In this document: positions 1 to 64,000 of the stretch, in pieces
Layout of the letters: every line of letters begins with the position of its first letter
Position numbering within the stretch: the first letter of the stretch is position 1
Assembly (NCBI GenBank): GCA_021613535.1
Contig: CP075495.1
Span: 11,966,001-12,030,000, forward strand
Reading direction: 5' to 3'
Source: Adineta vaga
Taxonomy: Eukaryota; Animalia; Rotifera
Length of the DNA stretch: 64,000 nt
Position numbers and translations under genes: made by a program
Notes under the pieces: generated by a model
Database searches by the model: none
What the model was told of the DNA's origin: nothing
What the model saw: the letters and a program-made list of their open reading frames with translations, nothing else

Positions 1-52
1 AATATAAAAGTTCTTTTTCTTCAATACTTTGATGTATTATTGACATGTTAAG

Positions 53-1620
53 CAATGGCCTAATCTCAAATCTTTAGCTGATGCTTGTGAAGATGTAAGT
101 ATAGAAGATATTTTGTATCCCTAACTGTATTTTCTTTTGTTAGGATGTTCTCAAATGTTGGGCTGGTATTATTTTGTTAATATGAGTATCATCTTTTTTC
201 TTGTTGTTTTTCTTTTTCAAATAGGTCTTGGGTATTATAATCGAGCACGAAATTTGTATAAATGTGCTCAATTGGTAATAGAAATAGAGATGTTAGTTTT
301 GTAATATGAAAATACATTGTTTTAAATAGATTGTTAATGAATATAAAGGTGAATTTCCACAAGATTTAGAAGTGATGATAAATCGATTACCTGGTGTTGG
401 TCGATATACAGCTGGTGCTGTGAGTTCCATTGCATTTAGTCAAGTAATCTTCTCGATCCTATTTTATTTCAATAAACATACTTCAATTTTCTCGTTAGCC
501 AAATCCAATTCTGGATGGTAATGTTATTCGTGTCGTATCGCGATTACGATGTATTGGTGGTGATTTAAAGAAAAAATCTACAACAGATTTTCTCTGGTAT
601 TGAAACAGACCGATACATTCTCTTTATTTTAATCAATAAAATCGTTTCAGGTCATTAGCAACTGATCTTGTATGTCCAGATAGACCCGGTGATCTTAATC
701 AAAGTCTCATGGAATTAGGTGCTACAATATGTACACCTCAAAAACCAAAATGTACAGAATGTCCAATTCAAAATCAATGTTTATCATATCAACAACAAGT
801 AGTTTTTATCTTTAGAAATAAGTTTTACTTCATTATTTATTGTCTATAGATACATCAATCTATTAATGATATTGAACAATGTTCAACAAATTGTTTATTT
901 TGTTTGAAAAAAACTGATATTGATTCTAATCGTTCACTTGTTGAACATTATCCACGAAAAAAAACTAAAACTAAACAACGAGAAGAAACTTCATTGATTT
1001 TAATTCTTTATCGTATAAAACCCAAACTTGAATTTCTCATGTTTAAACAAAAACAATCAAATCTTCTAGCTGGTCTATGGTCTTTTTTTGATATAATTAC
1101 TCCAACAGATTTCGACCAAATGAATGAACGAAAACGAAAAACTTTTCTTATGGAAGAAATTCAACATATAACACTCAATATCGATAATATTAAATTAGCT
1201 GGACAAGTAATTCTCGATTCTCTTCATTCGATCATCGTTTTTCATTTTATTCCTTAGTGTCGTCATCTTTTTTCCCATATTGATAAACAATACATCATCT
1301 ACTATACACAATACGATCAAAATGATATTTCCATCTCAACAGCACAAGTACAATGGTTCACCGAAGAACAAGTTCAAGCGTCAGCCATATCTACAGCAAT
1401 GAAAAAAGTCTGAAAAGTACTTTTCTCTATAAAATAAATATAGAACAATTCTGTCTTTCAGGTATTTCATGTTGCCTTACCTCAAGTTAAATTACGAACA
1501 TCCAGCGGAAAAAAAGTACTTTTTTTTAACAATAACCTTTCTAACCATATCTATTCTATTTTTTGTTGTTGTTGTTAGAATGGAACTCTTGATAATTATT
1601 TCAAGAAAAAATCTTCATAA
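53..1620 (+). CDS. MUTYH: A/G-specific adenine DNA glycosylase (MutY homolog), multi-exon, 5'-partial
   Basis: Spliced exons give WPNLKSLA..., [13 protein letters not shown], the HhH motif [46 protein letters not shown], the [4Fe-4S] loop [17 protein letters not shown], a Cys-rich linker (CSTNCLFC), a NUDIX-like part ([15 protein letters not shown]) and a PIP-box-like end [13 protein letters not shown]. Short GT-AG introns. Confidence 0.95.
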
Positions 1621-2254
1621 TTATCGAAAATATATTCATCAAATCTATTGTTTATTATTAACCTTGATTTTCTTCTCTCAATGTCATATCTATTTTTTGC
1701 ATTTTTATCTTCTTATATTAATTATATTGTCAATAATAAGTCGGATTTTCTTATATGAAACAAGAAAGAACATGAAATCTCATTAAAGTATTGAATAAAA
1801 TATTTATTAAAATGATGAAAAAAGAACTCTATCATAAACTAAATGACCTTCTTTCGAAAAGTATATTAAACATTCTCTCAAGAAAAGTTTATTTTTAAGC
1901 TTTAATACGCACACAGTATGATATTGTATAATTTATTGCTATTAATCATTTTTCTTCGAAGGCAAACCTTGAATAACAAAGTTAAATTAATAGATTTTCT
2001 TAAGTGATCGAAAAGAAAATCTAATTATCTTCCTCTTATGTAGAGATTTGCTTCTATAGAATTAATTTACTAGCAAAATTCTTCGTATATTATAGTTTTA
2101 TATTTGCAAAAGAAAAAGAATTCAAACGAAAGGAATGTATATGAATACATTACACAAATACAGACAAAGACTAGAATAAACAAGAATAGATTTTCTATGT
2201 GCACACGTATTTATATATATGTAAAAAGATTTTAATTTGCTTTATGAAGAAATT

Positions 2255-4890
2255 TTACGGTGATAAATGATCATTTAATGGCGATTGAGAATTTGAATCA
2301 TCACCATGACTTGATTCATCATGATTTAAAATCGGTTCTTGTTTAACAAAACGTTTTGGTGAACTATTTCCATTGATATTATTTGCAAATGGTACCATAC
2401 GACTCATTATAGCACGATAGGCAGCCATTTGAGGATCTAATAGTGATGCAGGCGTATCAAAACAATCAATATCTACAAGTGATACAGAAGATTTCTGTTG
2501 TTGATAATGATGACGGATATGTATATCATCATCACCATTGATATTTTCATAATCATTCATTAACATTGTTGATGGATGATTATTACTGTTATTATTTGAT
2601 ATATTCAGAGGTATGGAATCTTCTTGTGATGATACTAGAATGAAAGAAAATGGAGATTGATTTTTATTTGATAAATACTGAATAGTATTATACCTCGTTG
2701 ACTTTTCGCCATTTTTCGTTTATTTTGAAACCAATGTGTAACAATAGCATCAGTGACACGATCACGTTCATTTAATAATTCATTTGTTCCATCAGTACGA
2801 CTTCGTGCTTCATTACAGATACGAGCTAGATCTTCACGTCGACGTGGATCAGGATATGGATTATCAATGAAAGCTTTTTCGAGAATCTAAATATGATGAA
2901 AAATTCTCGTCTATTTTTCTTTCTTTCTTTCAGAATGATTTTGTTTTACATCAAGATGTTCAGGTCGAAAAGTAAATCGAGTACGTTTCGGTGCATCGAA
3001 TGAAACAGGTGATAAGTTATTATTTGATTGTGATTCAGCAAGACGAGGCACTTTCGTTGGTGGTTCACATGATGATGTTAAACTAGCAAGTAATTCACTT
3101 GATGGTTGTGTACCACCTAAATACAAAATTCATATTTTCTATCAATTTAACTAATCAAAAAGAGAAGTCTTTAACAAGAAAAAGAAAAAGAAAGATGATA
3201 TTATTTCCTTCATTTAAATATGTAATGAACGTGTTTAAAATCGCTTTTTATTGCTTCATATATTCATAAATTGCTAATTAAAAACAAATTCGATTCATAA
3301 TGTACATATGATCAGTTAAAGATAAATATTCATATTTTCTTCTCATTTAATGATCACTTATGTTCGCCTTATCGATCGAATAAATATTTAATGAGAAAAA
3401 TAATTGATTACAATGGATATATTTCTTTTATATTTACCCATTGATTGAACAATTTTTTTATATCGTATATACCATCGACATATAGCCATACGACCATTTT
3501 CTGATAAATCAAATAAATCACCACGTAAAAATTTCGATACATAAGCTTGATTGACAGCTGAAATCAAAAGAAAGATTTTAATCGAAATGTCATTCTTTAA
3601 AAAACTATCTTTTCTAACCTGCCATTCGAGCGATTTGTGATTGTTTAAGATCATAACGATAGACGAAAACAGAGATTTCATTGTGAATTGCAGAGTCACC
3701 TTTTCTATTAATAAATAAATTCTTCACTTTCATAATCAAATCTATTATAAATATTGTTGAATTATTTTAAAATGTCAACTAGTACACTGCTTGCTTATAA
3801 ATTCCGTCTCGTTTGTTCAACACTATGATCTACTTATCATTTGAGTTTCATAAAATATTATTGAAATTTCAATTATTAAAAAACTCATTAAATAAATCTA
3901 TTTATTCTTTTCCTTTGTTAGACGTACGAGAAAAGATTATTTGAATCTTTTTTTTATTCAACATACGCTAGTAATTCTTGTAGTTCTCGAGCTTCTTCTT
4001 CAAGATCAGTTTGGGTTATTGTTTCATGTTGATTATTTAATGTAGTTGAATTTGTTTCATTAATACTAGTTTTCGTTGCTCGTAAATTAACATTCGATGA
4101 TGTCGAATGATGAATCTGTGATGAATGATAACCATTCGTCGATCTATTTGGTGTTAATCCATTAGTAATTTGACTATGAGTTCGTTTATTATTAGTATTA
4201 TTATTATTTGCTATCGATATTGATGACGGTGGAGATGTTTGTTGGGAATTTATTATAGATGGTGATACCGGATCAGTTAAGGAAACAAAAGTTGATGAAG
4301 ATGAATTATTAATAGAATAAGACGGAGGAGGTGCACTACTAAATAAATTTCCAAGTTCACGATCTAGTCGATCAAGTTCATCATAAGCTCGAATAATTTG
4401 TGTTTTGGTTAGATGACTATTACGTAAACGTCGTAGTAATTCCCACTGTTCAACAGATAACTGTAATGATGCTGGTGTTGTTAATGTTGATGCTGATGAT
4501 GATGATAACCCATCTCGACTATTCGATGATGCTTCCATCGTCATCATACAATATCTAGAAATGTCTAGAAATAGCAAGAAATATGATTTTTGTATTAAAG
4601 TAATCGGCGATTAACATGAATATGAGCTTCGTTTATTCGCACTTGATTTGCATATTCGAATATACATACATATATATGTATATATATCCGGTGAGAGTGA
4701 GAGTTATGTGAGAAGAGAGAAACGAAAGAGAGATAGGCCAAGTTTAATTGCCACTTCATATATAGATCTAATCGTATTGGCACGGACGTTTATATATACA
4801 TATTAGAATCAAAAAGTAATCTACTTTGGTTCGCTTACCTTGATTACTCGGAATTTTTTGTCTATCAATACTTCTCTCATCTTGTTCCAT
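2255..4890 (-). CDS. HMBOX1: HMBOX1/HNF1-class homeobox protein (about 7 exons)
   Basis: N-terminal LSVEQWELLRRLRNSHLTKTQIIRAYDELDRLD; POU-like IARMAGVNQAYVSKFLRG...ICRWY; atypical homeodomain KRTRFTFRPEHLDILEKAFIDNPYPDPRRREDLARICN...VTHWFQNKRK with the HNF1-type insertion. The putative first exon 4890-4839 (MEQDERS...) splices in phase to 4564. Confidence 0.85.
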
Positions 4891-7800
4891 TGAAGTAAAA
4901 AAAATCAAATGCTTTTTTCTTTCTCTTTCTCTGCTTTTTTTTGTCAATGAAAAAAAGAAATAATAATTAAAAGGAGATTAACGGGTTCTTCACGTTTTAT
5001 ATGTTACTTTTACCTTTCATTGATCATATCAAAACCGATCTCTAATGAAGAAATAAGAGAGAAAAAAATTGTATGAAATAGGAATCAACTAATTATCCTG
5101 AGTTTTAATCATCTATGAGCAGAAAAAAACTTCGATCGTATGTTTTCTCTCTCTTTTCTTCTCCTCTCTTCTCGAGTTGCCCTGATAATATATTCGAAAA
5201 ATGAAAACGAACAAGACGAAGAAGTGAATTTCTTCTTATTCTTCTTCTTCCTCTCTTTTCCTGTATATTCACTTCTTAGTGATTGTATATATATATGCGC
5301 GCGCCAATGCCTAAGAGTGAGCGATGGTTAAGGAAAAAAAAGAGAACAAACTGAATAAAGATATGTATAATGTCACCCATATAGTTAAACTATCTTTGTT
5401 TATTCTTGTCCAATAGTATGAATTGAATGATTAGAAGACTACTATGTATGTATATATGTAAGTCTTTCTTGTATGGAAAAAGTAATATTACCCAAAGAGA
5501 GGGAGAAAAGAGACTATTCTCGAAAATAATATTATTATTATTATATTAACAGCAATGATGAAAATAGTTGTTGCTTTAGAAGAGAACGAATGAAAAGAAC
5601 AGAAAGAAAAAGAAGAAGAAGAAGAAAAAGAAAGGGAATGAGAAGATGTCTAATAAATCAGACGGAGAGTTTCGGTCGAGCTGGCGGGCAGTTTTTTCTT
5701 CGTTGTCGTTAACTATCTCTAGTCATCGTCGCTGTCGACCGAGAGTAAAGAAAGAACGAAACAATTGGTGATGGCGCTATACTTTTTTGTTCTATATAAT
5801 GTGCTCTTGTCCTATAGTCATAACCAATGAATAATTAGGGAAAATGACTTGAATATAGACGGAAGATGTCAAATAAATATTTCTAATTCAATAGAAAAGA
5901 AAAAGAGAAAATTTTATATACAATAAATTTCTTTTCTTCAATTATCAAATCTAATGAGACCTATTTCAAACATTTCTCTCTATGTGCATATATATATATC
6001 GATAAAATCTCATAATAAACTCATTGACATAAGAAATATATTTAATAAAAATGTGCCCGACTACTTAAATTAAGAGTTGTTAAGAGAACTTAATGTTAAT
6101 CATTGAACCATGAAAACAAAAGAAACATCTCGCTTCTTCTCATCAACATTATTCATTGAATTTCAAAAAAAGAAAAGAAAACCGAAATTTTCATTTATCG
6201 CTTGATGAACACTGAAGAGTTGTGTAAACAGTGCCATTTTATTCTTCAATTGAATTATCAAAGAAAAATATTCAAGAAAAATTTCAATATTGAATTATAA
6301 TGAATGAAAAAAAATGTAAATCATGACAGATTATATATTGTTTTTTTTCTGTTAAATTAAAGAATTATTTGAATATAGGAAACTAGAAAATGTAAAGAAA
6401 CTTTTCTTTTCTTCTTTTTATACTACATATAGAATAATCATGAAAATTGTCAATGAAATATTTAGTATAAAATTATAACACGTGTCTGACATATAGTTTA
6501 ACTTGAGTTCTTATTTCAATAAATGTAGTGAATATGATGTTTGATTGCCAACAGCTGGCAGAAAAACTGTTTTCTCTTCTTTTCTTTGATCGATATTTTC
6601 ATAAGTAACAGGAGAACAATGACATATCATTGATATTAGTATCAAAATGTCGGAAAATAGAGCTTAACGACTTCAATATTTTCACTGATATTTATATTGT
6701 TAATTGAAGTAAAGAGAGAATTTAGCATATGATTAATAATTTGATTATTATTAATACTAAAGAAAGAAAATGTGTTTTTAATTACTTTCAGACCAGGGAT
6801 TTTGTTCTTCTATTGAGATAATAAGGTTCAATTTTCTTCATTCTAATTTTAGTAAAAACTAATCATTTTTTTTTCAATTAAAAATATTTAACAAGTTTAA
6901 GAGACATGATTTTTAATTGCTTATATTATAAGAATATTTTAGTTTTTTTTTACTCAAGAAGAATGTTCTACCTTTTTCACCTTTTGAAATACATTAAATT
7001 GTTAATGAATAATTCTCAAGAGGATCATATTAAATATGAAAGTAGAAACAAGTTCTTTTTCAAATTGAGAAAAAGAAAAGTAATCATTTTTTAGTTCTCA
7101 AATTGGCGAATACAGTTGGAGGATACTAAAACAAGTACTTGTCTATTCTATAAACCAATAATCACGACATTTATTGAAAATCTTTTCTTGACGTCTGCCT
7201 GAAAAACAAATATCCTTCATTAACTGTCTTATAGTAATGCACTCCAGGAGAAAATCGGTTTCATCAAGTGGAAATAAATGATATACACAATTACAGATGT
7301 TCTTCGTTCGAATATGATTATAGTATGTTGTCTATTATGATCAGACAGAAGACATCAAGCAATACTTATGTGTGTATACATATAATTTAGCAGAGTAAAA
7401 TTAGTTGATGCTGAGAATAATTGGAAAAGAGGATGGCTTTTTTCTACGAAGAGAACAAAGAAAGCTTAAATGTAATTTTTTGAATTTATGTGTATGTGAA
7501 ATATTTATAATATTTATTGAAAAATGAAAAATCATGAATCAATGCATTTTTGTTAGTTGTTGATTATCGTTTTCTAGTCATATTTGTTTGGGAGAGTTAT
7601 GATCATTAAACGCGACATGTGCAACACGTTTATGAAAGAGATTCATACTTTCTTATAGACATTCGAAAAGAAAATTATGATTTAGTCAATCTCTTTGTAT
7701 TTCTTCGCACAGCGCGGATATCGATTAATCACTTTTCATGTTGTAAATGTCCGCGATTATCGTTTTTTTTACTTTCTTCTCTCTACATTTCTACATAAAC

Positions 7801-7971
7801 ATGTTTCTTCATAAAATAAACATAGAGAGCGACGTGTGACACATTTGTCTGCTGTATCTCGAGGGTCACATAAAGAAAGTTCACATATCGGTCTATGCAT
7901 TCTCTAGTATTATCATCAGTCACCTATCTATATAAATCACTAGTACCTCTCCGTTTTATTCACATAAGACG

Positions 7972-8626
7972 ATGACTTCTTATCTGCTTCTTGTTGTTAG
8001 TGCATTACTTTTGACTATTCAAATTATTCATGGATATCCAAGTGGTGCTCCGAAAAAGGTATGCACAGGTTCAATGTTGCCTCATCATCGTCATTATACA
8101 CCACAGCCACTTGCAAAAAGTCCAATAACAAAATTCAATTCAACATGGAATTCTGATGATGAAACAATATCTGGTAGAAAGATTAATCTTCTATTCAAGT
8201 ATAGATTATTTCAAACTTCTTCTTTTTAGTAATTATTGAATCCAAAGAAAACATAAAAGGAATATTTATTCAAGGTAGAAAACTGAATGGTGATGAACCA
8301 CTTGGTACTTTTATTGATATTCCATCAAGTACACATCTTGTTCAATGTCCAACTGTATGTAGAGAAAAAGATTTTTTGTGTTTTTCTTTTAATTCAAGAA
8401 TGTATCTTAGGGTGATGGTTTAACACATAGTTCACGTCAACAATGGTCACAATTGAAATTAAAATGGAAAAAACCATCATCAATGAAAGCAAAAGAAACT
8501 GTTCAATTTTGGTAAATATTTTCTTGGTTGAAAATAGAGATTGCTTCTAAAATGATTTTGTTTATACATTGCAGGGCAACAATTGTGGTTGATTTCGAAC
8601 ATTTTTGGGTCTTGAAAAGCATTTAA
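7972..8626 (+). CDS. Secreted reeler-domain (defense-protein-like) protein, 4 exons
   Basis: Signal peptide then YPSGAP..C..MLPHH, KGIFIQGR, PLGTF, C..GDGLTHSS, LKWKKP, VQFWATIVVDFEHFW*. TATATAAA lies about 35 nt upstream. Confidence 0.85.
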
Positions 8627-9631
8627 TAGTTTTATTTAATTGTTCAAATGTGTGATTTTTATTAAATTTTCTGTCCTTTCAAATACAATAAACTATTCAA
8701 CAATATATTAATTAAAATAAATTTTCTTTATTTCTTGATCGATGTTTCTTTCTTTCTTGAAATGCAACAAATCAAATTTACTGAATTGCTAGTTGACGTC
8801 TATAATAAAAGAAAACAATACTATAAGTCGTTTGTTTTTTGTTCAAATTATTCACTTCTTTTCTTTGATGTTTATCATTTAATAATTCTTTGTCTAAATC
8901 AAATAAGATTTTACGATTTGATGGTACCGAAGGAACTGATGTTAACCACCATGTTGTGTAGTACAATAAATCAGTTGGTTGGTAATCAAATTTCACCGAC
9001 ATTTTCATCTACGTCGATAGTTTTAAGAAAATCATATGTTATATTTTATTTTATTAAAATAAAAAAAACTAACTACTGATATTTATATAGTTCCATGTTA
9101 AAAATCATCATCATCTGGCGTTAATGGGACGTGCTTATGAATTCATTGACTAGTTTTTTTATAATTAGCAAGATAAGTAGTGTGTTATTTCTTTTTTTTT
9201 GTTTTTTTGAATAAAATAATATGAAATATATATCCTCAGATGTTTTTTCTACGCCATTTCAAATTGCGTTGTTTATTAATGAAAAACAAAGAAAGTTTTA
9301 AAACATGATTGTTATGTATATGATTTCATATAAGATCATACAATGAAATATTTGTTGATAAATAGAAATTTAAGAATGTATTTAATTAGAATAGATTGAT
9401 ATTCTTTCGATAGTTTGTCTTTTAATAATCTGATATTTTACAAATAGTATTTAATCAATATCGGAAATTGCATACAGTTTTCTACTCTTATTCAACGAAT
9501 TTTTAACTATCTTTTGAAAATATTGATATATCAACAAGACAGAAAAACATTCATGAGATAATTAACAACTGTTGATAGAATTTCTTTTTAAGAAGAAAAA
9601 TTCTTTTGAATACATTCATTCATTCATTCCC

Positions 9632-10609
9632 ATGTCTTCGGATATTCTAGTAAAACGATTTATAAAATTTAGTTTATTACTTCTCTTTGCGATTCCATCA
9701 ACGTGTTGTTCTATTTATATTATCTATAGTTCAATTCGATATTCACTTCTACGTCGATATTTCTATTATCAAATATTAATTTTAATTAATCTTCTCGTTT
9801 TATTAAATATAATTCTCAATGTATCTGTTTCATTGAGGTATATGTTTTGATTTGTTTTCGAAATAAATTTCTTCTTCTTTTTCATCAATAGTTATTATGC
9901 TCGTGGTTATATTCAACCTCAAACGAAACATTTTTGTCGTTATTGGGAATATATTGATTATATAACAAGTGGCTGTGTGATTTGGTGCAATGCTATACTT
10001 ACCATTCAACGATATTTACTTGTTTTTCATCCACATTATCTTCGGTCTAAACGACAAAAAGTTTTCTTACATTATTTACCAATTATTTTATCAAACTTTT
10101 ATATCATTATGTTTTATGCATGTGTCATATGGATTGTGCCATGTAATGCTGTTAACGATTATACTGCAAATTTATGTGGTGAAGGATGCATTGAAGATGT
10201 ACCAAGTTTATCAACATTTAATTGGTTTTTTAATATTTTATTTCCAGTATTTACTGTCATCTTCGGTTCATGTATATTACTTGTACGAGTCTTGTGGACT
10301 CGAAGAAAGATGCAGAGAAATTTGAGAAATTGGTCGAAAAATTGGAAAATGATTGTCCAATTATTAGGAATTGCAATTGTTTATAGTCTTGTTTGGTTAC
10401 CACTCTCAGCTGTATCGGTGATAAATATATTCAAGAAAGATGATTATCTTGATATGATTGGCGATGAGTATTTATACTATGTAACTTATTTAGCTGATAT
10501 GTGTATACCTATTGTTGCATTGATTGTTTCACCAGAAATTAATGGTCGTTTACGTCGACAAATACGACCCACTGTAGCGACTAGTATTGCATCTAGAGAC
10601 ACTGTTTAA
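9632..10609 (+). CDS. Rhodopsin-like 7TM GPCR, 2 exons
   Basis: Seven hydrophobic segments; FCRYW at the start of TM3 and TIQRY as a DRY variant; WLP in TM6; intron about 9838-9890. Confidence 0.8.
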
Positions 10610-11298
10610 TAAGAACAACGAACCATTGACTTTTGTTTTTATAAATTCAATACAGATTTTTTCGATAGGAGTTTCATAAATGATAAATTCGAATAGCTGT
10701 CTTAAATATATGTCTGTGTCTCTTATATGCTACCGGTCAGTCAAGCGTAATTAAGTATCTATGATTTTGTAGTTAGTTAAAATAACTTTGTTTCATATAT
10801 TTATTGTTTTGACACTTTTTTTTATTATAATCGCATAATACAAAGCTCAATCGTGTCAAATAAAGTTAAGTAAATGAAATTATTATATCCTACTATTTCC
10901 AATTTAGACCTTTTACTATTTGATCTCATGGATACGGGGAAATGTTGTATTCTATACGAAAATAGAAAAAAATCATTCTTGCTTGCGTTCAGATATGGTC
11001 AATCAACTGTATATATGTGATCTAGTCTATTGCATACGAACAATCCTCTAGATTGGCTATATATATATATATTATATGTTTATCTACACGAAAGAACAGA
11101 AAAAAGGTTTTTCATTCTGCTTGTCCTCAGTCCAAAGACGGCGGTAGTAACGAGATGAAAGAAAAAGCGTTTTAACGTACAAAAATATCCAGAAGAGAAT
11201 ACTATAAATATCTGTTTTTTTCCTATTTTTCATTCTAAAAAAACAAAATAATATAGTGTCCATTTGAAAGTTTATTTCTTTACAGAAAGAAGATACAT

Positions 11299-12746
11299 AT
11301 GAATCAAGTAAATAAGAAACGAATAGCTATTATTGGTGCTGGACCAAGTGGTTTATCGCAATTACTTGCTTTCAAACAAGCGGAACAAGAACAACGTGTT
11401 GAACTTGTTTGTTTCGAACGACAAGCTGAATGGGGTGGATTATGGCAATACACTGCCTTGACTGGTACAGATTCGTGTGGTGAACCAATTCATTCAAGCA
11501 TGTATCGACAGTAAGTCTTTCCACATCATGGTATGACGAAATAAAATACGATTACACATTTCTTAGTCTTTGGTCTAATGGTCCAAAAGAAGTTTTAGAA
11601 TATGTAGATTATACATTTGAACAACATTTTGGTATACCTATTCCATCGTATCCACCACGTGCTGTTATATACGATTATATAGTAGGTCGAGCTAACGCTG
11701 GTGATATTCGTAAATTTGTTCGTTTTCGAACAGCTGTTCGTTATGTTGATTTTGATGAGAATACAAAACAATTTTCTGTCACTATTGAAGATCTTCTGAC
11801 AATGAAAGTAATAAAAAATCTCTTATTCGATCATGCCATTATTGCTACAGGACATTATACAATTCCAAATATGCCTGAATTTGAAGGCATCGATGCATTT
11901 CCAGGACGAGTTTTACATTCACATGATTACCGTGGAGCTGACGAATTTGTCGATAAAAATTTATTAGTCATTGGTGGTAGTTATTCTGCTGAAGATATCG
12001 CTATGCAATGTTACAAATTTGGTGCTCGTTCAATTACAATTAGTTATCGTTCATTTCCAATGAGTTTTAAATGGCCAGAGAACATAAAAGAAGTTCCTTT
12101 AGTACGAAAAATCAAAGGACATACAGCGTATTTTAAAGATGGAACAAGTGTTGATAATATTGATTGTATTATTCTATGTACTGGTTATCGACATGATCAT
12201 CCTTATATGGTTGAAAAACTTCGCTTTAGTTGTACAAGCAATTTTTATATCCCATTTCAACTTTATAAAGGTATATTCTGGTCAACTGAACCTCGTCTTG
12301 CTTATTTAGGTATGCAAAATCAATTATATACATTAAATATGTTCGATATTCAAGCTGCATTAGTACGTGATGTTTTTCTTGGATATGTTACATTACCAGA
12401 TGATAACGAAGAAAAACGTCATGAAAATATTCGTCAATGGCAAAAACGTGAACAAACAATTACATTAGATAATCATGAAGGTTTCAGTGATCTTCAAACC
12501 GATTATTTACATGATATTATTGATTGTTGTGATCAAAGTACAGTACCAAAATTTGATCTTGAAAACAGTAATGCTGGCATGTATAAATTCTTTCGTGATA
12601 AACGAGATAACATTTTAACGTATCGTGATCAACCATTTCCATCAATATTTCCACCATTTAAAGACGCACCTCTATGTCGAACAGCATGGATTAAAAATAT
12701 GCATGATTCAATCGAAGGATACCTTTCATTGATTAAAACTGACTGA
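11299..12746 (+). CDS. Flavin-containing monooxygenase of bacterial trimethylamine monooxygenase (Tmm/mFMO) type; one intron 11511-11566
   Basis: FAD motif GAGPSG; [33 protein letters not shown]; FMO motif [11 protein letters not shown]; NADP motif GGSYSAEDI; LCTGY. Collinear over its whole length with the recalled Methylophaga mFMO sequence, and lacks the C-terminal TM anchor of animal FMOs. Confidence 0.93.
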
Positions 12747-13842
12747 AAACTGTTCAAGAAAGTTACGTTTAATTATCTTAGAAATAAATATTCATTATTG
12801 ACATATTCTAATTTAGTATCAAGTTTATTTTTATGAATTTATATTAAAATGAAATAAAGAATAAGACTACAGAAAAATAAGTTATCTGACATGAAAAGAA
12901 GAAAAAAAAAGGTGATCGTTTGATATTATCTAACATTTATCTAGAAACCAATCGTTAATATTTTCATACCAAATCCGTTGTTTATTTGTATTTAATCGAT
13001 AACATAATTCACAAAATCGATATGGATCAAGATCTTGCGCCAAATGATATACATCATAATAACCAAATTTGATCAGAATTTCTTTTCAATGTATCAAGCT
13101 TTTGATGATCTAAATCTTGTTTATGCATTAAAAGTACTTGAGCTTGATTTTCATATGTTCGATTACAGGTATATTTACTGAAAGAATAAAACAATATGAT
13201 TCTATCGAGAATACATACAACTATGAACTTACCAATTTGTATATGGACATGTTTTACCAAATATTTGTTCATTTGTATGTGAACAAAATCTTGGTTTATC
13301 AAAAACATTAGTATATTCAAGGATCAAATGAGTTCTCAGTGTTTTGTTATTTTCAATTAATGGTAACACAATTTTCTGTTGTTTATTTGCAGCATTAGCA
13401 TCATCGATAAATTTTAATTCATCTTTTTTTGAAAAATAATAATTTATACTTGTATTGATAGTTTTAGTATTGAGAACATCTGTTGGATACATGACATCCG
13501 TATCGGGTATTTCTAATAGATTTGGATTTATAGCTGATGATATCATAGACATAACATTGATTTGAATAAACATGACAAAAGTTATCATAAAGAGTAAACC
13601 AAATAATGGCCATTTAAAATGAAACATATAATGACGACAGGTAAGATCATTATTTTTTCGTGAATGAACACGTTTTTCCATTTTGGAAGAAAAAACGTTG
13701 ATGGATTTGTCTAGAAATATTATCGAATCGATTTAGTAAATGATATAAAATGAAATCTGTCATCTTTGATAAAATATATATGTGTACTATGTAATTGCTC
13801 TTATATATATATATATAATTCGTCAAACTTATTCATGCTCGT
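12618..13842. repeat. Direct repeat copy 1 (FMO 3' end + fucosyltransferase locus, internally deleted)
   Basis: Near-identical to 18608-20511 apart from scattered substitutions, small indels and a 687-bp deletion. Confidence 0.95.
12930..13681 (-). pseudogene. Alpha-1,3-fucosyltransferase (GT10) pseudogene, duplicate of 18919-20357
   Basis: Same N-terminus (MEKRVHSRKNND...). The deletion junction at CATAATAAC (13055-13063) removes the catalytic core and creates QIWLL* at 13054. Confidence 0.92.
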
Positions 13843-14708
13843 TGAATACCTTCTTTACATAAATAAGTAATGAATGCTGAAAATTTCAAGTTTGAGAAAC
13901 GAAGGTTAGATTTTTCTTGAGAAATATTTAATAAATAATAATCAGTTAATCAACTATTAACGTAAGCTTAACATAGTGTAAATATCGATGATGTGAAGAA
14001 AAAGTATAGATTGAATATTGTCAAGTAAAATACAGTTTGATTTTGTTTCTCTTTTATGCAACAAATTCATATTTATCAATCATCGGAAGAAATGTGAAAT
14101 TAAATAAAGATCGATAATTCGATAAATATTTCATGAGAAAACAATTCCTTCCTCAGATAAATAACAATATTATGATTGAATTGTAGATAAAATATTTTTT
14201 TAATTCTTATTTGACAATTCAAATATGATTTCGAAAATCTTCTTGGGTGTTGTATAGAATTATCTTTTAATTTATTGAAATTTTTCAACGAGAACTCTTT
14301 TATTTTATTCTCAACCATTTTGAATGAAATTATTTGTAGAAAAAAAGATTTAACATTGCCTACAATGTGGTTTTACGTAAACTTTTGAAATAATTCTTTG
14401 TTTTTATTTAATGTTCTTCTTCTGTACAAATAAACAAAATTTGCGAAATTTCAAGTATCTTCATCATTTTTTCATGATCGATATGATTTTGCAGAAAGAA
14501 ATATCGAATTATTAACAGAAATGAGAATTATTTTTTGAATATATAGGCAAATTCATATTAAAAAACGCCGTTTTCCTATTTGTTTGAAATATCCTAATTT
14601 AATGATAATCGTTTTCTATTTAAAATATTGAAATATTTGTGAAATTGATCTGAATAAGGTCATGTACATGGCAAAATATAGAAGAAGAATAAAGAGAGAG
14701 AATAGTTT

Positions 14709-15277
14709 ATGAATGTTCCACGTTGTCCTGTTCCATTACGAAGAGAGATATTTGTTCAAATTTCATCGTTTTTCGTTTCTTTCCTGGTTACTAGCCTATA
14801 TAGAAAAATACCCAATTGTCCATCCATAATACAGAAAATTTCATTCATTTAGTAAAATCATGTCGACGGAAGAAATCCCTGATTTTCAAGTTATGGAATG
14901 TTTTAATTCAATAATAAGCAAATATATTGCAAAAGAACGTAAAATTGGAAAAAATAAAGCAAAATTATTTGAAATAATTTTCAAAATAATTGAACTTGTA
15001 AGAAATATCTTTCGAATTAAGATATGCTGATGATATTCTTTTTTTTCACAGCTCTTAATCCTTGGATTTATGATAAGTCAATTATGTATATATTTCAATC
15101 AGATCCTGTATAAACATCAATTATACACGGATGTGCAAAGAATTTACCAATATATATGGCATCAAAGTTCTATGATTACATTTTTGATGCTTTATTGTTT
15201 AAGAGTGATTGTGCGATTAATTTTCCTATGGAAGAAAACCAACAACATCAGTGGGATAGAAACTTTTTTCAAAACGG
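14709..15277 (+). pseudogene. Decayed multi-exon coding fragment, family not recognised
   Basis: Exon-like frames MNVPRCPVPLRREIYLFKF...IVHP*YRKF...KIIEL|gtaag and ag|LNPWIYDKS...DPV*TSIIHGC...FFQN|gtaa, each interrupted by one stop. Confidence 0.4.
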
Positions 15278-15700
15278 TAATGGAATAGTTTGTTTTTGGA
15301 TCTAATTCGAATGAATTATCTTTAGGAACAATTACGAAGATTCATGTTTGGTACAGAAGTTACTGTTTTCTCTACATGGAGATTACTGACTCTATGGTCT
15401 TTTTGAATTCTTTCTGAATTCAAAATCACAAGCCATAAGCATTTTTTTCCACACAATCCTGGGTATACGGGTCTAAAACAAACAATTGGTTCTATTCAAT
15501 GACCGACAGTCATTGTTATATATCCAGATGGTGCAACGCACAATTGTTCACATTATTTTTCACGATTCTTATCATTTCACTTGAGCATGACCAGACATAA
15601 ATCCAGTACTGTGTTCATAGACTCGTCTTAATTCATCACTAGTGATGAAAAATGTGTATACCCAGTTAGATACTTTCACCTTAATCAATTTGAAAGACTC

Positions 15701-15846
15701 AGGGTATAAGGGTCTAAAGGGTCTAATGGTCTAAAGAGTATAAGTGTATAAGACCCTTATACCCTTACACCCTTTTATCCCTAGACCCTTTGGACCCTTA
15801 TACCCTTAGACTCTTTAGACCCTTATACCCTTATACACTTAGACCC
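15701..15846. repeat. Foldback array of 8-9-mer units (AGGGTATA/AGGGTCTAA then the reverse complements TATACCCT/TTAGACCCT)
   Basis: G-rich arm about 15701-15750 followed directly by a longer C-rich arm; a related copy of the left end lies at about 15459-15478. Confidence 0.8.
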
Positions 15847-15852
15847 AAAGAT

Positions 15853-16252
15853 ATGACGACTTCCGAAGTTATGAAGGACGAAGGTATGCATGTGTATATG
15901 TATATAATTATGAAGATTCGAAGACTCATGATTTCAATCGGATATGATATCTGTTTCTTCTTTTCTTAATTCAGAAAGAATTCAAATAGACCATTGTATG
16001 GGATTACTTGTGAACACGATGGATATATCATCGTTTAAGAATTTGCATGTGAGTATCTCGCTAAAAATTTATGAAAAATTTCAACTTAATGATGATATTG
16101 TTTCATAGATTTCTTATTGTACGTTTGGTGGAATCATTGCATTATTTGCACTTGTCAGCATGAGATTAATAATCGTTGATACGGTACCTATTGAAGAAGA
16201 AAATGTTTCACAAGAACAGCAGCAACAAGAAGAAAGAGAGACAACAATATAA
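15853..16252 (+). CDS. Small 3-exon ORF or 3' gene fragment with one TM helix and an acidic/Q-rich tail
   Basis: Phase-compatible splicing gives MTTSEVMKDE|ERIQIDHCMGLLVNTMDISSFKNLH|ISYCTFGGIIALFALVSMRLIIVDTVPIEEENVSQEQQQQEERETTI*. Confidence 0.45.
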
Positions 16253-16647
16253 TTAGGTTTACTTATTGCTGACTTTTCATTATATGATTTGTTTTTCAAT
16301 CATATTTTTTTCAAAGAAGAAACATTGTTTTGGTTTTTTCCGATCGATTTGTAAAAATAAAACAATCGAGTATGTTGTTGAAAACTATTTCACCAGTCAA
16401 AATTTCAAAATGGTAAATGAAATTGATGGAAAATTAATCGTAAAACTTAATCGTATGATTGATGATAAAACAGCGGTTAGACATCATGAATATTGCTTCA
16501 TATGCATATGAAATAATGATTCTTAATGAATTAAGAAAACTAACATATTGTATGTCTTGAAAAAACATACTTGCCAGTAAAAGCTGGAAATTGAAATAAT
16601 ATCCCTAGTCACATTATCTACGAAACAGAAAGTAAAAGATTAATTTT

Positions 16648-16851
16648 AGAGACTACGTCAGAATTTCCACTCTGGAGGGGCTCAACCATACAGATATTGT
16701 ATTTTCATAAGATAAAAATTAGTTTTCTATAAAGTTTTTCCAAAATCAGAGGGGGCTAAAACGAATTTCGAGGGGCTCGCCCTCCCCCTCCTGGCGCTGC
16801 CAGTAAATCTGGGTGGGCATCGCCTCAAGTACTCCACTCTTGGTAACGCCA
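16648..16851. mobile_element. Degenerate GC-rich MITE-like relic (possibly two nested right ends)
   Basis: GC island with repeated GAGGGG(G)CT motifs and terminal-like CTGGCGCTGCCAGT and GGTAACGCCAC. No clear TSD. Confidence 0.4.
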
Positions 16852-17632
16852 CAATTCGGTATATCCACATCCTCAAGATCTTTTTAATCATTTTCTTATT
16901 TTTGAAAGAAATTGTCATGTGATATTTTTTCGATCACTTCTCAGACACTAGCACACTAGTTTTACTTTTCAAGTCATAATTTTATTTTCAATTATGTACA
17001 TCTTGAGTGTGCGAATGAAAATGCAGAATAAGTCAACACCAGCATCTATCCTCACTCTGAACGATCCACCTCATCTTACCGATCAGTTACAAGATTCCTA
17101 TACAAACTGTGATAACAAATGACATGCCTATTAATATCATCGATGAGTCATTGCAGAAATGGAAAAGTGTTACTCATTTACCAAAACATTTTGAAGATCT
17201 CTCATCAGCGACATATAGACACCTTGAATGTCATAAAGCAGATGCCTTTGCCATCAATAACATTTTCTACTTTTAGAATCAGAATTAAATTTGCTATCAG
17301 TTCTCTCATTGCATCAGATCCGATCACAGCATCGCTTGGTTCAAATTTTGCTGAATCCTTTACGAAACCATAACGGTCAAGCATCATTCGCCGCTTTTCA
17401 TATACAATATAATAGAATAGTCCCTCCAAACTCCATAGTTAATATTAATATCACTCAAAATGCTAGTGTACTTAATAACCATAATCGATTCATGCAGTAT
17501 CTTCGACATTTTCAGATGTGCATGAAATCTCATATGTTATCAAAGTATCATAGAAGTATATTATTGGATCGTCTTATCCTCTGCATTCTGGACTAAATTT
17601 ATTTTCCAACGGCGTTTTACCTGAAAAATCCA

Positions 17633-18024
17633 TAGAACTAGTACAAACATTGCTGCAATTACATAAAAAATATGTTAATTTCTTATTCAACAGAAATAAA
17701 ATCTATTTTTATTTGATAGGATGGTGTTGTTAGTGCTGCTGATAGTCGATGTACTGTCGGAAACATCATCTTTAATAATAATGTTTTAAAAATTCATCGA
17801 TTATCGGACAATATTTATGCACTTAGGGTAGGAACATCAGCTGATTGTGATTTTTAAACGCCTTTATTTCATCGCAACTGTGTTCATCCTCATAGAAGTG
17901 TTGCATTTCTTCTATTTGTTGCTTCAGGTTCAAATGGTTATACATCATTATCTGTTATTGAAGATCGTTTCAAAGAAAATATGACCGTAAGATGTTTTCT
18001 TTGTAGGAAGATGAAGCAAAACAA

Positions 18025-18027
<3 letters not shown>
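17633..18027 (+). pseudogene. 20S proteasome beta subunit (beta2/PSMB7-like) pseudogene
   Basis: TSTNIAAIT*K|DGVVSAADSRCTVGNII...KIHRLSDNIYA..GTSADCDF*; an internal deletion after FISSQL; then VHPH..SGS..SLSVIEDRFKENMT|EDEAKQL. In-frame stops, and a shrunken 20-nt intron at 17987-18006. Confidence 0.8.
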
Positions 18028-18469
<442 letters not shown>

Positions 18470-18607
18470 TTTCCAAAACACAAGAACGAACAGTTGTTTA
18501 ATTCATCGAAAAAGTTTTCATCATTTATATTCTTCACAATAAAATACACATACACCCTGATTTGGCCTATATAGAAAAACCGTGTTTTTCTCGTGGAACA
18601 TGTCTTG

Positions 18608-18736
18608 ACGTATCGTGATCAACCATTTCCATCAATATTTCCACCATTTAAAGACGCACCTCTATGTCGAACAGCATGGATTAAAAATATGGAAGATTCA
18701 ATCGAAGGATATCTTTCATTGACTAAAACTGACTGA
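18608..18736 (+). pseudogene. Duplicated 3' fragment of the FMO gene
   Basis: [42 protein letters not shown], with no upstream FMO sequence. Confidence 0.9.
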
Positions 18737-18918
18737 AAACTGTTCGAAAAAGTTACGTTTAATTATCTTAGAAATAAATATTCCTTATTGACATATTCTA
18801 ATTTAGTATCAAGTTTATTTTTATGAATTTATATTAAAATGAAATAAAGAATAAGGCTACAGAAAAATAAGTTATCTGACATGAAAAGAAGAAAAAAAAG
18901 GTGATCGTTTAATATCAT

Positions 18919-20357
18919 CTAACATTTATCTAGAAACCAATCGTTAATATTTTCATACCAAATCCGTTGTTTATTTGTATTCAATCGATAACATAATTCA
19001 CAAAATCGATATGGATCAAGATCTTGCGCCAAATGATATACATCATAATAACGTCTCCAATAATGATATTTTTCATATAAACTTTTATTTCGAACAATTG
19101 AATATAGAACTTCAGCAATTTGATCTTCCGATGCATAATCATCGACATGAATAAATGAATGTGGTGGTGCAATACGTACATAATTTTCACGATCAGGACC
19201 ACTAACAATCGGTATTGCACCAGAAGCAAGTGTACGCCAAAATTTTTCTGTGATATAATCCGTACATGATTGAGATTCAAAAGCAAGATAAAATTTTGAA
19301 TTTAATAAATAACTGTTTTCACAGGATGATTGACGTGTACATTTACCATTCGATTGGACTTGTGCATTTAGTGAAACTGATTCATTCGATTTAATACAAC
19401 GACCGAAAGCTGCAATTGGATAATATTGACGAAGTCCACGAAATTTGGCTAAACGTTTTTTTGGTACACAATTAGAAACAAACCTGAACAAAGAAATGAT
19501 GACAAATTTGTTTCATTATCATGGAGAAAATATACCAAACAGCTTGATCATGTCTTTTAGTGAATTGTTGATCAATCCAGGAATTGAATTGTTCAATTGA
19601 CCATGGTTTGTCTTTGACAACTGTAATTCCATAGGCTGCTATAGATGCTTCTGCACTTGTTCGATATGATATTGTCCAATTAAATTTATATTTATTTAAT
19701 TCAGGTGAGTTATCATTCGGTTCATCATGCCATAATAACCAAATTTGATCAGAATTTCTTTTCAATGTATCAAGTTTTTGATGATCTAAATCTCGTTTAT
19801 GCATTAAAAGTACTTGAGCTTGATTTTCATATGTTCGATTACATGTATATTTACTGAAAGAATAAAACAATATGATTCTATCGAGAATACATACAACAAT
19901 GAACTTACCAATTTGTATATGGACATGTTTTACCAAATATTTGTTCATTTGTATGTGAACAAAATCTTGGTTTATCAAAAACATTAGTATATTCAAGGAT
20001 CAAATGAGTTTTCAGTGTTTTGTTATTTTCAATTAATGGTAACACGATTTTCTGTTGTTTATTTGCAGCATTAGCATCGTCGATAAATTTCAATTCATCT
20101 TTTTTTGAAAAATAATAATTTATACTTGTATTGATAGTTTTAGTATTGAGAACATCTGTTGGATACATTACATTCGTATCGGGTATTTCTAATGAATTTG
20201 GATTTATAGCTGATGATATCATAGACATAACATTGATTTGAATAAACATGACAAAAGTTATCATAAAGAGTAAACCAAATAATGGCCATTTAAAATGAAA
20301 CATATAATGACGACAGGTAAGATCATTATTTTTTCGTGAATGAACACGTTTTTCCAT
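18919..20357 (-). CDS. Alpha-1,3-fucosyltransferase (CAZy GT10), 3 exons
   Basis: Type II TM anchor; WLLWHDEP, FNWTISYR, AVWFVSNC; GT10 motif KFYLAFESQSCTDYITEKFW..GAIPIVSGP; PPHSFIHVDDY; FCELC. Confidence 0.92.
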
Positions 20358-21423
20358 TTTGGAAGAAAAAACGTTGATGGATTTGTCTAGAAATATTATC
20401 GAATCGATTTAGTAAATAATAAAAAATGAAATCTGTCATCTTTGATAAATATATATATATACTATGTAATTGCTCTTATATATATAATTCGTCAAACTTA
20501 TTCATGCTCGTGGAATAGTATAGCTTTATTATTTACAAAGAAATCTGTTGTGAAATCTCTGTGAATTGAAAGAAAGAAAGAAAAATATATTCTACTATTC
20601 AATGTCGAACTTCATTTTATGATTTCTCGTACTTTGATTCTACTAAACAGACTTGTTTATATGTGATGGATAATTTAGTCTTTGAGAAGCACACAAAAAG
20701 AGAAGAAAAACACGACGAGCATTAAAGCAAACATACAAATGCTAACTAATGGATTATCGCCTTGCTTGATAGTCCTCAATCGGCTGTTATCTATACCAGA
20801 AACGATGATCTTTAGCCATTTATAGTCTTAGATAAAAAGAAAAGAAATATTTAAACATGCCCTGTCTTTAATCGAAGACATAATGGAAAATGAAACGACA
20901 AATCAGGTCAATATAGAATTTATTTTTACTAGTCTTGTCGTCTTGGGCGACGATAGATTTTCTTTCCTTTTCTTCACATTAGTTTGTTTGCGTTTATATG
21001 GTAGATATAAAGATAAGTTTTCTTTTGATACTTCCATAATCTCCTTTTTTTCTATTCTTCGCTCTTTCTATAGCTTAAAATCGCATACTTTTCCTTTTCT
21101 ATTTTCCTATAACAACAATACTAAATATTTCTTTTCATATGAAATCTATAATGCTGACATTTTTCTCTCCCATTATTAATCATCAACGGCATTAAAACTA
21201 ATATAAACATATAAGTTATTCAATAGCAATCTATATTCCATTCATTATTTGAATATTATCAACAATATCATATATATATATATATTGAAATTACTAAATT
21301 TATTATTACAGATAAATACACACATAAGAAAAAGAGCTCAACCAGTATTACTAATACAACCCAAGGGAGAATGCACAAAAACATTTTTAAAAACAAATAT
21401 ATAGATATATATATATCACTGGA

Positions 21424-22871
21424 TTATCGATGGTTTGAAATCACTGTTGGTTGTTTAGATGTATTCGTCTTCGAATTCGCTTTTATTTCGATTAAATAGT
21501 TATCATAATCATCATCAGTATCACTGCTACTATTCTGAGTATTTGATATCATTCTTGGTGATCGTGCTCGATGCAATAAGTTAAGAACACCTGAACGTTC
21601 AAATAAACCAATAAAATTATGTATATATTCTTTACTGCGATCTTCCCAACGTTCCATAAATGTTTTCGATTCTTCTTCATATGTACGAAATTTCGATTTG
21701 ACTGTATCAATTCGTGTTTGTAATTCTAATTGATTCTTTTTTAGAAAACCAACATTTAAATCTTGCGCTGAATAGCCACGAGCTAAATTTCGTCGTACAT
21801 ACATATCATAATCACGAACAAGACGACATATAATATCTGATGTCGAAACACCTTCTGTACGTTGAGTTGCGGCAAACATACCGCGAGCCTAGAAAAGCAT
21901 CAATAAAACTAATATATCTATACATTCATTGTAATACAGTCAAGATAAGTGTAAATAAAATCTTAGTGATAGAAATTGAAGAGTTTCATCTCACTTTATG
22001 AATTATTCTTATTGAAAAGAAAACTATATTATGGAATCCAACAGAGCTACATGGGGCTTAGCAAACCTTTCAAAAAGATTTATAATTATTTATTAAAAAT
22101 AATAGTTTATTATCGTACACTAACTTACTTTGATATGTTGATAAATATCATCACTTCCTTCAGTTCCATATGGTATTTCATCATGTGCAACAAAATCAAT
22201 CTTATTCTGTGTTAAAAATTCATCACTAAGTACCCATGGAGCATCAGTAACAACTTCATCAACATAACGACAATGACGAATACTTTCATAACGTTCATTT
22301 TCATTCATAACAGTTTTGCCTTTTTTACTGCGTGTTAAATTATCATTACAAACACCAACAAGTAAATAAACATTTCGAAATAAATTCTTTGCTTGCATCA
22401 ATTGGCGAGCATGACCCGCATGAAATAAATCATATATACCTAAATTAATAAAAATAATGATGGAAATAGATAACAAATATTATTTTTTTTTATACCATCA
22501 GCGTATATACGAATTTTTCTTGGTGCTGTACCATGTTTTGCCATGTCTAATGTAATTTTGAATGTATAATCACATTTTTCACGTTCTTCAATAGCTTTAT
22601 CTTCGTAACATAATGGTGCTGGACCTACATTAAGATCAACATTAATTACAGGTTTTTCAGAAAATTCCATTGAACATTTTTCGTCCGTTCCAATATTTTC
22701 CTTCGTTTTCGATTCATTCGATGATGATGATGATGATGATTGTTCACAAGTATTTTCTTTTATGACTGAATAATTTATATTAGAATTACATATGGAACTT
22801 TCACCAGATGCATCATACCATTCATCAGCACATAGTATATTGGGTATTGTTATTGTTGATATATCACCCAT
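21424..22871 (-). CDS. PCYT1: Choline-phosphate cytidylyltransferase, 3 exons
   Basis: [75 protein letters not shown] and an amphipathic M domain. Confidence 0.95.
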
Positions 22872-23708
22872 GAAATAAAGTATCAAAAAAACAAAATCTA
22901 AAATACGAAATTGTTTTTCATTTGATCAAATTGCAATTAAAAAACAGTGTTTTGGTGGAAAGAGCAACGAATATTTGAGGGACAGGAGACTAATTAATCC
23001 CATGATTTATAAAATCATCAATATGAATCCATCTGAATCGAGAGCGATAGAGAAAATATACAATACTACTTAGGAAAGCACATGACCTTCAATAATAACG
23101 AGGTGATGGACTGGACTGCGTAGTATTAGTAGAGAAAAGAAACACGATATCGATTAATAGATGACACTAGTAAATGGTAAAGTAATTATATATGTTATCA
23201 GATTTTAGTTGTTTGATTATTTATAATAGAGAGAAATTTTAGTGACAGGCAAATTAGATCTAGATCGATGTCTATATATAAAGAATAGTCATATAGGTAT
23301 CTGTCTAACTTGTCATCACCCATTGTTGTTGATGATTCATAAGATTACCTTTTGTTTCTTTCTTTCCTTTTTGTCGAAAAGAAAAGAAGAGAAGAAGGGA
23401 GTTTAAATACAGTTTATCGATTGAATGCCGATCAGTTCATATAGAGGTTCATTCGTTCATCCATTTGTTCGATGTGACACTTCCGTTCATTGATCAGCAT
23501 GTATACACATAGATGTATGAACGTGATATGTACGCATGCACGTATGTATATATGCATGCATGCATAATCATGTGTATCATTGACTAATCACTCAATATTT
23601 GTTTGTTTGCAATAAATATATCATACAAGTGCATTTAAATTAATGTTTAGTTTTTTGTTCTGCATTTTCTAGATATTCATTTTCAATTGAATTCACTTAT
23701 TCTTTAAC

Positions 23709-28844
<5,136 letters not shown>

Positions 28845-29893
28845 GAACAAGAAACTTTGCAATATATCTGTCAATGATCATCGTTTTTCTTTTTTGCACT
28901 ATGCTGCATGTTATCATTGACTCTATATCACATTTGAGACGTTAAAAAAAAACTCACACACACGCAATATTATTTGCATGCATAAAATTTCTTTGAAACA
29001 ATTGTCTATTTACTTACATATTTGTTATAGGGATATCGAACCGAATGGTTCCTCTTAATCATATTTATATTTACATACATATTCAAATGGGAATCTTTTC
29101 TTCTTTTTTTACTAACAGTATTTTATCAACATTTTTCTTTTCTTGTTAATTGTATTTCTATTGTATAAAAGAAAAAGAAACTAAAAGAATCTCGTACATT
29201 TTCTATTTTAAAGGTCAACATTCTTTTATATGATATCATCTTTTACTTTGCCTTAACATAGGAAAAAAATCATCTTACGACATGAGAAAATAATTTTTCG
29301 TTGAATACAAAGGATTAAAACAAGAGCAAACCTCGAAAATACTTGTCAATGAACAAAAACAACTCAACTTCTGAATAAGCTTCTTAAGAAAAAAACAAAA
29401 ACTCCTCGAATAAAAGAATTCTTAATATTCCAATTTTCAATAGGAAAAAGAAACACATATTCTTTTAATTATTTTCTATATAGACAACATTGCCAACATG
29501 TTTTTTTCTTTATTATTCATCTGGATGGTGATAAGCAAGGATTTTATTCATGAATGAATGAATCAATCATTAATATTTATATTTACTAATAGAATCGATA
29601 GGATAGTAACATATCAATTTAAAATTGAATAGAAGCAAAAAATAACTAAAACGAGACCTGTTGAATTCATATGTTTATTAAACAGACGTTAGCAATCAAA
29701 ATAGTCTTTAAAGTATGTGAAAAGGATAAATATGCTGAAAAGACATATGAAGATGTTAAACGTACACCGTCCGTCTTGTTCTTTGTGACTTCATTCTATT
29801 CAAGTAGAATTTGACATAAAATCAAAAAAAAAACGCAGAAAAAAATGTCTTTTTTTTAAAATAATGTTTCATCTATGATGTTGATTTTTCTTC

Positions 29894-30951
29894 TCATGAC
29901 ATATTTTGTTGTGCAGGTACGTCATCATTGGATGTACGTTGTGCCAAATATTGTTCAATAACTAAACAATTCAATGAATATATTTATGCAAAATGTTTAA
30001 CTATGATCAGAAATCTTCTCTTACATTCGTTGTCAATTGGATATCGAGGATAATCATATTTATTAAAACGTCCTTGTTGATAGAGTTCTCGAAGAAGATG
30101 ATTGTAGAATTCATCACTATCACTTTCACCTCGTTTTCCCCAAGCTGATGACATACGTTTGCCCCACGCCGATGACATACGTTTACCCCACGCACTACTC
30201 ATACTAAAACAAAACAAAACAAATTAAATAATCAGAAACAAGGCTAAAGTTCCTTATTTAAGATATTCAACAAGGCAATACATTTCTCTTTTGCTGGAAA
30301 AAATACTTTTAAATACATTACTAATGACATTGACTTCCGTTTGTCAATATTTTCATCAAACAAATATAAAGTGAATATATATTTATTTTAAATTATCGAT
30401 TGTAAGACAGAAAGAATTTGTATTTTTTTGAAAAAAAAGTTTTTAGAGAACATAATTCTTCCTGACAAGAATTTTACCTTTTAAAAAAGGGAATGGAAAA
30501 TGTGACATGATTTATGAGTCAAGAGACTAATTTAGTATTCATCAACTGATTGTTCGATGTCCTGTGAAAAGAGTTTGTTTCCCACAAGTCTTTGAACTTA
30601 GAATAGATAATATCTTATCCTTTTCCAAACTGACATTCTCCAAAACAAACAGATTCAATTACTGTGATAAAATAGAGACGATAGGAGAATTTGGTAGGTC
30701 TATATGATATACTTGGATTTGAATATAGAAAGAAAAAGGAACAATATGGCTATCATATTATTAATCGGAAATACTGTGCGACAATGTATGAAAAGGAACT
30801 AAAACATGCACGTAGGTGGGCTTTTCAGTTCAATCTAGACTCACCGTTTGAGATTGTTATTGTCCGAAAGACTTTGCGTGAGTGTAGGTTGACTAAAGAT
30901 TGTCTGTATCAAGACCAATAATATGGCAACTAAGATGATGTATATCTTCAT
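29894..30951 (-). CDS. Wamide neuropeptide precursor (MIP/allatostatin-B-like), 3x MSSAWamide
   Basis: Exon 30951-30845 gives MKIYIILVAILLVLIQTIFSQPT...NLKR (signal peptide + dibasic site). It splices in phase to exon 30203-about 30024 with (MSSAWGKR)x3; the last exon ends ...QQNMS*. Confidence 0.9.
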
Positions 30952-31349
30952 GTTAGTAATTGACAAGGTAAAAGAAATAAAAATGAAGATGAAAAGATTA
31001 GGAATACCGATGAATCTAAAACAAGTTTATAATGATCTATTTATAGATGAATAAATCCAAAGAGAAGAAAAACAATCAAGCTCGATCCCTCAGTTTTAGT
31101 CTACATGAAATGTTTTAATGACGTCAAAGTTAGATAATAGATAATAGATTAAAGTTTTTATTTTTATTTTTGAAAATCTCATAAGACTAAGTATCAACGG
31201 CAGATATTAAGAAGCGGATGTGTCGATGTGCGTGCATAAAAGGTGAATGAATAGCATTAAAAGAAAGAGAGAGAGAAGAGTGGGAGAAATAGACAGTCTC
31301 GAGATTTCTCTTAGTTTCTGCTACTTGTTTTCTCTCTATCGCTCTCTCT

Positions 31350-31388
31350 CTTCTTCTTCTTCTTCTTCTTCTTCTTCTTCTTCTTCTT
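31350..31388. repeat. (CTT)n microsatellite
   Basis: Read directly from the sequence. Confidence 0.9.
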
Positions 31389-32388
31389 TTCTTCGTTTCT
31401 ATCAATCTCTGTTTGTTAATAGCGTTGTTTCGCTGATCAGTAGAAAGCAATTGTGTTGATTTGCTACTTTAATATTTCAAACGATTATGTTCGAAATTTT
31501 GTTTTTTAATTAGAAAAAAAACTCGAACTAAACTCTCATTAATATTGTGAGAGTCTTCAAAATAGCCAAATATCAAAAACACTCCTACGCTTCCTCGATA
31601 GATAATATTATAAAATCGCTTGAATTTTCACATGTTTTCATTACACTTATTATTATTTATCAGTCTATCTTGAACAAAAAGAAAAACAAGGATGTTATTA
31701 TTAGACATCAGAGTTGTTTCGAAAGAGAAAAAAGTAGCTTCTAATGACTTATTTTTCTGTTGGAGTTAGAAAATATCTCTTTTGTTAAAGATAAGCTCTG
31801 TTTCACCTTGTAGATATAGTAGAATAGAATTAGATCAAACCATTTGTATATATTATTATTACAACGAACAAAAAGTACTCCATTCGATTCTAATCAATTG
31901 ATGAGATATACAGTCTCTTATCTTCTGAACAGAATCAATAATTTTTCCATCTGTTAATCAAAATGAATCATAGATGACATATTACGACATTTGTAATATA
32001 CACATCATTGTTCGAAATAATTCTCAATTTGTCCATTCACTTCAGAGAAAAAGAAAACAACATTTGTTTTGTTGTTTCTTAATCAGCATTTCGAATAGAT
32101 CATCCGTTGTTAATATTCCAATTATGTGCTAATTAAAAGAATTTTAACGATTCTGATTTTTGTTTCTGTTGATCTACTTCTTACGCTTCAATGTATGCAT
32201 ACATATCTGCTTAACGAATACTTCATTAAATACAAAAGACAGATGCTTTTTCTGCATATCCAATCGAGCGCCAATTCTTTTAAAAAAAAAAGGAAAAAAG
32301 AAAAAGATTTCTTACATTATTATTTAGCGTTTTTGTTTTTTCAAAATAAAAAAGAAAGATTGCAAAAAACCTTTTTATATCGAATCTT

Positions 32389-32652
32389 ATGTCGACATCA
32401 TATCCTAATAATACACAAGCAACGATTGTTTATGTTTCTTATGAAGGTTGTTGTTATGAAGTACGAATACGTAGTGATAGTGATGCACGAATACTTGATA
32501 TACTTTATGGTTTACAACGTGCACTTTGTATTCCACAATATGAAATGATGTTATGTTATGCTCAACAACGAATTGATTGTCATCAATTTTGTACACTTCG
32601 TTCTCTTGGAATACCTGAAGGTTCTACACTTTATTTATATCGATGTTTATGA
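32389..32652 (+). CDS. Ubiquitin-like domain protein (87 aa) lacking the C-terminal GG
   Basis: Beta-grasp pattern ...LQRALCIPQYEMMLCYAQQRID...TLRSLGIPEGSTLYL resembles ubiquitin GIPPDQQRLIFAGKQLE..TLSDYNIQKESTLHL; coding-like composition. Confidence 0.7.
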   Translation: MSTSYPNNTQATIVYVSYEGCCYEVRIRSDSDARILDILYGLQRALCIPQYEMMLCYAQQRIDCHQFCTLRSLGIPEGSTLYLYRCL

Positions 32653-33103
32653 AAAGAAGAAAGATTGGTTCCAATAGTTCAAGACATTTTCTTGATGTTA
32701 AATTATTTGTTTTCTTTTAATAGTTGTTTTAAGAAACGAAGAAAAAATAAGAATTTTAATAGTAGTAGTAGTAGTAGTAGTAGTAGAAGAAGCAGAAGAA
32801 AAAAGAAGAACATACAACAAACAACAGCAATAATAGTAATATTCAATCATGAAAAAAAAGAAAGAAAGAAAAAAAAGAAAATGATTAATGATCAAGTTTC
32901 TACATTTTTAAACGTTGAATGATATAGAAGAAAAAGATCATCATCATCATCATTATTATTATTATCATTCGCTTTTTTTGTTTTTTGTTTTCAATAGACA
33001 CATACACATACATAGACAACCATGATTAAGTTAATAATAAAGGTAAAATGTCTAACTCTCTATGTACACATAAAATAACGATCGTTTTTGTTTATCATCG
33101 TCT

Positions 33104-36100
33104 TTAGATTTTATTCGTATTTCCATTGGAAGTAGATGATTTTTCTAAATTACTTGTTTGTTGTTGAGCTTTGGAAATGTAAACATTCAAAAGTTTGAGC
33201 TAAAAGATATAACAAAAGAAATTTTTTTAAAGAATCAATAAAGAATAAACAATGTTGATGTCAACGTTCATAGTATTACTCAGAACTGAATTGAATATAT
33301 TTTTTTCCATATAATTTCAACATGACTTTGTAATTCAGTCACGATCGAGCGAAAAAAAGGTCCATGACATATAAGTCATATTGTGATTAACTTTAAACTA
33401 ATTCTCATTCATTTTTGTTTTTGAAAGTACTTTGATAGAAAATCAAATAATCAGACAAAGAGTATAAAAATGAAGCGAGCAGCAGCACAATGAACCAATG
33501 CATCAAATCTCAAATTTTATCTTACCAAAACTTCTTTAGAAAAGCGAGACTAGATGAAAAGAAATCTCAAAATTTTCTTCTGACTAAACTTCAACAAACT
33601 CGATCCATTTTTTTTCAACAATAATCTATTTACCTTGCTTGCACTTAGTTTATGTAAATGAGTACGAAGACTATCACCAACAACCAAATAAATTGAAACC
33701 AAACAGAACACTGCTGCTTTACGTACACTTGATGTTTCACTATCCCATGACTAAAAACAAATAAGAAATAGTTTCTGTTTTCTTTCTGTAAAAAGCAATT
33801 CAATGAATATTATAGCATTGGTCATGATGTATGTTTTCCATGCGATAAATTTCAAGATGAAAAAAAAACAAGAAAGCGATAGTGTTAGAAGAAGAAAAAA
33901 ATATCACCAATCCTTACGCCGTTTCCACTGATGAGATTTTGGGAATGAAAATCCCATGCCTTGTTATATTTTAGTTGAAGATTTGAGATACATTTACTTA
34001 TTTTTACAAACAATAACTTACTGTTAAAAGTGATGGAATCATTTCAGGCATAAGTTCTGTACAGATATCTTTATTCATGAATTCAATTGTTTTTTGTAAC
34101 ATTGCAATTGCTGATTGATTCATGGGATATTTGCCTTGTTCAATAATTGGTTTAAGTACTCGAACTGTGTTTTCAGCGGAAAGATATTCAGCCGCTGCGT
34201 GAGCTGCTTGTTCAGCTGAACGAGTGATCTAAAACATAGCGAAAGAATATAAATTCTTGAAAAACAAACCACTTTTCGAAACTTACTTCACTTTCTGTAT
34301 CACTTTGTGCTTTTAATATTCGAAAAATTGTTAATTCAATGTAATTTTTAAATAAATTTGAATGATGTGTTAATAATTCTCGTATAATACGTAAACTATA
34401 AACTTTATATAAGATGTCATCATGTTCATTGTCAAGTATGTGTGTTAAAATATTTAATGTTTTACTAAATGCTAAATTCCATGTTTCTGTATCGTTTAAT
34501 TTCGAAAATTTTAAGATACAACGTAATGCATGTTGACGTTGTTCTTTGCCTAATGATTGTTGATTAGCCGTATTTAATGCAACATCAATTGCAGCTGGTC
34601 GATCAGCAGCATCAAGAATACTCTATGAAATATTAATAAGAAAATGTTCATTTTTGATAAATCTAGAAGAAAAGATATGAAACATACATCTGACGCTTCG
34701 GTTGCATTGCTTTGTGATTGATTCGAACGATATGCTTGTGGTGTATAATGTCGAGTTGAATTTGAGCGTAAATCTAAATAATTTATATAGAAATTTAATT
34801 AAATATGGAAATTATATCGTACCTTGATGTATAGTTTCTTTAAGAGACTGTGGATTTGATAATAATAAATCATCTTGTCGATGATGAATATTTAATGCTT
34901 GCATATTTTCCATTAAAATACGCATGTCTGATGAATAGGATGGTGTTTGAAGATCAGAATGAATCGAACTTGTTAATGACGATGTTAAACCACTACTATT
35001 TGACCGTTGAAGAAAATCAAATCTGAACAAAAGTATTAGTAGATCAAGATAAATTCGATCATTATCCATACTTAGAATCAAGTTGAGAATGTACAGAAGA
35101 TTGCATGTCATTTGCTGGTCGAAGAATTTTTGCAGCAGCATCCTAGAACATTTTTATTCAATTGATATGAACAAGATCAAATCATATGATTCAATTTCAC
35201 AAAACAATCGTCAAATACGAATAATCAACATTCTGTGAATATAAACTCACTTGATACGTTTGTGGTAAAGCCGTAAGCATTAATGTAAATTCTGGTCGAT
35301 TCAAATTATAAAGTGCAAGTATAACACTTTGTGCAGCCTAAATAGAGATTGTGTAGTTTTTCAACATAATTATCCAATTGCATTTACCTTTCTCATTTCG
35401 ATACTTTTTGGTTCACTTGACCAATTAATAATTTTTGATAAAGCAATACGAATATCAGCATTATTAGCAATATCTACTGGTTCCATATGTTGAATAATTT
35501 GTTGTAAATATCTTAGAAGTGTTTCTTTTGCTTTAATACCAGGTGCTGAGGAATTATCATTGATAAAACGGATAAGAACAGTAAATTGTGCATGAACATC
35601 AAATGATGTATTGACAATTGTTAGACATGTTTTTAATTTTTTATAAACAGAATCAAGTAAATCAGGTGCACCCAAACGAATTAATAAACGTGTTAATAAT
35701 GTATAAAGCCATTCGTTCAATTCACGTTTATGAGCTGTTATAAATTCAGGTAAAACATCAAGAAATGCAGTAAATACTTGTGAATGCGGATCATAAAAAC
35801 GTTTTGTTAATAATTCAGTAATCCGTTTTAATTCATGAGCACTGAACAGTAAAATAAACATATTATTTAATTAAAAAATGAAATCATCAGTGAAGACATT
35901 TTCCTTACCTAAATACACGACCTGATCGAATCATATGATATAAACTAGCAAGACTTTCTTTTCGTTCAGTCCATTCGTTACTTTGCATTCGACGTAATAT
36001 ATCTGCTACATCCTAATTACAGAAAAAAAGTAAGACACGTCTTAAAATTGAATTTATTTATGAAAAAAACGTATACTTCAAGTGATCTTTCTGAACATAT

Positions 36101-39100
36101 ACTAGATGTTTCTGATGCATCATCACCACTATCAGCACCCCATGCACCATTGCCACGACGTACATGATCACCATAATCATTTCCTGGTGCTCGATATCCG
36201 TAGGGTCCTTATAAAAAAGAACAAATTTAAATTTAAATTCCAAACAATGTAAATCGAATCAATAGGTTAAAGTTCTACTAATTGAATCAAACAAACAGAT
36301 ATACAAAGAAAAATGATCTACGATGTTAACATACGAATATACATATATAGATACATCTACAAAACTTACGTCCATATCGACGTCTATTTCCACCACCACT
36401 AGTAGTCACCGCTGAAAATATGTGTTTTTTTTGTTTATCTCTTTGTTTTGAAAATTTACTTATTGAAAAGAAAAATAAAGGTGGAAAACGTTGATTTACG
36501 TACGTGTTCGTCCTGGACTTGATTCTCGACTTGATATCCTTGACCCACCACTTGAACCAATTGGTATTCGTGAACGTGTATTCGTTGGTGTACGTAATAC
36601 AGATGATAAATAATGAGATGATTTCAGGGAATTTGGTGATGTTGAACGACTACCTGGTTGAGATTGAGAAACCGTATGATTTGGACGAGGATTGACTGTA
36701 GATGTTTTTGCACTATTTGTTGTAGCTGCAGATTGAGCAAGAAAACGTGGTCGACCTAAATTATTTATTCGCTTCTTTTTCTTATCATTTCAAACATACG
36801 AATATACATACCGGTTGTTGATTGAATATTAGGCGTTGCTAAGTCTAAAATTAGAAGAATAAAATTTAAAATAATCAAAAGAGAATTTTTTTTAGCTTGT
36901 TTTTCTCAAATGCTTATTAAATATTTTTAAATATCAATCTGATATTTTACAATTATCATGCAGTTATGAGTTCTTATCTATTATTTATGAATAAGGTCAT
37001 GAACTATACCCTCAAGGTGTTCATTGAACTTCAAGTGTATGAACCTTGAAATGATTGTTCAATATTCACATTACTAAAGAAAAAGACGACCTCTCTTAAG
37101 AAACTAATCAATGTTCATGAATGTATTAAAGTTGATCGAATGACTCCCACATCAAATCTTGCTCGTCTTATAAATTTGCGAAATAAAGTCTTACTTGCTA
37201 AATTATTTTTTCTTCGTAATGCAAGTTCATTAGCACTGGACGATCGTGCTAGAGCACCTGGTGATTGTTGTTTATCTTTAAAGAGAAAATAAATAAAAGA
37301 ACATTCATTTTTCAAAAAGGAAATCTTTGAAGATGTTACATACCATGAATTAATGCTCGAGCTTGTCGAGGTGTAGCACTGAAATGAATAGGATATTTTA
37401 ATAGAAACAAATGAAACCAAACCAAAAAAATAATATCTTACTCTTTTATAGTACGTAATTTCGAAGTGCCTGCACTTGCTAATGAATGTGTACTCGATGA
37501 ATTACTCATTTCACCCTAATTTATTGATAAATAGGAAAAAAACAAAAAATCTATTAAAAAAAGAGCCTTCTCCCCTGGAAATATTTAACTAACCAATAAA
37601 GTTTTCTTTTTCGAAGCATCAAGTGAGGCAAGCAAAACGTCTGCTAATAAAGGAAAATGGTCACGAAAATGTCCAAATGCTTTTCTCGCATGTGATCGAG
37701 CGTCAGCATCAGCATCTGATAGACCTTTTTTTATTGCATTATGTATTAATTGACCATGTTTATCCAAATAAACAACATCCCATTGTGAAAGCATGGTAAC
37801 CAATAATTCATATGTATGTCTAATTAAAATTAAGATTAGAAGAAAAGAAAGAAATAGTGTTGAGAATAAACATTCTATTTTTCAAACCTTCGAATTTCTT
37901 TCGATTTCGATTCAACACCAGCTAATATCAATGGAATGATTTTACTTGCTTGTGTATTATTTATTATAAAACGCACGCCAACAACACCACTTGTTGAAAT
38001 GATTTTTGCACTATTTTGTATTAAATTGACCATAGCTGGTAGAACACCTTCTGCTGTACGTTCGAAACGATTGGTTAATCGTACAGACATATATGCTAAT
38101 GTAATACAAGCTTCACGAACAATCTGTGAGCGTAAATCTTTGACAGTTGCAATCAATGGTAAATCAAGTTGACGAAGGTGACGAAAAAAGTCATCATATT
38201 GATCACCACCACCGGCTATAATTGAACGTAATCGTCGTAGCTAAATATATGAACAAAGAAAAATGGAATAAGTCAAATAAATGTTCAAGATAAAATGTTA
38301 ATTTCTTTTTTCTCTCTTACAGCTTCGACACGTTTTTCCCAATCATTATTGGTATCAGCAAGTGTATCACGAATAATGGTTAATTGATTTTCAACATCTT
38401 TTCCTGATGATAACTAAATAAAAGAATTTCAAGAAGAAATTTCGAATTTTTGATTAGTTTACTGTTATTGGATGAGATGCATTGAACGCTTCTTCAAAAA
38501 TGGCTTCATCAACGGCACCGTTGGCAGCAGCTAAAGAAAACGAGAAAAAAAGTTTGTTTCTATTGATTATTTCTTTTATTCTACGTAATACAGTACGATT
38601 TAGTTTACGATTCATGATCAAATCTTACGTCATCAACAGCAGAGAGAGAGAGAGAGAGAGATATGTGTGTGTATGCACATAAAATGAATAATGTGACTTA
38701 GTGAAACAATAACACATACATATATACTTGTATATATATATTTCAGCGAATGCAAAAGAATAAAAAGAAAAGGAAGAAGAACGACTGGTGCAGATATATA
38801 TATATATACATATATGACAAGACAACATCAGTTGAGATTGATTAATGATGATATACGAGAGGTGACACAATACAACAAAGGATATGATACCTCCGGTTAA
38901 TATTGTAGATGAATGAGGACGGGGTATACCCGATGAAGAGCGTGAACGACGATTCGTAGAAGAAGAAGTAGAACCTGTATCTATATTCATTTCTACATTT
39001 TGTTTTGCTTATGATTTATAAAAATTTAATTATTTTAAAATTTGGTCTATTTACCTGCAGAAACTGGAGTAGTATTGGGTGTAGGAATTCCTGGTCCTGG

Positions 39101-42100
39101 ACGTGATCGAGATGTTGGACCATTGTCGTGTTGTAATCGGGATTTGACATTCGAAGTTGGTGGTTTTGGACGAGCTAAAAATAGATTCATTTAAGATATG
39201 AAATATCAGACAAATAATATATTCACTACGGACGAGTATTGAATCAAAAAGAAAAAAAAGAAAAGAATCTTACGAGGTTTACTTGCCAAAAATACAACAT
39301 TTGTAGTCGGCATCATCTGTAAATGTGATGCACACTCCTTTTCATCTGTTTTTTTCATTCTTTATGATCATGTATATGAAGTTTGAATATCAATGAAAAC
39401 TATACATACATCATCATCTTTTTATCGTTTGTCATCACTTCGAATTGTTAAAAACTTTCAAACATATAAACTCAAGCATATATGAAAAAGAGAAGGAGAG
39501 GAAAAACGATCAATTGATAAGTTCAATAAACCGATTACTACACGATATGATTGAAAAAGAAACGATCAGGAAAGAGAAGAAGTAGGATAGATGAAGATTG
39601 ACCAGTCGGTATATGGATTGAAAGGAATAACTCACAAAGTATATACATTAAATATATGAAAATTATACCACGTTTGAAAGCTTTTGACTGATCGGTTCAT
39701 TAAAATTATAATTAACAACAACCATTGACACATATTCTGTTATTGTAAAGAACAAAAATGGTTATTTTCAATTGAAATTATTCGCAAATTTATCATTTGA
39801 ACGAAAGGACATCAAAAGATAATTTCTATTAGAGATTTATATGCATATTGAAATGAAAGCGAATAAATTCAGTATGCTTTTTATAAACACGAAATAAAAA
39901 GGAAGAGATCGAATAAATGTACTCACAATAGTTCAATAAGTGAATGCGAAGAAATGAATGAGACCTTGAATATGTATATAGTATTTACCTGGTAACGATT
40001 TTCTCGCGTAACTTAACCGTTGAAATCCAGTCGTCATCAATGGATGTACCACATCATTCTCATCTTCAGTTAATGCTGGTAATTGAAATTGAGTTGATGA
40101 TGGACCAAGAAACTGTTCCATTAAGGACGGATCCATAATATTTTTAATTTAGTAATTCGTATCGTATACAATCAGAAAAAAAAGAAGGCTTCGCGACGAT
40201 CAAGTACGATGGTGTCGGATTGTAATAAGGTAGTTAGTTAAATACACACACGTATATATATGTATATATGTCCCTCACACACTTATATACACTCGCCTTT
40301 TTTTCCTATACAGGGTTTTTTGTCACTTAGATATACCTAGTCACGATCAACTTATCTTTCATTTATATCTTACGTCGTGTGATGAACACACATATACATA
40401 TACATATACACCTTACACTTTTCGATGAAGCTGATGACTGAGTTAATACAATGCAAATATGATCTTCCATTTCGATTAACGGTCAGCAGTAGTAAAAGAT
40501 GTTGGTGACAAAAAAAAAGAAGAGAAAGAAGAAAAGCAAATCAACGATCGTAGTCAGCCAGGTCACCTCTATTCACACTACTATTCAAATTGATCGAACA
40601 TCACTTGACGCACTTATTACGTATATTTTCTCTCTTTCGCTCTTTTTTTCTTTGTCTCATACCCATAAGGTGTTTGAACGAAGAAAAAAATCGAAGAAAG
40701 ACATCGACGACGAATTTCTTTCTGTACAAAGAAGGGATATATGTATATATAAATATGAATATATATACACACACACACGTGCAAATTTAGATGAACAATA
40801 AAATATAAATGCCTTGCTAGATACATATTTATGGTATCTCTAATACATAATCTTATTGAACTTTTTCTTTTTCTTCTTACCATTAGTTGTGGAAGATGCA
40901 GCGTTACCATCTGTTGTGTCAGTCATTTTAGCAATCATTCGTCCACTAGCAACAACGTCATCAAATTTATCGTAAAGTTGTTTTAATCTTAAATAATAAC
41001 AAATAATTTTACGAGAATAATAACAAACGAAAAAAATGTGTAATTATTTACTTCGCCTCTGGTATGTCTCGTTTAGCTATATCACCTCGAACTTTTTCAC
41101 CCACATGACGATAGATTTCGACAAGTGTATCGATTGCTTGTTGACGAACCTAAATGAATACAAAATGTCTATAGTAAAAAGAACCACACACACACATATT
41201 ATCAAAAGAAAGACATACAGTGCCGTTAGAATCAGAAACAAGTTTACAAATCAATGGAACAAGTTTATTTAATTGAATTGTTGATGTACCAAACCTAGAG
41301 AATAGAAATTCGTTTGATTTATCATAATTACAATCTATTAATTAAATGAAAGAGAGAAAAAAAGAAAAAAAAGAAAACATAGGCTCTAATTGTGTATATT
41401 ATTTTCACATACCTCTCATTAATAATCTGCGTTGAATAAGTTCGCTTCATTACGACTAGACAAGATAGTAACAACGAAAAGATTCTAATCCTTTCTTTCT
41501 TCTTTGTCTATTGACTACTATTAACAATAAATAGAAATCACCTGCTTATATATAGATTGACTAACAGTCGTCAATACGCATAGACACAAATAAAACGTAA
41601 AGAATAGATCTATAATCCGTTCGATGACAATAACAACAGCAACACTCGTTTAGACAAAATGGATAGTGGTGATGGTGATGGTGATGGTGATGGTGATCGT
41701 TAGCGAGAGAGATATGTCATTCTTTTCTTGCGTAATATACTCAAACGATCAATACATACATCCCTATCTCTTTGTATGATATGTATACATATATATATGT
41801 ATGAATGTGCATGTAGAATGGAAGTTACATCTTCGTGCTCGAACGAACAAGAAAGAAGCAAGGTATCCTATAGTTACGATATAATACTTAGATCAATGGA
41901 GAGGGATACTATCAATGAATAAATGATCCATTAATCGTACGGATTTGTTCATGAAGAAAACGTGTCTACTGTGGACTAATCGATATTATTCTTCTTTTTT
42001 ATGTCATATATGGAGGAAAATTTATTTATCCATAGTCTTATGACGATATCAATGGACTTACTCTGTGATTGAAGGATATTTAGTTGTAAATATCTTTGAT

Positions 42101-43639
42101 CGATTGGTTAACATGATTTTTGACAATCGTATAGTTAATTACTGAATGTATAATAATATCTAATTGTTATTCGTATTTATGGAAAAAAACCAGTGTGGGA
42201 AACATGAAGAAAAACAAAAGAAGCTGAAGAATGAGAGCTCTTTTTTATGTCAGTACTGAGTGTGTGAACACAATCAGACTGTGTGGATAGACTTTTTTTC
42301 TTCTTTCCGCGATGTATGCATTGATGGTAGTGCATGTTGTTACTCACGGTCGTTGACCGTCGGGCAGCTGTTCGTACATTTGTTTCTTCCTCTTTTTTTC
42401 TCGTGCTCTCTGTTTTCTCTTTTTTTTACTATAGCATCATTTTAATTATGGATGGCAGAAGGACGCATACACACGCATAGAAGTGTCTTTAAGGATTGAA
42501 GAGAAGTAGAAGAAGAATAATAAAAATCCGTTTGACTACCGACTAGATTACATGTATGTAAGTTCACATAGAAGACATACACATATGTTTATTTACCGTT
42601 CAAGTAAATTTATGCCTTCAGCATGGCCATTTTTCTCCTTGTCAGAAACCCTGACAAACATTATAATAATAAACAAATAACAATAAATTGACTATAACTA
42701 CTATCGAGACAAAAAAAGAACAAAATTTTAAGGTCGATTGTTAATAATGAACTACCAAACGACATTCTCTATGTTAGTAGTTGACTGTTATAAGATATAA
42801 AAAAAAAAAGAAAAGAAAACTTTTTTCTTCTCCTTCTTTTTACTTTGGAGACGTTTTCTTCCGCTTCGTTCTCTATTATACATAATGAATATTGTCATCT
42901 ATCTGTAAAGAAACGATCAGAAAAAAAGGTACGTTTACATACTCATTTAATGTTCGAATAAGCAAACGTTGACTTTCTTCTTTGATACGAAATTGTTTAT
43001 TTTCAAATGATAATGGTTGAACAAAGTCCCAAATACGCTAAAATAGAAATTTCGTTCTTATAAATCAATTTCATGGAATACATTAATACTTGAGGCGTGA
43101 ATTTTCTCATTAATTTTAATAAAAGTTGACTAGCTGCTTCTCGAACCTAAATAACATAAATAAAACATTTTTCTTTTAAATTTTCAATCATCTATTTACT
43201 TGATCTTTTCCATCACCTAGTCGATCGACTGTCACAGTGACCACTAGAACAGATGAATATAAAAATTCATGAATTTTTCTTTTAAAATCTATACCATTGT
43301 CAAGATAAGGTTCAAATTCATGAGAATCGAATCGTTCAATTAATAATTCTAATATCCGAAGACCATTACAAGAAATCTAAATGAAATATTTCATCAATAA
43401 TTGATATAATTCAATCTGACAGAAACTAATCATACTCGATAATTACTGCCTTCAATCCATTTTAATAAACCTTTGATAAAACCAGTTAAATCTTCACAAT
43501 TTGTGGAATTATGTACATTAGATAAATAAATTTCCAAGTGAGGAAAACATTCTAATCGAACACTTGGTTCTTTAGATGTAACATTTGAATAGAATTGATC
43601 AAGAGTTTTATTTTCATATATTGCTGACTTATATGCCAT
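33104..43639 (-). CDS. CLASP: CLIP-associating protein (CLASP/Orbit), many exons
   Basis: TOG/HEAT exons (DRLGDGKDQVRE; DWEKRVEAL; VKDLRSQIVREACITLAYMS; GLSDADADARSHAR), SxIP-type and SQPGSRSTSP motifs, and the C-terminus SSVRKAAVFCLVSIY...LKLLNVYISKAQ. Confidence 0.95.
41668..41697. repeat. (GGTGAT)5 intronic tandem repeat
   Basis: Read directly from the sequence. Confidence 0.85.
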
Positions 43640-44315
43640 CTATCTTTCTTTCTATATAACAAGATGTAATAATAACCAAGAAAAAACCAAATCAAACCAA
43701 AAAACTAAATCTATCTGTATCTGTATATATATTGCATTGAATACTTCTGTAAACAAAGACAAAATAGAACGAAACTTAGAACCAAACAAATAGAAAGAAA
43801 GAAAGAAAAAGAAAAAAAGACAATCAATTTAAAGATTTGTTAGTCATTTCAGACAGAAGAATTCTGTTTTTTAAATTCTCATTGGATCAATCGTTATACC
43901 AATAGAAATCATTTTATCTCTTATATTATATTAGATAAAACATGTTTATCAATTCTAAACAAAGATCTTCGAAGAAGTACGAGAATTTTTTTCAATTCTA
44001 TTGTCTTCAAACATACATTATGTATCAGATGTCGCTTGTTAAAATAAGATCTTTTAACCGCAACTTCTAGTTAATGAAAGAATGTAATTTGTATTATTAT
44101 TTTAACATTTATTCTTATCTCTAGTATCGAGTCCGGAAATAAGTTTGTTTGCTTGAGTAAATATTGTATGCATCGATTCGAAAACTAGTATTTCCGACTT
44201 TAAAAGAATATATTTTATTTAAAAAAATATATATATATATATTGAACTAAAATCCTATTGCAGAAATAGATATTTTGACGCAGAAATAAAAGAAAAAAAT
44301 ACTTGGAGAAGAGAT

Positions 44316-44795
44316 TTAATTTGTCGTTTTAATATTTCGTTTTAAATAAGCTTCAAATGATGGAACAATACGTTGGTAAGTACTCGCCATATATGGTGAT
44401 GTAAGAAGAAAATCAGCAGTTGATATATTACATGCCATTGGAATGTTCCATACACTTGCTAAACGTGTTAATGCTCGAACATCAGAATCATGTGGATGAG
44501 CTTCAAGTGGATCAGAAAGAAAAATAAGCATATCAATACATTGTTCAGCAATTTTTGCTCCAAGTTGTTGATCACCACCTAATGGACCTGATTTGTATCT
44601 GATTACTGGAATCTGTAAGACTGATTCAATTAAAGAGCCGGTTGTACCAGTTGCATGAAGTTCATGTTTAAGCAATTGATCACGATTTCGTTTGACCCAT
44701 TCAATTAATTCTTGTTTTTTATTATCATGAGCAACGAGAGCAATACGTTTTCGTTGTCCAATTTCAAATGATTGAGATTGTTCTTCAGATGTCAT
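44316..44795 (-). CDS. mgsA: Methylglyoxal synthase (bacterial type), intronless CDS
   Basis: [34 protein letters not shown]...[24 protein letters not shown]: the MGS active-site motifs are all intact. Confidence 0.96.
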
Positions 44796-44934
44796 TATTG
44801 ACTATGAGATATCTAAAAAGTCAAAAAGAAGTAAAGGATTTCTCAGGAGATTCATTCAATCGTTGTGTAGTTTTATCAATTCCGATGTAAGTTGAAGTCT
44901 TGCTAGATTAAACAAAAATTTTTTGAAGAGACAA

Positions 44935-45183
44935 TTAGGTTCGTTCAGATTTTGATCGACGTTTTAAGATATATTGTCCCATAGGACTATCAGCTAAAAC
45001 AAAACCGAGTACAGCACCAATTCCAGCACCAGCGATAAATCCAAATGAAAATCGAAATAAACCTTTATACATATTTAATAGTCCAACAAGAACAACTGAT
45101 CCAATAACAATATATTGTGTTGGAATTAAAGATGAAAATGAAAATCGTTTCGATGGAGGAGCATTTTCTGAATTTTGAACCAT
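44935..45183 (-). CDS. Small (82 aa) membrane protein with a glycine zipper
   Basis: Intact ATG ORF with two hydrophobic segments, GFIAGAGIGAVLG and a basic C-tail; TTTCAG acceptor just upstream. Confidence 0.7.
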   Translation of the reverse strand: MVQNSENAPPSKRFSFSSLIPTQYIVIGSVVLVGLLNMYKGLFRFSFGFIAGAGIGAVLGFVLADSPMGQYILKRRSKSERT

Positions 45184-45304
45184 TCTAATTCTATCTGAAA
45201 CTAGATTATAAATACAAAAAGATTTATCTTTTGTATATGAATAGAAGTAGGTAAGGTTTTATTAAAAAGACGGAAGCTAAAGAACTTAAATATTCAAGAA
45301 TAAA

Positions 45305-46611
45305 TCAATCAAGTGTTAATCTATTAAATGAATGATGTTGTTGATGACTATCGCGAACTTTTCTTAATGCTTCAAGAAAATCAGTGCGTGTAATCGGTCT
45401 TAAATGTGATAGATGATCTTCGTCACTTGTTGTTGAAGTTTGATTACACAATTCGACAATACGTTGCATGGCTGCTTGTCGACAGATTTCATTAATATCA
45501 CTACCTGTATAATTCGTTGTTTGTTGTGCTAATTCTTGTAGATCAACATCTGTATCAAGATTTTCATTATTTAAAATTAATTCGAAGATTTTAACACGTT
45601 GATTTATATTTGGTGATTGAATATGATAACGTGTTGGCATACGACGAAGTATAGCTGCATCTAAATCTTGTGCACGATTCGTTGCACCAATAATAAGAAC
45701 ACGATTTGATGATGAATCACCATCATCTGTTTCTAAACCATCCCAAAGTGTCATAAATTGAGTTTTGACCTCGAAAAAAAGAAGAAGAAAATGAAATTAG
45801 TGAAGTGTTCTTTGATGCGAATGCTTTCTTCATACCATTCGTGTGCATTCATGATCATCATTTTGACGTGTACGCATAAATGAATCAATTTCATCAATGA
45901 AAATAATAGTTGGTTGAAGCTTTTTAGCTAAAGAAAATATTGCAGCTGTACGTTTTTGTGATTCACCATACCATTTGTCTAACAACGATGTTACCTGAAA
46001 GAAATAAGATTTGAAAGCATATTCATGTATATCATCTCCTTCTGCTCAATTAATTTCTCTATATACAAATATCAACATACTTGAAGATTAATAAAGTTAG
46101 CTCCTGCTTCTCGAGCAATAGCTTTCGCTAGCATTGTCTTTCCACAACCTGGTGGTCCATAAAGTAGCACCCCTTTGGGTGTTGTTAATAATTTTGAATG
46201 AGAAAATAATTCCGGATGTTGTAATGGATAGATGACAGTTTGTCTAATATTATCAATAGTTTCATCTAAACCTCCGATATCTTGCCAAGTTACTTTAATG
46301 TCTTCAGGATTAATCAAATCGGCTAGTAGACACATTTCATATTCATTGAAATTATTTACAAGTGCTTTTGGTAAATTCATTTTTTTGGAAATAATTTCTG
46401 CTAATTCTTTTTGACGTTTTTTTTCTTCGTGAGTAGGATCTAGATGTTTCATTGCATAACGGATAAGTAGATAGCTAAAAACCATGGAACCAACTAATGC
46501 TAGAGTACGTGTTCCTAATGATAAAATCATTGAACGAACTTGTGGATCTTTTAGATTGATTACACGTGATGTTTGAGTTAGATCCTGAACGATCTTTGAT
46601 GGTACAACCAT
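45305..46611 (-). CDS. ATAD1: AAA+ ATPase ATAD1/Msp1, 3 exons
   Basis: N-terminal TM then LDP; [22 protein letters not shown]; Walker A GPPGCGKT; DKWYGESQK; Walker B IFIDEIDS; QFMTLWDGL; [18 protein letters not shown]. Confidence 0.95.
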
Positions 46612-46739
46612 TTCTAGTTGTTCTTTTTCTTTTCTAGAATGAAAATAAATCTTTTTTTTTTGTCTTGTTTACTATATTTTGATACAGATAAAATAACTTT
46701 ATTTTAAACAAAAATATTAACAAAACAAAAAGAACTTAT

Positions 46740-47590
46740 TACTACCAAGTTAATCCAGTATTTGCTAAGCGTCGTAGACGTCTAAAAAAAGATTCAATTA
46801 AAGTATTCCTTCTCATATAATCTGCATTGTACCTCGTATTACACTATGTGGAAATGTTTTATGATGCCAACTGAGTTGTTCACGAACGATATAGGCAATT
46901 ACTGTGACAAAATTCACCACCCAGATCTTATATAGCATATATCTTTCAATGTTTGTTCTTCAAATGTGTATTGAATATGTCCCATTCGAATTGATCAACC
47001 AAACTTACATTGTCAATCAGTATATTTAACTAAAATAGTAATATGATAATGTAAAATATTAACGATGAAATATATATTAAACTATCGAATAATATTTCAT
47101 GTGAATATGATTAAGCACTTGATTCATGAAAGAAAACAATCAAGGCTATAGTTCTTCATTTGATTATCGTGTTACTTTCTTTTAATACTCTAGTACAATA
47201 GATATAAATACAGATCGATATTTCATCGCTTACTTTAATTGTCACGCGTTGATCAATAGTATCAGTTGATAGATGATTCTGATGAGTATCGATTGCGCAA
47301 TAGCTGGTACAAATGTAATAGGATTTAAATCTAAATCTAATCAAATAGCTACAAGATCCTCAGATTGTTGAACATTTTCAAAAGCACGTGAATCATCCAC
47401 ATAATCAAAGTTATCAAGCGAAAAACTAATAGTAAAATATAGAATTGAATATCTTGTACCATAAAGGAAAGTTTTTCTTCTTAGCAATTGCTGTTCGATT
47501 GCGATTAATCGATATTGCTGATGGAATAGCATGGAGATTATGAGAATCTATCGGTAACCATATTGATGGTTTTGATTTATCTCTACAGTA
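46740..47590 (-). pseudogene. Possible decayed multi-exon gene, unidentified
   Basis: Exon-like blocks bounded by ag/gt (SIWLPIDSHNLHAIPSAISINRNR..; FSLDNFDYVDDSRAFENV..*; WVVNFVTVIAYIVREQLSWHHKTFPH) that do not join into one frame. Confidence 0.3.
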
Positions 47591-48467
47591 AGAAAAATAA
47601 TAACTGTTTCTTTTATCGTTTCATAAAGTTTTTCTTACGATCATATTGTAATCGATTCTGTATTCATTGTTCAGTGATTAAGTTCATGCAATCTTACTAA
47701 ACAAAATAAAACGTGATTATCAAACTGGAGATTTTTCGTAAAATACTCCGTGAAGTAAACATAGATGACTACCAATCTACCTCGAAAAAAGAACGACGAA
47801 TAGAACAGAACAGAAACAAAAAACATTCGTAAATATGTTATAGACATACACATACACAGTATGGAAGAATGCAATAATGGATTCACGTCTTTTTGTATTG
47901 ATTTTTACTCTAATTGTTCAAGAATTTCATAGAAGATCAAAGAAAGAAACTGAGAATATCGTGAAGAAATTGTACTTACTTTTGATTTAAATTCATTTAT
48001 CGTGTTGTCAGGAAATTGAGATTGAACAACATATACATAAGAAGGTTCTGTGATTTGATTGGTGTCATTGGCAGCATCTTTGACTGATCAGTGGATAAAA
48101 ATCCAATCGAAGTTCTATGGCAATTTATAAAGAAATCTAGAAGATAAAAATGTATCCAATAGAAGATTATCTTGAGCTTTCATTTATAGAAACTGATGTG
48201 TATATTTTTTGTGAATAGATATATGGATAAATAAACAATTATGTCCGTTCAGATTTGCAATGAATGCTAGACGAACTGCATTACATTACATTACATATAT
48301 GTATTTGCGTTGCGTACGAAAAGAGAAGAGCATAGTAAAGACTATTCAGATTGGTTAAAATATTAGAAACTAATAAAAATCTATTACCATTATAGATGTC
48401 GTCATTTTTTTGTCTGATTTTTCCAAACTTCAAAACAACTTTATTCATAAAAACATAACAAAATATA

Positions 48468-50932
48468 TCAAATTAGCACACATAGAGATGATCGAGGCAC
48501 GTTTGTATCAGTTTTTTCAATTGAAATAGGTACAAAAGCTTTTATATCTTCTAAAAATTGTAAATATTCAGCAATAGCCAGCACTTGTTTTTTCTCTTTC
48601 ATGGTCGATATGACTAATTCATTATTGAGCGATTGAAACATTATCGGTGAGTTTGCTAAACACATTTTATACATCGCAAGAAGGCGAGTTCCAGTCATTT
48701 GTGCACATATAGGTAGAAAATTTTCCAGATTCTTTTTTATGAAAAATTGTTGTACATCATCCATTGACCATTGCTCAATGTTCGAAGGTAAACAATGATC
48801 ACTAAAATTTCAAAACATCATTCGATACTTTATTCATCTATATCATCTTACTCTTTTGCTTGATAAGTCTTTTTGACAACTTCTTTAATTTGTACATTAT
48901 CATTCGATGGTGTTTCATGATGCACAGGTTTTGGATATGATTTCGTTTCTGCTTTTCTTTCTTTACGTGTTCGTTCAATTTCAATTAATAATTTTTTATA
49001 AGCATCTTCAAAACCATACTTAGGAAAATCGACACGCATTCTTCCTGTTACAACAATGCCAAGCCATCCATCAGGTCGATATTGTGCTTTCATTACCAAT
49101 GGAATAATTGAACATTGTCGTTCTAATGCATAATAGGCTTCCATTTTACAATAACCACTTTGTTTATATCCATCAGACATACAAACAAAAACAAATTCAG
49201 CTTTTTCAATAGCATTTGACATTGCTTCAAGTGGTGTACCATGCATTTGATCACGATCTAACCAAACACGAAAGTTATCTCTTTGTAAACGATCATAGAG
49301 TTGAAAACATAAGTCTTTATCTTTATGACAATAACTTATCATTATATCATAAGATAAGTCTGATGATTGATTTGTCGATGTTGATTCTGATGTATCATCT
49401 TTTGTTAAAATCCAAAGTAAACTTTCAGCTGCGTGTTGTAAATCAGCATCTGCAGAATTTTCCGATAGCAATTTGATATGTTCAAGAAAGTCCGTATTTT
49501 GCTTTAATTCATTACGAACATTTGTATTAAATGACATAATAATAAGATTTTCCAATGCACGTTGTCGAATGAGTGTATCATTTTCTGTATTAGTTACACA
49601 ATAGATAAAAAGTGGTAGACCAGATTGTTTATATATTTCATCACGAATTTGGTCATGTTGTAATAAAACTAAATGAAAAAGAAAACCATTCAAATGAAAT
49701 TTTAATTCTTAAACATGCGAATTACTTTTTAAACTTGCCAGTAGATTTTTAAGTCGTACAATCCATGTTGAATCAGATATAACCGATTGTAAATTTTCAA
49801 GAAAAACTTTTGCTATCGCTCCAGAATCATCAAGTCGTTTTATATCATCTTCTGTCATAATGGCCGCTAAAATTCGATAGATATTAAACTGAATTTCTGA
49901 TTCCTCTTTATATATTGTCGTTAACTTTAACATTGTTGGTGTTAATTGTTTATTTTTTAAATGATCTAATACTTTATCACTTTGTGTACTTATATAAACA
50001 TATTGAATAAGATTTCGATGAAGTTCAATCGATCGACAGTTTCCTAAAAGAATTTGAATAGCAAGATCATTTAAAGGTATTTGCACATTAAGATCTTGAT
50101 CATTTGGTACAGTCATTTGTACATAATAAAGAAATATTGCTGTCGTTTTATTTAAAATTGAAATCGCCGAATTAGCCCAATTTTCCCAGGATACAACATA
50201 TGCTTTTATTAACTCGTATATTGATGGAAGTAAATGTTTACGTAAAGTAAGTGCTTGTTCAAAAAGTCGTTCTCTATTCACTATTGAAAGAAAATCTAAT
50301 AAACAATCGAATACGAATATTTCAGCTGGAGTACGTTCTTCAGAATTTGCAGATGTTTTCAATTGACTTACAACGTCGGATGTATACGATGCATAAACAC
50401 ATTTGAATATCGCATCTTCAAATGGTGAATCATTGATGATACAGTATTTATTGCTACTTTGAATACTAATATAATTAATGAGAAGACGATTAATAACTGT
50501 CATATTCGAATTAATAAACATTGATTTTCCAATACGAGCAATAGCATATAAACATTGATTAAATTCTTCAATTAAAGATGCATTATCTAAATAATTACAA
50601 TAATATGAATTTGTAAGGATAATTGATATATTATCAAATGTTTTTGAATCATTCGAATTCTTGAAATCTTTTTTTTCACGCCATTGTTTTAATAATTGTA
50701 CAAAATAATCAGTAAGAAATGTTAAAATTACTTCATTTAGATACATGATATTAATAGACAATAAAGTCGTTACTTTATTTATATCTTGTTGAAAACTTTG
50801 ATCATCTGACGATTGAAGACGTTTCAATTCCTCACAAATTTCATTCAAAATATCATCATTTTGTTGATAAACTTCACCATTTTGATGCCATTCTTCTAAT
50901 TTACTGTAATGCTGCGCAATTAACGTACTCAT
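48468..50932 (-). CDS. Helical/ARM-like repeats + TIR (TIR_2 type) + SAM-like domain + C-terminal CaaX; introns 49725-49669 and 48851-48802
   Basis: TIR YDIMISYCHKD...VWLDRDQMHG...MSNAIEKAEFVFVCMS..YKQSGYCKMEAYYA..IIPL..GWLG; ARM-like segments before it; SAM-like IEQWSMDDVQQFF..MTGTRLL; ends CVLI*. Confidence 0.85.
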
Positions 50933-51452
50933 CGTAAAATTAGAACTCAATTCTACGTCGTTGCAAACTTTAATGCATTACAAACAAACGATGTTTTGGC
51001 ATGATCTACTTTCTTTTTTACCGGTTTCTATGGTGTTTTCTTTTCTTTTGTCAACATAAGCATTTTGATAGGAGTTCTTACTTTGCTTCATCTGACATCA
51101 GATTGTGTAATAACGTTCTTTGCAATAATTTTATCGTATATTTTACTGATTTTGCAAATATAGACACAATAAACGAAATTGATAAATAAAATACTATTAT
51201 CGTTATGAGCCATCACATGTACAAATAGAATGAATATGATCCTAAGATGAAAATAGAATCAGACTTTTAGCGAAAAACTTTTATTGCACATGTTTTTATC
51301 AATAATTAATATTATATTTCGAAGATAACAGTTGATAAAACTATAGTGAGACTTTTTAAGAGAGAAAGATTAAGAAATCCGACAAAATCGATTTACTACA
51401 TCGTATTTTTAATATTCCTGATTGAAAGTTTTTTTTTTCTATGGATAACTAC

Positions 51453-51652
51453 TAGGGCGTGGGTGTGGGATGGGATGGGATGGGACGAAAATTTTTCGTC
51501 CTATACCATCCCATGGGACGAAAAAATTTTTTTGATCCCATCCCATCCCATGATTTTGAAAAATATTTGTCGCATACCATGGGATGCACGGAATAAAAAA
51601 TTATCCCATGGGACGATTTTTTTTGTCCCATCCCATCCCACGCGGAGCCCTG
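51453..51652. mobile_element. hAT-type MITE (200 bp) with an 8-bp TSD
   Basis: TSD ATAACTAC at 51445-51452 and 51653-51660; termini TAGGGC...GCCCTG; subterminal inverted GTGGGATGGGATGGGAC / GTCCCATCCCATCCCAC. Confidence 0.92.
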
Positions 51653-52717
51653 ATAACTACGAATTTTCTGCAGTCTTAATACGTTTCCGTTTCAATTCAT
51701 GTTAACTATATGTATCACTATGAGTAAAATGAGATGACAGCTTGTGAAATTTCGATGAACTGAGCATCGATGAGGGACGAACTCATGTACTTCATAAGAA
51801 TTTTTAACAATTTTCGAACATCTTCATTCTACCTCAGGATCTCGTCGGTTGATTGTAAAATTAACATTTTTTGTTTTAACTTATATCCAATCTGTTGTAG
51901 GAGTACTTATATCTCTGTAGACATCTTTGTAGATACAGTCCTTAGTTCACATTTCACAGTAATATCAGATATTCTCGTGAAAAAAAACACTTATTTTCTT
52001 GCACATTGTTTCATTCGATTTAATAATTTATTAAGAAGTTATTCAAACCTTTCACAATCTATAGTACATGAAAATCATCAGCTATTTCTGCAAGCTATTT
52101 AAATAGAACTTTTATTGATAATTACTACATAATAACATATACTACAGATATATTGTTCACAACAAACATGGATGAAAATATGACTAAATGATAGAAATAA
52201 CCGGTTAAATAGATGGATAGATTCTTTGCTCATATAAATAGGAAATAGGATAACATCAATAGATTTCTTTTGAAGTTACGAGATCTGAGATGTACATATA
52301 TGCAATCATGATAATTCTTAAATGGCATGAAAGACTGCATATATGATATTCAAAACAAATAAGAAGAAGATAAAAATTAAGCCGAGATTTTGTAGAAAAT
52401 CACTTTTACGTTGTTTGTAAGTATCCTGATCATTGATTGTTATCATATACATAAGATAAAAGCCTAGAAGAAGAGTAAAACGTTTTTTTTTTGTTTTATA
52501 TTTTTCCTAAACATATATGAAGACAGAGGAGAAATTATACGTTCGTTTTTGCACGCAACCGAAAAGAAGAAGTAGAGAACATTCTAAAATTCTACATAGA
52601 AGACTGTTCACGAATACAGATAAAATTTTCTTGACAAAAAAATGAACGCCAAAGAGAGAGAGAGTGAGTGTGTGTATGTTTGTGTTAGAAAGAAAAGAAT
52701 AGGAAAAAATGGTGAAT

Positions 52718-55700
52718 TTAACTGCACGCGGCAATAAAAATGTTAAAGATGGCAAGAATAAATAGAAGACAAATGACACAATTGTCTATATAATCGAGTT
52801 TATGTTGTTTGTACTGATCGTTCAAGTCGATTCGCATCACATACATGAGAATAACACCTAGAATATAAGGAAAAACAAATCAATCAGAACTCGAAGAGAC
52901 ATGATTTAGTAGAAAAAAACAACAACACTATTTCTATTAGAACCATTTACATATTAGTACGAAAGAAAAAGAGATCTTATCAATTCAATTAAAGTTTAAA
53001 CATTAAAATTAGAAAAATAATATCAACTACAAATAAAATTGCAACTAATGCAGTTGGAAGTAGAAGAAGAATTTGTTCATAACGTGTCAAATTTTCTAAT
53101 AATGACGCCGTTGGTAATCGATCAAGCCGTGTAAACAGAAACAAGTATAATTGAACAAAGCCTAGAATCCGGGAAGGCAAGATAGTAACGTCGACTACAT
53201 TTACAATAAACAGAAGGGAAAGCGAAAGATATGTACAAGATTAAATAGACGAATGATTACAGTTATCGAAAAGATGAAAGAAGAAAATAGACGAGAGAAA
53301 ATAGATACAAACGAATACTCAGAAGTTCTTCTAGTTTTCTATTCTTGTTTTTCTTTTTGAGGAAACTTACCGATACTAGCACACATAAGAATTGAAACAA
53401 TGCCAAGTGTAACTTGAGTACCATAGAATGAATTCGAGGTATTTCTTGAAAGTACATGTTTTAGTTGTACACTGTTGCTCATAACAATAATCTATGAAAC
53501 AGAAAATATGTATACCTAGACACGATGATTTTACAGTCGATAGCACAAAATTCTTTTACAAAAATTTCATGATATTTTAAATGATATCATTAATATATTA
53601 CTGCGATTGTATCTTAATGTATTTTTATAGAAAAATTGCATGAAATAATAAGATCTATCGAAAATATATTCTAGTTTTGCACAATTATTCTCAAGTACTT
53701 AATGTTTAAAGTTAGCAAAAATCAGTTAGATACGATGATTGTATTCATATAGTACATTAACTATCATTGCGGTTACAATTAATTGATATTCAATGAACGT
53801 TATATAAATGAGCTGAATAGTTACTAATATGAAAATCGTGACAAACATAAAATATAGATCTATTTGTTCGGACAAATATTATCATTAATCTATGAAATAC
53901 TTTTTGTACATAAAATAATTTGTTATCTTTTATCCTAGAAATAGTGAATGTTGTTTCATTTTTGTCGTTTTACTTACCAACAGACACATGATCGTCATAG
54001 ATGTTTTTTTCAATGAATAAAATCGAGGATCTAATAGAGCATTAGGTGGTTGCTAAAGAATAAACATTAATATTAATAATTCGAAAAAAATAATAACTAA
54101 AAATTATGCTCACTGTTTTATCTTGAGCACGTAATGCCGTTGGTACATAACGTTTCATATCGAATCGACGTTTGTCACTTTCGGATTCAACACGTTCTCG
54201 ATCGATCATCGGTGCCTATGGTAAAAGAATAAAAATATTTACTTGGATAAAATATACATAGAATTCTTTGACTTGAAAAGAGCAAAAACAAGATGAGAAC
54301 GCCTTACCTGTGCTAATTCAACAGCATGTTGATCTTCTATCGACATTTTTCTTCTCGTTTACTTTTGTTCTATAGTTGAGATGTATCAAAGAGGAAAATC
54401 GTCTTAAGAATTTTTATCTATAGATTCAATCAATTTCAGAAATTAACATCAATCTCTATCAAAAGTCGACAACTACTTTTATTCTCGATCTATGTAAATA
54501 AATCAGATCAATAATGATAATAAAAAACAAAAACTCCCATAAACAATAAATTGCATCGTTCTCTTATTATCTATTTTAGTAAAAGTCATCGATAACTTTC
54601 TCTTTCTTCTAACTAGCTCGATTATTCTTTATCATCGATCACCAAATATCTATATCGACATGATACTAACAACGGAATCGTACTAGTCTGATAAAAAAAA
54701 TAATACGAAAGAAGAGAAGAGAGGAAAAAATAAGTGTAAATGTGTGCACCATTTGCAAAGGACAATCGACAGGATAAAAAAGAAGAAAGAAAAATACATG
54801 TCGGATATTGAGGATGCTGTTTTGTATTTTCTTTGTCTATACATTGGAATCGAAGAACTCAAACTTCTCGAAAGTATACAAGTACTAACCATACAAATAA
54901 ATTGTTGTATGTCGTGACAATACCTTTTTCGAAAACTATCTACCTCATTGATATTCTTTCTTTCTCTTTCTCTGTCTATTTTTTATTATTGCTTTTCTTT
55001 CGTCTCTCATATACTAAAATCATCTGATGAAAAAAATCATTCATAGAAACAAGAGGAGAGAAAAAAAAGAATACAAACGCATAGCTACAGAATCTATCAG
55101 TAGTGCTGCTACTCATGATGGCTATTTTTATGTCTATGTTATCCTTTCTCAATTTTCTCTACCGCTACTGTAAATATTTTTTGTGTTACTTTGATAAAAT
55201 GGTCAAAAATAAAAGCAATAGAATAAATGTACTGAATTAGTTAGATATAAATACTTGAAAGCTTTTGAGCAGTTAAGCATTCGAAAAGAGAAGGGAAAAA
55301 TGAAGAAAAAAAACAGACGAAAAGTGTATCTTTGTATTTAGCATTTTCTTACGATAATAAACAAGAACAAAATGTAAATTTATGATAAGATTCCTACAGT
55401 GGAGAGAAGAAAAAACGATTGAATACTTTAGATAATGCATTTTTTTGTTTTTCAACCGCAGCTGGCATAGATTTTCTATGTTCTTATGAAAGCATACCGA
55501 CATGTTTAGGTTGAAGTATTCATCACTTTATTATAGGCAAATTACAGTCGAAAACCAAAGATTTTCGTTTGCTTCTGATCATATACAAGATAGAATTCGT
55601 AATAAAACGAGTGTGATTGAGGCAATAAAATCAAATGAAGAGAAAAAGAATAAGAACTACTTACAATATATTTGCCTTGTCGATCAATAATTTCGACATC

Positions 55701-55790
55701 AGCTGTTGATTGTTTTGGTATCGTTGACATACTTGGTGGGGAATTAGTAAGATCTGTTGCTGTAGCTGGATATTGATTATTGAGATCCAT
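52718..55790 (-). CDS. Ninjurin family protein with alternative first exons (55790-55665; 54346-54308) and alternative last exons (53161-52989; 52857-52718)
   Basis: Spliced product ...FYSLKKTSMTIMCLLIIVMSNSVQLKHVL....FYGTQVTLGIVSILMCASIGVILMYVMRIDLND....KLDYIDNCVICLLFILAIFNIFIAACS* follows the ninjurin pattern (YA.KK..A..M....LLMANASQLK.V...DLN....LD.LNN...NIFI.AF). Confidence 0.82.
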
Positions 55791-58573
55791 AGGTAATGAA
55801 GTTTTCTCCTTGGAAGTAGTTGTTGTTGTATCGCCTCGATCTGTAAAGAATGAATAATTATCAGGATATAATGTATCAGGATAGTATATTTTTGTTAAAA
55901 GTTGAGAATGAACAGGACGTTGATTGGCATTGACTATTGATTTGATCACTCATCGTATGAAATGAAATTTTTGCACGTGATGATATTTTATAAAGAAAGA
56001 CGAAGAAAAAAACAAAATACTTGGCATATGTGCGGGTAACTGCTGACGAATGATTTTGTTGCAAACAATCAAAGACAAAATACGTAGAAAAAAAGTGATG
56101 GCTTTGTCGGTTTTTTCTTTGTTCCGTATTTCGCTAACTCAGGCGGTAAAGACAAGAACAAAAAATGCAGCTATGTAATATAGATATCAATTGATCACGA
56201 TGATCGATAGGGTTTCCTCGATATTATTTATCTACGTTTGTGCTTGGTACAATTGTTACTTCATATCAAGGATACAGTGATCTTTTCTAGCATATATCCA
56301 ATAGCAAAAAAGATATGTGATCAAGAAGATTAAAGATTAAATATAAATATATATAACTATGATGAGTATATACATGTCTACCTTAATATCGAACTCACTT
56401 TTATCCAATGTTTGAAATTTGACAATGCTTACAAAATTCTTGTTGAAAGATTTAGCCATTCAAGAAAAAGAAACAAAAGATGTTGCTCTCTGATGATCTA
56501 TAGTCGATGACGATCTGATCATGAAGTATAGCGCGCATTTTTCTTTCGTTAAAAGGTATATACATAATTAAATACGATGATAAAAGAATTTGTAAAGTCA
56601 TCACATCTTCGTATGTGTATTTATATATATACAGGTATTTATATGCGTGTGTCCTTTGAAAATTATCAATGTCAATCTTGACATTTGATGTATCAGATAT
56701 TTTTGTCTATTTAAAAAAGAGAAGGAGGAGATTTGAATATATCTATTATGTATTACATTGAATTATCGTAATAGAGAAGCTTACCGTGATATTTAAAATG
56801 TAATTTGTCTCGAATCGATTGATGAATATTGTTTGGATAGGTGACCTTAAACTAGATAAAGAGAGAAAGATAATCTTAATGATAGTTGATAAATATAGAT
56901 TAATAAATCGATAGATCTCCAGAAACAAAAATACACAAAAGACTGGATGACTACTATTCTAATACTATATTAGTGAGTACAATAACGATAGGCATTATTT
57001 ATTATTTTTTCTTGTTGACATCATGTTATGGACAATAATATGTCACAAGAATAAATGGAAGAGAAAATCTCCTATGTGATTATCAATTCAAAGTAAAGGA
57101 GACAAACAACATAAGCAAGCATTCGTATTCTCTAATCGACTAGTATTAATATCAATATAACAGTATGTGAGATATTCTTTAATGCGCAACTTGATTGACG
57201 CCTATCATCAATCAATGCACCTGCTGATCTATTCGACAAATGAATGATCCAGAATAATAGATTTCTCTAAGACAATATCTGTAGTAAACAATTTCATACA
57301 AGATATACATGATAATGTCAATATTGAGGAATAAAAAAAACATGTGTTGATACTATATTGATTGTTTTTGAAATCTAGAATTGAGTGCAATAGGAAACAA
57401 AACTTACCTTCATGAAATGTAAATAACATGATTGACAATAAATGAAGCAGGAGAGAAAGAATAAAGTGTTTAATGTGTGAATTTGAGAGTGTATAATGTC
57501 TTGATCTACTGAATAAAAATAAGATGTATACTTGAATTTTGTTGTAAATTGAGAAAGAAAAGGATTAGGATATGTATGTAATACGTTCAAACTTCTTTTT
57601 TTCTTTCTCTTAACATTTCGTACAAAAGAGAAAAAAAAGATAAACGATAGGCTGATGAAGAACATGAGAGTATGAGGATTGATCAATCTATTGTGTGAAT
57701 AATTAGGCCTTTATTTACAATTATTTATTCAATAAGAATTGTGTATTCAAGATGAAAGAATTCATACTCATTGATATTATAAAATACAGAACAAATATAA
57801 TATTATCGTTCGCATTAAATTTAATTGAACATGAGAATTACAGAAGATATCTATCAGTGAAGAAGATATAAACCTTATCATTGTTCGATAAATTTTACTT
57901 CTCTCAAATATATTCTTTCAATTTCAGGAGTAGTTTATGCGACTTCATGAATGATAACAGCTGTTACAACTTCAAAACTTGACGTATAGTATTTATTATT
58001 CTTATTCTTCTTTAAATCATAAAAAAATTAATTCAATCTTAATAAATCTGTTGCTTGCAATGGACACTTTTCAGCAAAGAAACGATTTGAGACCTACATA
58101 TAAATACGTTATCAATACGATTGATAGAGCAATGTCTATCTCAATGATGCCAACAAAATCCGTATCAGATTTGATTACATGATATCAGTAACGACCATAT
58201 AAACAATCGTTCACCATATTAATAATTTGTCTCAAGATTTCCTACTTCTATGATGTTCGAGTTTTAATTTTCTTTATTATCTAAACTCTAAAGATTACTA
58301 TTTTCAGATGAAAAGATACATATCAGCTTGTTCGTGGTTTTGACTTTTCTCTGCATTTTTGTTAGCTGATGAGCTTGTATTTATAATATCTTCTCATGCC
58401 ATTTTTCTGTAATGAGAAAAAATGCTTCCTTTCCGCTCATGACTCCTCTTTCTCACCTTCCATGAGATTGATGCATGAATTTGTCTTTAGTCAAGATCAC
58501 ATATCTTGGAATTATCTGTATGAGCTAGGATTCAAGTATCATCACCTGAAATCTGTGAATTTATACAGAAAAT

Positions 58574-58620
58574 AATAACCAATCGATAGATAATTCTAAT
58601 AATCAACGCGATTGGTTATT
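58574..58620. promoter_or_regulatory. Inverted pair of CCAAT boxes upstream of TOM70
   Basis: AATAACCAATCG-N23-CGATTGGTTATT, a perfect 12-bp inverted repeat about 130 nt before the ATG. Confidence 0.5.
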
Positions 58621-58748
58621 TTGAAAGCCAATGTAAACAAAAGGAGAATTGTATGTATGGGTTTTTGAGCGCGTTTGTCTGACAGAATTCTTTTCCAAAG
58701 ATTATTTTTCCTTTTCCTTCAAAATCAATTCTCGATTATCAAATTTCA

Positions 58749-61109
58749 ATGGCATCAATTCTTCGAGTAGTAGCAAATAGTTCCACATCGGGTTTCGATT
58801 CAGCAAATCCCGTTAACGATATAGGAAAACGTTTAGCTAAATGGGCACTTGTTATTGGTGTACCGACAGCAGTTTGTGTTTCTGCCTATCTAGTTTATCG
58901 ACAACAACAAGATCTTGCGAAAAAATCAGCAACAAGACGTTCACCTTTACCAACGCCATTGACAAGTATTACAGGAACAACAATTTTACCAACTTCGACG
59001 AAAGCGAATGGAGATACACTTTCATTATCAAATAATCGAACGAAAGTAACAATCTAATTAGCTCTAATGAGATTATGAATAATAAAGAATTGTTCTTTAG
59101 AGTCGTTTAACATTAGCAATTGAATTAAAAAATGAAGGCAATATCAAATATCGGGAAAATAAATTCAATGAAGCTATCGAAGCTTATTCAAGTGAGTATA
59201 TTAATTATTTTTTTATTATATTTTATTATAAAAAACTTGTGCCAATTGTTTTTGTAGAAGCTATTGAAACTTGTCCATTAGAATCAACTGAAGAACTCTC
59301 ACAATTTTATCAAAATCGAGCTGCAGCTTGGGAATCATTAGTATATATTTACTTTAATTTCTTTTTCTTCAATAATTTTCTTATTTTAATATAGAAAATA
59401 TACGATAAAGTTATTGAAGATTGTTCACGAGCTATAGAACTCAATGCAAAATATATCAAATCTATTCAAAGACGCGCTCGTGCTGCGGAAAATATCAAAA
59501 ATTTTGAATTAGCTCTCGAAGGTTTGTTTGTCATTTCTTTTCATTCAAAATCTTAATCAAAGTTCTTTTACTAGATTACTCAACTGTCTGTTTTATTGAT
59601 TCCTATCAACCAGCATATATCATGGCTGCTGATAAAGTTCTAACCGATCTTGCAAAACGTTATATCGAAACATTACCACCTGTAAAAGAAATTTGTTTTC
59701 ATTTTTAAATCGATTTTTTTCCTTTTCTTAAAGAGTAATGCAGAATTATCAATAGATTTTGTTCGTACATCACTCAATGAATTCGAAGATGATCCAATAT
59801 TAGATTCAACATTCATCAGTGAAATTCATACTAATCGATCAGATACTCCATTGTCGCGTGCCTATCAAGCATATGACGAATGTCATTTTAGTGATATTCC
59901 ATCATTATGTACACAAGAACTTGAATTATCTCTTCCATCACCATATAAACTACAAGCATTATTATTTCGTGGTTCATTTTATCTATTAATGGGTGATTAT
60001 AAAGAAGCATTAACTGATTTCAATACTGTTATCAATGATCCAAATACTTCCGAAAAGGTTTTTCGAATATATGAATATGTCTTTCGAATAACTTATGAAC
60101 AATTCTAGATGAAAATAAATGCTGAATTAAAACGAGCAAATACAAAAATTCATCAACGTGATCTCGAAGGAGCTATGTATGAATACGATCAATGTATTCG
60201 AACTCATCCCGATACATGTGCTCCACATGTTCATCGTGGCATGGTTTGTTTCTCTTAAACTGTTTTTTTCTTCTTAACACTCAGAAATTTCTCTTTTCAT
60301 TCAGCTTAAAACATTATTAGAAAGTTATTCCGAAGCTGCTGATGATTTCAAAGAAGCATTAAATATTTCACCAACAAATCTTCGAGCAAAATATCAACAA
60401 TTAATCAATGAAGCAAAAATTGGTAATAAAGAAAATAAACCTGAACGTGTTGAACGTGTATTGAAAAATTTTCAAGAATACTATGATCGATGTAAAAATG
60501 ACATCTACTATGCACTTGCGTTAACATCTGTAAATATATAATGATTAAAAATATCGATTGATTCATTCATTTCTATATTCTAGTGCTATTTGGATAATAA
60601 TCGCAAAGATCAAGCATTAGAATATTTAAATAAATTTATTGAAGAAATTCCAAATAATCCAACATTATTGGCATTGAAAGCGTATATACATTCATAAAAT
60701 ATCTGTTTGTTTGTTATTGAATTTCATTTAGAAATTGTTTAATGGCAAAAGATTCGTCAAATGATTTGGAAGCGGAAAAATTATTTCTTCATGCTTTAGA
60801 AATCGATCCATCCAATGAAACTGTTCTAACAATGTTTGCAATATTTAAATGTAATCGGTATGTTTTAAATTAGTTTATGAATTCATTTTTATTTTTTGTT
60901 CAAATAGAAATGAATTTGAAGAAGCAGCAAATCTATATGAACGTGCAATACATTGTACACGTGGTGAAGAAAAATTAATGCAATATGCTGCTTTACTCTA
61001 TGCAATTCGTGCACAAGGTCGAGCAATGAAACGTTTGAGTATCAATTTTCCAAGTGGACTTCCTCAAACCAATGGATCAGTACCAAACTGGATGAATGGA
61101 ATGAATTAA
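58749..61109 (+). CDS. TOMM70: Mitochondrial import receptor TOM70 (TPR protein), multi-exon
   Basis: N-terminal signal anchor (WALVIGVPTAVCVSAYLVY); clamp TPR LKNEGN..Y...KFNEAIEAYSKAIETCP...FYQNRAAA..KVIEDCSRAIELN.KYIK...RRARA; further TPRs (ALLFRGSFYLLMG). Confidence 0.88.
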
Positions 61110-64000
61110 AGAATGAAATTCTTTTCTTTTTATATATATATATATGTATTAATGATTGTTATAGTGCATTGATCTTCTTTCTCTCCGTCTAGTCTTTTGT
61201 TTTAACAAAATCTTCTTACATTTTTTTCTCTCTTACACTCTTCTTTTTTTTGCTTCTTCTTCTTCTTCTTCTTTTATTACATAAAATTAATGTGTCAAAG
61301 TAAGAGATTAGAAGTAAGAAAAATATATCTCTTTCTTTTTCTTCACTAATCCTTAGTGACATAAGATTAAAAACTTAACGACAAGTCATATACAGACTAA
61401 CAGTTTAAAGTTTGATGAAAAGCAATTTTTGTTATGATTCATCTAATCAAAATTCGAGAATTAATTGAAGAATTCTATTAATATCAATCTCAATGGATTT
61501 CTCTATCGATATTTTTCGAACATAAATCAATAGCCTAAATGATATTCATTTCGTATTCAATTAATTATGATTAACATCAACTATATCAATGGAAAAACAA
61601 AACTTCATCAATCTAATTAATATTCTTTACTCATTTGATCTGTTGTCCTTTCTTTTTATATTACATCCGTAGCAGTTTTTTTAATTCTATTTTAGTTGGT
61701 AAAAAAGGATCATATGAGGTTATTTTTTTACTTCATTAAGTTTTTTTTCTCGATATTTTATGAAAAGAAAACTAACAGACGTGCTCAAAGTCATTTTAGC
61801 ATCTTGTGTCCTCTTCACATTGAACTATACCATGAATATAAAAAAGGAAATAAAGAAAAGTTTTAAAAAAAAGAGAGAGAAAAGATGTGTTTCGAAGAAT
61901 AAATTTGTTCCACTAGTTTGATTTATTAGTTCATCTTAAAATATGTATATAGATATATACTTTTTTCTCTTCTAAGTAGCCTATATAGATCTGCATGCAA
62001 TATAATCTTATCAGAAATAGATTTATCACTTGAAGAATAAAATCATAATCAAATCTATACTGTCTGATAGAAAAAATAATTCTGATACCTGTATTCAACT
62101 TTGCTTATTTCTTTTCCTGTTGAGAACTTTTTATGAAACGAGGGATACCTTGATTATGTTAGTTTATTTTTTTTTGTATGAGATTTAGATGACTTTTACA
62201 CAGTAAAATATGTCATCTACATCCGTTCAAATGTAGACGGAGCTCTATGTCAATGTCCCTATTACTCTAATGGCACGTGAACGGAAACAATACTATCATC
62301 AATAGACTAACATATAGATTTAATTCAGTTGTCTTACGCACAAAACATATGTGCGTGTGATGCATGCGTTAAATCAATTGAACAAATCTTGTATTTCTCA
62401 TGAGATTGAACAATAAGCATTCTGTCAACTATCTTTTGACTTTGTTTTTCTTGAGACAATTTGTAAGCACTATAAATAAGTATTCATTTTACTGATCAGA
62501 ACAACTTTCAGTAGAATAGAACATGCTCCAGACATTCAGCAATTGTAGCTAAATATATATGCGTGTGTGTCAATATAAAATAATATGCACTAAATAAATC
62601 GTAATCTAATAAAGATTATCTTTAGTTATTCGTATTGAAATCTGATTCTAATTTGATGTGATATATGTTTATAAGATGATCGATGAACAAATATTGGTTT
62701 ATTCTGTCACCTTACGCTAACATTTCTTGACAGATTTTTCCGGATGGTTAATAAATCGTTTTCTCTTCTTCTTCTCTTTTTCTTTTCCTATAATTTTTCC
62801 GCTTTATTTCGCTTATTTAGCTCATTCTTTCTTGATGATTTTTTTTCTAATTTCGAAAAAAAAGTACTCGAGAACGTGAATTATGTTCATACGCTTTGCT
62901 TTCTCGCGTGCGGTAGCAGAAACATCAGCAATGGATCTTATTCGCTCATGTCCTGTGTTCTGCGACATGCAATGAAACATGGGAAAAGAGAAAGAGAAGA
63001 CGACGACGATGGAGAAGAAGAAGAAGGGAAAGAAGAAGACGACAATGCTAAAACCGAAGCTATAGCAGAAGAAGAAGAGCTGGCTTGCCAAGCTCGTCAT
63101 CGCCCGCTATGTCGTCTTTTGTGTTATTCTTTCATGCAATAGAGTTTAGTAGCCAGCTATCCTTTTCTTCCTGATGTGACACAGTAAGAAAGAAGAGAGA
63201 CAGAGAAAGCAAAAGATGAAAGGGGAAGAGAAACGTAGAGTGACAAACGGGTAACTAACAGAGTTGTAGAGAGTGAGAGCACAACAAGAAACAACAATCA
63301 TTTTTATTATGATTATAATTTTGTTCGTTTTATATATACACTCCTCGTTGACGGCCTCTTTCTAAGTTTAATATAGTCTTTCGATCTCTTGTCATTACGA
63401 TATTAATGGTAATAATAATATAAATAAGTGAAGTGATAGTGATCTTCTTCTAGAATAGAAGGTTAAAGGACTTGTAAATATAAAAGCATATTAACAAAAA
63501 AAAGCATCAAAAGAAGACGGAGAGAGATGTATATGAAAAAGGAACATTTTTTTCCATTAATCAATTGAACATCGAATAACAGTAAGTGTGAGAGGATGGC
63601 AGCAATTAGCTCTACTGAACATGAATGAAAAAGAGAGAAAAAAAAGGAATGACACTTTTTTTTCACACTAAGTATGTTCAGTAACTTTCAACAAACAGTT
63701 TTTTTTCTTCTTTTCTTCATCTAGTAATTCATAGTTAACTTACATAGTATTATTGGCAATATTTTTCTTTCTATTATCTCTTTTTCATCAGATGTCAACG
63801 ATAGGAATAAAACAGAAGCCAGCTTCATTTGTATTTGTATAAGATCAACAAAAAAAAAAGAAAGAGAAGATGAAGTGAATTCAAGGTATTTATTTCACTA
63901 ATGACTTCCTTTTTTAAAACTTCTGAAAGCAGTTATTCTCATGATTCGCATATTAGCTTTTTTTTCTATCGTTTCTTTTTTTTGTTCATAACATTCTAGA

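What the first reader, a model, noticed from the sequence alone, without database searches (positions are those of the whole stretch)
44316..46640. Candidate trans-spliced operon ATAD1 - small TM protein - mgsA: a foreign gene possibly expressed from a host housekeeping transcript
Three co-oriented CDSs are separated by only 121 and 139 nt, leaving little room for a 3'UTR plus promoter. Each ATG is preceded within about 10-20 nt by a pyrimidine-rich AG acceptor (CATTCTAG, AGTTTCAG, CTTTTTAG), and the two short gaps have no strong donor. The ATAD1 gap reads AATAAA, U-rich tract, TTTCAG, like nematode operon spacers. SL trans-splicing is known in bdelloid rotifers. Inference: landing downstream in a polycistronic unit would give an HGT gene immediate expression, a possible general domestication route.
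Basis: inference. Interest (0 to 1): 0.8.

Follow-up and report, generated by a model that had tools for sequence, protein, structure and literature searches.

The report
Rotifer operon candidate ending in bacterial gene
In a bdelloid rotifer genome, a bacterial-derived methylglyoxal synthase gene sits last in a tightly packed, conserved row of host genes, and RNA data show it on one RNA with its upstream neighbour behind a spliced leader. This fits an operon, a layout not yet described for rotifers, but it does not show that the operon is how the foreign gene first became expressed.

Summary
On the minus strand, ATAD1/Msp1, an 82-aa membrane protein (TM82) and methylglyoxal synthase (mgsA) lie 121 and 139 nt apart, each ATG behind a pyrimidine-rich AG. 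SNF5 lies 130 nt upstream on the same strand.

RNA contigs from four studies show:
- **One RNA for two genes.** A single contig (44293-45202) carries TM82, the 139-nt gap and mgsA.
- **Spliced leader on TM82.** The contig's 5' end carries the 3' part of the bdelloid spliced leader, joined at AG 45202/45201.
- **ATAD1 tail at the same site.** In one run the ATAD1 poly(A) tail starts right after 45201, the same AG.
- **Read-through from SNF5.** SNF5 RNA runs across the ATAD1 acceptor in one run.

The order SNF5>ATAD1>TM82>mgsA>CLASP is kept in Adineta steineri and Rotaria magnacalcarata. The best reading is a spliced-leader operon with a Ciona-like junction (confidence 0.55).

Not shown: a leader on mgsA at 44813, single molecules spanning the genes, or one promoter.

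The "landing in an operon" inference is weak. The A. vaga ohnologue keeps mgsA inverted and alone, and Didymodactylos has it alone.

This scan already holds 43 operon-candidate notes on other DNA of this genome. The papers I searched report no rotifer operons.

The parts
46742..48102 (-). SNF5/SMARCB1 gene, candidate first gene of the unit. Its 5' exon starts near 48102 and not at an AG; its stop is at 46744-46742.
   Evidence: The C-terminus reads RLRRLANTGLTW* in the sequence. Pfam INI1_DNA-bd and SNF5 hit the orthologous gene models. The 5' sequence is.
46612..46741 (-). SNF5-ATAD1 spacer of 130 nt. It holds AATAAA at 46703-46698 and the acceptor cattctAG with AG at 46635-46634.
   Evidence: ATAD1 contigs of X1, X18 and X19 all start exactly at 46635. 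An X5 contig runs from the last SNF5 exons across the acceptor to 46624. The acceptor is conserved in A. steineri, Rotaria and L029.
45305..46611 (-). ATAD1/Msp1 CDS. Exons are 46611-46078, 45991-45834 and 45767-45305; introns are 86 and 66 nt.
   Evidence: Pfam AAA and AAA_lid_3. PDB ATAD1 at 133 bits for exon 3, and alignment of residues 37-177 for exon 1. Both introns are spliced out in four runs. Single copy in the genome.
45201..45304 (-). ATAD1 3' UTR, which also serves as the outron of TM82. AATAAA lies at 45263-45258. In three runs the contigs end at 45257. In X5 a poly(A) tail is added right after 45201.
   Evidence: the X5 contig 45201-46587 has a loose end of adapter plus T15 before 45201. 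The next templated bases are TTTCAG, so internal priming on an A-run is excluded.
45195..45202 (-). Tandem acceptors AG|TTTCAG. The spliced leader is joined at AG 45202-45201, so the exon starts at 45200, 17 nt before the TM82 ATG.
   Evidence: X18 has the loose end CTTGGTAAG behind 45202, which is the reverse complement of CTTACCAAG. X1 has 4 unlaid letters at the same place. ACAACTTACCAAGAG followed by GT occurs 44 times in this genome against 0 in the control, which marks SL RNA genes.
44935..45183 (-). TM82, an 82-aa two-helix membrane protein of an orphan family found only in bdelloid-type sequences.
   Evidence: 40 homologues at 60-82% identity, among them Adineta and Rotaria. dN/dS is 0.07-0.29. 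No Pfam or NCBIfam match. A profile search of 1.84 billion proteins found only this family.
44796..44934 (-). TM82-mgsA spacer of 139 nt with the conserved acceptor-like ctttttAG (AG at 44814-44813). It is fully covered by RNA contigs.
   Evidence: Contigs 44293-45202 (X1, X18), 44293-45175 (X19) and 44293-45092 (X5) cross it without a joint or a break. The acceptor motif is kept in every fetched lineage.
44316..44795 (-). mgsA, an intron-less methylglyoxal synthase of bacterial type, fully adapted in base composition (GC3 0.12).
   Evidence: NCBIfam equivalogs at 208 and 184 bits. PDB 6phe at 185 bits. The nearest non-bdelloid relatives are bacterial at 58-68% identity.
44293..44320 (-). mgsA 3' end. 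ATTAAA (44320-44315) overlaps the stop codon, and the RNA contigs of all four runs end at 44293.
43831..44184 (-). RNA-silent spacer between the end of the unit and the CLASP gene (5' end about 43731-43777, ATG at 43639).
   Evidence: Depth is zero in all four runs. The first CLASP exon is conserved in the relatives.

Best explanation
SNF5 > ATAD1 > TM82 > mgsA is a conserved head-to-tail gene unit of bdelloid rotifers that behaves like a spliced-leader operon.

Proposed course of events:
- Transcription reads through from an upstream gene (inferred).
- The precursor is cut into messages by adding the 23-nt bdelloid spliced leader at an AG a few bases before each downstream ATG. This is shown for TM82. 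It is consistent for ATAD1 and only inferred for mgsA.
- The upstream message is polyadenylated. At the ATAD1|TM82 junction the distal poly(A) site and the leader acceptor are the same nucleotide (shown in one run). This is a zero-length spacer of the Ciona type.
- TM82 and the bacterial-derived mgsA persist together on an assembled RNA running from 45202 to 44293 (shown in four studies).

mgsA is most likely translated from a further leader-capped, monocistronic form made at the conserved acceptor 44814/44813. Five AUGs and an 82-codon ORF precede its start on the two-gene RNA (inferred).
For: - **Layout.** Gaps are 130, 121 and 139 nt on one strand.
- **Leader on TM82.** The 3' end of the leader is joined at AG 45202/45201. 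The leader's identity was checked against 44 genomic SL RNA gene copies.
- **Shared junction.** The ATAD1 poly(A) tail starts right after 45201 in X5, and there is no templated A-run there.
- **ATAD1 5' end.** ATAD1 contigs begin exactly at acceptor AG 46635 in three runs. An X5 contig runs from spliced SNF5 exons past its AATAAA and across that acceptor.
- **One contig for TM82, gap and mgsA** in four independent studies.
- **Not genomic DNA.** Introns are removed in the same contigs, and a 354-nt silent stretch follows the unit.
- **Conserved order and gap lengths.** The order is kept in Adineta steineri and Rotaria magnacalcarata. Two unnamed bdelloid contigs cover part of the cluster: L028 (ATAD1 3' end, TM82, start of mgsA) and L029 (SNF5 3' end, ATAD1, TM82, start of mgsA). 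The ATAD1-TM82 gap is 111-122 nt in the three annotated loci.
- **Conserved acceptors** before all three ATGs.
- **TM82 is a real coding gene**.
- **Upstream AUGs.** Five AUGs precede the mgsA AUG.
Against: - Only assembled contigs were available, not reads. The tool warns that a contig across two genes does not show a single transcript.
- No leader letters were seen at 46635 or at 44813.
- The poly(A)-at-acceptor observation rests on one contig of one run. In three runs the ATAD1 contig ends at 45257, leaving 45203-45256 uncovered.
- Contig depths differ between genes (ATAD1 above TM82-mgsA above SNF5). One promoter does not predict this, although RNA stability could explain it.
- No TSS or promoter data exist.
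- mgsA can evidently survive outside the unit (A. vaga ohnologue, D. carnosus).
Confidence: 0.55

Rival explanations
1. These are compact but independent genes. Each gene has its own promoter embedded in the 3' part of its upstream neighbour. Transcripts overlap, and the spliced leader merely trims each outron. The unbroken contigs are overlaps of separate transcripts.
For: - The genome is compact and leader use is common in bdelloids, independent of operons (Wenzel 2021, PMC7986045, states that no operons are reported for rotifers).
- Contig depths differ 2-3 fold between ATAD1 and TM82-mgsA and are lower for SNF5.
- The ATAD1-TM82 gap is uncovered in three of four runs.
- mgsA stands alone in the ohnologue and in D. 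carnosus.
Against: - The TM82 acceptor lies inside the ATAD1 3' UTR, and the poly(A) site coincides with it to the nucleotide. That is unlikely by chance in a ~100-nt gap.
- Order and short gap lengths are kept between Adineta and Rotaria although the gap sequences have diverged.
- In the ohnologue ATAD1 and TM82 are both absent, as if lost as a unit.
Confidence: 0.3
2. TM82-mgsA is a stable, mature two-gene mRNA. No leader is added at 44813, and mgsA is translated by reinitiation or internal entry, or is barely translated from this locus.
For: - The TM82-gap-mgsA path is assembled as one contig in 4 of 4 runs, with no break at 44813. The ATAD1-TM82 colinear path is too rare to assemble in 3 of 4 runs.
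- The A. vaga gap has no canonical AATAAA for TM82.
Against: - An acceptor-like (T)nAG before the mgsA ATG is kept in all lineages, including Rotaria with its 369-nt gap.
- Five upstream AUGs and an 82-codon ORF make downstream initiation inefficient.
- Assemblers clip short leader tips, so the absence of a leader contig says little.
Confidence: 0.2
3. One reading: the bacterial mgsA landed downstream in an already existing polycistronic unit and was expressed at once from the host transcript. This would be a general domestication route.
For: - mgsA is the last gene of the conserved unit and shares an RNA with TM82.
- The idea that leader trans-splicing eases expression of transferred genes, naming rotifers, is published (Matsuo 2018, PMC6053224).
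Against: - The transfer is old and mgsA is fully adapted (GC3 0.12).
- D. carnosus has mgsA without ATAD1, TM82 or CLASP within 10 kb.
- A second old mgsA lineage (A. vaga contig 5 type, 18 members in a quick tree) sits inverted and alone in A. vaga.
- A third paralogue lies elsewhere.
- The landing site cannot be reconstructed from this locus.
Confidence: 0.12
4. This is an artefact: the contigs are chimeric, or they derive from genomic DNA in the RNA libraries.
For: All runs were labelled as RNA only by a guess, and only contigs were available.
Against: - The same contigs lack both ATAD1 introns and the SNF5 and CLASP introns.
- 43831-44184 has zero depth in all four runs.
- Non-templated leader and poly(A) letters are present.
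- Four different studies agree.
Confidence: 0.03

Closest known systems
Ciona / Oikopleura (tunicate) spliced-leader operons
   Same: - Short or absent intercistronic region.
- A single leader type serves both first and downstream genes.
- The upstream poly(A) site sits directly at the downstream trans-splice acceptor, as seen here at 45201/45202.

The description of the tunicate systems is from established knowledge, not tested here.
   Different: - A different phylum with an unrelated leader.
- Here ATAD1 also appears to end earlier, at 45257, so the junction is not always zero-length.
- Co-transcription is not proven.
- The last gene is of bacterial origin.
Caenorhabditis elegans operons (SL2-resolved)
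   Same: Co-oriented unrelated housekeeping genes about 100-150 nt apart, with AATAAA, then a U-rich spacer, then an acceptor. Downstream genes receive a spliced leader.
   Different: No specialised second leader is known or seen here. The 11 visible letters match the ordinary bdelloid leader. The AATAAA-to-acceptor distance is about 55-60 nt.
Chaetognath operons (Paraspadella gotoi, Nature 2025, PMC12460157)
   Same: A gnathiferan relative in which 18% of genes are in leader-resolved operons. Those operons were defined as same-strand genes less than 250 bp apart with at least one leader-bearing gene, and no operon-specific leader was found.
   Different: That paper only lists rotifers in passing among lineages with trans-splicing and operonic transcription. 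It documents no rotifer operon.
Leader trans-splicing as an aid to functional gene transfer (Paulinella micropora, Matsuo 2018, PMC6053224)
   Same: Rotifers are cited as a leader-using organism rich in foreign genes.
   Different: The published idea concerns insertion into 5' UTRs, not joining an operon as its last cistron. No rotifer locus was analysed.
Bacterial methylglyoxal synthase (MgsA; PDB 6phe, 1b93)
   Same: Full-length equivalog. The motifs VAHDx[15 protein letters not shown] and DPxxxxPHDxD are visible in the alignment.
   Different: It is encoded in an animal nucleus with host-like base composition, lies behind a splice-acceptor motif, and uses an ATTAAA poly(A) signal that overlaps the stop codon.

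Membership tests
Spliced-leader-resolved metazoan operon | Two or more same-strand genes with very short intergenic distances | tested here: met
   Gaps are 130, 121 and 139 nt. The next gap, to CLASP, is 676 nt and includes an RNA-silent stretch.
Spliced-leader-resolved metazoan operon | Downstream genes' mRNAs carry the spliced leader at an acceptor just upstream of the ATG | tested here: inconclusive
   Met for TM82: leader letters are joined at 45202/45201. ATAD1 contigs stop exactly at acceptor AG 46635, but no leader letters are seen. For mgsA no leader is seen; only a conserved acceptor motif is present.
Spliced-leader-resolved metazoan operon | A polycistronic precursor: single RNA molecules spanning the intercistronic regions | tested here: inconclusive
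   Contigs span TM82-mgsA in 4 runs and SNF5 to the ATAD1 acceptor in 1 run, and the ATAD1 3' UTR reaches the TM82 acceptor in 1 run. Contigs do not prove single molecules.
Spliced-leader-resolved metazoan operon | One promoter upstream of the first gene and no internal capped TSS | not testable with these tools
   No CAGE, TSS or chromatin data could be reached. The SNF5 5' end (about 48102) is not at an AG, as expected of a first gene.
Spliced-leader-resolved metazoan operon | Gene order and tight spacing conserved among relatives | tested here: met
   The same order is found in A. steineri (two assemblies) and R. magnacalcarata (three assemblies), and in part in two unnamed bdelloid contigs. 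It is broken in the A. vaga ohnologue and absent around the D. carnosus mgsA.
Methylglyoxal synthase (MgsA, TIGR00160 / NF003559) | Full-length match above the curated equivalog cut-offs | tested here: met
   208.6 bits against a cut-off of 84, and 184.3 bits against a cut-off of 146.9. PDB methylglyoxal synthases score up to 185 bits.
Horizontally acquired gene of bacterial origin | Nearest relatives outside the host clade are bacterial, with none from other animals | tested here: met
   The best 66 hits are bdelloid-type, and the following ones are bacterial at 58-68% identity. No other eukaryote appears among the 120 listed. In the quick tree the non-Didymodactylos bdelloid sequences form one clade next to a bacterial clade, and D. 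carnosus is unresolved.
ATAD1 / Msp1 membrane-protein extractase | One AAA domain plus lid, best matches to ATAD1/Msp1, and an N-terminal membrane anchor | tested here: met
   Pfam AAA and AAA_lid_3. Exon 3 scores 133 bits to ATAD1 (8vxt, 7upr) against about 92 bits for other AAA proteins. Exon 1 aligns to ATAD1 over residues 37-177. The hydrophobic stretch [18 protein letters not shown] is visible in the sequence. The protein was searched exon by exon, and the joined protein was not built.

The most novel reading that the evidence does not exclude
The upstream message is finished by the trans-splicing reaction itself. The free 3' end left at the AG when the leader is joined to TM82 would be polyadenylated directly to make the ATAD1 mRNA. 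In addition, the bacterial-derived mgsA would be expressed from a stable two-gene animal mRNA (leader-TM82-mgsA). It would be the first documented rotifer operon, with a foreign gene as its last cistron.
Probability: 0.2. Interest if true: 0.8.

Novelty: new member of a known kind. Interest (0 to 1): 0.58.

Why it matters
- **A gap in the literature.** Operons resolved by a spliced leader are known in nematodes, tunicates, flatworms and chaetognaths. A 2021 survey states that none has been reported for rotifers (PMC7986045).
- **Compact and directly testable.** The locus has a proven leader junction, a poly(A) site on the same nucleotide, and a two-gene RNA.
- **A foreign gene is involved.** The last gene is a bacterial enzyme, so the locus bears on how bdelloids, the animals richest in foreign genes, get such genes expressed.
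- **A built-in comparison.** The same foreign gene survives in the ohnologous region, inverted and without the upstream genes. Leader use, 5' ends and expression levels of the two copies can therefore be compared within one animal.

Tried and rejected
- **Exact-protein look-up of the window's own mgsA** to get transcript contigs: not on record.
- **Look-ups of short-contig homologues hoped to be transcripts** (L020, L021, L028, L029, L032). All look like genomic DNA: introns or flanks are present and no leader is seen. One had no DNA available.
- **Metagenome and metatranscriptome pattern scans.** I searched for the leader followed by the conserved mgsA motif. As a positive control I searched for the leader followed by the conserved TM82 motif. 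Both gave 0 hits, so the negative result for mgsA is uninformative.
- **Co-transfer of TM82 and mgsA as a bacterial gene pair.** The nearest named bacterial mgsA (a Nitrospirae MAG) has a divergent glycine-zipper gene upstream, but it shows no similarity to TM82 (E = 0.13 over 8 residues). Rejected.
- **A known family for TM82.** Pfam at E up to 10, NCBIfam, the ESM Atlas (best score 0.84, below meaning) and a full profile search of 1.84 billion proteins found only the bdelloid-type family and low-complexity noise. Mic10 was considered from memory but did not appear in the Pfam scan, so it was dropped.
- **The careful phylogeny did not finish.** Only the quick tree was used, and only for coarse grouping.
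Full report
**What is there**

The window is G000:C2:11966001-12030000 of a 100.8-Mb, six-contig genome. Its proteins are identical or nearly identical to Adineta vaga entries.

All the genes in question lie on the minus strand:
- **ATAD1/Msp1.** ATG at 46611, stop at 45305. It has three exons, and both introns are confirmed by RNA joints.
- **TM82.** An 82-aa membrane protein, 45183-44935.
- **mgsA.** An intron-less methylglyoxal synthase, 44795-44316.

Two additions matter. SNF5/SMARCB1 ends at 46742, only 130 nt upstream of ATAD1 on the same strand. The next gene downstream, CLASP (ATG at 43639), is 676 nt away.

**Identity of the genes**

- **mgsA** passes both NCBIfam methylglyoxal-synthase equivalog cut-offs and scores 185 bits to PDB 6phe. 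Its 66 best relatives are bdelloid-type: A. steineri, Rotaria species, D. carnosus and many environmental contigs. After these come bacteria at 58-68% identity, and no other eukaryote is listed. Its GC3 of 0.12 equals that of its neighbours. It is therefore an old, fully adapted acquisition.
- **ATAD1** was searched exon by exon; the joined model was not built. Exon 3 best matches the solved ATAD1 structures.
- **TM82** is a real gene. It has 40 homologues at 60-82% identity, an invariant NMYKGLFRFS-G core and dN/dS of 0.07-0.29. It has no relatives outside this family in Pfam, NCBIfam, the Atlas or a profile search of 1.84 billion proteins.

**RNA evidence**

The evidence comes from four runs of four studies. 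Only assembled contigs were available.

1. **One RNA for TM82 and mgsA.** One contig covers 44293-45202 in X1 and X18. X19 covers 44293-45175 and X5 covers 44293-45092. So TM82, the whole 139-nt gap and mgsA lie on one assembled RNA without a joint.
2. **Leader on TM82.** Behind 45202 the X18 contig continues with CTTGGTAAG, the reverse complement of CTTACCAAG. The string ACAACTTACCAAGAG followed by GT occurs 44 times in this genome and 0 times in the control, in clustered pairs typical of SL RNA genes. The bdelloid leader is therefore joined at AG 45202/45201, and the exon starts at 45200, 17 nt before the TM82 ATG.
3. **ATAD1 tail at the same AG.** In X5 the ATAD1 contig runs to 45201 and continues with an adapter plus T15, that is, a poly(A) tail added right after the same AG. 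The next templated bases are TTTCAG, so this is not internal priming. In the other three runs the ATAD1 contig ends at 45257, just after AATAAAA, and 45203-45256 is uncovered.
4. **ATAD1 5' end and SNF5 read-through.** ATAD1 contigs in three runs begin exactly at 46635, the AG of cattctAG. In X5 a contig that has the last SNF5 intron spliced out runs past the SNF5 stop and its AATAAA, and across that acceptor, to 46624.
5. **Not genomic DNA.** The stretch 43831-44184 has zero depth everywhere, and introns are absent from the contigs.

**Comparative evidence**

- **Conserved order.** The order TIR protein > SNF5 > ATAD1 > TM82 > mgsA > CLASP, all on one strand, is kept in A. steineri and Rotaria magnacalcarata. 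Two unnamed bdelloid contigs show parts of it.
- **Conserved spacing.** In these three annotated loci the ATAD1-TM82 gap is 111-122 nt, the SNF5-ATAD1 gap is 130-155 nt, and the TM82-mgsA gap is 139-152 nt, or 369 nt in Rotaria.
- **Conserved acceptors.** The gap sequences have diverged, yet an acceptor-like (T)nAG lies shortly before each ATG in every lineage.
- **Exceptions.** In D. carnosus mgsA has no ATAD1, TM82 or CLASP within the 10-kb locus. In A. vaga itself the ohnologous region on contig 5 has SNF5 and CLASP in the same relative order, but mgsA (81% identical and intact) lies inverted between them. ATAD1 and TM82 are absent there and are single-copy in the genome. A quick tree puts that copy in a separate clade of 18 sequences, so the split is old.

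**Mechanism**

- **Shown.** The TM82 message receives the leader at an acceptor that lies inside the ATAD1 3' UTR. An ATAD1 message ends at that very nucleotide. TM82 and mgsA share an assembled RNA.
- **What follows.** The precursor of TM82-mgsA must start upstream of 45202, inside or before ATAD1, so no promoter can sit in the 121-nt gap.
- **Inferred.** Read-through transcription runs from ATAD1 and probably from SNF5. The SNF5 5' end near 48102 is not at an AG, as expected of a first gene. The precursor is resolved by leader addition plus polyadenylation, with a Ciona-like zero-length junction.
- **mgsA.** The colinear TM82-mgsA RNA is abundant enough to assemble in every run. The colinear ATAD1-TM82 RNA is not. 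This suggests slow or partial processing at 44813. Five AUGs and an 82-codon ORF precede the mgsA AUG, and the acceptor is conserved. I therefore expect a leader-capped monocistronic mgsA form, but I could not see it. Assemblers clip such short tips, and both pattern scans of metagenome contigs were blank, including the TM82 positive control.

- That mgsA rides on a host transcript is supported for TM82-mgsA and plausible for the whole unit.
- That the gene landed in an operon and was thereby domesticated is not supported by the comparative data. mgsA exists alone in Didymodactylos and in the A. vaga ohnologue, and TM82 was found only in bdelloid-type sequences. The cluster may be younger than the transfer.
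- The concept itself has a precedent. Matsuo et al. 2018 proposed that leader trans-splicing eases functional gene transfer and named rotifers (PMC6053224).

**Novelty**

- Wenzel et al. [quoted passage not shown]
- The 2025 chaetognath genome paper only lists rotifers in passing (PMC12460157).
- My other literature searches found nothing on rotifer operons or on rotifer methylglyoxal synthase.
- This scan holds 43 notes on operon candidates elsewhere in this genome. Several follow-ups describe the same signature, a poly(A) site at the next gene's acceptor. These are not independent proof, but they show that the pattern recurs.
- I file the locus as a new member of a known kind, the spliced-leader operon, in a phylum where it is undocumented. 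Its special feature is a foreign last gene.

Noticed in passing
window 47029-48102 (minus strand): In three runs the SNF5 5' exon (48102-47980) is also joined to 47029. This skips 951 nt and most SNF5 coding exons, with one odd letter at the joint. The normal joint, with a 283-nt intron, is seen as well. It may be an exon-skipping isoform or an assembly artefact.
   Followed up: no
L002 (G000:C5:7659041-7662505): This is the ohnologous region. An intact mgsA (163 aa, 81% identical) lies inverted between SNF5 and CLASP. ATAD1 and TM82 are missing. An acceptor-like cattttAG sits directly before the ATG.
   Followed up: partly
L003 (G000:C5:15259560-15262967), ORF 1492-2085: A third, very divergent mgsA paralogue (53% identity, 197 aa, with a C-terminal extension) lies about 490 nt downstream of a co-oriented cytochrome-P450-like gene. 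It has a very long branch in the quick tree.
   Followed up: no
P0162 (252 aa, from the profile search): A TM82-like two-helix hairpin forms the C-terminal 62 residues of a larger protein with an unrelated N-terminal part. The module may therefore also serve as a membrane anchor.
   Followed up: no
window 46859-47011: Two allelic RNA contigs, with 3 and 6 differences from the reference, are present in three of the four runs; the listed X1 rows show only one. Both SNF5 haplotypes therefore appear to be expressed.
   Followed up: no
L018/L019 (Didymodactylos carnosus): The annotated mgsA gene model spans 1.6 kb for 156 aa, with a far-upstream first exon. The main ORF, 3668-4117, is a single exon in a gene-poor neighbourhood.
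   Followed up: partly
G000:C5:9884354-9925971 and other sites: SL RNA genes occur as head-to-head pairs about 165 nt apart, in clusters. The largest clusters are on contig 5.
   Followed up: no

What the first reader, a model, noticed from the sequence alone, without database searches (positions are those of the whole stretch)
52718..53492. Ninjurin with two mutually exclusive last exons that swap the second membrane helix
The exon ending ...LMCASI(G)|gtaagt (phase 1) can splice to 52857 (GVILMYVMRIDLND..KLDYIDN..FNIFIAACS*, canonical ninjurin alpha3-alpha4). It can also splice to 53161 (GFVQLYLFLFTRLDRLP..LLLPTALVAILFVVDIIFLILMFKL*, a divergent but equally shaped hairpin). Known: NINJ1 ruptures plasma membranes while NINJ2 does not, and the helical hairpin shapes the filament. 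Inference: one gene may switch between lytic and non-lytic or inhibitory isoforms by alternative 3' exon choice.
Basis: partly seen in the sequence, partly recalled or inferred. Interest (0 to 1): 0.72.

Follow-up and report, generated by a model that had tools for sequence, protein, structure and literature searches.

The report
Rotifer ninjurin with three swappable tails
A bdelloid rotifer gene related to the cell-bursting protein NINJ1 has three alternative last coding exons, two seen spliced in public transcript assemblies and the third conserved and likely spliced, that swap the protein's last membrane helix and would likely tune how it pairs up in the membrane; whether any form bursts cells is untested and doubtful.

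Summary
Real, and larger than reported. This bdelloid (Adineta vaga-type) ninjurin gene has one donor (53371) and three phase-1 acceptors: A 53161, B 52857 and a missed C 52463. Donor-B joints occur in 6 of 7 RNA-type runs and donor-C in 5 of 7; no donor-A joint was seen. A still looks coding: it follows the shared exon in 19 of 19 informative loci, keeps its frame, and has dN/dS 0.47. B and C are ninjurin-type tails; A scores no better than shuffles. The forms likely share one 3' end, so this is likely acceptor competition. The lytic/non-lytic switch is untested and weakened: the shared part lacks D53 and Q91, which NINJ1 needs for lysis and 105 and 106 of 113 other ninjurins keep. C carries Q119, a substitution listed among NINJ1's dimer-destabilising mutants; A likely loses that pocket. 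An earlier scan note reports three swappable tails in arthropod ninjurins. New variant of a known kind.

The parts
55665..55953 (-). Alternative long first coding exon (about 96 codons); in the window the ATG at 55953 is one base out of frame with the conserved part
   Evidence: Matches P0001 and long-N relatives such as P0004 and P0030; frame seen; an X11 contig lacks one base at 55941. No laid RNA-type contig covered it.
54308..54346 (-). Short first coding exon (13 codons)
   Evidence: Joint to the next exon in X2 and X4
54114..54215 (-). Constitutive exon 2
   Evidence: Joint 54052/54114 in X1-X6
53978..54052 (-). Constitutive exon 3: alpha1 with Y41, K44, K45 equivalents; Leu at the D53 position
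   Evidence: Joints; NINJ1 mapping
53371..53491 (-). Shared exon S: alpha2 and most of alpha3, ending in the first base of the G95 codon; single donor for A, B and C
   Evidence: Pfam Ninjurin 23 bits; joints; omega 0.12
53162..53194 (-). Conserved GC-richer stretch before acceptor A (branch-point-like TACTAY, CCGG, and an in-frame AG 33 nt upstream in 9 of 13 loci)
   Evidence: Mean pairwise identity 0.68 over -30..-4 versus 0.55-0.58 for the S, B and C acceptors; AG count read from the listing
52989..53161 (-). Alternative last coding exon A (57 aa, tail with no detectable ninjurin homology, invariant Pro; predicted 169-aa isoform)
   Evidence: Present in 19 of 19 informative loci; omega 0.47, LRT 19 against omega=1; one X1 contig covers 52976-53153 without a joint
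52718..52857 (-). Alternative last coding exon B (46 aa, canonical ninjurin tail; 158-aa isoform)
   Evidence: Joint in 6 of 7 RNA-type runs; Pfam Ninjurin 26.3 bits; omega 0.11
52318..52463 (-).
   Evidence: Joint in 5 of 7 RNA-type runs; Pfam Ninjurin 19 bits; omega 0.11
52111..52116 (-). First AATAAA downstream of all three stops; likely shared poly(A) signal
   Evidence: No AATAAA or ATTAAA between the A stop and the C stop; an X1 contig reaches 52085 (contigs cannot show RNA ends)

Best explanation
One bdelloid ninjurin gene splices a single donor to competing acceptors B and C, and likely also to A, giving three proteins that share the N-terminal helices but differ from G95 onward, which likely tunes how this probably non-lytic ninjurin dimerises and assembles in the membrane. 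Shown: the B and C joints, and conservation of all three exons. Inferred: all forms end at one poly(A) site beyond C, so a proximal choice leaves the distal exons in the 3' UTR with no downstream junction. Inferred from NINJ1 mutants: B is the ancestral default, with pocket D116/D119/N120. [quoted passage not shown] A replaces the tail with a longer-looped, proline-containing helix lacking N119/N120; it would still pair through the shared TM1 but would be unable to extend a normal filament, so it likely acts as a minor brake or re-targeting form. A's conserved, GC-richer acceptor region is likely where the choice is regulated.
For: Donor-B joints in X1-X6 and donor-C joints in X1-X5, all GT-AG; DNA-like run X11 is unspliced here. 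A lies between S and B in 19 of 19 loci long enough, of 20 fetched on S-exon patterns. Its length varies 135-180 nt only in steps of 3 in 13 of 13 dereplicated loci. Second codon positions change least (0.28/0.17/0.30), and omega is 0.47, LRT about 19. A occurs in both gene clades, with and without C (99% branch). B-joined contigs run 190-280 nt past the B stop, in X1 and X5 29 nt into exon C. No AATAAA/ATTAAA between the A stop and acceptor B in 12 of 12 loci. The swapped part holds D116/N119/N120 (PMC11711097 section 9) and F100/F117 (bioRxiv 2023.05.31.543175 passages). C has Q119 in 6 of 6 loci, and N119Q is among the four mutants used as dimer-destabilising in mouse NINJ1. A predicted B+A dimer of A. 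ricciae gene models scored 0.65, best control 0.01, contacts agreeing 87% or more, partner pLDDT 71 or more. That mark was reached by 51 of 78 solved and 2 of 108 mismatched microbial pairs, and by 39 of 65 and 2 of 126 eukaryotic pairs. A like complex (9BIA) is solved, so the pass may come from memory.
Against: The donor-A step rests on conservation and on database gene models, not on a junction. A's omega (0.47) is four times that of S, B and C (0.11-0.12). Every functional label is carried over from single mutants of mammalian NINJ1, at about 37% identity. A's register against alpha4 rests on a 4.8%-probability profile alignment. T123L reduced lysis alone but added lysis in mixed filaments, so C's net effect is ambiguous. 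The predicted dimer interface is mostly the shared TM1. Two of six B-C spacers hold an ATTAAA, and the overlap with exon C (29 nt) is just under the tool's 31-nt bridging bar.
Confidence: 0.55

Rival explanations
1. One reading: the gene is a true lytic switch, with B or C rupturing the plasma membrane and A acting as a dominant-negative inhibitor.
For: B keeps G95, L98, D116, N120, F127, N133, I134 and A138, with aromatics at 100 and 117 like NINJ1. C has Q119. Non-lytic NINJ1 mutants can be dominant negative. Drosophila NijA overexpression kills cells (PMC3460944 passages).
Against: The shared part has Leu at D53, Cys at Q91 and Thr at E49. D53 is kept by 105 of 113 and Q91 by 106 of 113 other ninjurins, and D53A and Q91A reduced or abolished lysis. 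Seison and Brachionus orthologues lack both residues too.
Confidence: 0.2
2. Exon A is a relic or a splicing decoy kept for RNA-level reasons and yields little or no protein; only B and C are real isoforms.
For: A has higher omega (0.47) and 62% mean identity versus 93% for B. It is shortened in one lineage (L003-L006). The acceptor region is conserved at the nucleotide level.
Against: Frame-keeping indels only, and a stop at the homologous place, in 13 of 13 loci; omega significantly below 1; retained in both gene clades; 11 invariant residues in 12 aligned A exons.
Confidence: 0.12
3. A, B and C are classical alternative terminal exons, each with its own poly(A) site, so the choice is set by 3'-end formation rather than acceptor competition.
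For: The single X1 contig over A stops 13 nt after the A stop. ATTAAA occurs in 2 of 6 B-C spacers. Such coupling is discussed for Drosophila PGRP-LC (PMC6191721 passages).
Against: No canonical signal after the A stop in 12 of 12 loci, with as little as 36 nt before acceptor B. B-joined contigs run on toward and into C.
Confidence: 0.13

Closest known systems
NINJ1 and NINJ2 (Pfam PF04923; PDB 8CQR, 8SZA, 8UIP, 9BIA, 8SZB)
   Same: B isoform aligns without gaps over NINJ1 39-138, E about 1e-17; Y41, K44, K45, N60, Q63, G95, N133 and A138 kept.
   Different: Lacks D53, E49 and Q91 in all isoforms; tail diversity comes from splicing within one gene rather than from two genes; tail A has no detectable ninjurin homology.
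Arthropod ninjurin genes with three alternative last exons (earlier scan note e1-7708967; not a paper)
   Same: One shared part followed by three swappable membrane tails, as that note reports.
   Different: Arthropod-like protein pairs in my search diverge right after Q91 (unnamed, possibly from different species), whereas the rotifer junction is inside G95, so the origins are likely independent. The divergent tails in those pairs still align as ninjurin tails, unlike A.
3' variable regions of Drosophila PGRP-LC, CG42235 and Pip (Pan et al. 2018, PMC6191721; passages seen)
   Same: A common 5' part is spliced to one of several tandem 3' cassettes, giving functionally different C-termini.
   Different: Those are steered by competing RNA pairings; no conserved pairing was found here. 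Here one cassette is not a recognisable duplicate, and the 3' end is likely shared.

Membership tests
Ninjurin family (PF04923) | Sequence match to the Ninjurin domain and to solved NINJ1/NINJ2 | tested here: met
   Pfam hits on S, B and C; a B-type relative matches NINJ1 at E 1.6e-17
Ninjurin family (PF04923) | Ninjurin-type alpha4 tail in isoform A | tested here: not met
   13 A tails score -6.0 to 1.3 bits against a tail profile built from the non-rotifer ninjurin rows; shuffles mean -1.6, 95th percentile 1.5; B 52-61, C 25-31; hhalign probability 4.8%
Ninjurin family (PF04923) | Three-helix membrane fold in isoform A | tested here: inconclusive
   Models give three long helices (mean pLDDT 62 and 49). 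Foldseek best hits are NINJ1 at E 1.4 and VIA Z is 6-7, not above unrelated helical bundles
Lytic ninjurins (NINJ1-like) | Polar residues needed for filament and lysis (K45, D53, Q91, G95, T123, I134, A138) | tested here: not met
   D53 is Leu and Q91 is Cys in the shared part; position 123 is Ile/Val in B and Leu in C
Lytic ninjurins (NINJ1-like) | Plasma membrane rupture on activation | not testable with these tools
   Needs LDH or liposome assays
Alternative last exons from one donor | One donor joined to more than one downstream acceptor in transcripts | tested here: met
   Donor-B in 6 of 7 and donor-C in 5 of 7 RNA-type runs
Alternative last exons from one donor | Donor joined to acceptor A | tested here: inconclusive
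   No joint in the contigs laid; conservation argues for use
Alternative last exons from one donor | A separate poly(A) site for each exon | tested here: inconclusive
   No canonical signal after A (12 of 12 loci) or after B in the window; contigs cannot show RNA ends
RNA-pairing-controlled 3' cassettes (PGRP-LC type) | Conserved competing intron-acceptor pairings | tested here: not met
   Mean duplex z -0.04 (A), -0.17 (B); for C only the window is strong (z -5.6, 1 of 6). Only the first intron against acceptor windows was tested

The most novel reading that the evidence does not exclude
Bdelloid rotifers, which survive drying and the membrane damage it brings, run a three-position splice dial on a ninjurin: a default form (B), a hair-trigger form (C) carrying the natural equivalent of NINJ1's dimer-breaking N119Q, and a decoy (A) whose unrelated tail lets it pair through TM1 and cap assembly. 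It would be a one-gene, splicing-encoded on/off control of a membrane-rupture protein, and a natural template for NINJ1 inhibition.
Probability: 0.15. Interest if true: 0.85.

Novelty: new variant of a known kind. Interest (0 to 1): 0.58.

Why it matters
How NINJ1 is held inactive, and why NINJ2 does not lyse, both map largely to the segment this gene swaps. Three naturally selected tails on one N-terminus form a ready-made chimera series for testing what alpha4 and the D116/N119/N120 pocket do. The rotifer-lineage loss of D53 and Q91 also makes this a candidate non-lytic ninjurin for studying the family's other roles. If arthropods evolved a similar swap at a different junction, tail switching would be a recurring way to regulate ninjurins. 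No paper in the library held both 'ninjurin' and 'rotifer' or 'ninjurin' and 'bdelloid'; the single isoforms exist only as unnamed database gene models.

Tried and rejected
No whole genome is held, and no run is on record as RNA; kinds are guesses, but spliced GT-AG joints mark six runs as transcript-derived. I laid 7 of the 13 RNA-guess runs plus DNA-like X11. No donor-A joint appeared in them; X10 showed no joints at all. Contigs drop rare forms, so this is not evidence of absence. The X1 contig over A has 3 substitutions and a 1-base gap at depth 3.5, possibly errors; X11 shows no such gap. An X10 record joins part of A to non-shared sequence and was set aside as a likely chimera. Three protein searches and cluster look-ups found S-A joined forms only in genome annotations, not in transcript-only sources. 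Intron read-through as the route to A was rejected: stops in 13 of 13 loci; the read-through ORFs were selected by that search's length filter. Conserved RNA pairing was not found. Fold searches were inconclusive. The tail tree put B, C, Seison P0087 and P0181 together only weakly (80/53, 44 columns, 52 rows, a subset of the tails), so C's origin from B is inferred from 36-43% identity and position. The E2 query was in the wrong frame and was not used. Contig depths were not used to rank isoforms. No supplementary files were read; published lists of 3' tandem exons may include insect ninjurins.

Full report
Setting. The window is 29.7% GC with short introns. The shared exon's translation is 100% identical to Adineta vaga hypothetical protein I4U23_009508, and the other 16 hits are bdelloid annotations or unnamed. 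Pfam Ninjurin hits the shared exon and the exons at 52857 and 52463, but not the one at 53161.

Observation. The donor after 53371 is phase 1. A scan of phase-1 acceptors downstream gave three with strongly hydrophobic frames (19-residue hydropathy maxima 2.75-2.94): A 53161 (57 aa), B 52857 (46 aa) and C 52463 (48 aa). With the short first exon the isoforms would be 169, 158 and 160 aa. Against NINJ1 the junction lies in G95, so the swap covers the end of alpha3, the loop and alpha4.

Splicing evidence. I laid 7 of 13 RNA-guess runs and one DNA-like run, all as contigs. Donor-B joints are in X1-X6 (6 of 7, 3 studies) and donor-C joints in X1-X5 (5 of 7, 2 studies); the upstream introns are confirmed too; X11 is unspliced. 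No donor-A joint was seen. One X1 contig covers 52976-53153, almost exactly exon A, without reaching the shared exon. B-joined contigs run unspliced 190-280 nt beyond the B stop, in X1 and X5 29 nt into C. There is no AATAAA or ATTAAA between the A and C stops in the window, and the first lies at 52116. None lies between the A stop and acceptor B in 12 of 12 loci, while 2 of 6 B-C spacers have ATTAAA. I infer one shared 3' end and competition among acceptors.

Conservation. Twenty metagenome loci were fetched on shared-exon patterns. In 19 of 19 that extend beyond the donor an A-type exon follows the shared exon, and the order is always S-A-B(-C) where B is reached. After dropping near-identical or cut loci (L004-L006, L010, L012, L014, L015, L019), 13 remained including the window. 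A's length varies 135-180 nt, always in steps of 3, and ends at the homologous stop. For L003-L006 I reset the acceptor by hand to the nearer AG. Codon-model omega is 0.47 for A (LRT about 19 against 1), 0.12 for S, 0.11 for B and 0.11 for C (12 loci, 6 for C). The loci split into a clade with C and one without (99% branch; C absent over 2.9 kb or more in L003-L007), and both carry A and B. Named gene models of A. ricciae, A. steineri and several Rotaria species end in A, B or C; these are predictions, not junction evidence. The 27 nt before acceptor A are more conserved (0.68) and the region is GC-richer than for the other acceptors (0.55-0.58).

What the tails are. Against a profile of non-rotifer ninjurin tails, B scores 52-61 bits, C 25-31, and A -6.0 to 1.3, within its shuffles; hhalign of A against B/C gives 4.8%. 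So B is canonical, C a divergent copy, and A unrelated or diverged beyond recognition. Models of A isoforms have three long helices at modest confidence, and fold searches were inconclusive. B has D116, D119, N120, I123 and A138; C has D116, Q119, N120, L123 and I/V138; A, anchored on its invariant proline, has hydrophobic residues at 119 and 120 (register uncertain).

Mechanism and its limits. In mouse NINJ1, D116, N119 and N120 form the pocket of the autoinhibited dimer, and N119Q is one of four mutants used as dimer-destabilising (PMC11711097; section 9 and passages). F117/F100 versus Q103/V86 are proposed to set NINJ1/NINJ2 curvature (bioRxiv 2023.05.31.543175; passages). All of these lie in the swapped part. 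A B+A dimer model passed (0.65 versus 0.01 best control; 87% or more contact agreement; partner pLDDT 71 or more; mark reached by 51 of 78 solved and 2 of 108 mismatched microbial pairs). Its interface is mostly the shared TM1 and a like dimer is solved, so this shows likeness only. Against lysis: the shared part has Leu at D53 and Cys at Q91, kept by 105 and 106 of 113 other ninjurins (113 of 143 aligned rows kept by coverage and identity). D53A, Q91A, T123L and A138L reduced or abolished lysis (PMC10307626; passages). Brachionus and Seison orthologues lack both residues too, and a partial Didymodactylos one lacks D53, so the loss is old. Non-lytic roles are known for ninjurins: homophilic adhesion (PMC11664169; passages) and WNT-linked signalling (PMC13503662; search listing only). 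I therefore favour tails that tune dimer and oligomer state of a probably non-lytic protein (0.55) over a lytic switch (0.2).

Novelty. Searches for ninjurin with rotifer and with bdelloid gave 0 papers. Ninjurin with alternative splicing gave 48, of which 25 were listed and none addresses this by title or abstract start. A butterfly study notes differential isoform use of ninjurin-A without describing tails in the passages seen (PMC12518556). An earlier scan note reports three alternative last exons in arthropod ninjurins. In my search, unnamed pairs such as P0157/P0206 share 93% before and 30% after the G95 cut, diverging after Q91, which fits that note and suggests a different junction. The design is thus a new variant of a known kind. 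Its distinctive features are a tail with no detectable ninjurin homology kept in both gene clades, a likely shared 3' end, and a natural Q119 tail.

Noticed in passing
window 55665-55953 (-): Alternative long first exon, so up to six isoforms. The window's ATG is one base out of frame with the conserved part; an X11 contig lacks a base at 55941 (allele or assembly indel).
   Followed up: partly
P0085, P0086, P0087 (Didymodactylos, Brachionus, Seison): The rotifer-lineage ninjurin orthogroup lacks D53, and where aligned Q91, which nearly all other ninjurins keep.
   Followed up: partly
window 52464-52717 (-); L008, L009, L016, L017: The B-C spacer holds short conserved non-coding blocks, either 3' UTR elements of the B form or splicing regulators for C.
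   Followed up: no
window 53162-53196 (-): An in-frame AG 33 nt upstream of acceptor A in 9 of 13 loci; gene model P0003 uses it, adding 11 residues.
   Followed up: partly
X10 record on window 53070-53149: A single 151-nt record joins part of exon A to sequence that reads like the downstream gene near 50245; probably a library chimera.
   Followed up: partly
X11, X3, X4 contigs; P0012: A second, diverged copy of the gene in the same organism is spliced to a B-type exon; an X11 contig also has a short A-like stretch.
   Followed up: partly
window about 48800-50930 and about 46500 (-): Downstream neighbours look like an armadillo/TIR-type protein and an AAA ATPase (labels recalled from motifs, not searched).
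   Followed up: no
L003-L006; P0037, P0046, P0089: Exon A is shortened to 46 aa in one lineage, and in three unnamed ORFs its stop is replaced by a tryptophan codon.
   Followed up: no
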